From Trichoplax adhaerens (lineage: Eukaryota > Animalia > Placozoa), in the NCBI RefSeq assembly GCF_000150275.1, contig NW_002060970.1, forward strand, positions 208,197 through 272,196: 64,000 nt of DNA, given 5' to 3'. A program made the position numbers and the translations under genes. Positions within the stretch are counted from its first letter, which is position 1. Every line of letters begins with the position of its first letter. Of the stretch, positions 1-64,000 are shown one piece after another. Under the pieces are notes generated by a model, which did no database searches, was not told the DNA's origin, and was given only the letters and a program-made list of their open reading frames with translations.

Positions 1-323
1 TTTGTTTGCTATCGTCTATGACGTAGGACATGAAATGATATATTAATAATTAATAAATCTGTTGTATCAAATTTACGCTGTTGTCAAGTTGTGTAAATTT
101 AAATTTAATTTACTAAGCTGATGCAAGGAATAAACTTCCTAGAATGTCATTTAAAAAATAGTTTGTTACACAAATTTTCTCACGCAACTAAACTTTACAT
201 ACAGTCACATATTTTTATCAATATGTAGTAGCATATGGCAACACGATATTAATATTATGCATTAGATGACTGCATACAAAGTTTATTAATAAAGCGGTTG
301 TTAATAGCTACTTTATATAGTTC

Positions 324-809
324 TGTGATGTTTACGAAGGTTGAAAGTTGGCATTAGTCGCAATAAAATACATCAGAATAGTTCAGGGAACGGTAACCTT
401 TATTGAGCTAGTGTAAGAGAATAATCTTGTAAGATTATCGTGCAGGTTACGATGTGGCTAGTCGAATAACTATAGTAGTGTAGAATAGGTAAAGCGTGCA
501 AGCTTACCGTGTTACTACCAGAACTAACTAACGAGATAGGCGAAAGAAGATAGCTTTTATAATGTTAGGAGCAAAGCATGAGGAAATTACTTATAGGCGC
601 AAATGATTCATGAAAATAGGTTACTTCTATGTTAAGCTAGTGCTACGGTATAAGTTGGCTAGAGTACAAGATATTACACGGAGTCAATTGTTAAATATAG
701 ATCATACATATTTAGATTATGCTACAGCCTTAGAGTTATGCTACAGTCTGGTGAAAACTAACACTTTTACTAAAAATAGACAATACCGTATTTAGAAGTA
801 AACACTACA
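324..809. mobile_element. Solo LTR-like element (486 bp), 5-bp TSD AGTTC
   Basis: Begins TGTGATGTTTAC and ends GTAAACACTACA (TG...CA, 10/12 inverted match). AGTTC flanks both sides (319-323 and 810-814). No credible coding capacity. Confidence 0.7.
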
Positions 810-3412
810 AGTTCAAATATTTTTCCCGAATTATTTCAAACCTGCTTATGACCTTTCTTAGTGGGCAAACATTGTAATCTGATTGGATTTAAAATATTCA
901 GTAGCTAACGAAACCAGTTAATAAATAAATTACCTTGCCAATGTAATATTTATAGCTAATAAGTTAAAATTTTATTTTCTTTCTAATTTTTAATTTTTAG
1001 AAATTATTTGGACATAGTAATGAGCATATAATGTAATTTTCTGCCATTTCATGCAAAATATAAATTTTTGTAACTATTCATCAACACATTAATGTCAAAT
1101 TAACATTTCGGCGTTTTGGCCGAATAGTCGCCTAGCTAAATTCTATAATAATAATTTTTACTTGCAGCGGAACTACTATATCATACTGCATATAGCACAA
1201 TACTAGACTATATGTGTACATGGTGAAGTTTCTAACTCCAGAGTACTCTCTGCTATATGGCACGGTACGCATTTTTGTTACCAATTATTGACTATATTAA
1301 TCTCAATTTTATAAAGAGATGTCCTATTTATTTGCATATCGTCAAGAGATCATCTAAATATAGCTTATAGATACTACCAGTCAATAACATGTTTTAAAAT
1401 AATATCTACCTATATAATAATTATTTATACGCGAATGTTAATACTGTAAAAAATATGCAAAATATTAATACTATTTCTAAAATATATCTATGCCATATTT
1501 ATTAGCTTTCGAATCTGTTGTAAATTAGATTTATAATTTTTTTGGAAGGATTTTCTTATGTCTAATGTGCCGCTACAATTTTAACTAGTTTGGCCTAAAA
1601 GCAACATCAAATTATATGAAATGCGAATAAATTTTTGAAATTAATCCTGCTGAAATCAACTCAAAAAATTTTTAATTTATTTAATGAAAAAACAAATAAG
1701 ACAATACTATAAAAGTTCAAACTGATTTAGCGCATGTTCTAGAAGAAATTCCGACTAATACATCTTACCAAATTCAATACCGTTACTATCTTCACAATCT
1801 AACTCTTTATAACTACTCTACTATTTTAACCATAAAAGTTGTTATTTTAATTAAAGCAATTTCTGATAGAATTTCTTGAAATGTCTGCATTTAAAAGTTT
1901 CTATATAAGTACACAGCTTTCCACGCATACGTAGAAACAAAGTTCTGCAACATTTGACTGAAAATATTCTTACTAATAGAGAATTCTCATCCTTGGTCAG
2001 ATTTAAATTTTTATTGGAACCGAACGTGTACGAAACAGTACAGTATATAATAACAGATTTTACTGAATTAACTAGAAGTTATCGGATAAGTCATTACCAA
2101 TACTGTACATAATGAGATATATCAAAATTTACAATCATGTTAAGGAGATAAAATTATTAGATTATTTTAGAATCAATTTGGCTATATTACAATAGTTATT
2201 TACGTATTTAAGAAATGATCACATAAACACACACAATAATTGAAAAGCCAAATCTTTTTATTGATCATCAAATAATCTTTTACTTTAACTTTTATAATTT
2301 GTAAGAAATTTGCCTATCATGTAATATTGCCTCTAATCGCATTTCTCCGATACAAATTACACAATTCATACGTCTGTAAGATTATTTCTTTCAGTGAACA
2401 AGAAAAATATGTAACAGCACACACAAAAGTTCATTATTATTTTTAAACATTTTACTATCCGTATCATAGCATTCTAAAAGAATATCGATTCAATAACTTA
2501 ATCGTAATTTATTTTGAGTTATACTGTGCTACTTTATCTGCTAACGCTGTGTATATATATCGTAATACAACTAACTCCGGTATATTTAGTTCATATCATT
2601 TATCTTAAATTTCCATGTAAGTGCTATTACAGCCGTCTAATCACAATTGCATACTCGCACTTCGTTTCATGAGGACTACATTTGCAATAATAAAACTTAA
2701 GCAATAGCAATTCTAATAGATTTCTCGAATTGGTAAATAGTATAGATTGCTTGAATTCCCTTTCCGCACAATAATGCAAAGAAACTCATAATGCTGTGTT
2801 CTATATACGTATGTCTTAACGTAACGTTCCAGTATTGATTAGGAATCAATGAAGAAAAACAACCAAATCTAAAAGAGTATTACTTTAGTCATCACAGGTA
2901 ACAATTTTATAAAGATATTCATACAGAACTGGATACGATTTTCTCCATGAATATCTTTACATCTCATTACAGCTTTTACTTTAAATTTAAATAAGTAGTT
3001 GCAATATCAAAATTGTATCATTCTTACAATAAATAGTATACATATTTCATCAATTAGTCAACAGTATGCATAGATGCTTTCATAATATAACTTGTAACTG
3101 GAAAAATGAATTCTGGTTCATAAGTTTTATACTGTCTTTTCGCTTTGAATTATAAATTTACGACTTTAATATTGATCATGAACAAATTGTGAGATAGAAT
3201 CAACCCCTAATTGAATTAATAGCTCTAACTAGGTTATACATCATTTTAGAAATTTAGTAACCACTGTTAATTATTAACTCTATTTTGTTCGCAATAGGTT
3301 TAATCACCATGTTGGAACTATAAGTCTTAACTGACTATATGACCGGAACAATCTTTATTGTAACACTAACCATTTTAGATATCGTATTGTCACAAAACAG
3401 CTTTGCAACAAG

Positions 3413-3829
3413 TGTAAGACAGTGTAATATTGTATTCTAAGTTGATGATATATTTAGTAATGTCTACCGTAGGTGTTGTGTTCAACATGTGATAGATATA
3501 CTCGTTAGAAGCTTAAGTATTAAATATAGCTAGCTTAGAAGCTGTAATCCTTTTGAAGAGGAGCGCTACAGTGCTCACACTAGAGCTTCACATGAAAGGT
3601 GTAAACTAGCCTGTATTTGAGATGCTAATACTGAAGTGTGTAGTAAGTAAGGTCCTAAGACTGTAAACGCGGAAAGGTATATAAGCGAGTAGTTTAGTAT
3701 AGTAAGTTAGTTCTTTCTCGTTAGAGGTCCTCAGCTAATTGATTACGTTGTATCTTCGTAAAGGAGGTTTTGTTCAATAAATCTTAATTTACTAAAGTTT
3801 TTGAAGATTCTTGATCTATCAACCTCACA
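3413..3829 (+). mobile_element. Nested solo LTR-like element (417 bp), 5-bp TSD ACAAG
   Basis: TGTAAG...CTCACA termini. ACAAG at 3408-3412 and 3830-3834. Internal TATATAA (~3678) is followed by AATAAA (~3776), the usual LTR order. Confidence 0.75.
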
Positions 3830-4307
3830 ACAAGATAACGTAATATACGATCAATAAGTCAATTCCTTGAACCACGTATCAAGGAACGATATCTGCACTA
3901 TCACAAACACTTTTGCTCTACTAGCAGACTACACAGAGACTTAAACGCCTCGTATTTTACGTTAAACACTAAGTTTGAGAAACCACTTTATTACACGATA
4001 TACTGCATTTATATACTATTCCTTAATAGTTCATGAGTCATAGTTAATACAATTAACATTAGATTCAGTTACTGAATTAGATATTAATTTTAGCTACTGC
4101 TCCCTTAATGCAGACAACAGTATTTACGAACATAGACATGTGATTACTAATACAGAATAGTCAGATTACGATATGTCCTATCACGGAACATTTCTACGAT
4201 AATTTACAATCTACCATAAGTAAATTACAATCACAATGATTGGAACTGTAAGTAGATGATTTGCATTCCCTATTATAACTATTAATTTCAGTATGTGTAT
4301 AAGTGTC

Positions 4308-4750
4308 TCTCACAAACCAGCTTCGTGACAAGGATAACGTAAAACAAATATCTAAATTACTATAGTCTTCCGGAATTCAGTATCCCTTACCTACCTCGCA
4401 AGAATTTAGACGCCTTTGATTCTACGTTAAACTCAACTAGACAATTGAGAACTCCTTTATTCAACTATCTGACGGGCTTATATACCCTTCTACAGCTGCT
4501 AACATTCACAAGTCATCTTATAAAAATACTTAGGTGAGAACATCTACTAACTAGTTTTTCACAGTCGGACTACAATATGTCCATTCACAGAATCATTTCA
4601 GTACACATTACAGCACAGCATTAAATTTACTGTAACACATTTATAATTAGAGTAATTCTTATTGTAAGGAACTAGATGTAATATATTATCACTATATTAT
4701 ATTAACCAAATTTAGATAGCTATTTCTTCACGGTAGTTCGTACCGTGACA
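4308..4750 (-). mobile_element. Nested solo LTR-like element (443 bp), 5-bp TSD GTGTC
   Basis: TCTCAC...GTGACA termini. GTGTC at 4303-4307 and 4751-4755. Reverse-complement relative of 5157-5726. Minus-strand TATATAA and AATAAA at ~4478-4484 and ~4456-4461. Confidence 0.8.
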
Positions 4751-5156
4751 GTGTCACTGTCATAAAAAGCCAGTGCTATATTAAAACACAGTATATCCAA
4801 ATTAGAAGTTAACTAAATAAGGATAGGCTAACAGAATTATCCTAACATAGATATTTCTACTCTAATACAGTACATAATACTGTCACACGCATACTTTAAA
4901 ATTTCTTTACTCAGAAATTATTAATAAGAAGACTTTTCTTTTATATAGATTAACATCAATTCCGTAAACAACATGATACACCTATCCGAGCAATATTTAA
5001 GTAACTAATTGGACAATAAATTATGTTTTGAGTCTCTTATCGAATCAATTATTTTCTATGCTGAATCGATATTTTTCGATATTTTTAAGATAAGGAGTAA
5101 TTTTAGTAGAGCGATAATATACGATCAGAAAAAGATTCGATTCGGCAATGTACTTG

Positions 5157-5726
5157 TGTCACGGTACAAACCACTGTGAAGAGTAAATAACTAAATTTAG
5201 TGTTTAACATTTATATGTGGAGATAACTCATAATGACTTATAGTAAGAATTACGGTAGTTATTATTTTGTTGCGGTAAGTTATGTTGCATTGTAATAAGA
5301 GTTCTAATATGGTAACTAATATTAATTGATGATAGCGTTATGTCTTTAACGCTTGTGATGAAATTCCTGAAGATATTCAATTGTAGGTGATACTATAAAT
5401 GATTCTGTGTGTGGACATACTGTAGTCTAATTATTTAGAATCGTTCAGTATACAGTATGTCCAAAATCATGAATAATGTCAGTATTAATTTAGCTATCCA
5501 ATATGAGCTAAATTTCATGAACTGTTATGACTCATACATGATAGCTGCCGAAGGGTATTTAAGCTCGGCAGATAGTTGAATAAAAGAAGAGTTTTATAGT
5601 TGTTTTAATGTAGAAGCAAAGGCGTCTAAATTCTTGTGAGGTAGTTAAGGGATACTAAATCCTAGAGACTATAGTAATTTAGAGATTTGTTTTACGATAT
5701 CTTTGCCACGAAGCTGGTTTGTGACA
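5157..5726 (+). mobile_element. Solo LTR-like element (570 bp), 5-bp TSD ACTTG
   Basis: Perfect TGTCAC...GTGACA termini. ACTTG at 5152-5156 and 5727-5731. TATTTAA (~5556) precedes AATAAA (~5579). The 3' ~120 bp is highly similar to the reverse complement of 4308-4430. Confidence 0.82.
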
Positions 5727-8026
5727 ACTTGTACGAATCATTATATAATAAAGTACTATTTCTAGCCCTACTCTGAATTCGTCTCACAGTATAACGGTTA
5801 AAAGCAGCTTTTAACTAAAAATTATTGTTGAATATTACAGTAGTAAACTTAGGCTTTATAAGTCCATAGGTTTATTTATGCATTCCTATAATTAATAATC
5901 TCTCATAACGAGAGATCTCTAGCCTTGCATGATTGTCATATCTCACTCTAAGCCCATTATACTCTAATTACAGAGATATGCTGATATCGTCTACTGAGAC
6001 GTCTTGCATTCTGACTTAAGGTTACAGCTATCGCCTCCAAAATTATCCGCAAGCTGCATACGACCATCTTAACACCTAAATGAAATCCTTAGCACCACTG
6101 GCCTACGCGGGTCTAGCCCTGTCATCTTACATATAATGGCCAGGGATCTGACATGGAGCCTATTTTCTACACACAAATATTTATATTCGTATATATTTTA
6201 TAATTCATAAGGATATACACAGGCGAATATTCTATTGTACTAATCATTAATGATTTCTATATCTAATGTAACTGATGATTACTTTATTTAATATTAGAGC
6301 AATTGCAATACATTTTAATAGCTACTGTATTTATAAGTTCAGTTACTACTTATCGTTAATTACGGTAACTAATTAATGAATTACCGTAAGATGATATTAA
6401 CTTAATTTTACATGTTACTTTCTGCCTCATTTATTAATCTTGCAGGCCGATCTTGGTTACATACGATTAGATTGATGACTTATCTAATTTTCTAACGTAA
6501 GCTTTGATTTCTTATTAATTTGTTCGTTTGTTTAAAATGAAAATTATTTCAAAACTAAATTTAAGAGTTAACCTTTATCTCAGATTGGCTCTTTACTCTA
6601 ATGTAGCCTCACTAAATAAATAATTTCAATATGATATTATATGTGTAGACTGAAAATTTGTCAACTTGTATTAAGAATATTATATTGGAATCGCTTTTGA
6701 GATCTGCTTTTAAGTCTGCTAATCATCAACCCTTCGTGCATCAAACTAATTGTACGTACTGAAAAAAACCAAAAGCTTTCTTCCCTTTGTTACTTAAATT
6801 AATCTCAATGGTCTTAGGAGAGCCATTCTTAGAATTTTTAAGTTAAAAATACCTTTAAACTTTATTTCTACTGTTATAATAACTTGACTGGATTTCGTAC
6901 TTGGACGGTAATAACCACTCTCATAAATGCTGCTTAGTTTCAAAATAAAGTTTCCTGAGATTCGTAACACTATTGAACATATTTCTATTAGTAATGGTTC
7001 AAAGTTAATTCTTGATTATAATTAAGGTACGATATAGTCAAGACCGACTATATTATTCACCTAAGGTTGCTTCCCTTTACAGTATTTATTCCTTTCATTT
7101 GGACTATTTACACAGTAAATTGATCCTTATTTGATTATCGAAATATTTATTTCAATACTTTAGCATCAAAATTCTAAAGAAAAATACACTTACATTAATT
7201 TTAATAGCATCCTTTATTGTAAATGTACGCAAGTCTCTCATACTTAATTGTTAGATTGATCTTAACACGTGTTTTTAATTTTAAACTTTTTTTTAATTAT
7301 ATCATGATCCTCGGTGACGCTGCATTTATATTTATTTTAATTTATCATAGGACCGTCGATGATATAATAGTAATCTCCCACAAATTAGCACGCGTACAAT
7401 TTACGATTACTTTGTAGATCAGTAATTAAAATGGCATATCTTAATATAACACGCTGATTAAAAATTTGTAGTAGATGGTAATTACCACAGTGAATTATCA
7501 ATAGCCTTAAATATTCAATCAGCTATTACTATTAATAATGAAAACTTCTGTCTTTTCTACTATGCAAAGGTCGTCTACATATAAAACCTTTTTAGTCTGT
7601 GGAATTTTTGAATTGTTAATATTTGATTTATAATCTTTATGAACTAATATTCTCATCTTATTATTTACTGTACATTACTAACGCCTAAATATTTATATTT
7701 GTTTCTTATTTCCTTAAGTTGATTTTCAACGAGCTTGTAGCAAAATTATTACTAAAACTGTAATGTAAATTATTAATGATTTTTAGACTCTTGTACATTA
7801 CAAAGTCTTTACTAGCAAGGCCAATTAGGGGAATACATCGTTGTTTACGGTAGCATATGCGATTATTATAAAGTTAACCTACACTGCAAGCAATTAATGC
7901 TTTTCCATTAAGATATCTAAATTAAAGCAAGTGATTACGATACCATTTCTGGGTTTGAAGTTCCATTGAATCATTTTTATAATAACTTAATGCCCAAATG
8001 TATAAATTCGTCAACTTCAGCTTGTT

Positions 8027-11000
8027 TTATGATTTCTCTTGGGATTGCATGATATACATCAAATAATCTTCACTAAGATCATCCGGAATATCAAATGTGT
8101 GCTATATGAATACGATTATGGGATTAAGTTAAAACCAATTTTTTTTCCGTAAAGCTGTTTTAGAAAGTACATTGCGTTCCTTAAGAGTATCAGAGATTCA
8201 TCAACAAATTATGACTTTACTACATTTCAATAACACTAATATTAATCAGTGATTAATATTTAATAACGTATTGATATGCAGACCCACTTTAAACAGTAAA
8301 GTACAGAGTAGGCCTAAATTAAATATTAATTTCGTTAAAAAATCAGATAATCTCCCGATTTAGCCGTACCTTACTATCAAATCTTTGAACGTTTTGTATG
8401 GTATAGTAACCTGTGACAGTGGTATTTCAATCAGTCATTCTTGTTATAAATGAATATAGGTAAGAATTTCATGTTCAAGCACAATTAAATCTATATTCTG
8501 TTACCATCTGTGGTGACGTCGCTGGTACTTTTACTTGTACTTGACTTTCTCACTTTTTTAATCTTTGACGATCTGTTGCTTGAGAGGCGGGATCGATATT
8601 CCGAATTGTTCTAGTAGACAAAATATATTTTAATACCAATATAGAATTATTCAATAGTCCTATCATAACTGAAAATTAAACTATAATAGTGACTGGGGAA
8701 GACTAAATATAAATAGTATTCACTTAAGAATTAAGATAGTCGATCTTAAATATGCTCCATATAGCCTTTTCGAATCGCGTTTTTACTATTTCATTATCAT
8801 ACAGTCGTTAGAGGATATCCACAACTACGTAACATAGCCTATAATAAAGACATAGCACGATACCTTCATGCCAAAACGCATACTAGACATTATATTTTTC
8901 TTCTTTATCATTGCCTGAAAAGCAGCTTTGACCTATGATTACATAATTTAATAAATTTTTAGTTATACAAGAATTAAGGTTATTTTAAATATTATTAGTA
9001 ATGGTTTTCAAGAGATACACCAATTTATTTTGTAAAAGCTGCTACGCTTGTATTAGTGTCACATTTAGAGGATAAAGTAGTAAAGAACTATTAAGCTTAC
9101 CTCAGAATTTAGCAAGCAATGGAATATGAAAATGAAGACGCCCTTTATAAGAAAGTAAACAGTATAGCAAATAATTAAACTTCTAGTCTATAACAAAAAT
9201 AGCGACTGCTGAAGCATGCGTTATCATCTCCTAAACTTAAAAGAATAATTACTATGATTAGAAATTTGGGTTACTGTCCTATAACAATACATTAAATTTT
9301 TCATTATAAACTGCTACATAGTTGCTATCTATTTAAGTAAATAAATGCTTCGTCGGGTCGATAAAACGAAAATCGTAACGTCAGATTAACCATTATCATT
9401 TATGAACAGTAATATAAATCTATCACTAGAGATCAAGGCTATTCCCAATCTTGTACTTGAGAAACCTAGTAAACTTTATGCTATTTATATTAATTTTTTA
9501 TAATTTTTAATATTAGATGTATACCATAATTATACCGAGCCAGCTAGACTAGATTTGTAGATAATAAATATAAAATTAAAATATAACGTTTTAGCCATTA
9601 TAAAAATTTTAAATCACCCTATTCAGATGTACATTTTGTATCACGACTAATATTCGATTTAATATATCAGCGAATGCCAACACATGATAACGTGATCTAT
9701 CGTATTATCTCTACCATCTAAAGAATTTTTCATGTATCAATTCATGCTATTATCACTCAAATATTACTCGAATATGTCAAAAATTATCATTTATAGTAAT
9801 TCATTATAACGAGCTTCGCTAGTTGCAACGTTCGTAATAATTGCAGGTAGAATGTTCCTGCTAGACTTGATAATTATAGCTCTGCGACATCGTTCACAGA
9901 GCTAACGAATAGTATAAACTAAAATTTGTAACTAAGAGTATTTCATAAATTCAACACCTGGAAGGAATTCAGGAAGACAAATAAGTAAGAAAACGCAATT
10001 GTTTCCGGCGTATAAGGAATTAGGCCAAATATCCAAGTAACACCAAGAATAGGAAACAAAATAGCCGTAGCTTTGACAATTGATCTGCACGAAAATTATA
10101 GGGTAGAAATAAATAAGTCGAATATTGTGCTATCCATAAAAGTTATGGCGATATGGATAGCAAATTTTTAGCATACATAAATAACGAATTGAATATGATA
10201 AAGTGTTGAATATAAACATACTTAGCCTTAACGAATCTATTAGAATTAATCTTTTCACCAGCTACTGTTGTCGTCGATTTTACTGTTATTCTGATCACCA
10301 GTACCATTATCAAAATGTTAATCTAATAACACAAACAGTGGTATGCTTAAAGCTTATATCAAATTTTTTCTTGTTTTCCCATCTAGCATCTTACTATAAA
10401 AATGATAATGATGGGAGCAATAAAAGACCAGATCATGCCAAAATTATAGGATAGCCAGCAACTAAAAGATCAATATAAATGAAAGAGAAAGAAGGAGTTC
10501 ACAAATTTTATATATTAATAGATCATCTACAAGCTAAGCAATACTATGTGATCAAATATCTCACAGTTCATTAGAACCATAGTCCATGAATCGAACGATA
10601 GCTGTGATACTAACAACAATAATAGGACAGCCTATGAAATCAAGAACACAAACAAAAAAATTAACGCTCAGCTATATTATTTGTAACTAACATCTGCGGA
10701 AGATAATTTTAACAAAATCAAACTGAAGAAGCCGCTAGTACGAAGATAAAAACTGTATATATAACATTGTATACCCCATCCGATGCCAAAGTAAATTTTT
10801 AGCTTGCTCTTGTGATTGAAAACGGTCACGATAAGAAAGTATAAATGGATCGCCTCCACCAACATCCATGAAAACGTTGCCAAATAAAAGATGTGAAGGA
10901 GGATGCTACTAATTTTACAAGCAATCTATAAAGTATTCAGAAAGGCATATGAGATCAATTCGGCTTGTAACCGTCAAGAATGAACAAATTGCGCACGACG

Positions 11001-14000
11001 ACTTTGACTTACGACATTTCCTGTAGCATTCATAGCGCCAAGCAGTGTAGATTGCGCAAGAAATAAAGCTATTAGAAGATTTTTGTGGACGATAAATCTT
11101 TCCGAATTAAGGCTAGAAGTGTTACAGAGAGAGGAATTAACTTCTTTAATAGAACATTTTTAATAATTAGTAGTATAGGTTATTTCGTTTTCAGCTAATT
11201 TTACGCTCATCCTTACTTCAAAACACCATAAATTATCATAGTAATGATAATACAAAGCAGAGAACATCCAGTTCCAATATATGTAACCACATCTAATGCA
11301 TTCAAATGAGCTTTCGACTTATTGTATACATCTTCTGTTTGCTATTACAACATAGAATGACGCACGTTGTAAATTAAAACATCTACTTCATCAAATTACA
11401 TAAGCAACGCTGCATTTAGTAATATGTATAATTCTAGTCACTTGAATTGGTTGAGCCATTAATGCAAAATGTGTTAAGTGGTTGCATTGACAAATTGTGT
11501 AGGAACTACCATCTTCGATCTTTTCGCAGCCGTAAGTTGACCAATTGCTAAAGCAATAAAGTGTGCAACGTATTATATAATGCGAACTCGCATTCATGAA
11601 TAAAGAAGTGAAGGTGCAATGTGTATAAGCAGCCTAATAGTAATTATTTGATCGTTAATGTATTTATTATCAGACTATAGTCGTGCTATCTTAGGATTTT
11701 TATACAGAAGTCGTAATGCGCAATAGGTATGCACACCGTTGGCATATCAGTTTTATGACATGATACTACTTTCGAAATTCTACCTGTCAGTAAATTATCT
11801 GACTTGGGAGTTTAATTTGATACCGTTCATAAAGGATTGAATACTTACAGCGCCTCGGTGTCCCAAAAGGAACATTGGACTTCCTCATATTTGTATTTAA
11901 CCTAATGGAGTACATACAAACATTATTGATATTTAATATTCCTTTATATTTTATTATCCAAGAAGGAAAACAATAAGTCATTAAGTAAAGGACTAGGATA
12001 TGTTGTTTGCTAACCATTGTATGAGATAAGTTGAAGATAAATCCTTCGGTTGGTACGAAAAGGGAGGGTGGATTCAGAGAACAAAATAAAAGGGATGAAA
12101 TTGGCTGCAGACTGATATAAAAATTAATGTCAGTGTTCTAGTATCTCTACACAGTACCCATTGTAAATCAAATGAAGGAAACTTTTCTTATTCTAATGTC
12201 AATTTAACGTGCGAGGCAACATTTAATTTTGACAAGAAACTAAACTTAGATCCATTAATGCTTACAATTGCTACCAATAAAAGCACTACGCATGCACATC
12301 ATGAATTTACAAGCAGCAGTAATGTCTACCTTGTATTTTGTAGTGAGCCACCAAATACGCTATCAAAAGACTGTAGTCCAGAAATTACCTCTAGACGATC
12401 AAAGCTTTCTGTAATAAGAAAGATATTTCTTTAAAAATCGACAATCTAAAAAATTTTCTTTCAGTGATTTAACTGACTTAAGAGTACGATAAAAGCGGAA
12501 TTTTCGGTTTGATATACTCTTCATGATGTATATATGATAATTTACAAGCATATATAGAATAGAATTTAGGTGTTGTTGCATTTTCATAATAGTTAAATTG
12601 GCAACACTGGTGCAAATTCATGAGTACTTTCGAAAAAATTACACTTTTTAGAGAATTCATTATTAAATTAGACATAAGCTTGACTAAGTAAAATTATAAA
12701 CTGGCATAACTGTTGTGTAACTATACTTTCAAATGAAATTGAACACTAATGTAATTGTCAATGGTAAGATTCTTACACTTCTGGAAAACAACTTAACGCA
12801 GTCATCTATTTTTAACTAATCCATCTTAAGTTGCACATCCACATTACGGTTTAAGAATAATTTATGTTTATTTTATAAGCGTAAAGAAAGTTCTATGTAG
12901 CATATTGTATAAATGTTAAAATGAGAGCACCACTTACCATTGAATTTATTAGCCAGCCTGGGTAGAAGAAAATATGCCTTGTCATCAATGGTCGAATTAA
13001 AAAATAATTTTTCATATCTGCTGATCATATAATTTCTTCCTTTTCGAATATCTACCGATAATTCTTGTACAATATAGAATAACGGTATTCAGTATAAATA
13101 CCATTATAATTATTTCGCCTTCATTTATAATTTTTAATATTGTTTGAGGTACGTAAAAATACAAGATTGTCATAATCGCGATTAATGATGTACAAGGTTG
13201 ATTATTTTACGTTGCGTCATAATCGACTTCAGTAATTGAATTACTTTCTCATTTTTAATGTTAATGATAAATTGCTTTACCTAAATTATCGTCTTTAATA
13301 TCAACCTTATCGCCAACACCATATGGTCTCGCTATTTCAATTCCCAACGAATCTAGATTTCTGATTAATTCCGTGGCTAAGTCTTTTCTTTGCTTCTAGA
13401 ATTTGTAATTAAATAATATTTCATTGACTTAATGTATAATTTTTAAGATAAAAATGATGATAATGCACAAATCCTTAGTCACTAATCTTAAAAGCTATAG
13501 TAGCCTATAACTTTATTCAATATTTCAGGCCTATAGAAATACTAAGGCAGATTACTTCTTTTATCAGCAGCCAGAAACAGCGTATTGATTAAATATTTCA
13601 ACTAGCAATCTGTATTATAGAGTGCCTGAAATTTCTTCATTTGTATAAACTTCTTATCCAAGATTAAATAACGTAACACGTCTTTCCAAGTAAATTTACT
13701 AATTCTGACTCGAACTTATACTAACAGTAAAATTTTCATTCTCTTTGAATCCGATTATCAATCCAGTTAAGCATTAGCTACGAATCATTTTAATTTTTAA
13801 TCTATGAATTAATATTTGCATACCGTTTCCCTACTTCTGAAATAAACTGGAAGATATCTCAAAACCCTGGTGTACTTCTGCAAAAGTATTGCTTGGTTTA
13901 TCCACATGAATCATATTCATGGAATTACAAAGACGGTATTACAATGAAATGACAAAATTTCTACCTTAAGTAATTCATTCTTGATATTACTATCTAGCGA

Positions 14001-17000
14001 TTTGATATTAACGTATTTTATCATTTTTGGTAAGAGGCGTAACAAGACTTGTAAGCTTCCCAGCGAAACATTATTTTCGTGATGTAAAACGTTTATAGTC
14101 GCAGTCAAGATTTCTTGAGCAAATTTTTCTGCTACCTTACGACCAATTTGCGTGTTTTTCCGAACCTACAAGTACGACAAAACGGCGACGAAAATTGAAT
14201 AGTTACGGTAATATGTATGACTTTGTTTGTTGAAATAGTAAACATTAAATCTATATTCTTTTGTAATTATAGTAAAAATCTTTTGATCGATCTACTTAAA
14301 TGCAAAATGCTTGCTTACTATATAAGTAATCGCTTTAATTGATGTTAAATCATGCGTATAGGCAGCCCCAGCTGAATAATTTGAGTTTGTAGGATCTGCA
14401 AAACCGGGAAAATTATTTGCATGAAAATTCATTCAGTAAATAAAATCAGATGTCTAAAGATCATAAGTTTGATTGTTATTAAATAGACAATAAGTAAATC
14501 CATGCACGACAATTACAGCCGCTGCTGGCAAAAAAAGGTACGCGATGATATGGTAGACAATGGCGAACTATCAATACACAGTAATACTGTCATTATAACG
14601 GATTCCTGCTCCCTCACTATGCATCGCGTGTTGCCATAAACAAATTAAATTAAAGGATATTTACCATAAGGCTTAAAATACAGTTGCTTAAGGCTTTCAT
14701 AACAAACTAAAGGTATTCTAATTCACAATAGCAAACCGCCAGCTTTAGTAAGAGTCAAATAACCAATTTGGTTCGGTAAAGTAAGCAGTACGCATGAATA
14801 GCTTACCAATTGTTAAATTTGATAATGAATTGATTGATGAAGATGGTGATGTCGATGGCTCTGCAAAATAGAATGGCAATGGTATTACTGTAGAACCGAT
14901 TTGAGCTGCTATGCTTAGCGTAGCTATTTTCGCAGAGATTCTGTAAATTTATGCTATAGGTAATAGGATTAGCGTCTGATAATATAATCAATATAGTCGT
15001 TTACAATTGAGTTTCATATTAGAGTACAGCTTACAGCGTTGCGCTGTTCACCGTGACATGTGGCGAAATAGTGCGATTTTATCAATATACTCAAAGTGCA
15101 ATATTTGCTTACTTTTGAAGGGTGTAACTTTGACGCCGGCGGTAAATTTGGTAGTTGCAGCTTGAACACTAGGGCGCGTCGACATCATTCCTTGGGATGT
15201 GGTACTTATTCCACTACTAGATGCAAAAGGGCTTCCTACTGGTGCTTTAGACGTGGTTTTAACCGATTGGGTAGTTGCAATAAGAAGAGTGGTTATTTCT
15301 GTTGTTGTTTTGGGATTAGTTACTAACTCTGTAGCTTGTGCAGTTGTATTCTGCATCAAATCTGAAGAAGTAGTGGCTGTACTAGGTTGTGCAACGCTCG
15401 TATTGGTACCTATGGCAATTAGGGAAGTATTACTTATGATCGTATCGGAAGATGATGTGGATGCTGGTGAAGATGGTTGAGTGGTTTCCGAAGACAGATC
15501 TCCACTTGTAGTTGTAGCTTCTCGTATCGGATCTTTTGTAGAGATAGCAGGTGCCTTAGAAATCACTCCTATATAACAGTGGTCAATTTAATCGTTGTTA
15601 TTACAATCGTCAGCTGCATTCATATCGTCAATATATCATCACGAAAGGGTTATTATCCTATTTCTACCTGTTGTTGCCGGTACACTAGTAGTACTAATTC
15701 GATCTGTTGTAGTTTCTACGCTGATGGAAGAGAGCGTTCCTGTTACGGTTTGATGACTGCCCTGATTGCTGGTTGTTGCTTGTTCTACGGTCGAAGTTGT
15801 AATTAAATCTTCTGTCGTTGCCTCTTTGGCCATGTCAGTTGTAGAGTTGAAGACTGTTGCATGGCTTGCTTCCATGGCAACATCAGTTGTAACCTCTGTT
15901 CCAATTGCATTTGTACTTTGTACTGTCATGGATTGGGTAGCTGTTCCTGCTATTGCGTTGGTTGTATTTGTCTCCGTATTTACTGCTGTTGTTGATCCTG
16001 CAACTGTACTAGCAACTTCTTCTGTCGTGGCATTGCTTGAGGATACATTCGCTGCTTCAGAAGTAGCTGCAGCCATCGTTTCTGTCGTCTCTTGGGTGAT
16101 TTTTTCTCTCGTTATTGCTTCAGTTGTTGCTCCTGTCGCCATTTCAGTCGTTGTATTAGTAGTTGGATAACTTATAGTTTCATTTGTAGGCTGAGTCGTT
16201 GCTTTAGCTGTAGTTTCATCTGTGGTTTCAACTGTAGTCTCTATCGTAGCTCCTGTTGCAGGCTCAGTCGTAGCGTCAGTTATTGCGTTACGTGTGTCAT
16301 CGGTTGACGTATCTATTGTTGCCGTCATTGCAGGTTCAGTAGTTGTTGCTATAGTTGCATCGGTTGTAGTATCCGTTTTCGCATCTGTAGTTGCTTCAGT
16401 TAAAGTGTCAGCTGTGGCCACACTAGTGCCCGCAGATAGAGCTCCATTTGTGACTTCAGCGGTTATTGCAGAGGTTATTTCATTTGTTATTCCAGTTGTT
16501 CCTTCTGCTGTTGTTTCTGATGTGGCTTCAGTTGTGGTTTCAGTCATAGCTTCTGAAGTAGCTTCTGTTGTAGCTTCCGATGTTGCTTCTGTTGTAGCTT
16601 CAGTCGTAGCTTCTGTTGTAGCTTCTGTTGTAGCTTCTGTCGTAGCAACTGTTGTCGCTTCAGTTGTCGCTACGGTTATCGCTTCAGTTGTCACTTCAGT
16701 TGACGCTTCAGTTGTCGCTTCAGTTGTCGCTTCAGTTGTCGCTTCAGTTGTCGCTTCAGTTGTCGCTTCAGTTGTCGCTTCAGTTGTCGTTTCAGTTGTC
16801 GCTTCAGTTGTCGTTTCAGTTGTCGCTTCAGTTGTCGCTTCAGTTGTCGCTTCAGTTGTCGCTTCAGTTGTCGCTTCAGTTGTCGCTTCAGTTGTCGCTT
16901 CGGTTGTCGCTTCGGTTGTCACTTCAGTTGTCGCTTCAGTTGTCGCTTCAGTTGTCGCTTCAGTTGTCGCTTCAGTTGTCGCTTCTGTTGTCGCTTCTGT

Positions 17001-19949
17001 TGTAGTCTCAGTGGTAGCTTGAGTTGTGACGGCCGTCGTAGCTCCAGCATCGTCTATCAATTTTTTAGTTGTACTTATTTAGTTATTTTAAATCGAATAA
17101 TTATAATTAAGGATTGAAAATGGTGTAGCGCTTAGTTGAAAAGATAATTTTTAGCATAGAACTCTATAATATCATAATTATATTCAATTTTCCGCAAATT
17201 GAAAATGCGAGTATATAAATTGTAGTTCATGTTGGACCGCTAAATATTGCATCAATTCATGACCTCACCCTTTAAATCACTATTTGTGGTTAGTCATTTA
17301 CCTACCTACTTCACATATATATCTTAAACTAAAAGAACAGTCCATGTCCCTCCAGTACCAGGTGATGGATGGTATAGTATTACACTGATAAACAACACAT
17401 TTTTGCGACGTAGAAAAAGGAGCCTGGTGCGATGGTGTAGAGTAAAACCAGTCGTTGTATCCGTAGAAGGCGATACTTTTACCTGTTCTTAGCCATTTAT
17501 GACTACTATCCTTATCATCACCGACTACATCTTCGACACCGATATAAGTCCACCACGTATTGGTACCCATGACAGTAGTTGTAATAAAGTCGTTAACCTC
17601 GGATGAATCAATGTAAACCAGGGTCGCTCCAGGTTCTAGGCTATTGCAAGCGTCTTTAGCCATACTAAATGTCTGTGGTGTGTCAACAAATTTAAAGCAA
17701 CGCGACTCATATTTATGCCAACCAACAGGACAACCACCTACTAATATGCAATAAATTAAAAAGTTGACATTGAACGAGCTTTAAGCTATTTTAACTTATG
17801 CGAAATTACTGTTAAGAATGATTTAATCGAAAGAACCATGATATTGATGTTTTTACTGTATGGACATTTCAGTATAGCAATTCTATATTAGCAGTTATCG
17901 TAACGAACTGATGTTAATGAGTTAATTCTGTAAATAAGCTTTCATTATATTATCTATGCGACGATATTATAGCCCCCCCCCCGTATTTAAGGTATTTACG
18001 GCGTGTTATGTGATCGCACTAGTCACTTACTGTACACCTATTCGATAAATTTAGAGTAGTAACGTTACGTTAGATGTAAAATACTTATTTTTCAAGATTA
18101 GACTGAGAATGTATAACGTATAAAATACGTATAGATTACATTACTCTCGCTGCTTGAGGCCTTTGATCTATTTGCTACGCGGCTAACTTGTATCTGTGTT
18201 GTCTCCTAACTCTAACTATTAATAAACGCGGTCTACTCCCGATCATCTAAAATTAGTCTCCATCAAAAATACTTGACGCTAAAGGGTATCTATCAATTTG
18301 CTTACGAGTATCACAGTGCTGTACACTAAACAAATATTGATCTTTGAAGGGAAAATGATCTAAGTTGTGGGTGCTTATTAACAACGGTACGAAATCGATA
18401 TCCACAGTTTTTGTATGGTTAATATACGATGCATTAGTTTTAATGTATCTATACTTTTCCAATAATGTAGAAGCCAATGTCTTTGCCGAATTTTGTGGTA
18501 TACAGTAATATAGAGCAATATCTCACTAGGAAGTTAGATCTACCAGGAAAAAATAAGAGTATCTTGATAATATTTAAAGTTACGAGGAAATACGTATGCT
18601 GTGGCTATTACAATACTTGATTTAAAAAATTAATTTGCAATATCGTTTGTCCCTGAAATTTACACATTGTTTACATTCGGCTAATCCGAAAAAATACTGC
18701 GTAAATAAGTCAGCACAGTATTCTGGAATTTGCGATTTATTTGAATAAAGAAGAATTAGAGACTTATCTATGAAATTTATATCGCTTTGGAAATCGTTAA
18801 AAGGAATTTGTGAGGATATTAGAAGTATGAGTTATGCACTACATTAATATTTTATGGAAAATAACATACCTGCAATAGAACCCCATAGGATTACCTATAA
18901 TGAAGGTGGTAAAGTCTGTAGTTAAATCCTCTATTATTAACGAATAGGGCTTAAGATAAATAAAAAGTAAAAAAATAAGCGAATTATTTTTCATAAATTC
19001 AATTATTTGATGTACAATAGCACGGCTCTGAACAGCGACGGAATTACAAAGTAGGAGTTTTAGGATAATGTCTACAACTGCTTTCAGCACTGATCCAAAA
19101 GTTTATAGTACTAGCTATATTGATCTATAATTTACGTCTACTCTGATATCAGAGAAAAAAATTTCTTTAATTTACGATAGAATCACGTCCTAAGGTTTCA
19201 AATCGAATACGTGATTACAGTAATAAGGTTACTATTCATCAGCAATTTATGCGCAGTATCGTTATATGAAACAAAGTTTCGTTTTCAAGTTATGATAGTC
19301 GAACTTGTTGTTTGAGAGGTTAGCTGATGAAATAGATCAAATCACTTGCAAATTTTATATACAGTACAGCATCTAATGAAATGCTAGAACTAACTTCTCT
19401 TTTAGCTCATAATGCTTTAATTTTGACTGTCAAAAATAGTGAATTCCTAAACTTTCGAAAACCAAAAATGTCACCAATATATAATCTAGATTACAGTAGG
19501 GCATTCGACTTGCTAGTGCTGAATTTGCTTAGAAGAGAGATTATAGGATACTTGTATTAATAGAAGTATGATACAATTTTCATGGTGAAAGTAAAATTAG
19601 ACTAGTTATGCCAATCTGAAAGAAAGTTTGTACAGACGACGACATTTATAACAATGATATCTATAATCGATTCGACCTATTTTATGCTTTCAGTGGTAAA
19701 AAGTATCTTTAGGAGAAAGTAAATGCAAGACATCGTCGCAAGTTTAATACAATATCTCATTAAACTTCTTATTTACGACTATAGGTGTAGTTTTTTTCGG
19801 TTTTTCAATAATTGTTAACAGTTTTAACCACAAATTTATTCTAAATTTAAAAATTTCGTTAGAAAACAAAGTTATAATGTTCTAGCGATTACTTTCATAT
19901 TACTGACCAAAGTACTAACCAGGATTACCCAAAGTGATCGAACTTGCAT
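8027..19949 (-). CDS. Adhesion GPCR-1: signal peptide - C-type lectin-like domain - Thr/Glu/Ala mucin stalk - GAIN/GPS - 7TM (multi-exon)
   Basis: Frame-consistent GT-AG exons: 19949-19920 plus 18894-18870 (MQVRSLWVIL-VILWGSIA, signal peptide); 17737-17306 (CTLD, CPVGW...CF...YIG...C...WRDMDC...YICE); 17053-15668 and 15568-15113 (mucin); GAIN exons ~14395-12015; CSFW (~11870); GPS WSTYGC...CQCNHL/THFALM (~11547-11442). 7TM: TM1 VTYIGTGCSLLC, TM2 ERFIVHKNL, TM3 ATFSWMLVEAIHLY, TM6 VKATAILFPILGVTWIFG, TM7 NSFQG...FHCLLNSEV. Tail exons run to TAA at 8029-8027. First and last exons are less certain than the core. Confidence 0.9.
16530..17010 (-). repeat. Coding 12-bp tandem repeat (plus-strand unit GCTTCAGTTGTC) encoding (TTEA)n, about 40 units
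   Basis: Near-perfect core at ~16705-16980 with degenerate flanks, inside the mucin exon of aGPCR-1. Confidence 0.97.
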
Positions 19950-22900
19950 CAGTCTTGATAGGAGCGAGCATAGAAGATTAAAGTTGAAAAAGCAATTTTA
20001 TTATTTGCCGATTGGGAGTTATACAAAACAGTAAATTAACTATAAGGGGGAAATGGGCATGAATTTAAATGCAACTGAATATACGATTCATCAACTGATT
20101 GTACTTTTGTAGTCCCGTAAATTGCAGTTGATAAACGAAAGGAACCGTCATCAATATTGCATGACTTGGCTCACTTAATAATTCACAAATGTTAAAACAG
20201 TGTAATGCGGGAAATTTTCATTGCAATATGATTACTTAAACGTTTCACTCTAATATACGATTATCATTACTATATGATACTTTATTCTATCAATCTATCC
20301 ATGTTTAGATTACCTTCCGTAATACCATTATTTAAGTAATTGGGACCATGAATCTTTGATGATTTAATTCCTTTATCAACCGATACATTATTTTATTCTA
20401 TGTTGGTATGCTATTAGAAATATCGATTCATTATATTACGAATGAGAATTGCGATACAATACTGATTAAGAATCTTATTATGTCATCCAATAAAAATCGA
20501 TTACTTTCGATGCTTAGTTCAGGATATCTTGATTAATCTTTCATTAATTTCAATTGCATTCAAATCAACTTAAGTACGTTGTTGGGCATTTAGAACGAAA
20601 GCTTTCGTTCAAATCCAGACCGATGCATTCATTATAGGATATTTGAAAGCGTCGGGTGCGTTACTCAATTGTTAAAAAACTGACAGTGTACCAATAAAGA
20701 ATTAATTATAAATTCTGGGAGTAATTTCCGCCTTATTAAAAATTTTAAGAAGGACAATAACTTTGTGTCGGTTATTTGGTGAAGTTCATCGCCTTAATTC
20801 TACTTTTATTTTCAATTATATCATAATAAAATAAGACATTTTTGGATCTGTCGCGATGATTGCAAATGTAAAAGATAATATACGTAAATGCGGCATTTGC
20901 TTCTCAGCGATAGACGATCGAAGCAAATTTTAGTGCAAACGTAAAAAAATGAAAAGCAAATACATAAACGAACTCAATTCTTAATATTGGAGCTTTTACT
21001 TAGTGCTTCCTTTACATGGTATTCATATAAAAGCAAACTGTAACAGCAGAATAGAGTTGACCCGTAAATATAACCCTTCTTAATTACGATAATTTGCCAC
21101 AAAAGCAAGGCAGTGCTAGACATATTTGTTTATTTTATCATTGTTGAATAGATGTGGTCACCTAAGCATCTCTTTCGCATTCTGTTTGCATTTACTTTGA
21201 GTTATTAATAAATGCTACTGCCAGTCCTATACTAGGTATTAACAATACCTTCACTGATCCATGCATTATTACGATCTTGTCTGATTTCTATCAAAGAATA
21301 AATTAAATAAAACACCTTATTTATGATAAATGGATACCAGCATTTCAACGTGTATTGAGCTTTTCCATTTATTCTTTTAATTAATGCGTTTAAACTTTTC
21401 ATTGTTATTGCTTACTTCCAATGTCAATAAAATATGTATACTATAACGGATATTTATCTGTGTTTATAATGACTTAATTCGTTCGAAGTAAACTTTGACT
21501 TTTCAACTAATTTAATGTTGATTAATAAGTTAATAAATAACATTCCAATTGATAATTTACTCGTTATATTAAGGACATATTTATTTAAATTCGGGTTAAC
21601 CAGGTATTATTATTAGCTAGCTATTTCATAAAAATATTTTAATTTCGAACATGAAACTAACTTTGAAAAGAACAGTAGAATACTTAAAAATATTTATTTT
21701 TACTACTGGTTTTAAAGCAAACTGCATAGAATTATGCGCATTGCAGAAAGGTAAAGTGAAAAGTTTAAGTGTATCTAGCACGCAAAGTGTAACGAGCACA
21801 GTTTCTACTAGTATTTACGGCACACATCAGTGTTCTAACAAATACGCTACAATGTTCAATTTCCGAATAAAAAATAGATGGTATAGATATATCATAAATA
21901 TACGATTAACACTGGCATAACGGGCATTTTTTTTAGAAGTTCATTCCAACGGCAGGTATACTAGTAATTATTTTGGAACAAACATTTCATTCATCTAAGT
22001 ATAATATAACAATACTACATAATACAAAATATTGGAAAATTACGAGTTTAAGTATCTCGTATATGTCATACGGTAGCACTGTAGCTTGGCAAAGCTTAAT
22101 CTAGATGACTATCAAGAAATAACGTATTACTTTGTCTTACTAAGTTAAATTCTTAAATGAAGTATCAGTACTGCCTTGGCTCTGCAAGTGCGTACATTTT
22201 TTATCGTATAAATAAGCTTAAAAAGTTTTGCTTTTAAAGGTTGGAATAAATACTATATAAGATGAAACATCAAACTGTTGCGCTATAGGATTCCTTAAAG
22301 GTATACACATTTACGCATTATACAATCTACAGGTTCTATAAACGAACGAACGAACGTGCATTCCTTTATTCGAGTAATGCTCTACAATTAATTATAGTGC
22401 ACAGGTATCCTCTTAATCTAGTGTGAAGATTTATCGTTGAAAATGAGCTCTTGCTCTATTTAGGAAGACTAGCACCCATCACTTATTTAAATGTTGCAGA
22501 TACCAATAATCAAAACGAATGTTGTCCTGAGGCTACAAATTGCTAATAATTATAATTGGCGGCGCCGTAATCATTAGTTCAGCGGTACATAGAACTTGAA
22601 TGCAAATTATTTTTCATAGCTTTAGTGAGATTGTGTTCCGTTATGTTATTTCTTGCTTATAAATTGCGAGCATCAGCAATCCTTACGGTTCATACGACGT
22701 ATGTCTGAAAGAGGTATTACATTTTAAAGTCTGCATAAACCATTACGCTAATGTTCTTGTCTGCGCATATCAAAAATACGCGTAAATTATGTATAATAGC
22801 TAGCAGAAGAAATTAAATTAAATTTAATTATTCCCAATTATTACATTATTTATTGTTCAGCCCACATTCCATAATGTTATTGGAAAGGAAGCATGATGGC

Positions 22901-23217
22901 TTTCATAGATGGACCCGTAATTCCAATTGAATTAAATCATGACATGAATTAATTCCTATTACTGGCAGAATCCTTTACAAATAAACTCTATGACTTTTAA
23001 TCTTATTACAAGCGTTGTGAGATCTTTTAAACGTATTCCCCCATATGGTGAATATGCGTATGTACAGTACCTCTATCGAGATAATAATTAATTAATAATA
23101 GGCGGTCTCGTCAATCATATACTGTATGAGGATTCGATTGTAAGATTAAATAGTTTGGCCGTATATTGATGCTAATTAGGTACTGTCGTCCGTTGTACTT
23201 TGGTAGAACTAATTCAT

Positions 23218-23781
23218 GTACTACAGTAAAGTCTATAAGAAATCGAAGTTCTTATTATATCATTACTGAGATACTTTATCGTAACATTCTTGTTGTAGCC
23301 GTATCATTTCGTAAACACTATAATGTCGCCGACACAATACACAGTAGTCCATTATGAGAATATCTGTGTACATAGTTAGTAATGTATTATAGTGATGGCG
23401 CTAACTTAATTCTCAGTGGTTAACACTGGAATTCATAGTAGAAATCGATTTAAGCGCGTGTGTTTGTAGAATAAATCAGTAGTTGCTCAAGAATGGTGCA
23501 AGACTCGTATAGTGAAGAATAGTGTAATATATTCAGTTATCTATGGAGTTCAGCCGAGAAATTGAGTTGTAGTATATCACTAACATGGGAACTGGAGATA
23601 CTGGGAGAAGTAACCCGAGTTATTATAGTTACACGAGAGATTCTTTACTTCGTTAATTGACGTTTCCTTTGTCACAAGAGAGAGTTGTGGCAGTACTACA
23701 GTAAAGTCGACAAGAAATGGAAGTTGTTATCATATCATTACTGAGACACTTTATCGTCATATTCTTGTTGAAGCTGTATCA
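23218..23781. repeat. Pair of 89-bp direct repeats (23218-23306 and 23693-23781)
   Basis: GTACTACAGTAAAGTC...ATATCATTACTGAGA...ATTCTTGTTG..GC.GTATCA occurs twice, ungapped, with scattered substitutions, 475 bp apart. Confidence 0.85.
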
Positions 23782-24657
23782 CTTACAGTACGACTTTTAA
23801 TCATTCTCTATATCATACTACTTTACAGTATGCTGTATATGTAATTGCTCCATATATAACAGCTACACTGTAGTTCATTAGGGGTATGTAGTAGCTGCAG
23901 CACCATGAACTAGTAGTTTATCCAGGACTACGGTAGTTTTAAAAGCGTGTTACAGTGGCCCGCTGTAACTGAAAAACAATTTTATCGATTGACTGATATA
24001 TTTGTTACGATTCGGAGAGTCTAATCAATAAATAGCTTCGACGAAGCTATCGCCACCACCGTGCACCTGTCCGTTGAAGCTTATATCGGAGACTGCTGTA
24101 ATAAAATATTTGTATCTCCAGTCCTATAGTACTGTACTAGTTTAAGTGTATGTACTAGGGACTCCCTCCATGAAAAAAATAATAATTAATTTCTATCGAT
24201 AGTAATTCTAATGATACTGCAGCTTCCATTTCTGCAAATCGTAGACTACAACGGGTCACTAAGTTTTGCCTGGCACATCTCTCTCTCTTGGCTTTATTAT
24301 TATTATTTATTTTTATCCATAGCAGTATTTACAGAACACGGTTGATTGATTATTCACCTATACAACAGTGGAGTGTGCACGCCGGTACAGTGCAACAACA
24401 GTCGATACGGCAGGCACTTTGCCATTTATTAGGAGAAGAACTCGTCTTCATCAAATTCTTCTCCTTATTTCTTCTACCTGCAATATGTTGCACTTTTCGT
24501 TCTGGACGACTCTAGAAAAGTCGACCATGTTGATGACTGCGACAACGACTGATGACCGATTGACCCGTATTGCTCTTGAACCTGTATTCTGCTCAGATAC
24601 GCACGCGCATACCGGCTTGGAGTTGTCTATCAATGACTGGACACGGCCGATAAACGA

Positions 24658-24676
24658 CGTGGACGAATTTCATTGG
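24658..24676 (-). promoter_or_regulatory. ER-stress response element ERSE-I (CCAAT-N9-CCACG on the minus strand) upstream of CRELD
   Basis: Plus strand reads CGTGG-ACGAATTTC-ATTGG, an exact consensus match with a 9-nt spacer, ending 144 bp before the CRELD ATG in a GC-richer promoter-like region. Confidence 0.75.
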
Positions 24677-24819
24677 CGACTTTGAAGTTCAATAGTCAGT
24701 CGTTTGAGTGAATGCCTTCTTGCCCTGGCAGCTGATTGGTGCATCTCCACTTGTAGATCGTTTGGTGTTGCAGTCGGATAAAGTCAGGTCAAGCGTGTGG
24801 TGACTTCACTCCTACAAAG

Positions 24820-27800
24820 ATGGCGGGCAGAAAACATTGGCCTCGATTTGGCAGTTTCTTTGCTTTTCTCCTTGTTCTCCTTCTATGCAATAGGATAGTC
24901 AATGCCAAGGAAGAAGATGAAGATAATGGCAAAGACCGAGTTATGAAACGCTGTATCGACTGTCGTAAATTGGCTGTTTCCTTCGAAATTGTACGTATAT
25001 AATCAATCTGCTTGACCGATAACACTTACTCGATGGTATTACACCTTAGCATGCAACTTCATTCACTACTGTCCAAGATGAAAGCTAGCCAGAAGGATTA
25101 AATGGGTTACTTACTTTTATTATTCAAAGTACAGTGCACTTTACTCATCTAATATTCGTCAATGGCCCGATCATTATTCTTGACAGCATTTCAGAATCTT
25201 GTTTGGTATCCTGCTAAACTTCCATTGAAAAATTCACTGTGTCTGCAACGGAATCTAGTGTATTACTCTGCCAACCATTTGGCGTCGTTTCAAAGACTAT
25301 TTCTCGCTTTTTCATTATTTTCTCTTAATTTGCTTAGCCATTACTCTCCTTAGCCAGAATAATTCAATTGTCAATCAACCCGAATAACTGGCATGACTTT
25401 ATTAATGTGGTAATGTAAGGGGCCCGCTCTCTATTTTCTTTCTCCTCCACATTGCAACTCGCTCGACACAACAGTTAACTGCTTGTGTAAACTTGTAGCT
25501 TGTGTGAACTGACAAAATCATGCAGACGCCGTTTCGTACCTATCGTAGTCCTGTATATACCAGATATACTAAATGGACTAGACTAGTCTATGGGTAAACT
25601 GTGCGTAATTTAGTTTCGTACCTCTTTGCAAATGTCGGTGAAGAATGTTGACTTCCATTAAGTCAATACCTGACGTCAGTACCTGCAATGATTATTCTTT
25701 GCATTCTTTGGTAGCTAACATGATACATGACAACCCTAGCCCTAACATGAAACTTGCAATAATGATTGTATTTTTCTCTTAAGAGCCTCGTAAAATCTTT
25801 TTATATTTCAAAAGATGATGGCTGATCCTATTTCATGTACAGTTACAAATTGTGCAGCTTTGTTACACTTGTGATTATAAATTTTATTAGACTACAGAAA
25901 ACTGCGATCAAGTCAATTTCACGGACCCACTCAATCAATACCACACTGTAAAACTTCCGTGCTAGTGAAATTGACTTGATCCAAAAACTGGATAGGTTAC
26001 GGTATTCATAATTGTCCAAGTTGATTCCATTTTTTACACCTTCTTACCAGTGTTAAAAAATTAAATAAGGGTTATTGGTGATTCGTGGCTGTTGACTTGG
26101 GTTATAACCCTTTGTTACAGCCTACTATCTGACTTCGGCTGTATCTTTATGCTTGGGTTATTTAACCGGGGCTATAACCTACAGCCAGCTGACACTATGG
26201 AATATCGGACATGGCATTATATAGACCAGTCGAACATTTGCTTCCCGAACGGGATGCAATGGTACTTTTTACATGACATTATTAATGATACGGTGTTCAT
26301 GGAACTGTGTGTACGTATTTGCACAATACATCAAAGAACTTAAGAAGTGTATTCAACATCCAGCTGTGAGCTGGATCATACTTTCATGCTTAACTAGGCC
26401 ATTAAAGTTGTTTGCATGTATCAGATAGACTTGGTTCAAAAGTTTCATGTCGGCCTTTCGTTTCTACACTTGCATCTCCAATCGGATAGTGATTTAGCTT
26501 GGCATATTTGCTCTCTGACTTGCTAACATATAATGTGTAATGATATGCTTACTGCAAACCGAGTAATTTGTGCGTAACACTTGAAGTTAATTACGTAGCA
26601 GTATGTATAATCCATGGGTATATTTGCGAAATTTATTCTGTAAAGAGCCTTATGTATAAGACATTTCAGTATATCATGCTATCGTTGTCCATTTTAGGGA
26701 CTAGACTTGACAAACAGGAAAGGCTATGGAGGTGGTGATGTTGTCTGGGAAGAGAAAAAATTAGGAAAGTACGAAAACAGGTATGAGTAAATGATTTAGA
26801 TATCTATGTTTCTTCAGCTGATTATGTGCACTCAAATAGCAATCGTCATTTATTTAAAATCATATACAACTTGGATATTGTAATTGCAACTGCTGTGAAT
26901 TGATGAAGCAAAATAAAAGTTCCCATAATGCTAACGTAACATTGGGTTACACAGATTAGCAAAAGAACTAATTGTTTTAGTTTTAAAATAAGGAGCTGCT
27001 TCTTAAATACCGTGCGAACACATGCTGCTACGTGTACTGTTGTACGATATAATTAAATGACACAGTAAAAACTCGTATTGTTATTATTTCAGCGAATGTA
27101 ACTTTTGTTAGGCAATTTTAAACAAGCTCATTTGTAATATACTAGTTGATATCTGAAAGATCGTATTGTTAACTTGCATAAATGCATACGTGATGGGTAT
27201 AGAAAGAAGACAAATTCAAATGATACTGGTATTTATCATCATAATGACAATTGTTAACCATCTAAATTTTATTACTTTATAGTGAAATGCGTTTATTGGA
27301 TATAACAGAAAAGACATGTAAGCGAAAAGACTTTCAGGTAACTAATGTGCAATAATGATAATTATTACCAAAGCAAACTTTTTGCCATCGCACCGACAAT
27401 GTCTGCTACTTTCCACCAATCCGAAACACGAAGCAAAATAAGATTTTCCAGTTGCAATGATGTACAATGATTACCTTGCATAGCATGAATTGTAAATACA
27501 TAATCTGACTTCACGTGTATCGTTATTCCTGCGGTTATAACTAGTCGTGCACGTTTGACAATGAAACGAAATCAATTATTCATAAGTCCGCACATGTTAT
27601 CATTGATATGGTTACTTGGTTGTAAATGGTATAACGCGCTCTTTTGAAAAAATAGCAAGTACAATATAAATCGTACTGTAGGCAAGCCACTAAACACATA
27701 GTGATTTAGTTTCTTTCTGCAATCCAGATTTATAGCAATAACCCATTATTTATCTTGTATCTAAAAATTGTTAGTGTAATACAATGCTTGAAAATTACGA

Positions 27801-29207
27801 AGATGAAATCGAAAAATGGTTCTTCAAACTGTACGTTAGTAGTTTTAAAGCAAAAAATTGATAAATTGCATTGGTTATGCATTACAATGCTATCGATGTT
27901 ATTCCAATAACGACAAATCAAAACCTGTTTAAATATTGTCATCTTGATTAATGAATGAAATAAATAGGAGACAAGATGAAACAGATTTTGCCGAGTGGTT
28001 TTGTGAAAAAACGCTCAAAGGTGATAAGATAGATTACTAACATTGTGAGGGTATTGTTACTGTTGGCATGTCGTGTATGGTGCATATTTAATTAATTTAT
28101 TGATGCGAATATTTTTATTAAATTTAGTTTGCTGCCCATTTAATACCTTTGGCCCAGATTGTCAAGGTAAAAGAAATTCGATCAGAATAATTTTGTTACC
28201 TAATTTTTTATACAATTATCAACTTTTCTGAATTACTTTGACAACTTTTTGCGCCGCTAACATTAATCTTATTCTGATTAGCTTGCCCAGGAAATGGCGA
28301 ATTTAGTTGTAGTCAGCATGGGAAATGCCATGTAAGTACCTCATACTGAAAACTCCATGTTGTACTGGCTGGCCTAAATAATCGCTTCGTGTCGTTTCTA
28401 GGGAAATGGAACACGCTCTGGCAATGGTAGCTGTATTTGTGAAACTGGATATAGCGGATCAGTTTGTGAAAACTGTACTACGGGATATGTACAAAAAGGC
28501 TCAGAATGCAACGGTAATTATTAAAGTTGATCATAGATTCAGCAGATCTGTATAAACTGATAGAAATTGAATATTTCTTTCACTGCATGAAATATCCGAT
28601 AGCGTGCCACGTATCTTGTGATGGGGACTGTTTATCGGATGGTCCAAAAGGATGTATTAAATGTGCTTCAGGATGGACACATACAGAAGAATTAGGATGT
28701 ACAGGCAAGGATTTGTACCTTTTTAGCCGAATATAACGCCTTAATGATACTATTACAAGCGTTAAGTTCTATGTTGTTACTTCAGCCATTTAATTCTCCA
28801 AAAATGTTGCAAATCTTAATTCAAACATTGTCCTTATGTTCCCTGACAAATTAGATATAAATGAATGTGAAGCTAACGCTTGTGATGTTTCGCTTGAAAA
28901 TTGTGAAAACACGGAAGGTAGTTTCATCTGTACATGTAAAGAAGGGTTCCAGAAAGAAGGTGACGTTTGCGTTCCAGCTGAGCCTACTGAAGGAACTGAA
29001 AGCTCAACGGATGACAGTGCAGCTACAAATGGTATTGTATTTATGTTAACGTTATTAGTCGTAATGATTTTGTCATCAGTTTGGTATAGTATGGGAATCG
29101 TAGCATTGTTAGGTGTTGCCAGCGTCAGTACAGCTGTGTTGTTATCTTTGCAACCAGAAATTCGATTGTTATGCATAAATAGGCTGCGGACACTGTTTAA
29201 ATTTTAA
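24820..29207 (+). CDS. CRELD: CRELD (cysteine-rich with EGF-like domains), membrane-anchored two-TM isoform
   Basis: Exons 24820-24990 (signal peptide, CIDC CxxC motif), 26698-26780 (GYGGGDVVWEEKKLGKYENS, WE domain), 27283-27337 (EMRLLDITEKTC), 27775-27830, 27968-28020, 28128-28166 (CCPFNTFGPDC), then EGF/furin-like exons ~28282-28704. The last exon 28855-29207 carries the Ca-binding EGF (DINECE...CENTEGSFICTC) followed by two hydrophobic helices. Confidence 0.9.
25906..25981. repeat. Short hairpin / MITE-like element in CRELD intron 1
   Basis: Perfect 17-bp inverted repeat GATCAAGTCAATTTCAC (25906-25922) / GTGAAATTGACTTGATC (25965-25981). It is flanked one base out by GAAAACTG / AAAAACTG, a 7/8 direct repeat. 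Confidence 0.65.
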
Positions 29208-29808
29208 TTGAAATAAGATATGCAATCTAGTTGACCTTCGAATTGGCTTTCGTTATGCTAACTAGAACATTTAGTTGATTCTATTCTTAAATAATTGGCT
29301 ATCCGGTCTGAACAATTGCTCAATATTTCACTTTCATTTTTAAAATCACTAAATTCTTGATTTAGTTGGCATATGGTAGTAGTGTGGATTTTAAAATCTA
29401 ATCTATGACTAATTAATGGTAAATGCAGTCATTTAAGGTACTGTATTTATGTATTAATTGTCTTGTTTCCTTATCTTGAAATTACAAAACATTGTGAAGG
29501 TATTATTTTACAGCACGATGTTGTTATTTAAAATATTGCAGTAGATGAATGGAAAATATGTATTCGAACTGCAATTTTTGAATCCTAATTAATTGACTAA
29601 GATCGATGTAATTTATTGATAAAGAAATAGTATGGTGTGGGTAAATCATGGCTACATTTGCATTCTGTTTTTATGTTCTTTATCTATGATGCTATCAATA
29701 CTGTATAAGCTGTGAGAATTTGATTGCGATAAATGAAAGTTGTTTTACTGATTTGATTTCATCGACGATGTGAAATATATTTTCTGATTAAATTTTATAA
29801 ATTTTCAG

Positions 29809-29858
29809 CTGTTGAAGAGGAGAAAGCTGCGGAAGTTGACTCACACGAAGAATTATAA
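29809..29858 (+). CDS. CRELD: Alternative terminal exon of CRELD, soluble ER-luminal isoform ending -HEEL
   Basis: TTTTCAG acceptor at 29808. A phase-1 join to the internal donor AATG|GTATTG (29031/29032) gives ...AATN-AVEEEKAAEVDSHEEL*, a KDEL-like ER retrieval signal. Confidence 0.8.
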
Positions 29859-31208
29859 AATTTGATAGAAATGATATGACGTGTATGCTAGTGAGCTTAT
29901 TTATATTGCATTGATTTGATAGACTTCCATAATACATTTTAATGAAAGATAATTACGAGGAAGTGCTTTATTAAAGCTGTTTTATTGAGCCTACATCTAT
30001 TATATTTTTTCAATACCATCAGCATAAGCCTATACATGTGCCCATGTAACACCAATGTTGCTATAATGATGACAGATGTTGTAAAACTCTACATTTTAAC
30101 TGATCTAATTGTTATGTGTAACTGCCTTGACTAAGCTCTGTCTCCCTGTATAACATGTATAACGATTGCTTTTGATGGTTCATTCCAGTACTTCATTCCG
30201 CGGGTTCGCTTGTAAAACTAAAGAGACCCTCAGATGTTGATACATCCATTCAGTAGTTAGATCATACATACAAATTTAAAGAGAAATTAGTCTTTTTGAC
30301 TTGCAATAGTCGATTAATAGTAATAGATAACCTATGCTAATCATATCGAAATGATATCTAGTCGATTTTATATTAACGATAAAATCCCATATGCTTTGAA
30401 GTGCTTATTAATAGTGATAGTGAAAGAACTTCTTCCAAGTTATTGTGAATTTCATCTATTGTTGTGAATTTATTAACCAAGTTTGCCAAATATGGTATCG
30501 GCTTGAAACAAAATTTTTTTCATACCTTGGGATCGAAGATTAGTATTTTTAATGGTTAGTTCAGGATAATGTGTAGCTTGAAATCACCTAGTACTGCATT
30601 AACTAGCTAATAATTGATAATTAACGGAAGTTCAAATTTTAATGACTCGAAAACTTGTATCTTATCCTGTCGTCATTTGTTAGATGATGAGAATTAAAAT
30701 AATAAATAAGGATAAGAATTTTTTTATCATATATAACAAACATGAAGCACAGGTGTAAAACAGCTTAGGATCTCCTAGATACAGGACCTCTATTTAATAT
30801 AAATAATTCGATAGATTTACCATTACAACAACGAATCAATCATCATTTTTCAATTGAAGTTATACCGTGATTGGTCGCAATAATCTCATCATTACCGTTG
30901 ACGACAAATAATATAATATAATACACTATAGAATAATATACATGAATTCGGATAGACTGCATCCCGTTGCAATAAGCAGCTGGGACTGGCCATAGACAAT
31001 AGATATCATCTTCAATAGAATATCATTAAACAACAGGACGTATCAATTTATTTAAATTAATCCAATTAATCGTATTGGAATACTTGAAATTTAGCATTTG
31101 CAAACTACCGATCAAACATCATATAAGCATTATGCATCCGCTCTAAGGTTGAGATCGATAATTCTTCGATTTCATCCTTGAAAGGAGAGGGAAAATTCGA
31201 TCGACCAC

Positions 31209-34200
31209 ATGGCCATTACTACTCCAGTCGTTGCAATTTTAATTGTAGCGTGGGTAAGTAGACACCACGTTTGAATAATATCTATGAGCTGACTAACAAA
31301 AGCCAGCTAGTGATTTAGGAAAGTGAAAATTCCAGTTAAAAAATGGAGTCAGTGTCTTACAGTTCAGAAACAGATTAAAGGATCCATTACTTGAAAGGCG
31401 TCCATCATAGATTGATATTGATACTACTGCAGCTTTGATAACTTCCAGTTTGATTTACGTGTTACCTAAATGTCCAATAATTTCTAGATTAATTCTCGAC
31501 GGCCTTAATCAATTTTAATGCATAAATGTATATCTAACTTTAGCATGTAGTCAAATAATTGTACTGCACGACTGTATTATATCACAATAATTCTTGCATG
31601 AAAACGATCTAAAATTTTTACTGTTTCATATAAAATACTGTTAATAATATTCTAAGCATAAAACATCCCTGAAGTTAGACACATAATAATGGTCCAGCTA
31701 CGTAAAATAAGTTGTGCAGTCTAAAACTAGTTGTGGCGTAAAAATCATTCAAATGTCGTAGATAGAGTACCGTAATTATATTTATGCATGAAAAATTTTA
31801 GCTAAACGTCATTTACCTGTTAATGCCATTTTGGGGTGATAAATTGATACCATGTACGCTATCCGTAAGACTGCAGCAACTAATTTGTTAGATACCAGCT
31901 CATCAATAACGGTAGCGTATACCGTAGTTAAAGCATACCTTCACCAGTCAGCAGGAATCTTGCATATTTTTTAGCTAATAGCTGGTAGTAAATTAAATGC
32001 ATATCTTTGCATTTAGTACCAGCTACATTGTAATTATTGTAGCTGTTATATTGAGCCCGGATTCCCTTATTTCCCAAGAAGTCATTATTTTTTGCTATAA
32101 AGCGCTAATCAATTGTGTTCGACTATCGAATATCATAATCTTCGAATAACACAGATAATTATCTCTATTTGATTTTAGCAAGACTTTCGTTTTGTATCTG
32201 CTATGACAAGTATTGCCTTCAAAGTGTCTTATATTGCTAAATCATGAATACCTAAGTGCAAATTACATAACTACAAACTTTAACGATTTTATAGCACTGT
32301 TTATCTGAACCGCACTATAGTACTGCTTTGAAATCTGCTCAAGTAAAATAAATTGTTGCAGTAACTATAGATATGTTTGCTGTCGTAGATGCAAATTTAT
32401 GCTGTTAAAAATACTTGAAGCGAAGCTTTTAGATTTGTTGAGTAATATTTTATCGACCAACCTGCTATGAGATACTTGTTATTTCTGCGTTATGAAAATA
32501 GACTTAGATTTAAAAGTATAGCGCAAAACCAAGAGTAGTCACGTAGCCTTGAACTTAGGAAGTACCATACGTTACTTAAATATTTCATTATCCTTAAAAA
32601 TATTAATTAATTAATTAGGTATGGATCAATTTCACATCGACATTTTCTTCCAAATGCGAGTGCTGCAGTGATTGAAAAGTGCTTGCATAGAAATTATCAA
32701 AGACAGTAATTAAAGTATCAATGCAAAAGCAATATTTTTATATATATTATACGAACGAGATTGAAAAACAAAGTTTCTACATTAAAAAAGCAACCGAAGT
32801 AGTTAATTCTGGTTCTTTCTAAATATGTGCCATTTTAGGTTGCAATCTTTTAGGTCTACACGTAGCAAAATAATTCGAATCATGTTTACGTATTTATAAT
32901 ATTGATCGGTAGTAGTTATTTTCACCTCGATAGAAACAAGAACAGTAACCTAAGTAAAATAAATGAATCATATTGATATATTTCTATGTTTGAAATTGTG
33001 CATGAGCTCATTTCAGCCCTGGTTAGGGACCACTTAATTTGTAATTAGTATATATTGTCGACATGATTGCTGTCATAAATTCACAGCCTTGCATTTTCAA
33101 TAGCATAGGAAATTAGTAGAATTTCATTGATTAATAATTATTATTTGGTTTATCGAACCTTATAGACTAAATTATTTCTGCTTGATTAACTTTTAACAGT
33201 AAATAGAAAATGCTTTATACAAAGATAATTAATATTTTTTGACTTAATTCTATCTTCGAATTATCATCTATAGATTGTTTCGTATGGACTCTTTGCAGGT
33301 AATCCTCAAATCTGTTTAATAATTATTTATCTAGCATTTCGTTTTATTAATAAGTAGAAAGATAGCTGCAAAAGTAGGTTAAAAGGCTTCTTTTAATAAT
33401 CGTACCCCTACTGTGCATGAAACTTGGAGAAATTTAAATGTTTTAAAAGGCTGAAATTTTAATTACTTGTGAATAGTTAGGAGTAAATATCAAAGCCATA
33501 AAAGAGTTTGAGATATTAATTAATCTCGATATTTCATTTCGATATTATAGACGGTGCTGAAGTCAATACCACGGGCGTAGGAGGTAAAGTAAAGTAATAA
33601 TTAATATGCATATAAGATAGCCTTAATTATTCAGAAGTTAAATTCCAATGGCAGTGCAATTTTCTTTCGATTAAGTACTTACTATGAAAAGATACGAAAA
33701 AACTTTAAGTAACTTTTTATTTTAGAAATTGACAATAATAATTTAATTTACCTAAGATTTGATATAAAATTGTTAAAAGCATTTCAAATCAATTGAATAC
33801 AATGAATTGCTACTTGCTCGTTACATATTCAAATATTAAACTGTAACTCATTTATAAGCTTTCATCGACTTTGATATCATGCTTGCAATCTAAAACTAAT
33901 TTATATGACTTCTGTAAGCTTACAAATGTACATAACAATCATATCTGTTTCACTTTGCAATTGTAATCAATTAAATGTAAGGTACTGGCTCTTTCTTGTT
34001 ACTTTCGGACATTGTGATATGTATGTTTACATACATATATAAATTATGATATTACATCTACCATAAGACAAATTATCACACTGATTATAATGGAATTGTT
34101 GTTTTATCATACTAGTCGAACTCTTGCTCGTGATACTTCGTACTTTATACTAATACTTTTTATTTTGCATTTAGTATCCAAGTTTCTTTTAAATTTCTAC

Positions 34201-37200
34201 TCTTATTTAACGATAGCTTTTTTTCCTCAGCATATCTTGAAATATAGTACATGCCCAATTTGATCATATCTAGACATCTAATAAATACCTTTATAATTGA
34301 TAGACGACCTGCTATTCAATAGTAAAACGAAACTTTAACTTTAATTTATTTAGAAACAAATAATTACTTAATTTCATTTGATCATACCATCCCCTCGAGC
34401 GGCTATAGAAGCAATCATTAAGATGTTTGACGACCATAGCTTTCTAGCAAATACCTAAAACGAAGCCATGATGTAATCTGACAATCAGAGTAACGGAATT
34501 ATATTCCATTACAGCATATTGCAGCACGTACAAATTCCATATCCTTAGATATGTTCCAATCTATTACACGAGTCATATAAATCTTATTTATTAACTAAAC
34601 TTCGATATCAAAAAATATCTTGATAATGCATTTATGATAATATATTATTTCAAAGAAGTTGATGTTTAAGGTCGATATTTTGTTTGTTAACGGCCTATTT
34701 AGTAAATGGATGATTACTTTATGTGAGAGCTGTTATTGTTAGAAACGAACAATTTTTAAAATAAAAGAAGTAAAACTTTTTGTAGATTGTAACAATATGA
34801 TATTGTTATCTAATTGCAAAATTACCGTATACAGTATGCTAGCTAGTTTTTAAGAACATACCTGCCTTATCGCTAATACAACAAAAGATGTTTTGTAATT
34901 TATTTCCATCAATTTTCATAAAAGAAACTGCATATTACATCTGATTGAAGTTAAATGACAAAATGAATTTATCTTCTATCATCTAAATTCATTTACCTAC
35001 CGGATAAGATAGGCATCCATCTACAATTACCCTTCCATCTTGTTTGCATAGTAAATATCTACTAGGTCAAAATAGATATAGATATGCAGTAGTTTTTTTA
35101 TTGCAGATAGCTTTCATTGCTATGACAACTTATTTTATTTTTCTTGCCATTATTCCTTCGATTGTTTCGGTACCATTACAATTTCCCGATCATAAATCAA
35201 TATCGAATTCATTATTAATTGAATGTTTCTGATTGACCTTCAGTCTATTTGCCAAGAAATTGTATCTAAGAATGACTGATAGTAGATTTTGCTTGTCGAT
35301 TATAATATCAAAATTTTATTGGATATCTATTGTGATACAATAATTTAGATAAGAATAATAGATAGGATTCAATTATTATTACTCATCGCTTTTTATCATA
35401 TTTTCTTAAGATAAAGTTCATGATGGTTCATCGTCAATTATCTTTGAATTTATTTCCGTAATACTAATCTAGCTTGAGTGGATACAAAGTGTGATTATAG
35501 TTAAAACATTTGCGTTAAAATTGATGCTAATTAATTCTAATATAACAGCAGTCTTGTCATTCTACGTTTTAACGAGGTTACTTATTTTTAATCTAAAGTA
35601 TTTCTTGCAATTTTTCATAAACTAAATCCTGAAATATGTCCGTTAAAATCCTAATGATGCTTAATGTCTTCCATTTTTTACTTTAGATTGCCCTTATTCC
35701 TGGTATAAATATAACAATTCGACATGTATACGCACAATAAATATGTTCAAGAATTTCCATGATGCTCAAGATTATTGTCGTGAACGCTATAATGCCGATT
35801 TAATCTACCTTGACACTCGACAAAAAGAAGAATTCGTCACTCGTTATGTGATCGATTGGAATTTCCCTGCTTACTGGATCGGATTAAAATATCAATTAGA
35901 TCTGCAGTTACAATTAAATTATTTGTGGTTGGCGACAAATTATACTCTCCAAGACTACGGTTATACTAATTGGCATAGCCAAGGTCATAATTTAAGTTAT
36001 GGTCAATGTATTATGACGTTAAATCAAGGCCAACAATGGACCTGGGAAAATAATGGTTGCCATGATGAGTTTACATTTATATGTGAAGCGAGTAAGTTGA
36101 GTAAATAAATCTCTGACATTGAATGATATCAAATGAATACATGTTGATACATATTATCACTGATTTCTTACTTTCCGATGTCGTCTTAAATAAATACTAC
36201 GATAGTTTAAATAGAATAGATCGGATCAATAAACTTTAATCACGAATATAGTTCAAATTAGCGTTGTTTATTTAATTGATTGGCTAAACTTTGATTAATA
36301 CCGATGAAATAGCCTTTTCAGTAACAATAATTGATGTTATAGATTTTATTCACAAACCGAAGTCATTTACTTTGCATTTTTATTTGATATCGTAATAATT
36401 TCACTTTTGATATATCAGTAAGGTAAAGCAATTAATTAGTTTATTCGTAAAGATATTAGCCTAGTGACAATTATAAAGAGTCTTCAGACTATAAATGATT
36501 GTACAATCTTGTAAACAGCGAACTTAATTTACCAATATATCCTCTTTCTAAAGTTTTCAATTCTTACTAAATCATTAGAATATTCGTTAATGATGTCATT
36601 GCATAGTGCTTGATGATAAAAAATGAACAAAATCAACGATTGAAATAATTTCACTATTCAGCTTTGATTGACATAATCAATGTCTGGATTAAAATAAAAG
36701 AAATTGTTAATGTTGAATTGCAATTATGCATGTACTTTCAGATATAACAGCTTTGGACGTTTACAAAGGTCTCAATTATACATTTACGTCCAATATTACC
36801 TTCATCAATTATACTGCACCTAGCCCGCAGCCTCTCAATATTTCTATTAATCTTACCGGTAAGAATTATTTTATGATATTAACTTAGTGAACTTAGAACA
36901 ATGAGTCAGCTCTAATCCTTCAATTCTCTCTTTCCTATCAATTATATATTTATAATTATTCTTTAGATATTGACTACCAAAAACCACTTATACCGACAAC
37001 GCCCAAACCTGTACAGGGTAAGGCTTATAATCTAGAGCTTTCTTTTACAATGCAGCATCTGGATGTCTAATTATAGTGATAGGTTTTTATCGTAACAGAT
37101 TAACACAGAATTACTGTTACTAACTAATATCATTACACTAACATAAGCAAAATATGATACTAATTTCAGGAGACTATGTCAGTACTTTTAGCACAATCTA

Positions 37201-40200
37201 TTATTTATACGCAAGAATTGTATAGGAGCTATTTCCTTTCTGTCGGATAAGTTTTCACTTAAACTTTAATTTAATATTTGACATGCATGTATTTAAATAT
37301 ATATAATTTAGGATGCCCCTACGATGGTATTAATTATAATGGAACCTGCATCAAAATGATTACCTTGTTTCGCAGTTTTGGTGATGCTAGGAAATTCTGC
37401 AAGCGACATTATCAAGGAGACTTAGTATCGATCGAAACACAGGATAAAGAGAGCTTTATTTTAGTTAATCTAACTGGTGGAGCCTACGGCGCATTTTGGA
37501 TTGGTTTAAGGCAATATCCAGAACACCCACAGCATGAAAATGAAACTTGGGTTGCAACAGGACAACGAATATTAAATAACAACAGTTATACTAATTTTGA
37601 TAAAGACAATAACTTTTACATTAATAATTTCGATTGCGGTCTTGTTATTCGAACTTTCGAGGGATATAGATGGGTATATATGAGCTGTGAAATTCCATTA
37701 ATCTTTGTTTGTCAATATGGTAAGCTATGTGTCGATATAAATTTAGTAGAGTTAGCCAATACATAGATGCTACTATAGCTTTAGCGTTTGCTGGAAAATT
37801 ATTTCCAATAGTGAAATTGATCACATTTGTTATCATTTCAATCTTAATTAGATTCCTTTATTCCGACAACAACACCAAATATAGGTATAAATTGATGACA
37901 CAGTTCGGATTGCTGTGCATTGTTTGATGACTCTAATTTTCTCTCTTATTACAATACATTACTGATATTTCTCTAGCAACGACAAATCCCCCAACAACTA
38001 CTGCAAGTATTCCGGCTGAAGAGAGCAGTAGCTTTTCGTCAACTACCGCTATTTTGGAAGAAAGTACCAGTTCCTTATTAACAGATTCGAGTACGATTAG
38101 AGAAAGTGCTTTGTTATCAGTCACTAGCATCGTTGATATGAGCAGCAGTAGCTCGACATCATGGACGAATACTCCAGCCGATAGTGCAAGTTTATTTCTT
38201 TCTAGTTCTGTATCCCATGACCAAAGTATGGTTGCGCATATAACAAGTACTACCATTTCTAATTCTGATGCAAGTACAAGTTTTCTAGTTTCTAATGTGA
38301 ACCCATCAGTAACAACTGCAGTTGTTCCTTCAATGATCGCAACTGAAACTTCTAGTAAATTTACTGGGGTTATAACTTCTAGTACATTTGCAGACATCGC
38401 AAGTACTCCTGTATTCGGTGCGACTGCTTCATTATCCAGCCAGAATACTCCTTCATCGAGTATAAGTACTCCTTTATCCGTACCAAGTGCCCTAACATCT
38501 AGTATGGCTACTCTGACATCCAATATTAATACGCTAGCTATAACCTACAGCTCTTCAGGAATAATCACAAGTACTACTGCGGTTACAACAACAAATACGA
38601 CATCGTCATTGAGCTTTTATACCTCATCCTCAATTACAAATACTCCAAGTACAAGTAATCCAAATACAAATATTCCAAGTACAAATACTCCGAGTCCAAC
38701 TCCAGCATCATCAGAACCAGTAACCACTAAAACTACTATATTTGCGCCAGCTACTAATCCTGTTAATACTATAGCAACCGCTGCTGCAACACCATCCGAA
38801 GGGACTCCTTCTTCTACTAGTTCTACTTCTACTTTAACTCCGGTCCTTGTTTTACAGCAGGTAAACAGTTCTTCTGCTTTAACAGACAATGATTGCAATT
38901 AACATTTAAGCCAACTTACTGACATTGCTTTAGGCTGAAATTTTAATGCATAAGGATACGTATAAACTAGTTTAAATTAGACTTCAGGAAGCTCAATCAA
39001 TGATCCGGTAGCATCACATTTGCTTTTAATAAACCCTGTTAGTCCGTTTATACATAATCATTTCGCAGATATATTATATAGTACATTGAAATCATTTTTT
39101 CTTATTTACTCTACTGTAAGAAGATACCATATTTATAATCTTGATATAAAAGCAAATTCTAATTAGTCAATAGTAATATATTGCCCAGCATAAAGAAACA
39201 TTTAAATTATCTCTAATATATAAACTAAATTAAATTATACCAGGTGCTCGAAGAATATATCCAGTATTTTTAATCTTGATATAAAAATACATTCTAATTA
39301 GTCAATAGTAATATATTATCCAGCATAGTGAAACATTTAAATCATCTCTAAAATATAAACTAAACTTAGTTATGCCAGGTGCTATATTAATGGTTAATTG
39401 CGTTGGTTTTGTTAGATAGCTGGGTTATCGGTTAATTCATCGATCCAGAGAGCAATTACGCTTCTAGAGAATTTAGGTTTATCGTTGCAACAACAAAATT
39501 TAAATCAAACTATACAGCAAAAGACACTAGCAATTAATGGAATTGTCAGTATCTTGGAAAAAACTAATTTTATAACAGCTGGAAATAATGAAAAAGAACA
39601 GTTAGCTCAGGTTAGATACTTTATGGTGGAAAGTATACTTGTTATTATTACACCTTACTTTATAAGGCCGCTAAACTGAATTCAACAGTATGCTACTATG
39701 CTCTTACTCACACTAATAACCACAACCATTTTAATTAACAGCAATATATTGACATTTTAACAACGCTGATGCAAACTACTAATCTACCCGGTGTAAGTTT
39801 GCGAATAAGCTTTCTGATTTAATAAGCAAGTTAACAGGACGGAAATGTTAAATAGAAACCTAAACAGCTAATTTCGTATAACATAGCAAACATCAGAGTT
39901 GGGTTTTCAAGTCATGAATGCCGAAGAAAAATTAGGCCAGTATATTGGACAGAGTTTATTCACTTCTCAATCAATTTCAGCACAAAGTAGTATGATAGGT
40001 AAGTAGAATCAATGTTTACTTTTCTGCGGTTATTCATCCCTATTATGCATTTTCAAAAGCTTGCAATAGTAAATTATATCATTCGATAGCATACTAAAAT
40101 CATTTTACTTTTAGAGTGTGATACAAGCGTGATTAATTTAAGCGAATAAATTATTCATTGCAGCTTTCAAAATTGAAAGTAAAACCGCAGCAGATTTAGC

Positions 40201-43200
40201 AAAAACAGGATATGAATTATTCTGGCAGGTTGGACCTGAAACAGAATCTCAAGCAGCAATTGCGCTACCTAAAGAACCTTTTTCATCCTTAGGTAAAATT
40301 TACTGCTAAACCATGGTTAATTTGATTGTGCAGGATAAAATTTGTATAATGTTTTCTTTTTAGAATAGCACACTTCATTTAGACAATCATTGATTCTAAT
40401 AGACTATAAATTATTAAATTCTCTTTCGAGAATATTATTTACTAACAGTCTGCTGTATGTTATTTAATCCATAATAGATCCCGGTACAATTGTTAAAATT
40501 AAAGTTTCTCTAAATCGGGAACTATCCAAGTATTTCTCATCCAACGCAACCAATCTGAAGTAAATTAAATAAATGTTAAATAAAGCTTTTGTAAGCGTGA
40601 ATTTTCGATTTTACAGTAAATCATAGTGATTTGTACTTATAAGAAACAAAATGCAGAGACATCTCTGCCCATTACAGTATCGAATTACTTCATTGCAAAA
40701 GTATCGTATAAAAGGAACATTGAAGAGCTGAAAACATCTATTATAGCTAAAATTTCCTTATAACTACGAATAAATGATAATATTTCCTTCATAGTATTAA
40801 AACTTGGTAATTAACAAGATCGAATTGCGAGGAATAATGATTCATCTACATATCCTGGTTTTCTTTTGCTAAATTAAAGCGATCTGCAATGATAGTCTTG
40901 TTGTCTAGAATTTTTAATTTTACATTGATTTGGGCTAATGAAATATGAATAATGAAAATTATATCAGTTACGATCGAAGGCTAACATATTCTCTAGTGTT
41001 GTAATTTCAGATTAAATAAGCTCTTAATATTTAAATACTATTACTAGTCTTATAGTATTTTTACTTTGTCAATTCTTAGTAATCAGAATGGCAGTCTGGT
41101 ATCGGTTATCCTTTCTTGTACAGTTACGCCTGATATACCCATTAACCGCAATTTTCCCTTAAATTATACTATTCCACATCTGCAGGTAAGACAAATTGTT
41201 TCTACAGAATAAGAGAATGGTCAGCAGTAAAGTAGCAAATAATAATTTTATATTTTAATATCGTGCAGTAAAGTGGTGATATCCTAAAGTATTCTTTTTG
41301 CTAGCTCAGTTTAGTTTCAAATTTTTTTCTTTTATCTTCTTCAATAATCTGAATATTTCTGCGTAAGTAAAAGGTGCCATGTAAAGTTAATGTTAATTTG
41401 AACATTAATTTACTTATAGGTTTCTACTGTAGATCGCAATCGATCCTGCGTCTTTTGGAAAAACCAAGCGACGTAAATTTTCTAGTCTATGTTTTTCAAT
41501 ACGATTGCTGTCAAAGTTTATTTCTTTATTAACGTTTTCGATGCAGCGATTGAAAATATCTTTCTTTATTGTATAGAATAATTATTTTTTTATTTATTGC
41601 TTGAATTTAGTTCATGGTCATCATCAGGGTGTAGAGTATCCGACAACAACAGCAATTCAACTGTTACTTCCTGTTCTTGTGATCATTTAACGCATTTTGC
41701 TTTATTACTGCAAGTACAGCCGGTAAATTATATAGCCGAAAGATAGAATCTAAGTTAATTCCGAATTGCTGAGACACCATTAGCGAAAGAGAACATCTGT
41801 TTAAGATTCTTATTTTAATGTTGTACTCTTTCCTAATAGGTAGTAGTCAATGTGTCAACGATAGACTTTACAATTTTAGGATATATGACCTATATCGGAA
41901 GTGGAATTTCAATCTTTTGCATTATGACGACTTTGTTCGTTTACAGCTTACTGAGGTAATGAATGCGTAGTGTAATATGAAGAGTGCACAATAAATGCTG
42001 AATTTAATATAATGAGTACAACTTTGAAACTATTTACAATACATATATTTCCTATTAAGATTTAATTGTAGTAAATGGTATCATTTCTTGATGACTAGGT
42101 TGAAAGGTGAAAGATTCATCGTCCATCGAAATTTATTACTTGCCCTTATGGTTGCACAAGTATCATTAATTATTGCAACAACCGGGGCAAATCATAAGGT
42201 TAGTCCTGGCGAAGGCAGAAGTTTACTGTAATATTCCTTTACTTTTTATCAATTTGTAATCAAAATCTTTTTATCGAAATTGGTTTAGATACTATGCCAA
42301 ATTTCTGCTGTTCTATTGCATTTCTTTTATTTGGCAACATTTAGCTGGATGTTAGTCGAAGGCATCCATCTATATTTTGCTATTATTGCGGTATACAGCC
42401 ATAAAAGTAAATTGCAAATTTATTTTGGAGTTGGATGGGGTAATTTGAAATTGACTAAAGATTAGCTTACATAATTTTATGCTCGATTTCCATAGTTCAA
42501 TGTTCTGTCAAATAGTAGCTACGTGAATAAAATTAGCACCGTAATTGAAAAATCTTATTCAATATTTTAAATTGATTAGGGATACCTGTTATCGTTGTTT
42601 CGATATCAGCCATCGTCAGATTTGATAGCTACGGCCAGGATGAGAGGTCGAAATTAACAATTTATTATGATTTGACGTCTTTTGATTACTTACTGATATT
42701 TTAATTTTCATCAGATGCTGGCTATCTTATGAGAATGGATTTATTTGGGCCTTTATTGCTCCAGTTATAGCAATTTTATGTGTAAGTACAAACTATGAGC
42801 TACCGTATAGATTGATATCCCATAAATAGATGAGCTGCGATTAGTTAAATGAGAAAAGCTCGGTCGGTAGATTACATTTAACGTACCAAAGAGATTAAAC
42901 ATCATTTATTGATCCGATTTAAAATTTTATTTCGGTGAATAGAACACTTTTAAAAAAGTAATATCGATATCTGTTTATTATATTTTAATGCTGCTACTGG
43001 ATAAACTGGTATACTGTAGTATCGCATCAGATCGAATGGCATTGCAGTAGAAGGCCAAAACAACTCATTGCTAAAGCTCACTTTGAATAATTTTGTAAAC
43101 TTTTAGGCTAATATCATCATCATGGTTGCTGTAGTTAAAATATCACTTGCTGCAAACGTAGCAGTATCGCGTGAAAGTAGAAATTCGCTTATTGTGAAGT

Positions 43201-44322
43201 CAAAGTAAGTTAATGTATTATAATTTTGAAAATGACTTTATCATAACTTGATGATGGAGCGTATAATTGGAAAGAATAGTGCGTAGAGCTTTGAATGAAA
43301 CCAACTAAGTAATTGTATCTTGCACGAATATAGATCCTTAGTTAAGGCAACAGCTGTCTTATTTCCGATTTTGGGAATGACTTGGGCATTTGGATTGATC
43401 CCTGCAACACAACAAACCATCATATTTAGCTATTTATTCGTCATATGCAACTCTCTACAGGTGCGAATTTTTATATTCCATCATTAAAGCTGCATATGTA
43501 CACCTAGAAATAGAACAAGGATCTCTTTCAATTAATATCTAGGGGGCCTTTATTTTCCTGTTTCACTGCATTTTTAATTCAGAGGTAAGGCATGCACATA
43601 GGTTAAAGATCGCTGTGTATACCTTATTTGAAACTTAATGACTACTTTGTGTTAGAAGTATAAATATAAGTGTACTAACCGAAAGTCTAATTAACTATTT
43701 ATGTGAACTAGCTTGCTACTGCAGTTCATTTATGCAGCACGTATGTCTACTGTAGTATTACTATGCCAGAAGATAATAATATGTATAAGATATCTTGATG
43801 TAGAATAATTATAATCAGTTATGGACATTAGCCGTAACCTCGATAGTAGATGTTTACTTTCTGTAGGATTATTTCAAGATGCAGTGATCGCCGTCGATAA
43901 AACATTGTTGCCATTTATGAAAGAAGAGTCTATGTCGGTAACGAAGCTGTGCTACATCACTGACATTTTATTCTCATTGGATATTTAGGTACGACAAGCC
44001 TATAACATCGTTATTCGAAGGAAAACAACTGTGATATCGTTACATCAGCAAAGTTCAAGGGTATGTCTAGCATTACTTGAATAGGTTTAGAGAGTATAAT
44101 GCTCGATCACGTCAAAACATGATGTCTACGTTATTACTTTAAATATGTTAATACAATCGCCAATTGGGTACATGTGTAGAAAGTATCTTATTTGCCTTGC
44201 TTCTGTTTCTTTCTTTTACATGGAATATCCACCAACAGAGAAAATTGACTACTCAATTTAGCTCTACCGGTCCGGGCGATACCCGATTTGAAATTAAATT
44301 TGGAGGTTCAACGCTCGTCTAA
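31209..44322 (+). CDS. Adhesion GPCR-2: signal peptide - two C-type lectin-like domains - Ser/Thr mucin stalk - GAIN/GPS - 7TM - PDZ ligand (multi-exon)
   Basis: Exons 31209-31253 plus 33274-33298 (MAITTPVVAILIVAW-IVSYGLFA, signal peptide); probable 33551-33583; CTLD1 35687-36091; linkers 36742-36858 and 36967-37017; CTLD2 37312-37719; mucin ~37977-38860; GAIN exons ~39416-41185; CVFW (~41450); GPS WSSSGC...CSCDHL/THFALL (~41612-41723). 7TM exons ~41840-43584 (TYIGSGIS, ERFIVHRNL, ATFSWMLVEGIHLY, CWLS, VKATAVLFPILGMTWAFG, NSLQG..IFLFHCIFNSEV). Last exon 44239-44322 ends GGSTLV*. Confidence 0.9.
39124..39383. repeat. Intronic tandem duplication, two copies, period ~135 bp
   Basis: TAATCTTGATATAAAA...ATTCTAATTAGTCAATAGTAATATATT...CCAGGTGCT occurs at ~39124-39248 and ~39259-39383. 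Confidence 0.9.
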
Positions 44323-45708
44323 TAGCCACAGTCAATCTTGATAGTCATAACTAGGACATCAGCATTCATTTTTAGTTAATGCTGGATTGATTTAACTTGG
44401 TATTTAGCAATTATTATCGATCGGATAGAATGGTTCCATTCTATCCTGATGTTCTATCACTGTTCTTCCTCTCAATTTCTCGAAATAACTATGGTTATGA
44501 TCACTCATCGCTGATATTATAGAACATATTTGGACGTATTGCTAACATGATATTGATCATTTTGCAAAGTCTTTGATAACGCTACTTTTAAAAGCTACAT
44601 GTCATGTTTGCTATCCCATTTTATCGCTAGTTTTGATTGATGCATTCAACAGCAGCTTTAACAAGTCTAGTAAGCTTGTAATTTAAAGGATAACATGAAC
44701 TGCCATCATGACTGGACTCGGTTACCGTACCTCATAAACATAGAATTGCCATGATCCTACCTTTGTATTAGAATATTGTTCTTTTTTTGTTTTTGTATGG
44801 TATTGACAGTGAACAATTTATCATGTCGATGACAATATGGATTGGCAATAAAAGAAGTGAATTGAAAACAAGTTGCTTTCACCGATGTAGTATAAACTTG
44901 CATGTAGGAATAACGGAAGGGATAGTACTATACCGTAGAGTTGTGTATTGCCTAGGGGTTAACCCATTCCCCTAGTATGATGCTTTTGATCAGGGTCAGA
45001 ATGGCACCTACAAGACGATCGTTGAAGATGCAGTCAATGAAAGATTGAACTGCTAAACTAGGCTAGCTGTAAACCACAACGATTGACCATCTAAAACAAG
45101 GCTAGCAGTAAACCACAACATCTGTAGATATGGCATGATTGCATGTAATCGTGTTCTCGTTCATTCTCTTGCTAACGATCATGCCAGTGTCATGGATGAC
45201 TATAAGATGGAAACGCTTCCGTCTGGCGATTTGTTTACCCCCTCAAATCAACAACACCAGTCGACTTTAGAGAATGGACAGTCGTCGTTGCATAGTTCTA
45301 CTCAGCTTACAGTACAGTCGATCTATCAGTAATGATATTTCTTGTATGTCTAAAGATTAATTCTAATTATGAATTGATCCAATACTGATTTCTTCCCGCT
45401 GTTGGGTCGATTCTGATTGTCTACAGTGTGTCGACGGATTGGTGAGGTAGAAGCCATTCAAAGTAAGTGCTTGACATTGGACTAGAAAACTGGTCAGGAA
45501 GTAGTTCGTGACCTAAAATGACTCCATACTGCAATAAAAAGGCATGCAAGCCATCACTAGCCCATTGCACAAGGTTGTGCTGATCTGTCTGCGTGCCATT
45601 GCAGCCAAAATTGAAAGTCTATTTCTTGCAAACGCAAAGATAGAATGGATGGCTAAACCTCTTTCGACCTCAGTCATACACAACTGCAGGTCTTGTAGCT
45701 CTCTTTTT

Positions 45709-46420
45709 GAATGTGTTCCGTACGGTGCGGACGCCAGGATGGACTTGGGAAATGGTCAAAAGGTCCCTGACATTGATTGACTAGCCTGCAGTATAATGAA
45801 GTACTGGAATGTACGGTACGGACGCCGGCATGGACTTGGGAAATGGTCAAAAGGTCCCTGATATTGATTGACTAGCCTATAGTATAATGAATGTATCAAA
45901 GTAATGGAATGTACGGTACGGACGCCGTCATGGACTTGGGAAGTAGTGAAAAGGTCCCTGACATTGATTGACTGGCCTAGAGTACAGCATAATGTATCAA
46001 CGTACTGGAATGTACGGTACGGACGGTGGGATGGACTCGGGCAGTACAATGAATATTGCGTCATAAGGGTGCTGTAGTGTACAGTACATCATTGTCATAT
46101 TGAAGGCAGAAAGGGAGCGACTGTAGGCTGTATCAGAAGCCGATAGCAATGATGGAAGCTATCAGCTTCAGCTATGGCTGTATCAGACTGCCATATACAG
46201 TTGAAGCTAGTTGAGGCTAGCCGAAGCAGCAATAACTCGACACGGTAAGTTAGCAGTCTACTAGTATGTTTTTATTCTCTACTCTCGGTTAAGTGCCCAT
46301 ACGCAGCTATTTCTTTCAGTATCTTACGTACCATACGGACGCCGGGATGGCGGGATAGAATTGGGACGTCCACTCGTCCAGTGAAAGGTCCCTTGACATT
46401 GATTCACTAGCCTACAGTAC
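45709..46420. repeat. ~100-bp tandem repeat array (three full copies, one partial, one diverged outlier) upstream of TIM17
   Basis: Unit GGAATGTACGGTACGGACGCC..ATGGACTTGGGAAATGGTCAAAAGGTCCCTGACATTGATTGACTAGCCT starts at ~45709, ~45806, ~45906, ~46007 (partial) and ~46325 (diverged). Confidence 0.9.
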
Positions 46421-47106
46421 AGTATTGTACAGTACAGTGTACAGTAGCATACAGTACTGTAGTCAGTGTACTGGAGACTCTACCAAGGCAATATTGCATC
46501 ATTACGGAGAGGGCGACCGTATTGAAGGCAGAAGGAGAGCTTCAATCGTATGACGGCTCAGGCGTCAACATGATACAGTACTGTACTCTGTGTACTGTAC
46601 ACTGTACACTGTACATTGTGGAGTTTCTGCTGCCTCGGCTAGCCGCAACTGTAATGCACTGTATGCGCCACAGTATCAGACTGTGACAGTGGATAGCGAC
46701 ACTAGACAGGATGCTGGCCACGTGCTGTCGGTAAAATTGGAATTTCATGAGAGCAACAATTTGTCACGTCCAACCAGAGCGTACACTACAATAGACCATG
46801 TTGAAAGGTCCTCCTCCAGTGGGTAGACTGCCTCCATACAATCAGGCTTCCGCTCCCAAGTGTGTGGGCTGGATATTTTCCTGCCTAACATTAGCAGTCA
46901 TGGTACCAGAACAGCACAACACAACCGTAGTGTATCCTATCACTTGCAGCAATGTTGGTTGGTAGACTTGAAGATACCAGCACCACCGTACTGGACTGGA
47001 CAAGCATTCAGAAATTGACGTGACACCGATACAGTCGATCGATCGCCAGTGGCGTCATACCACAACAGGAGTGACCAGTGCATAGACGTCAGGCCATTGA
47101 ATCAAA

Positions 47107-49010
47107 ATGGAGGAATATGCAAGAGAACCTTGGTGAGCTGCAATTGATTTTCTTGTCCGTAATTTATTCGATGTCAAGAAAGTAAAAATACCCTGATAGA
47201 GGGTTACATGGGGTGATTACGAGTTGCTAATACTTGTTCTATTTGATTTCATAGTCCGTATCGAATCATCGATGATTGCGGTGGAGCGTTTTCCATGGGT
47301 TGCATCGGTGGAGGAGTATTTTCCCTTGTTAAAGGCTATCGCAATTCCCCTCCGGTAAGTACCAATAGCACAGGCAAAAGATAAAAAGAGTCAGCATCAC
47401 CCTGATAGTGGTATAAGCTAGCTTAGACGTTTATTAATGGAGACTCAATTGGATAAAGTACTTTTAAATGTCTACGACATATTGTGTACTCTGCCAAGTC
47501 AGTCGATGAAGCATGAGTTAGTGAATGGAAGAAAATAGATCGTTTTGAGTAGCTGGAGGAATACTCTTGTCTTGTACAACAGTTTTACAGGATGATGATA
47601 TCCTTGTTTAGGACGACTAGTGAGTCATCCATGAAACCAGTTAGACGTAGTATGCAATCATTTTGGTTAAAGGTATCTGTTGCATTCCATTCACTCTTGC
47701 AATGTCTTAGCCAGGAGCAGCTGTAAACCATAACATACGTATCGTTACATCTGCTTTCCATACATGAATGGATTGTAGAAACATGTAGACAGTATGCAAG
47801 ACAAGTGTTCCAACGAATCCATGAATTCGTACCAGCTAATGCTCGACATCCACTCTCCATTAGCTTACACTTAAAAGTAGCGATCAATGTTGATGCCAAA
47901 GTGGCTAAACGCCATTATCCAATGCCAATAGAATTAGTAAGTTGTATTTGCGTTTTTGTTATAGGGCAAGAGATTAGTTGGAAGCATTACCGCTATTAAA
48001 ACTAGAGCGCCTGTTTTAGGAGGTAAAGGAAACGTTGCTATTGTTAATGTTGCTAAAGAAAGCACAGATTGCTGCTAGTAATGACTATATCCGGCTGTTA
48101 GTGGATTGAACCATAAAAAGACTAGTGGACAGTAGACTAATAACGCTGTTCAATTGCTTGTTTCCATAAATAGGAAATTTTGCTGTATGGGGTGGACTTT
48201 TTTCAACCTTTGATTGCTGTCTAATTAAACTACGCAATAAAGAAGATCCTTGGAATTCTATCGGTAGTGGAGCCTTAACTGGAGCTGTACTGGCTGCCAG
48301 AGGTAGGATACTCTGCTATCTACTTCATCTTGCCAAATTATTTTCTACTTAATCCATTGTACTTGATCCCATGATAACATCGGCCAATATCATGGTGTTG
48401 TCATCCTTATCATATGTATCAAAACCATGACTACAGATTCTAATCCTACATGATATTATTATTGTAATACGTATGCAACTTTTTTTCCTGTTACCAATAG
48501 GTGGTTTATCATCGTCGCTACGATCGGCTGCAGTAGGTGAGTTGATAGTTAGTTTTGAAATACTTTCTTTAACAAGATGATCAATACTGCTTCTAGGACG
48601 AATTTCAAATATATCCTTTTGGCTAATCATCAAAAATGATCATGTTCAATTTACTGTATCATGCATAGGTGGTATCTTACTGGCTTTAATTGAAGGTGTT
48701 GGCATTGCCATTACAAGAATGACTGCAGAACAGTTCAAACCAGGTTGGACTACAGTATCTTGATAATCGATGTAGAGTAAAGTTGATATCTATTTCGCTA
48801 CTCCATGGATAGTATCCATATTGCAATTTAGTCCTACTACTGTGCATAATCCGATTCCGTCTTTACTCCAGCTTGAGGTGAACGTTACTAATATATAGCC
48901 CTATCTATTCCTATTTGATAGTGATGCCACAACTGCCAGACCCAGTCCAATTACCACCACCGAAACCACTCGACACTCCTTCGTCCAATGAAGAAATCCA
49001 ATTTCAATAA
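47107..49010 (+). CDS. TIMM17: Mitochondrial inner-membrane translocase subunit Tim17
   Basis: Spliced product [31 protein letters not shown]...[51 protein letters not shown]...[21 protein letters not shown], the Tim17 signature. Exons start at 47107, 47255, 47965, ~48174, ~48501, ~48669 and ~48922, with TAA ending at 49010. Confidence 0.96.
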
Positions 49011-51164
49011 CACAGCCAATTCTCGTATTATTGTATCTTATTATTATACCTAATTTCTGTAAAATGTAGCCCAATTATCAAAGTGATATTGTTGACATAT
49101 TTTAGGCTCATTGCCTTAATTGAAGGATAAAATTGAAATTTAGGAGCATCATACGATTAACGTTAATTTTGAATTGCATTCAATGTACTGTAATAACCAG
49201 ATCGTCTACTGTTTTATCTCTATCGACCGTTATTTAATTGGTATTATATTATTGAAGTTACACTTGATTAATGGCATAGTTAAGCGATGGCTAAAATCCT
49301 TATGTTGATGCATCTATTGATATACATAGCATATACATGTTTTTGGATCTATGTATATGTTTTGCGTTTTGTATTGCTGACACATATTGCTAACTGATGT
49401 CATCTTGCCAACAATTGAAGATATATCGAAAGGCAATCGGTGAAGACCCTTTTTAGATCGTGCTTGAGCTTAAAATGGTTATAAAGTGGATCTTTATTTT
49501 TGTTGCTAACGACGCATTTCATGCCTTTCGCAACAGTTATGTAGGCAGAGACTACTGCGTCGATTCTACATCGTTTCAACCATCTCTGTTTGATAGGAAT
49601 AACACTATTTTTAATGAACACATCTTGCTTTTTCGCTTTATGCTTACGTTTCTACCCTATGAACGCTTATGGTTACTATCCAGTAAAGTAGTTGAGTGAT
49701 AGAGGAGTATGTCAATACTTCTGATCATACTTTGCTGAGATTCATTCTGACATTTTTTTTTTCAACACAAATAGGATGTATGTATGAAAGCTTGATAAAG
49801 TAACAATTCTACGGTAATAAAGACTTGAGCTAAACTAGACATTACTATCGCGAGATTCTATTATCTGCCATATCCATAGGAATGGGTATACTTTAATTGC
49901 AAGTCCTGCCAACACTTTTATAGTCGTACATAGAAACATCTCTACTGCCATTGATCCATTTTAGTAGTCCATGTTCAGCATCGAGGCACATACTGTAACT
50001 GTATCGACTGTCAATGTGTAAGTTAAGTAGTTCCGTGATGATTGCAACTGCTAGATTGTGGTTGCTGTTCCAGCTCATAACTCTAAACTTAACGATGCGA
50101 TAGCAAAGTTAAGCTATGACTTTCGACTAAAACTCTTGCTCTTATGCTTGCCCTACATGCGAGTAATGTATCTTTTTAAAGATGCATCAACGCTTGGATA
50201 GCTACTGTACAAGAGCAAATAGAGCTGTCTAGATTAGACTATTTTCTTAAAACATTTTGAAGAAGACATAAAACCAGTTGTAAGGAACAAAAACTGCTAG
50301 CCTTATGGACAGTTGCTTGTTTTACTTGATAGTATACAGCATGCTAGAAGTCATCAAGCCAGTCTTTACGCATTAACTGATGGGCTACTTTATATTTCAT
50401 TATTCAAAGGCCAAGATACGCCATATATACAGTACTGTACATATATATACACGTACAGTAGTGACAGGGTTGTCCAGCACTAGTACTATATTATGCTGCA
50501 TATACTGCTGCTACGGGTTTAGTAAACCCTAATCACTTCCACATCGATTTCTCCTACACTTGTTCAAACACTAAAGCAGTTTATGTATGGAAGAAGTTCC
50601 ATTTCCATGTCGATTTTTGGCGTACACCTCGCTAAAAACAGCACAGCCCTTTCTAACCTGCTTTCTAATACTCTCTGTATAGAATATGGAGAAGTATAGG
50701 ATAGAGTTCAGCACTGTGTGCAGGTAAAAGAACCTTTTACCTCCATGGTCTATCTATCTATCCCTGGGATCAAGATGGATAGGATCAATTCGATGAAACT
50801 CTATTAAACAAGTAATTGTTGCCTGTAGCTCAATCTCCATATTGATCCGCCATTGAAAGCGGCAGAAAAATTGCATCAATGCCTTTTTGAAGCTAAACCA
50901 CTCAACTGGATTCCTACTACTAGAAGATGACTGTCGTGTCCACTCTGTTTTGGACACTTAGGTATTGCAACCCAAATCAACATGGCCGCCGCAACACCAG
51001 CTGACTCCGTCTCTGAGACACAGTACAGTACCAGAGACCCTAGAATACAGTATACTGTACTGTAAGGTCTTGAGCTATGGATTGTAGCAGCAGCAAGCCA
51101 TTAACGCAATAACTTCCAACTCTGTTGTGGCGCGTTGGCAGAAGGAAAGGGAAGCCTGTTGTAG

Positions 51165-54100
51165 CTAAAATTATCATCACAACATCGATTTAAAGGCAAG
51201 GTAAGAGAGTAGATTAGCCATTGGATGCCATAGGAAGATATTGGCACATGATAGTATGCTTAAAGCAAGACTGTTTCTTCATGAGTTGACTTTGTGCTGG
51301 CGCTAAAACAATTCATCAGAGAGGATATGAATGTCCAAGATAAAATGGAAACTCCATTGTCTCCAACGGATCTTTGCAAGCCTTACGCTGTTGTTGCTGA
51401 ATTACCTTATCCTGTAAGCGATGACCATGCTCTTCCTTTTCACGATCATCGCTACACAGTAAAGATGGAGTGAGAGAGTAGAGTCTATGGCTCAAATTCA
51501 ATCGATAGGCAATTGTTACAGTACAGGACTTGGCATTCTTGCAATGCCATCGAGCGATATCTACTAGGAAATCTTGGGATAGATTGTCTTGGCCCAAAAT
51601 CATAAAATGCATCCTTTTATTTCTTTCTAGGATCATAATTATGGCCAGAAACAACCTGTACGACAACAAACTTCACCACAAGCGTCAGATACTGGTGTCA
51701 CAAGGTGTATATGGTAAGTTGGACAAGAAATAATTCAACATGAATTCCATCCAAGAATGCCATTCATCAATGTTATTGGCATTTCTATCGAAATGCATAT
51801 AGGAATCATACTCTCGACTACACTAATTCAATGACAAGATGACGGCTACATTGATGATCAATCAATAGCCTATTTTATATATTTAAATCCATCGCCATTC
51901 ATGCTTAATCCAATGATTGATTGCCTTTTTTTAGTGGTATGGAACACGATGATGGCTACATGATCTGTTGTGATAAATGCGGGTAAAGTACTTTCTAGTA
52001 GTTGGTACTTATGATGCAATAGCTTACACCAATGAAGCATGCTATTAATAGATCGTTATAACTTGATTTTGGATATGATAGTGTTTGGCAACATTTATTA
52101 TGTATGGGAATCCATAGTGATGACATACCTGAACTTTACTTTTGTGAACAATGCCATCCTAGGTAAGACCATCAATATGTATCATTGCTAATACTGATGC
52201 CTTAGTATCAACTAGAATTGAACGATATTCCATTACTATGTAACTATAATGTAGGCCTGTTGATGCTGAGCGTGCTAAAGTAGCACAGTTGAAAAAGTTA
52301 GAAGAAATGAAAGGTTGGTATGCCTTACTCATGACGACAGCTGAGCGATCACCGTTATCAAGTTATACTCTCAAATTATCAGTGTTATAGTATACGTAGT
52401 TTTAAAAATGATGCTCATTAAAGTAAGCTTGACATTCCTGTTACATTTATCGATTCACATTTACTATAGAAGAAGATGCAGAAGACGATGATGACGATGA
52501 TGGCGATCATAAGAAGGGCATGATAGATCTGAAAAAGAAGAAACAGACAAAAGGCAAGCAGCCTAAACTAAAGGTAAAAACTGAAATCAGTTATGACACT
52601 AAGTTTTCGTTGCTAAAAAATGTTGCAATAAAATCAACTAATTCTTCTATGTAATTAAAAATGTTATCCACATAGCCTCAGGGAATTCAGAAACGAAGCA
52701 AATTAAAGGTAGTACAGTTGCTTTTTTTTATCAATCTTATAAACACTTTAATTGGTAATATTACAATTCAACATTAAATGTTATCTATTTATTATCGCAA
52801 TAGGAACATTCAACCAGTGAAAGTAAGATCAATATTTTTATGTATAAAACTCACCATACAATTCTAAAGCGAATGATATTTTTCGCAGTTGTCTATATTT
52901 ATGTTTAAATCCATTTGCGCTTCACTTAATATAATTGTAATTATATGATGATAGATCCTTATCTCGTTGCCAAGCAAAAGTGGAGAAATTATTATAGGTA
53001 TTGACAGTTAGTCCATTTCCTCATTCATTTAATTTAAATTATTATCGTGTTGTAGGCCTTATTTTTGAAAATGTTTTATTAGGAAAAAATATGAGTTGAC
53101 TGATGAATCCAAATACGATCAAAATTTATTAGAAACTCCAATTTTCTACCGAAATGTAAGCATCTCCTGCTTAATTCGTCTATAGTATGAAATAATAAAA
53201 TGATTACCGAATAAGTGTAATTTTTTCTTTATTGTATAAACTGCTGCAATGTTGAAAACTGTTTGCACTGATGTATCTGCTTAATGTATAGTCCATTTCC
53301 AAAGATTCGTTAAAATTCCTGGATGAAGTGACTATCGCCGCATCGATTGGAAAACATATGAAGGTTAATATTCTTAGCTTGCCTAAGATCATCACTATCT
53401 TTTTAATAATAATCCCTCTCTTGTTGACTTGACTGTGTTTTAATTTCTATGTCGTTCATCGACTTCCTGCTAGGCCTTATTTGCTAATCGAGATATTCTG
53501 CAAGAGCAAATTGTTATCGTATATCAGGTATACCGTATAGGGCATATGACATGTCTTTAATATAATGTATCAACTACTTGTCAGGTAATATCGTTCGTTG
53601 CCTTTTGTACTTACTGAAACCCAACTTTTTTACAGGGTCATTACTATTCAGAAAAAAAATTTAAAGAAGCGAACTCCGAATTAATCGGGTAGCGTAATAA
53701 TTTTAACGGTTATTTTTATTCCTATCCCTACTGATAGAATTTACGCTGTTATATTTCCTTAGAGCTTGTCCCTTTATCTTAACCTACGCGCTTGACGAGA
53801 GTGAAAATGATATTAGTATTGATCTAAGGTAAGAGATGTTAGAAATATTTGACAAGGGTATCACAAATTGACATCCAAGAAAAGATGCTTTAACAAAATT
53901 TTTTGTTAATGCTAGAAAATACTCCAATAAAGCTCGATTCATTCGTCGATCCTGTCGTCCGAATTGTGAGGTAGTAACGCTTAATTATCTTGAACAGTCT
54001 TAATTGTAATGATATCGCTGAGGTTTGCAATGGAGTTTTTGACCTTATATTTTAATCTTTGTAATAGCTATATCCTATGGTTATCGATAATCAAATTCAT

Positions 54101-57100
54101 ATTTGTGCTTACGCAACTCAACCCATCAAAGATAAAACAGAAATTACAATTCCTTTCGATTTTGATTTTAGCCATTGGTAATAATAACAATAGCTGCTAT
54201 GTTTGAATCCTGCCTGTTTAGTCTCTGTGATTCATGCTTGTATTATAAATCATTATGATTCGACAGTTTGTACGTGGATTGTGCTTGCGATACTAATCAA
54301 TGCAAGATACGAGAAACGCTAAGAAGCAAGTCTCAAGATGTTATAATTTCGTAAGTAGATCCTATTATGTACAGTATAGGAGAATATATGAAGATATTTT
54401 AATTGCGGTCAAACACTTTCTATTCGTAATAGTTGATTTTAAAATAGATAAACACAATCTTATTAGTTGTATTCGCATACGTTGACGAGTATTATTTTCC
54501 GGTTAGACAATGAATCTTAATAACGTAATGTACCCTACGCATTCTTTTATATAGAACCAGTAGTTATGATACAATAATATATGTAACATATAATTCTCGG
54601 TATATTATTGTGGGCAGTATGTAATGCACAACTAAAAAGTAATAAGGAGTATGCTTTCTTTTTATTATTTCAGTACAAAGAATAATTTTAATGGTCTTAT
54701 AGCGATTAGTTTAAGCTGAAATACTTTCTTAATTAGTCGATTACTGTATAACTGATATACTTGTTTTTATTACAATATCATTTTGTGCCTGTACGTCTAC
54801 TCAATTGTCCAAATTTTAAGTTCTATATAATTATATTATTAACGTACCTGTTCGCACTTGCCAATATTGCAGTCCGGACAGACCCATTCCTAAACGAGCA
54901 CAGACATCAATTGATGAAGACACTTCGGATATGTATCAAATTAAGAGGAAAAAGGTATGTTTAGTACAAATAAGAAGTGTATCATGACAACCGGATAAGA
55001 TACTGATCTATTACGTTTTCTATAGAGAACATCAGTGGAATCAGAATCTACTGATGATGTCGAAATCACAGTAGACGTTGATGGTATTAGTTCTGCTGAT
55101 TCTTCTGCTGTACCTTGCAAACCAAAGAAATTGGTAATGTTCCCTTTCATTGAAAAAGTATGAAAACTATCTTAGAAATTAAATTGATAAATTTTCTTAA
55201 ATAGTCAAGAGAAGAAATGAAGATTGCAGCAATTGTTCAGGTAAGATGAGAATGACGGAGAGTGAATGAAAGATGCTATACTAATCCTGGCATTGCTATG
55301 TAGGCATTCGAAAGGATGGAAAAGGGCGAGAAAAGGAAAAGACGCGAAAGCAAGTAAGTATTATAGTTGTCGTATTTAGCAGATACCTAGAAACGATTTG
55401 TAAGCGTTAGTTATAATGACATTAACAAAGGGGTAATGAAGCTGGACAAAGCGGCAACGATGATGAAGAAGTTAGCATTAAATTAAAACGGAGGTGAAGA
55501 ATAAAGAATAGTTTATAGATGGTAGCGGTTTGTTTTTTTCCGATTGTTTGGGATTTCGATAACTTAGAACGCCTTATCTTATTTGTATAGTAAGGGCGCT
55601 TGTGCATTTAGATCTCGGTCACATAGTCGGTAAGTGATATGATTCGACATTGGATGAATTATGTGTGAATAGTTTGAATGAAGAATTACTCCTATTGGTA
55701 TAGGACTAATGCAACGTCCGACATGTCTGATGCAACTTCAACTACTTCTACCGCGCCTACATCTCCAACGGAATCAGCACCATTTTTATATGATGATATC
55801 TATGCAGTAGCCTTAACGGAGACAAAACAAAATCTTGTGGATTGTGGTATTTCCGTCGATACTGAAATACCCCCGAGAAAGGTATTACTTCTTTGATAAT
55901 TTTAAGTTAATCACTCAAGTTTTCCCTGTCACAATACTGAAGTTATATTTACTGCTATTAGCGATTACTACTGGAATATCAAGAGGTTACGAAGGGAAAA
56001 GACAATAAGGAAAATGGTGATAATATCATCAATGTTATGAAAGATCTTAGCGATGGCTATGGTTGTTACAAGAAGGTTTGGCGATCAATTTTTTAGATGT
56101 GATGTTATGATTTTATTAACTTGTGAACGACAACTCTCTTGACTACTGCTATTCTACTATGTATATTGTAGAGGTGGATATTAACAAGAAAATTGGAGGA
56201 TTACTTGAACTCGTCAAGCAAGCTAGCAGACTGTTCGAATCAAAGCGATACATATAATCGTTCTCCAGATAGTGAGTAGTTTATATTACCACAACAGGAT
56301 AGCGTTTGTTGATATCACTATCTTGGTTTAAAGCAAAATGCTTGGAATGAATAGTGATAAATTTTTTTTCAGCTTTCCCAATTATTAAACGAAGAGCTGA
56401 TTACAAGCCTTCTCAAACTAAGAAAATCGATCCTTTGCCATTTAGGAAAAGACCCTATTATCGTAATTTAAAGATTCCTCCTAAAATTGAATTGACTGCG
56501 GCTACTCCATCTACGTATGTCTTTGTCCTGGAAAACTAACATGCATTAAACTTTAAATTTAAGAGTTAACAATTTAGTAATGAAACTTACACTTTTATAT
56601 AAAATAAAGCGCTACACCATCTCAAACATCATCTTCCGGACGAAGGAAGGTACTGAATGAATAATATGTTATCTCTAGTTAAAATTAGTTCTTCTTGGTA
56701 AGGTTTACTTGCTAATGATGATAAAATTATTTACCGTAAAATGAATCGATTTATTAGGTTAGCCTTCTTGAATATCGTAATCGAAGAATCAATGCTGATT
56801 CCAGAAGAGTATCTGAAGCTGGATCGAATTCCTCAACTCCAATTTCAACACCTACGACTTCGTTTAATTCTCCATTCTTTAAACAAACTGGCAGTCCATT
56901 TGAACCGGTCAGCCCAGTTGGATCCCCATCAGTTGGTGGTACTAGCGGGTAACAGGATATGCTGTAGTATTTAGTTTCTAGCGATTACGGATTTTTGAGC
57001 ATATTCAATTGTGTACGGTTTTTATTAATTATTTGTGTCGCAACTGTATCAGAATAGTATATACCTGTGCAAGGTTTAGTAATTGTAAGATAAATGTATT

Positions 57101-57272
57101 TGTGCTGTTAGGATATCCTTTAAATTACCTCAGGGTCATTCGCGAAACTTAAGTGTCGGAGGAAACAAAAGTAATGCTAGGTACAATATACAATTTCATT
57201 TCGATGCGCATATTAATGCACACCTTTTCGGTTTTCTTAATTATTAGGTCGTTCTCCTCTCCCTTAACCTAA
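51165..57272 (+). CDS. KMT2E: KMT2E/MLL5 (SETD5/UpSET/Set3 family) PHD plus catalytically inactive SET protein; start codon unresolved
   Basis: DHNY HCF-1-binding motif (51631-51642). PHD finger [31 protein letters not shown]...[12 protein letters not shown] with [15 protein letters not shown] (~53927-53970) and EITIPFDFD. Family motif [12 protein letters not shown] (~56640-56790). Many short exons, last exon 57248-57272. The 5' coding exon(s) upstream of 51631 are uncertain, with candidate ATGs at 50686 and 50982. Confidence 0.88.
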
Positions 57273-58028
57273 GGCGGAATCGCTTGATTTTGTCTTCATT
57301 TACTGTTGTATACTGGAGTATTGCTGATTGCAATTTTATGAATTTCCGTTTTTAATGTATAAAAAATTTCTTTCTGTTTTCACGTGGCTTTGTTTCTAAA
57401 AATTCCTTTAAATCTCTTCTTGTAATATTTGCAACTGTATCCGAAAATGTTGAATGTACGGAATATCGTGATCAACTTGGCAATAATGTAAAAATTACAA
57501 TTGCAATTTCTATTCATGAAAGAATCAGAATTAGCGTGATGCTAATAACAGTTATTAACATATTTGCAAAAGAATAGAAGATGCTCGCAATTCTTGTAAA
57601 ATAGACAATAGATTGTAGCTAATGACACTCAGCTCCATATGAGTATTTCGTCCATCACATCAAGAATTTTTTTGTACATTCAGAATTTTGAAGATTTAGC
57701 TTGCTTTATTTCAAAATATTAAAATTTTTCACAACCAACTTACAATGGTATTACCTGACAATAATAGGTTTGCAATAAAGAGAATGCTTACAAAACCTGT
57801 TACTGTATAAATTACAGTTAATAATAATAGCTATAAGAAGATCTTTGGGTATATCGTAGCCAAACCAATTGCTATTTGGTATTTACGCGAGACTGCCCAA
57901 CTTATGTGGTTCACAAAATGGCGTTAATGTTAGAATAATCCATCAATCGCTAGTTGAACTGAAGTAAATGGGCAAATTTCCAGAAGTCGAATATTGTTCA
58001 GTGCAGTAGTCTTGAGACAGTAACTATT

Positions 58029-60804
58029 TTAGAACGATTTCTAGAACAAAATGGAAGAATATTGTACGAATTAATTTGTGCAGAATGCGTCTAAATTACA
58101 TAGCAAATATGTCATTAGTAATATACATACGAGTTTATAGCTATCGACGCATTTACTGAAGGCCTGTACTTCTTTCGAACATATTAACGGCTTGGAATTA
58201 TTTTTACTTAAGCATTCTACGAGTGCATCTTGTAAATCTTGACAAACACCTACATTGATGGGCTCCCTATTTTCAAAAAAAATTTTTTATAACACAATCA
58301 ATTCCATTGTACTGTAGTAACGGTAAGCCTAGTTAGAATATTTTTAGTCCCTTTAATCAAAGTAAAAATTAAAAGACTTTTTAATCCTAATTGATATTGT
58401 GAGATTGTTAGAACAACTAAAATCATCACAAGTGCATATTTGATAATCTCGAAGGCTTGAATATAAAGCTAAACATACATGGTACTACAATATTTGTATC
58501 ATTATGTCATACTATCAATCCACTATACAGATTAATACAGTATAATTACAATCGTAACATGGAATGTACATAATTACTGTATACGCTGGAATTGTTGTAA
58601 CTATTAGATATTAGTTGTTAATCACGAATAATATGGCTGTCGCAACGGCAGTCAGTCCTTACTTAAATTTTTGACCAAATTCTTCCGCTGCTTTATTAAA
58701 TTCTTCCTCTGTTACCTTCTTTTCAACCTCGGCCTATCAACATAATTGCGAAAAATTATAGCTCTATCAGTTGCCAGTACATGTATTTGAGGGAATAGCT
58801 GCAACACAATTAGTAGATATATCTGATCTATATTGCCAACTTAAACTAATTTAATGTTATCCTAGCCGGTATTGAAATGATTATTGAAGTATGCTGATTA
58901 TATGTGAAGGCGAGGGATCAAAACTGTTGTGGAATTAACCCCTGAGATTGAAAGTCTACATGTTAACAACGATCATCTACATTGACGAAGCTAACCTAGT
59001 ATCAACTCGAGCACATCTAAGTTTGCATTCTACTACTTTCTTAATAGAAATATGATAGCAGCGTCTCTTCTTTCATACCTCTTGCTTTAATTTATCCACT
59101 TCTTCCTGCCAATTAGCATTTAACTCTGATATCTCTTGAAATTTCATTCTTTCCATTCGTTCATTTTCATGCCGCATGCCCTAGTTATTGTTTTATCAAA
59201 TAATAATTTCACCATCAAATTTGAGCACGGAATTGACTATTAACAATAATCGTAATATCATAATATCTAAGCCAAGCTGAGCATTTGTGAAATACGAATT
59301 TTTCAGCATAGTTACGAACACGATGGCATAATCGATAGTAGAAACAGCTACTGTACTTTAAATTTGGTCAATATTAAAGTTATAATGGCAAAAATATTTC
59401 CATCAATAAAATGAAGCATTTTAAGCAATTAAACAGTTCTATTTCATGTATGGCTTAATTTTCAAGCTACAGCTTTGTATTTTCTTTATTTACCTCCGTA
59501 TAAGCCTTGTGCATTAATTTCTTAACTTTATCATTTTGAGCTAAATCTTCGATACGGTTGGAATCTTGATGGTTGATTTATTGAAAATACCAGGCAACAT
59601 CCAGGAATGATATCGAAAAGAGGCGTTAGTTCGTATCAACGTTAACATAGTATACATTTCCCGACGAAAACTCGTTATTGTACTGCATATATTTCTTATT
59701 GAAGAGAAGTCATATTTTAATACTATAGTGTCAAGTTGAGAATTTACATGTTGTAGAGGTGCGTAGAGGTCATCAATATGACTAATGTGCACCATGGACT
59801 ACTAGAAATTGTACCGATATAATTTCTAACAGTTCATAGGTGTACAAAATGATAGCAAGCAAAAGATTCTACAATAATTTCAGCTTACCTTGCGCTGATG
59901 TATTTGATAACTGTTCCAGAGCTTTCTGTGATAGCTAAAATATAGAATGAGAATAATCTCAGAAACAGCTTACAGAATGAAGAAATGGGGAGGCTTAACC
60001 TACACAGCGATAGACATATCTTTCCATACCTGAGCAGTGAGTACTCGAAGACTATACAGGTATTCTCAGTATAAAATATATTATTAGTTATGTGTTATAG
60101 CGCTACTGCAACTGGTGATAATAAGGAACATTTCATATTGAAAGATTATGATATCTGTCTAGTATAACAGGCCCAAGAATAATTCATCGACACTCTTTAT
60201 AGTATTTACAGGAGAAAGGTCTATTGAACAGGAGTAAATTCTTTCTTATCAACAGATTGCACCATAGCGATGGCAATCCTTTCTACTACCCCCTAACCGC
60301 TCATCTATATTACTGAAAGCATATTCAATACGGTATAACAACAGCTAACAACAATATCAAGAAGATTCCATTTTAACACGCTATAACATTGAATTGATAC
60401 AGCGAAGTCCAGCAATTATAAACTATCCACATAGTAATGGTTGGGAGAGAAAGTCTACCTATTCTTTATTCGCATTGCTGTTTACTTCAACTTATGCATC
60501 ACTCTATACAACACTTGATAATAACGACAATATGACTCCTTTCATGACAGTCTTAACGGTATTTAATGTCCATAAATCATAGTAGAAAACCACTAGACTA
60601 AAGCGATCTAGCTAATTCATCACTACAATAACAAATAGCACTATACGAAGCGATTGCAGGATTGCTAATGTTCATTTCTGCTATTCTAGTTTGCAGCAAA
60701 ATGTCCAAAGCTGTGAACATCCTCTTACAACATACCACAAAAACGCCACCATCAGGCTGCTTTTCGAAAGTTACACGCTGTTCTTGAGATTGCCCAGCAC
60801 CCAT
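58029..60804 (-). CDS. CHCHD3: MICOS subunit Mic19/Mic25 (CHCHD3/CHCHD6 family)
   Basis: N-myristoylation start MGAGQSQEQRVTFE (60804-60736). Coiled-coil exons at ~59934-59889, 59540-59494, 59180-59079 and 58733-58663 (TEEEFNKAAEE). Twin CX9C (CQDLQDALVEC ... CSKEVQAFSKC) in ~58266-58131. Last exon KSF* ends at 58029. Confidence 0.88.
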
Positions 60805-61825
60805 TTCGCTGTGCTGGACAGTAGACCGCAATTAAATCCTCAATTTGATCAAGGAAAGGAATAATATTTCTACTCTAATAGGATGATCAAGATGGAGGCA
60901 AGCTCTCTACCAGGTCGAAGGAGGTTGTGGAAACGAAGCTGCCACTACTTGAGAAGCCAACCTCAACCTTTTACCGTGACGAAATTATACTGCTCTACTA
61001 TGGACTTTTGTATCATGTTCCAGTATCGATACTTGACGTATATAGGCCATCTCCTGCAGTTATCATGGCTATACCAACTTGATGCATTCATCCTTTATAG
61101 CTCTACTATAAGCTACTAGCCATGTTTTGGTATCAATACTTCAGATTGACTGATAGGCAACAGGGCGGTCTACTCGATCTTCCTTGTTCCCTTGTCCGAG
61201 CGTCCAATCGTCCAAAAACTGCAAGCTGGTGGAAACAGGAGTACTGTATTGCAATCCATACGGTACCTGACAATAGTTCAATCACTATAGAATAGCGTAG
61301 GCTAAGTTCCTTATAGATGAATAAGCTCAAGATTGGGTTAACTAACTATCATTATTTATTGTTAATTGTGAATTAGATTTAGAATAAAGCAAAAACAAGC
61401 AAATAAAACGAGTAGAAGCTCATCTTTGTACATTTAAGATCATAATTATACTGTAGACTAACGTGAAACGAATTGAAGCGGTATCGAAAAGCCCAATAAT
61501 TATATTTAATTCGGTGTATTATTAGTAATGGTAGATAACTAGTTATTAGTTCTAATTTATCATTATATAACTATGACAATATTAAAGGTCACATAATCAA
61601 TTGCAAAAGCAAATCCATTTGTATATAGAAATAAAATTTAGACTAAGTAACAAGCTATCAGTTCTGATTGATCATTAAAAAGAAGTATACCGGTATTCAA
61701 GATCATTCAATCAAGAGCTTTAGATATAATGCAGCTAGATAGGGTTATCGGCAGCTAAATGGACACATTGGCCGGTATATATATTATAACAATTCCCGTT
61801 CATTGTGAATCAATATAGACAATCA

Positions 61826-61849
61826 TATATATATATATATATATATATA
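61826..61849. repeat. (AT)n microsatellite
   Basis: Run of about 12 AT units, with a second shorter run near 62169-62185. Confidence 0.9.
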
Positions 61850-64000
61850 GCATTAGCTTTAGATATGGAGGACCTAGATATTATAGCGCTGCGATAGCAC
61901 TTGTTACTGACTCTTGCCGTTCATTGTGAACAAAGGCCGATAGCTATTATTAAATAAAATTAGGCTAAATTTTTATCCAGGTTAGAAATGAAACAGGTAC
62001 GTTAATCTCCTGATACGTATCTTCATCACATTAATGCAATGGCAAATCTTACGGCTATAATTTTAGCTAGCTTGTTCATACCATAAATTTGAAGGTCTTC
62101 GATAGACTAGATTTCTAAAGAAAATTGTATATCGATGTTGTATGTAACATAATTAATATACTATATACATATATATATATATATACCCGTATAGAATCCT
62201 CCATGCCAGTTAAAGCAGTATGAAGTATCAAAAAGTTAAGAAAGTACACGTATGGATCTATACCATGTTATACTACATAACACATATATACAATATACTA
62301 TCGCATTAGTTATATTCAAGACTGTAGATGCCGTTTATATTAATATGCTATGGTATTAGTCTACTCGTATAATTATTAGTGATAAGGAACGGCTTGAATT
62401 GAAAGCATATCTGGGTATAGCAACCATTTTTTTGTAGAAATTGAAAATTTAGTACAGGAATTGTCTCTGTCAGTAAAGCGACATGAATTGTGCTAATAAT
62501 TAATTAATTATAGAATCGACTAAACACGCTCTTTAAGACTATATAATAAATTAAGGAAGCATCTAAATTCCTCTACACACAGTAAAGATATGATGACAAT
62601 TACAGGATAGATTTAAGATACTTTAGTAAGCTGTTAATAAATATACAGAAATATCTATTTACTCTACTGTACACATGGGTCCATCTCATAGTATTAGCAT
62701 AGTAATTATATTTGTAACAATAGACTAAATGAACATCATAGGAAAGTGCATAGCAAGTACATGGCACAAAAACCTATCCGGCAATTATTACCAGGCGGAC
62801 AAAGTACGCTATTAAAATTGTTGCAGGCATAAGCCCTCTAGACATAACTATAAACTATGCTACTTAGATTCTTGCTTGTTATATGTACATCGAACGCATT
62901 CGAGCATTATTACAGTACTAGATGGTAGATACGTACCTTGTAATTTATATTTACTTCTGTATGATCTCAGCAATAAGAACTCTACTCGTATTCACGTCAT
63001 CCAAATTTCAGTATTATCGTATGATACTAGCTGGGCACACGAGTATGATGCATGCGTACATCATTTATTTTATCCTCTTGTGTTAAACTGCATATACCTG
63101 GGTAAGCTCTATATGATACTGTACACTAATTTTAAACGAGGTACCGAATGTACCCTTATCGACCTTGATAAACAGTCTAGTTCAAGCTTTACTGGAACAA
63201 TGGTATGTATTCTTGAATTAAACGGCAAAGTATCGATCCTAAATTCTCAATATATTACAGATTGAATTTTCAAATGAGATTACTTAAAGTTAAGTTTCAT
63301 AATTATCAACTACAATAAGTTTCGCTTTGATTTTTGTGTCTTTAATTTTATTCCTGTTAATGAAAGAGTGTACAAACCCTACATAAATATACATTAAATT
63401 ATCTTTACTACCTAGGCAGCAAACATAGGAGCAAACGCTAAACTATGAAGATATAAAATCCGTATCTACCGCAGAAACCGTTCATAAACCAACAAGTACT
63501 TCGTTAAATGAAGCACTATATGCGGCGACTAAGTGAATGCTCTCGAAGACTTAGACTAATTTCGAAAAATTTCGCATTAAAGGTACGTTACGTAAAATTA
63601 TGGTCGTATCATACAAATCATATACAGATAAAATTATAAGTCTATACAAGCAGCGGTTTGCAGAACACTTTTTATCCAGTCTAAATTCGAATTACTATAA
63701 TTTGTGTGAACACTGTACAGTATTTCATAAATAAGCCAAACTCTTCAGTCTATTGATGATCTAGTAGAAGAAACGCAAAAATTAATTCATTACATCGGTC
63801 ATTGAGCGTAAAATAGGTGTGTTGTAAACAAACATTAGGCAAACGTTAACATTACCCTGAAAACTGAAAATTGGGTTGTGAACCAAGATCGTTAACATTA
63901 CCCTGCTGATCCTTATCAACATTTGTACAAACTTTAGATTTATCCGACTGCAAGGAAATGTTTGGCTGAAGTAAAAATGCCTTCGCACCGTCCATATTCC

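What the first reader, a model, noticed from the sequence alone, without database searches (positions are those of the whole stretch)
28855..29858. One CRELD gene appears to encode both a CRELD1-type (two-TM) and a CRELD2-type (soluble, HEEL) protein
Seen: the last EGF exon can read through into two hydrophobic helices and stop at 29207, or splice at the internal donor AATG|GTATTG (29031/29032), immediately before the first helix, to a 50-nt exon (29809-29858) giving AVEEEKAAEVDSHEEL*. Established: vertebrates split these topologies between CRELD1 (two TM) and CRELD2 (KDEL-like tail), and C. elegans crld-1 makes TM and KDEL isoforms by alternative last-exon use. Inference: the membrane/lumen switch of this CxxC PDI-like chaperone predates the vertebrate duplication and may go back to early-branching animals, here via donor use versus read-through.
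Basis: partly seen in the sequence, partly recalled or inferred. Interest (0 to 1): 0.85.

Follow-up and report, generated by a model that had tools for sequence, protein, structure and literature searches.

The report
Trichoplax CRELD gene with two tails
The single CRELD gene of the placozoan Trichoplax adhaerens makes a soluble ER form ending in HEEL and very probably also a membrane-anchored form, an arrangement already known from nematodes that I also find in coral genomes, so it is a tidy but unsurprising extension of known biology.

Summary
The window is Trichoplax adhaerens and 24820-29858 (+) is its only CRELD gene, with 11 exons.

- **HEEL form:** RNA contigs from three studies carry the 29031/29809 junction, which gives the ...HEEL tail (315 aa). 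This form is real and probably the major one.
- **Membrane form, sequence evidence:** Past the same donor (AATG|GTATTG) the frame stays open for 58 codons to the TAA at 29205-29207. The other nine introns stay open for only 3-21 codons. The extension encodes two about 19-residue hydrophobic segments. In simulated intron-like sequence, an open frame of that length with two such segments turned up 12 times in 200,000.
- **Membrane form, RNA evidence:** The same three RNA runs hold an unspliced branch across 29032-29808. In one run hardly anything else intronic was laid.
- **Relatives:** The frame is intact in Trichoplax sp. H2. Coral genomic contigs have the same layout: last EGF exon, G|GT donor, two-helix frame with a stop, then about 1.3 kb on an acidic exon ending HEEL. 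A coral transcript carries the membrane tail.

No polyadenylated membrane-form mRNA or protein was shown. One gene making both forms is published for C. elegans crld-1, so this is a new member of a known kind. Neither public Trichoplax model has the membrane tail, and both mis-model a GC-AG intron.

The parts
24820..24990 (+). Exon 1 (coding part). Start codon, signal peptide and the CIDC (CxxC) motif.
   Evidence: RNA joint 24990/26698 in X4, X5 and X11. Translation. Identical to public proteins P0010 and P0152.
26698..28704 (+). Exons 2-9: 26698-26780, 27283-27337, 27775-27830, 27968-28020, 28128-28166, 28282-28331, 28402-28513, 28603-28704. They encode the WE/DUF3456 region and the EGF-like and cysteine-rich repeats.
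   Evidence: All joints were seen in RNA contigs. PF11938 scores E=1.7e-9 on P0152.
28705..28854 (+). GC-AG intron between exons 9 and 10.
   Evidence: The joint 28702/28853 carries a 2-base ambiguity, so it fits 28704/28855; it is present in X4, X5 and X11. The donor is CAG|GCAAGG. The public H1 model skips exon 9, and the H2 model uses other borders.
28855..29031 (+). Exon 10. Calcium-binding EGF domain plus an acidic/polar linker, shared by both forms.
   Evidence: PF07645 EGF_CA scores E=3.1e-7, 31 bits, above the cut-off of 27.
29032..29207 (+). Read-through extension of exon 10. It begins with the weak donor GTATTG, encodes two hydrophobic helices and a basic tail, and ends with TAA at 29205-29207. 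This is the CRELD1-type ending.
   Evidence: The frame is open for 58 codons, against 3-21 at the other nine donors. Kyte-Doolittle 19-residue peaks are 2.25 and 2.20. GC is 0.35, against 0.28 in the rest of the intron. Unspliced contigs cover 29002-29837 in X4 and X5, and 29002-29373 plus 29421-29816 in X11. The frame is intact in H2.
29208..29808 (+). Rest of the last intron. It would be 3' UTR of the membrane form if that mRNA keeps it.
   Evidence: Removed in the joint 29031/29809. There is no AATAAA or ATTAAA before 29787.
29809..29858 (+). Coding part of the last exon. An acidic tail ending in HEEL and a stop. This is the CRELD2-type ending.
   Evidence: The joint is present in X4, X5 and X11. 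The same tail is in P0010 and P0152.
29859..30550 (+). 3' UTR of the HEEL mRNA. Its end was not determined.
   Evidence: RNA contigs run from 29808 to the end of the laid stretch at 30550 (table 8).

Best explanation
This is the single CRELD gene of Trichoplax adhaerens. CRELD proteins are ER-resident, PDI-like proteins with a CxxC motif, a WE domain and EGF domains. The gene produces two proteins that differ only at the C-terminus.

- **Soluble form (shown at RNA level):** When the weak phase-1 donor at 29031/29032 is used, the last EGF exon joins 29809. The 315-aa protein ends in HEEL, a KDEL-type signal, and would be held in the ER lumen by KDEL-receptor retrieval. The retrieval step is inferred.
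- **Membrane form (inferred):** When that donor is not used, translation runs on for 58 codons through two hydrophobic helices to the stop at 29207. This gives a protein of about 357 aa, anchored in the membrane like vertebrate CRELD1 and nematode CRLD-1A. No exon junction lies downstream of that stop, so the intron-retaining mRNA should escape nonsense-mediated decay.

The choice between lumen and membrane would therefore be made by the efficiency of a single splice donor. The same layout occurs in coral genomes, so it is old.
For: - **HEEL joint:** Present in three RNA studies and absent from X1, which looks like DNA.
- **Unspliced branch:** It covers the whole of 29032-29808 in X4 and X5, and all but about 47 bases of it in X11. 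In X5 the only other intronic piece laid was one 156-base contig.
- **Open frame:** 58 codons against 3-21 at the other donors, with two Kyte-Doolittle peaks above 2.2.
- **Chance:** About 6e-5 in simulation.
- **Variants:** The five seen in the frame are two synonymous changes, V>I, S>T and F>L. None is a stop or an indel.
- **Single gene:**
- **Coral genomic contig L022:** An EGF exon, a G|GTAAAA donor at 764, a two-helix frame to a TGA at 983-985, then an acceptor at 2044 and an acidic exon ending HEEL. In L021 and L020 the EGF and helix parts are also contiguous.
- **Coral transcript P0182:** It has the helix tail and is 98% identical over residues 1-399 to the REEL-ended Montipora protein P0173. 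The two part exactly at the G|GT.
- **Published precedent:** C. elegans crld-1a is 356 aa with two TM helices and crld-1b is 310 aa ending KDEL (PMC6245729).
Against: - All RNA evidence comes from assembled contigs. There is no strand, no poly(A) end, and only rough depths.
- In X4 and X11 other long introns are covered at similar depth, so part of the unspliced branch may be pre-mRNA.
- No database protein or transcript from a placozoan carries the helix tail.
- The two placozoan genomes differ by only 0.9%, so conservation has no statistical power.
- The helix tail has no sequence similarity to the coral one (E=1.7).
- The segment between the two helices lacks the basic residues seen in every other helix-type tail, so the topology is uncertain.
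Confidence: 0.8

Rival explanations
1. Only the HEEL form is functional. The unspliced contigs are pre-mRNA or a nuclear detained intron, and the 58-codon frame is a decaying relic or a chance product of T-rich intron sequence.
For: - Other long introns are covered at similar depth in X4 and X11.
- Both public gene models have only the HEEL tail.
- No canonical poly(A) signal lies between 29208 and 29786.
- T-rich sequence tends to encode hydrophobic residues.
Against: - The joint chance of the open frame plus two hydrophobic segments is about 6e-5.
- A relic would not stay open over the time since placozoans and cnidarians split, yet corals keep the same layout and express the helix form.
- In X5 the last intron is fully covered while almost nothing lies on the other introns.
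- GC is higher in the frame than in the rest of the intron.
Confidence: 0.15
2. The coverage of 29032-29808 does not come from CRELD transcripts at all. It comes from genomic DNA in the libraries, or from an overlapping or antisense transcript.
For: Contigs carry no strand. X1, labelled a guessed RNA run, behaves like DNA, with even cover and no joints.
Against: - In X4 and X5 the short introns 28332-28401, 28514-28602 and 28705-28854 have essentially no cover. I worked this out by hand from the bin depths, so DNA carry-over is small.
- No other gene is called within 4 kb downstream in the H2 annotation.
Confidence: 0.05

Closest known systems
[quoted passage not shown] 2018, PMC6245729)
   Same: One gene and a shared N-terminal body of signal peptide, WE domain and EGF domains. 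One form ends in two transmembrane helices (356 aa) and the other in a KDEL-type signal (310 aa). The sizes here are about 357 and 315 aa.
   Different: In the nematode the two endings are separate last exons, 9a and 9b, each with its own acceptor. Here the helix ending is the unspliced continuation of the EGF exon past a weak donor. The function of the membrane form in acetylcholine-receptor assembly was not tested here.
Vertebrate CRELD1 (two TM helices) and CRELD2 (REDL/HEDL tail) paralogues
   Same: Same domain order. The profile search returns both at E of about 1e-50 to 1e-68. The tails fall into the same two classes.
   Different: Vertebrates use two genes. The Trichoplax protein is shorter, with only one calcium-binding EGF domain. 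The helix tail shows no sequence similarity, and the loop between the helices has no charged residues.
Coral CRELD locus and transcripts (Montipora foliosa P0173; transcript P0182; genomic contigs L020-L022)
   Same: Identical layout: last EGF exon, a phase-1 G|GT donor inside a GGT codon, a two-helix frame with a stop, then a downstream acidic exon ending in REEL or HEEL.
   Different: The coral proteins are longer (443-477 aa), with a lysine-rich linker and a KRSR loop between the helices. The intron is about 1.3 kb in L022, against 777 bases here. The species behind the metagenome contigs are not named.

Membership tests
CRELD family | N-terminal signal peptide followed by a CxxC motif | tested here: met
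   Exon 1 has a hydrophobic leader and CIDC at residues 45-48. The motif aligns with CNVC of P0151. The signal peptide was judged by eye, not by a predictor.
CRELD family | WE / DUF3456 domain | tested here: met
   PF11938 on P0152: E=1.7e-9, 38.7 bits, cut-off 21.1.
CRELD family | EGF-like repeats including a calcium-binding EGF domain | tested here: met
   PF07645 on exon 10: 31 bits, cut-off 27. PF00053 on exon 8: 22.9 bits, cut-off 21.
CRELD family | Full-length similarity to named CRELD1/CRELD2 proteins | tested here: met
   The profile of P0152 plus P0151 finds 156 proteins. The named ones are nearly all CRELD1 or CRELD2, with E down to 1e-68.
CRELD family | Protein disulfide isomerase-like activity | not testable with these tools
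   Only the CxxC motif is seen.
CRELD2-type ending | C-terminal KDEL-type ER retrieval signal on an expressed mRNA | tested here: met
   The HEEL-plus-stop tail is reached by the joint 29031/29809 in three RNA studies. HEEL also ends the Patiria protein P0158 and the coral exon in L022. Retrieval itself was not tested.
CRELD1-type ending | Two C-terminal transmembrane helices after the last EGF domain | tested here: met
   Two 19-residue windows with Kyte-Doolittle means of 2.25 and 2.20, starting 20 residues after the last cysteine of the EGF domain. This shows coding capacity only.
CRELD1-type ending | A mature mRNA and protein with that ending | tested here: inconclusive
   Unspliced contigs span the region in three RNA runs. 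There is no poly(A) end, no strand and no protein evidence.
Dual-isoform single CRELD gene (crld-1 type) | Only one CRELD gene in the genome | tested here: met
   Residues 1-139 of P0152 match only this locus. The other hits are generic EGF domains. A second DUF3456 locus on contig C1381 had no EGF hit in the same search.
Dual-isoform single CRELD gene (crld-1 type) | The two endings are alternative last exons, each with its own acceptor | tested here: not met
   The helix ending is contiguous with exon 10 and has no acceptor of its own. This differs from C. elegans, from the annelid Ridgeia and from a beetle.

The most novel reading that the evidence does not exclude
The layout 'EGF exon, then a weak phase-1 donor, then a two-helix frame with a stop, then an intron, then an acidic KDEL-type exon' is the ancestral animal CRELD architecture, kept in Placozoa and Cnidaria for over half a billion years. 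The separate helix exon of bilaterians and the vertebrate CRELD1/CRELD2 split would both be later derivatives. The strength of one donor would then set the membrane-to-lumen ratio of an ER chaperone.
Probability: 0.45. Interest if true: 0.5.

Novelty: new member of a known kind. Interest (0 to 1): 0.35.

Why it matters
- It moves the 'one gene, membrane plus lumenal CRELD' arrangement from nematodes back to placozoans and corals.
- It gives a simple, testable switch: one weak donor decides whether the protein is anchored or soluble.
- It corrects the public Trichoplax gene models, which lack the membrane ending and mishandle a GC-AG intron.
- In nematodes and mice the membrane form promotes acetylcholine-receptor assembly. 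Trichoplax has no synapses, so what its membrane form does is an open question that can be approached by experiment.
- For the CRELD field this is an expected extension rather than a surprise.

Tried and rejected
- **Whole-library HMMER search with the 116-aa read-through piece:** Multi-EGF proteins swamped it. It gave only the species' own protein, P0010.
- **Word-index searches with P0010 and with the read-through piece:** No placozoan protein with the helix tail was found.
- **ESM Atlas:** Only generic EGF clusters, with a Creld1 cluster at 0.77, which is below any useful level.
- **Metagenome scan with the Trichoplax piece:** Nothing.
- **Look-ups of the RefSeq proteins of Actinia, Montipora and Antedon, and of the Chironomus protein:** None is on record, so no named cnidarian genome locus could be read.
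- **BLASTP of the Trichoplax and coral helix tails:** Not significant. The homology of the tails rests on position and layout only.
- **Scans for a KDEL-type exon downstream in Ridgeia and the beetle:** None found with a simple pattern. This does not show absence.
- **Paper searches:** No paper on CRELD isoforms in non-bilaterians.
- **Not done:** I did not build or search a joined (spliced) protein of either form. Exons were searched by reference, and the full-length queries were public database proteins. The 315-aa and 357-aa lengths are arithmetic.

Full report
**What is in the sequence**

The finding sits at the 3' end of a plus-strand gene.
- Exon 10 starts at 28855, after an AG acceptor.
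- The reading frame passes the donor AATG|GTATTG (exon end 29031, phase 1) and stays open for 58 more codons, to a TAA at 29205-29207.
- The acceptor at 29808/29809 gives an acidic 16-residue tail ending in HEEL, with a TAA at 29856-29858.

**RNA evidence**

Twenty public runs hold the stretch or a part of it. I laid contigs of four runs from four studies on 24600-30550.
- Run X1 has even cover and no joints, so it behaves like DNA.
- Runs X4, X5 and X11 come from three studies, and X11 is on record as RNA. Between them they carry every splice joint of an 11-exon gene: 24820-24990, 26698-26780, 27283-27337, 27775-27830, 27968-28020, 28128-28166, 28282-28331, 28402-28513, 28603-28704, 28855-29031 and 29809 onward. 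All three share eight of these joints, including 29031/29809. The joints flanking the 55-base exon 3 appear only in X4 and X11. The exon 8/9 joint is displaced by one base in X4 and X5, which I attribute to a variant at 28512.
- The coding length adds up to 948 bases, in frame, which is 315 residues.
- The joint 29031/29809 (GT..AG) is present in all three runs, so the HEEL form is real.
- The same three runs also hold the unspliced branch. One 836-base contig covers 29002-29837 in X4 and in X5. Two contigs, 29002-29373 and 29421-29816, cover it in X11.
- Contig depths are only rough. They put the unspliced branch at roughly 10-25% of the spliced one.
- In X4 and X11 the other long introns are covered at similar depth, so part of this may be pre-mRNA.
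- In X5 the only other intronic piece laid was one 156-base contig at depth 3.9, against 28.4 for the last intron. Bin arithmetic shows the short neighbouring introns are essentially uncovered in X4 and X5.
- Contigs give no strand and no poly(A) end, so a mature membrane-form mRNA is not proven.

**Is the read-through frame more than chance?**

- At the other nine donors the frame closes after 3-21 codons. Here it runs for 58.
- The extension has two 19-residue windows with Kyte-Doolittle means of 2.25 and 2.20, followed by a basic 18-residue tail.
- GC is 0.35 in the frame, against 0.28 in the rest of the intron.
- In 200,000 sequences simulated from this gene's introns, 1.6% were open for 58 codons and 12 were open with two such windows.
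- Of 415 GGTA sites in the window, 12 are open for 58 codons and one also has two such windows. I take that one to be this site, which scored as two-segment in the same script.

**Organism, copy number and public models**

- The library search returned P0010, XP_002117825 of Trichoplax adhaerens. Its cluster mate is P0152, RDD37704 of Trichoplax sp. H2, named CRELD 2-B.
- Both end in HEEL and neither has the helix tail.
- The window's genome has 105.6 Mb in 1414 contigs.
- The N-terminal CRELD part matches only this locus. A second DUF3456 locus, on another contig, had no EGF hit in that same search. So there is one CRELD gene.
- The H2 locus (L001) is 99.1% identical to the window. The read-through frame carries one synonymous change there.
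- Variants seen in the runs add one synonymous change plus V>I, S>T and F>L. None is a stop or an indel. With so little divergence this has no statistical weight.

**Relatives in other phyla**

A profile of P0152 plus a metagenome relative found 156 CRELD-family proteins.
- Their tails fall into two classes. One is KDEL-type: REDL, REEL, HEDL, HEEL, KDEL, RDEL. The other is two hydrophobic helices, seen in vertebrate CRELD1, nematodes, insects, a crinoid and an annelid.
- The helix tails are not alike in sequence between phyla. All except the Trichoplax one have basic residues between the helices.

**The coral comparison**

This is the most informative comparison.
- P0182 is a 2.1-kb intron-free contig from a public run, encoding 467 residues with a two-helix tail. 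It is 98% identical over residues 1-399 to Montipora foliosa P0173, which has 443 residues and ends in REEL.
- The two part exactly at a GGT codon that reads AAAG|GTAAAA.
- Coral genomic contigs from metagenomes show the layout directly. In L022 the last EGF exon starts at 623, the donor-like G|GT lies at 764/765, and the frame runs through two helices to a TGA at 983-985.
- After an acceptor at 2044, an acidic exon follows that ends in HEEL.
- L021 and L020 also have the EGF and helix parts in one piece.
- This is the Trichoplax layout, with the same phase and even the same read-through codon.
- In the annelid Ridgeia (L014) and a beetle (L039) the helix tail is a separate exon. In C. elegans both endings have their own acceptors.

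**What is known**

D'Alessandro et al. 2018 (PMC6245729) showed that C. elegans crld-1 makes CRLD-1A (356 aa, two TM helices) and CRLD-1B (310 aa, KDEL) by alternative last exons. They showed that both are ER-resident and that only the membrane form is needed for acetylcholine-receptor expression. They also stated that C. elegans 'and likely Drosophila' have one gene for both versions, while vertebrates have two. My paper searches found nothing on non-bilaterians.

**Verdict**

- The HEEL form is shown. The helix form is strongly indicated, at about 0.8, by sequence statistics, unspliced RNA contigs and a layout conserved in corals. It is not yet shown as a mature mRNA or a protein.
- The arrangement is a new member of a known kind. 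Its twist is that the membrane ending comes from not using a weak donor, rather than from a separate exon, and that twist is shared with corals.
- I did not build or search joined proteins of either form. Full-length queries were public database entries.

Noticed in passing
window 28705-28854: A GC-AG intron (donor CAG|GCAAGG) is confirmed by RNA joints in three runs. The public T. adhaerens model (P0010, 281 aa) skips exon 9 (28603-28704). The Trichoplax sp. H2 model (P0152, 313 aa) uses other borders here ('...EELGY|INECE'). The RNA-based protein has 315 residues.
   Followed up: yes
window 26095-26152: Contigs of X1 (DNA-like) and X4 skip 56 bases with non-splice ends (CT..TG) and a 10-base overlap. 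This is probably an indel polymorphism in intron 1, not splicing.
   Followed up: no
window 29787-29792: An ATTAAA sits 17 bases (29787-29792 to 29808) before the acceptor of the HEEL exon. It is the only canonical poly(A) signal between the helix-frame stop and that exon. It could end a membrane-form mRNA just before or at the acceptor. Contigs cannot tell.
   Followed up: no
window 29079-29096 (residues SSVWYSMG between the two hydrophobic segments): The stretch between the two helices has no charged residue, while the C-terminal tail carries four basic ones. Every other helix-type CRELD tail I saw has basic residues between the helices. The topology in Trichoplax may therefore differ from the usual hairpin.
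   Followed up: partly
G000 contig C1381, 120854-121794 (loci L010, L011), minus strand: A second DUF3456 locus in the genome, above the Pfam cut-off. No CRELD-like EGF matched on that contig in the same genome search. It is probably a canopy/MZB1-type gene rather than a second CRELD.
   Followed up: partly
proteins P0216 (Caenorhabditis angaria, 376 aa) and P0268 (Clavelina lepadiformis, 459 aa): These public models carry both the two-helix segment and a KDEL-type end (KDEL, HQEL) in one protein. Either the two alternative endings were merged by the annotator, or real forms have both.
   Followed up: no
proteins P0151 (273 aa, JGI) and P0154 (254 aa, ENA): Two metagenome proteins are 43-44% identical to the Trichoplax WE and cysteine-rich part but lack the calcium-binding EGF domain. 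One ends in SDEL and the other in a single hydrophobic helix. Their source organisms are unknown.
   Followed up: no
locus L022 2045-2157 and window 29809-29858: The coral and Trichoplax lumenal tails are both short acidic exons that end in the same four residues, HEEL. Other corals and anemones use REEL or RDEL.
   Followed up: partly
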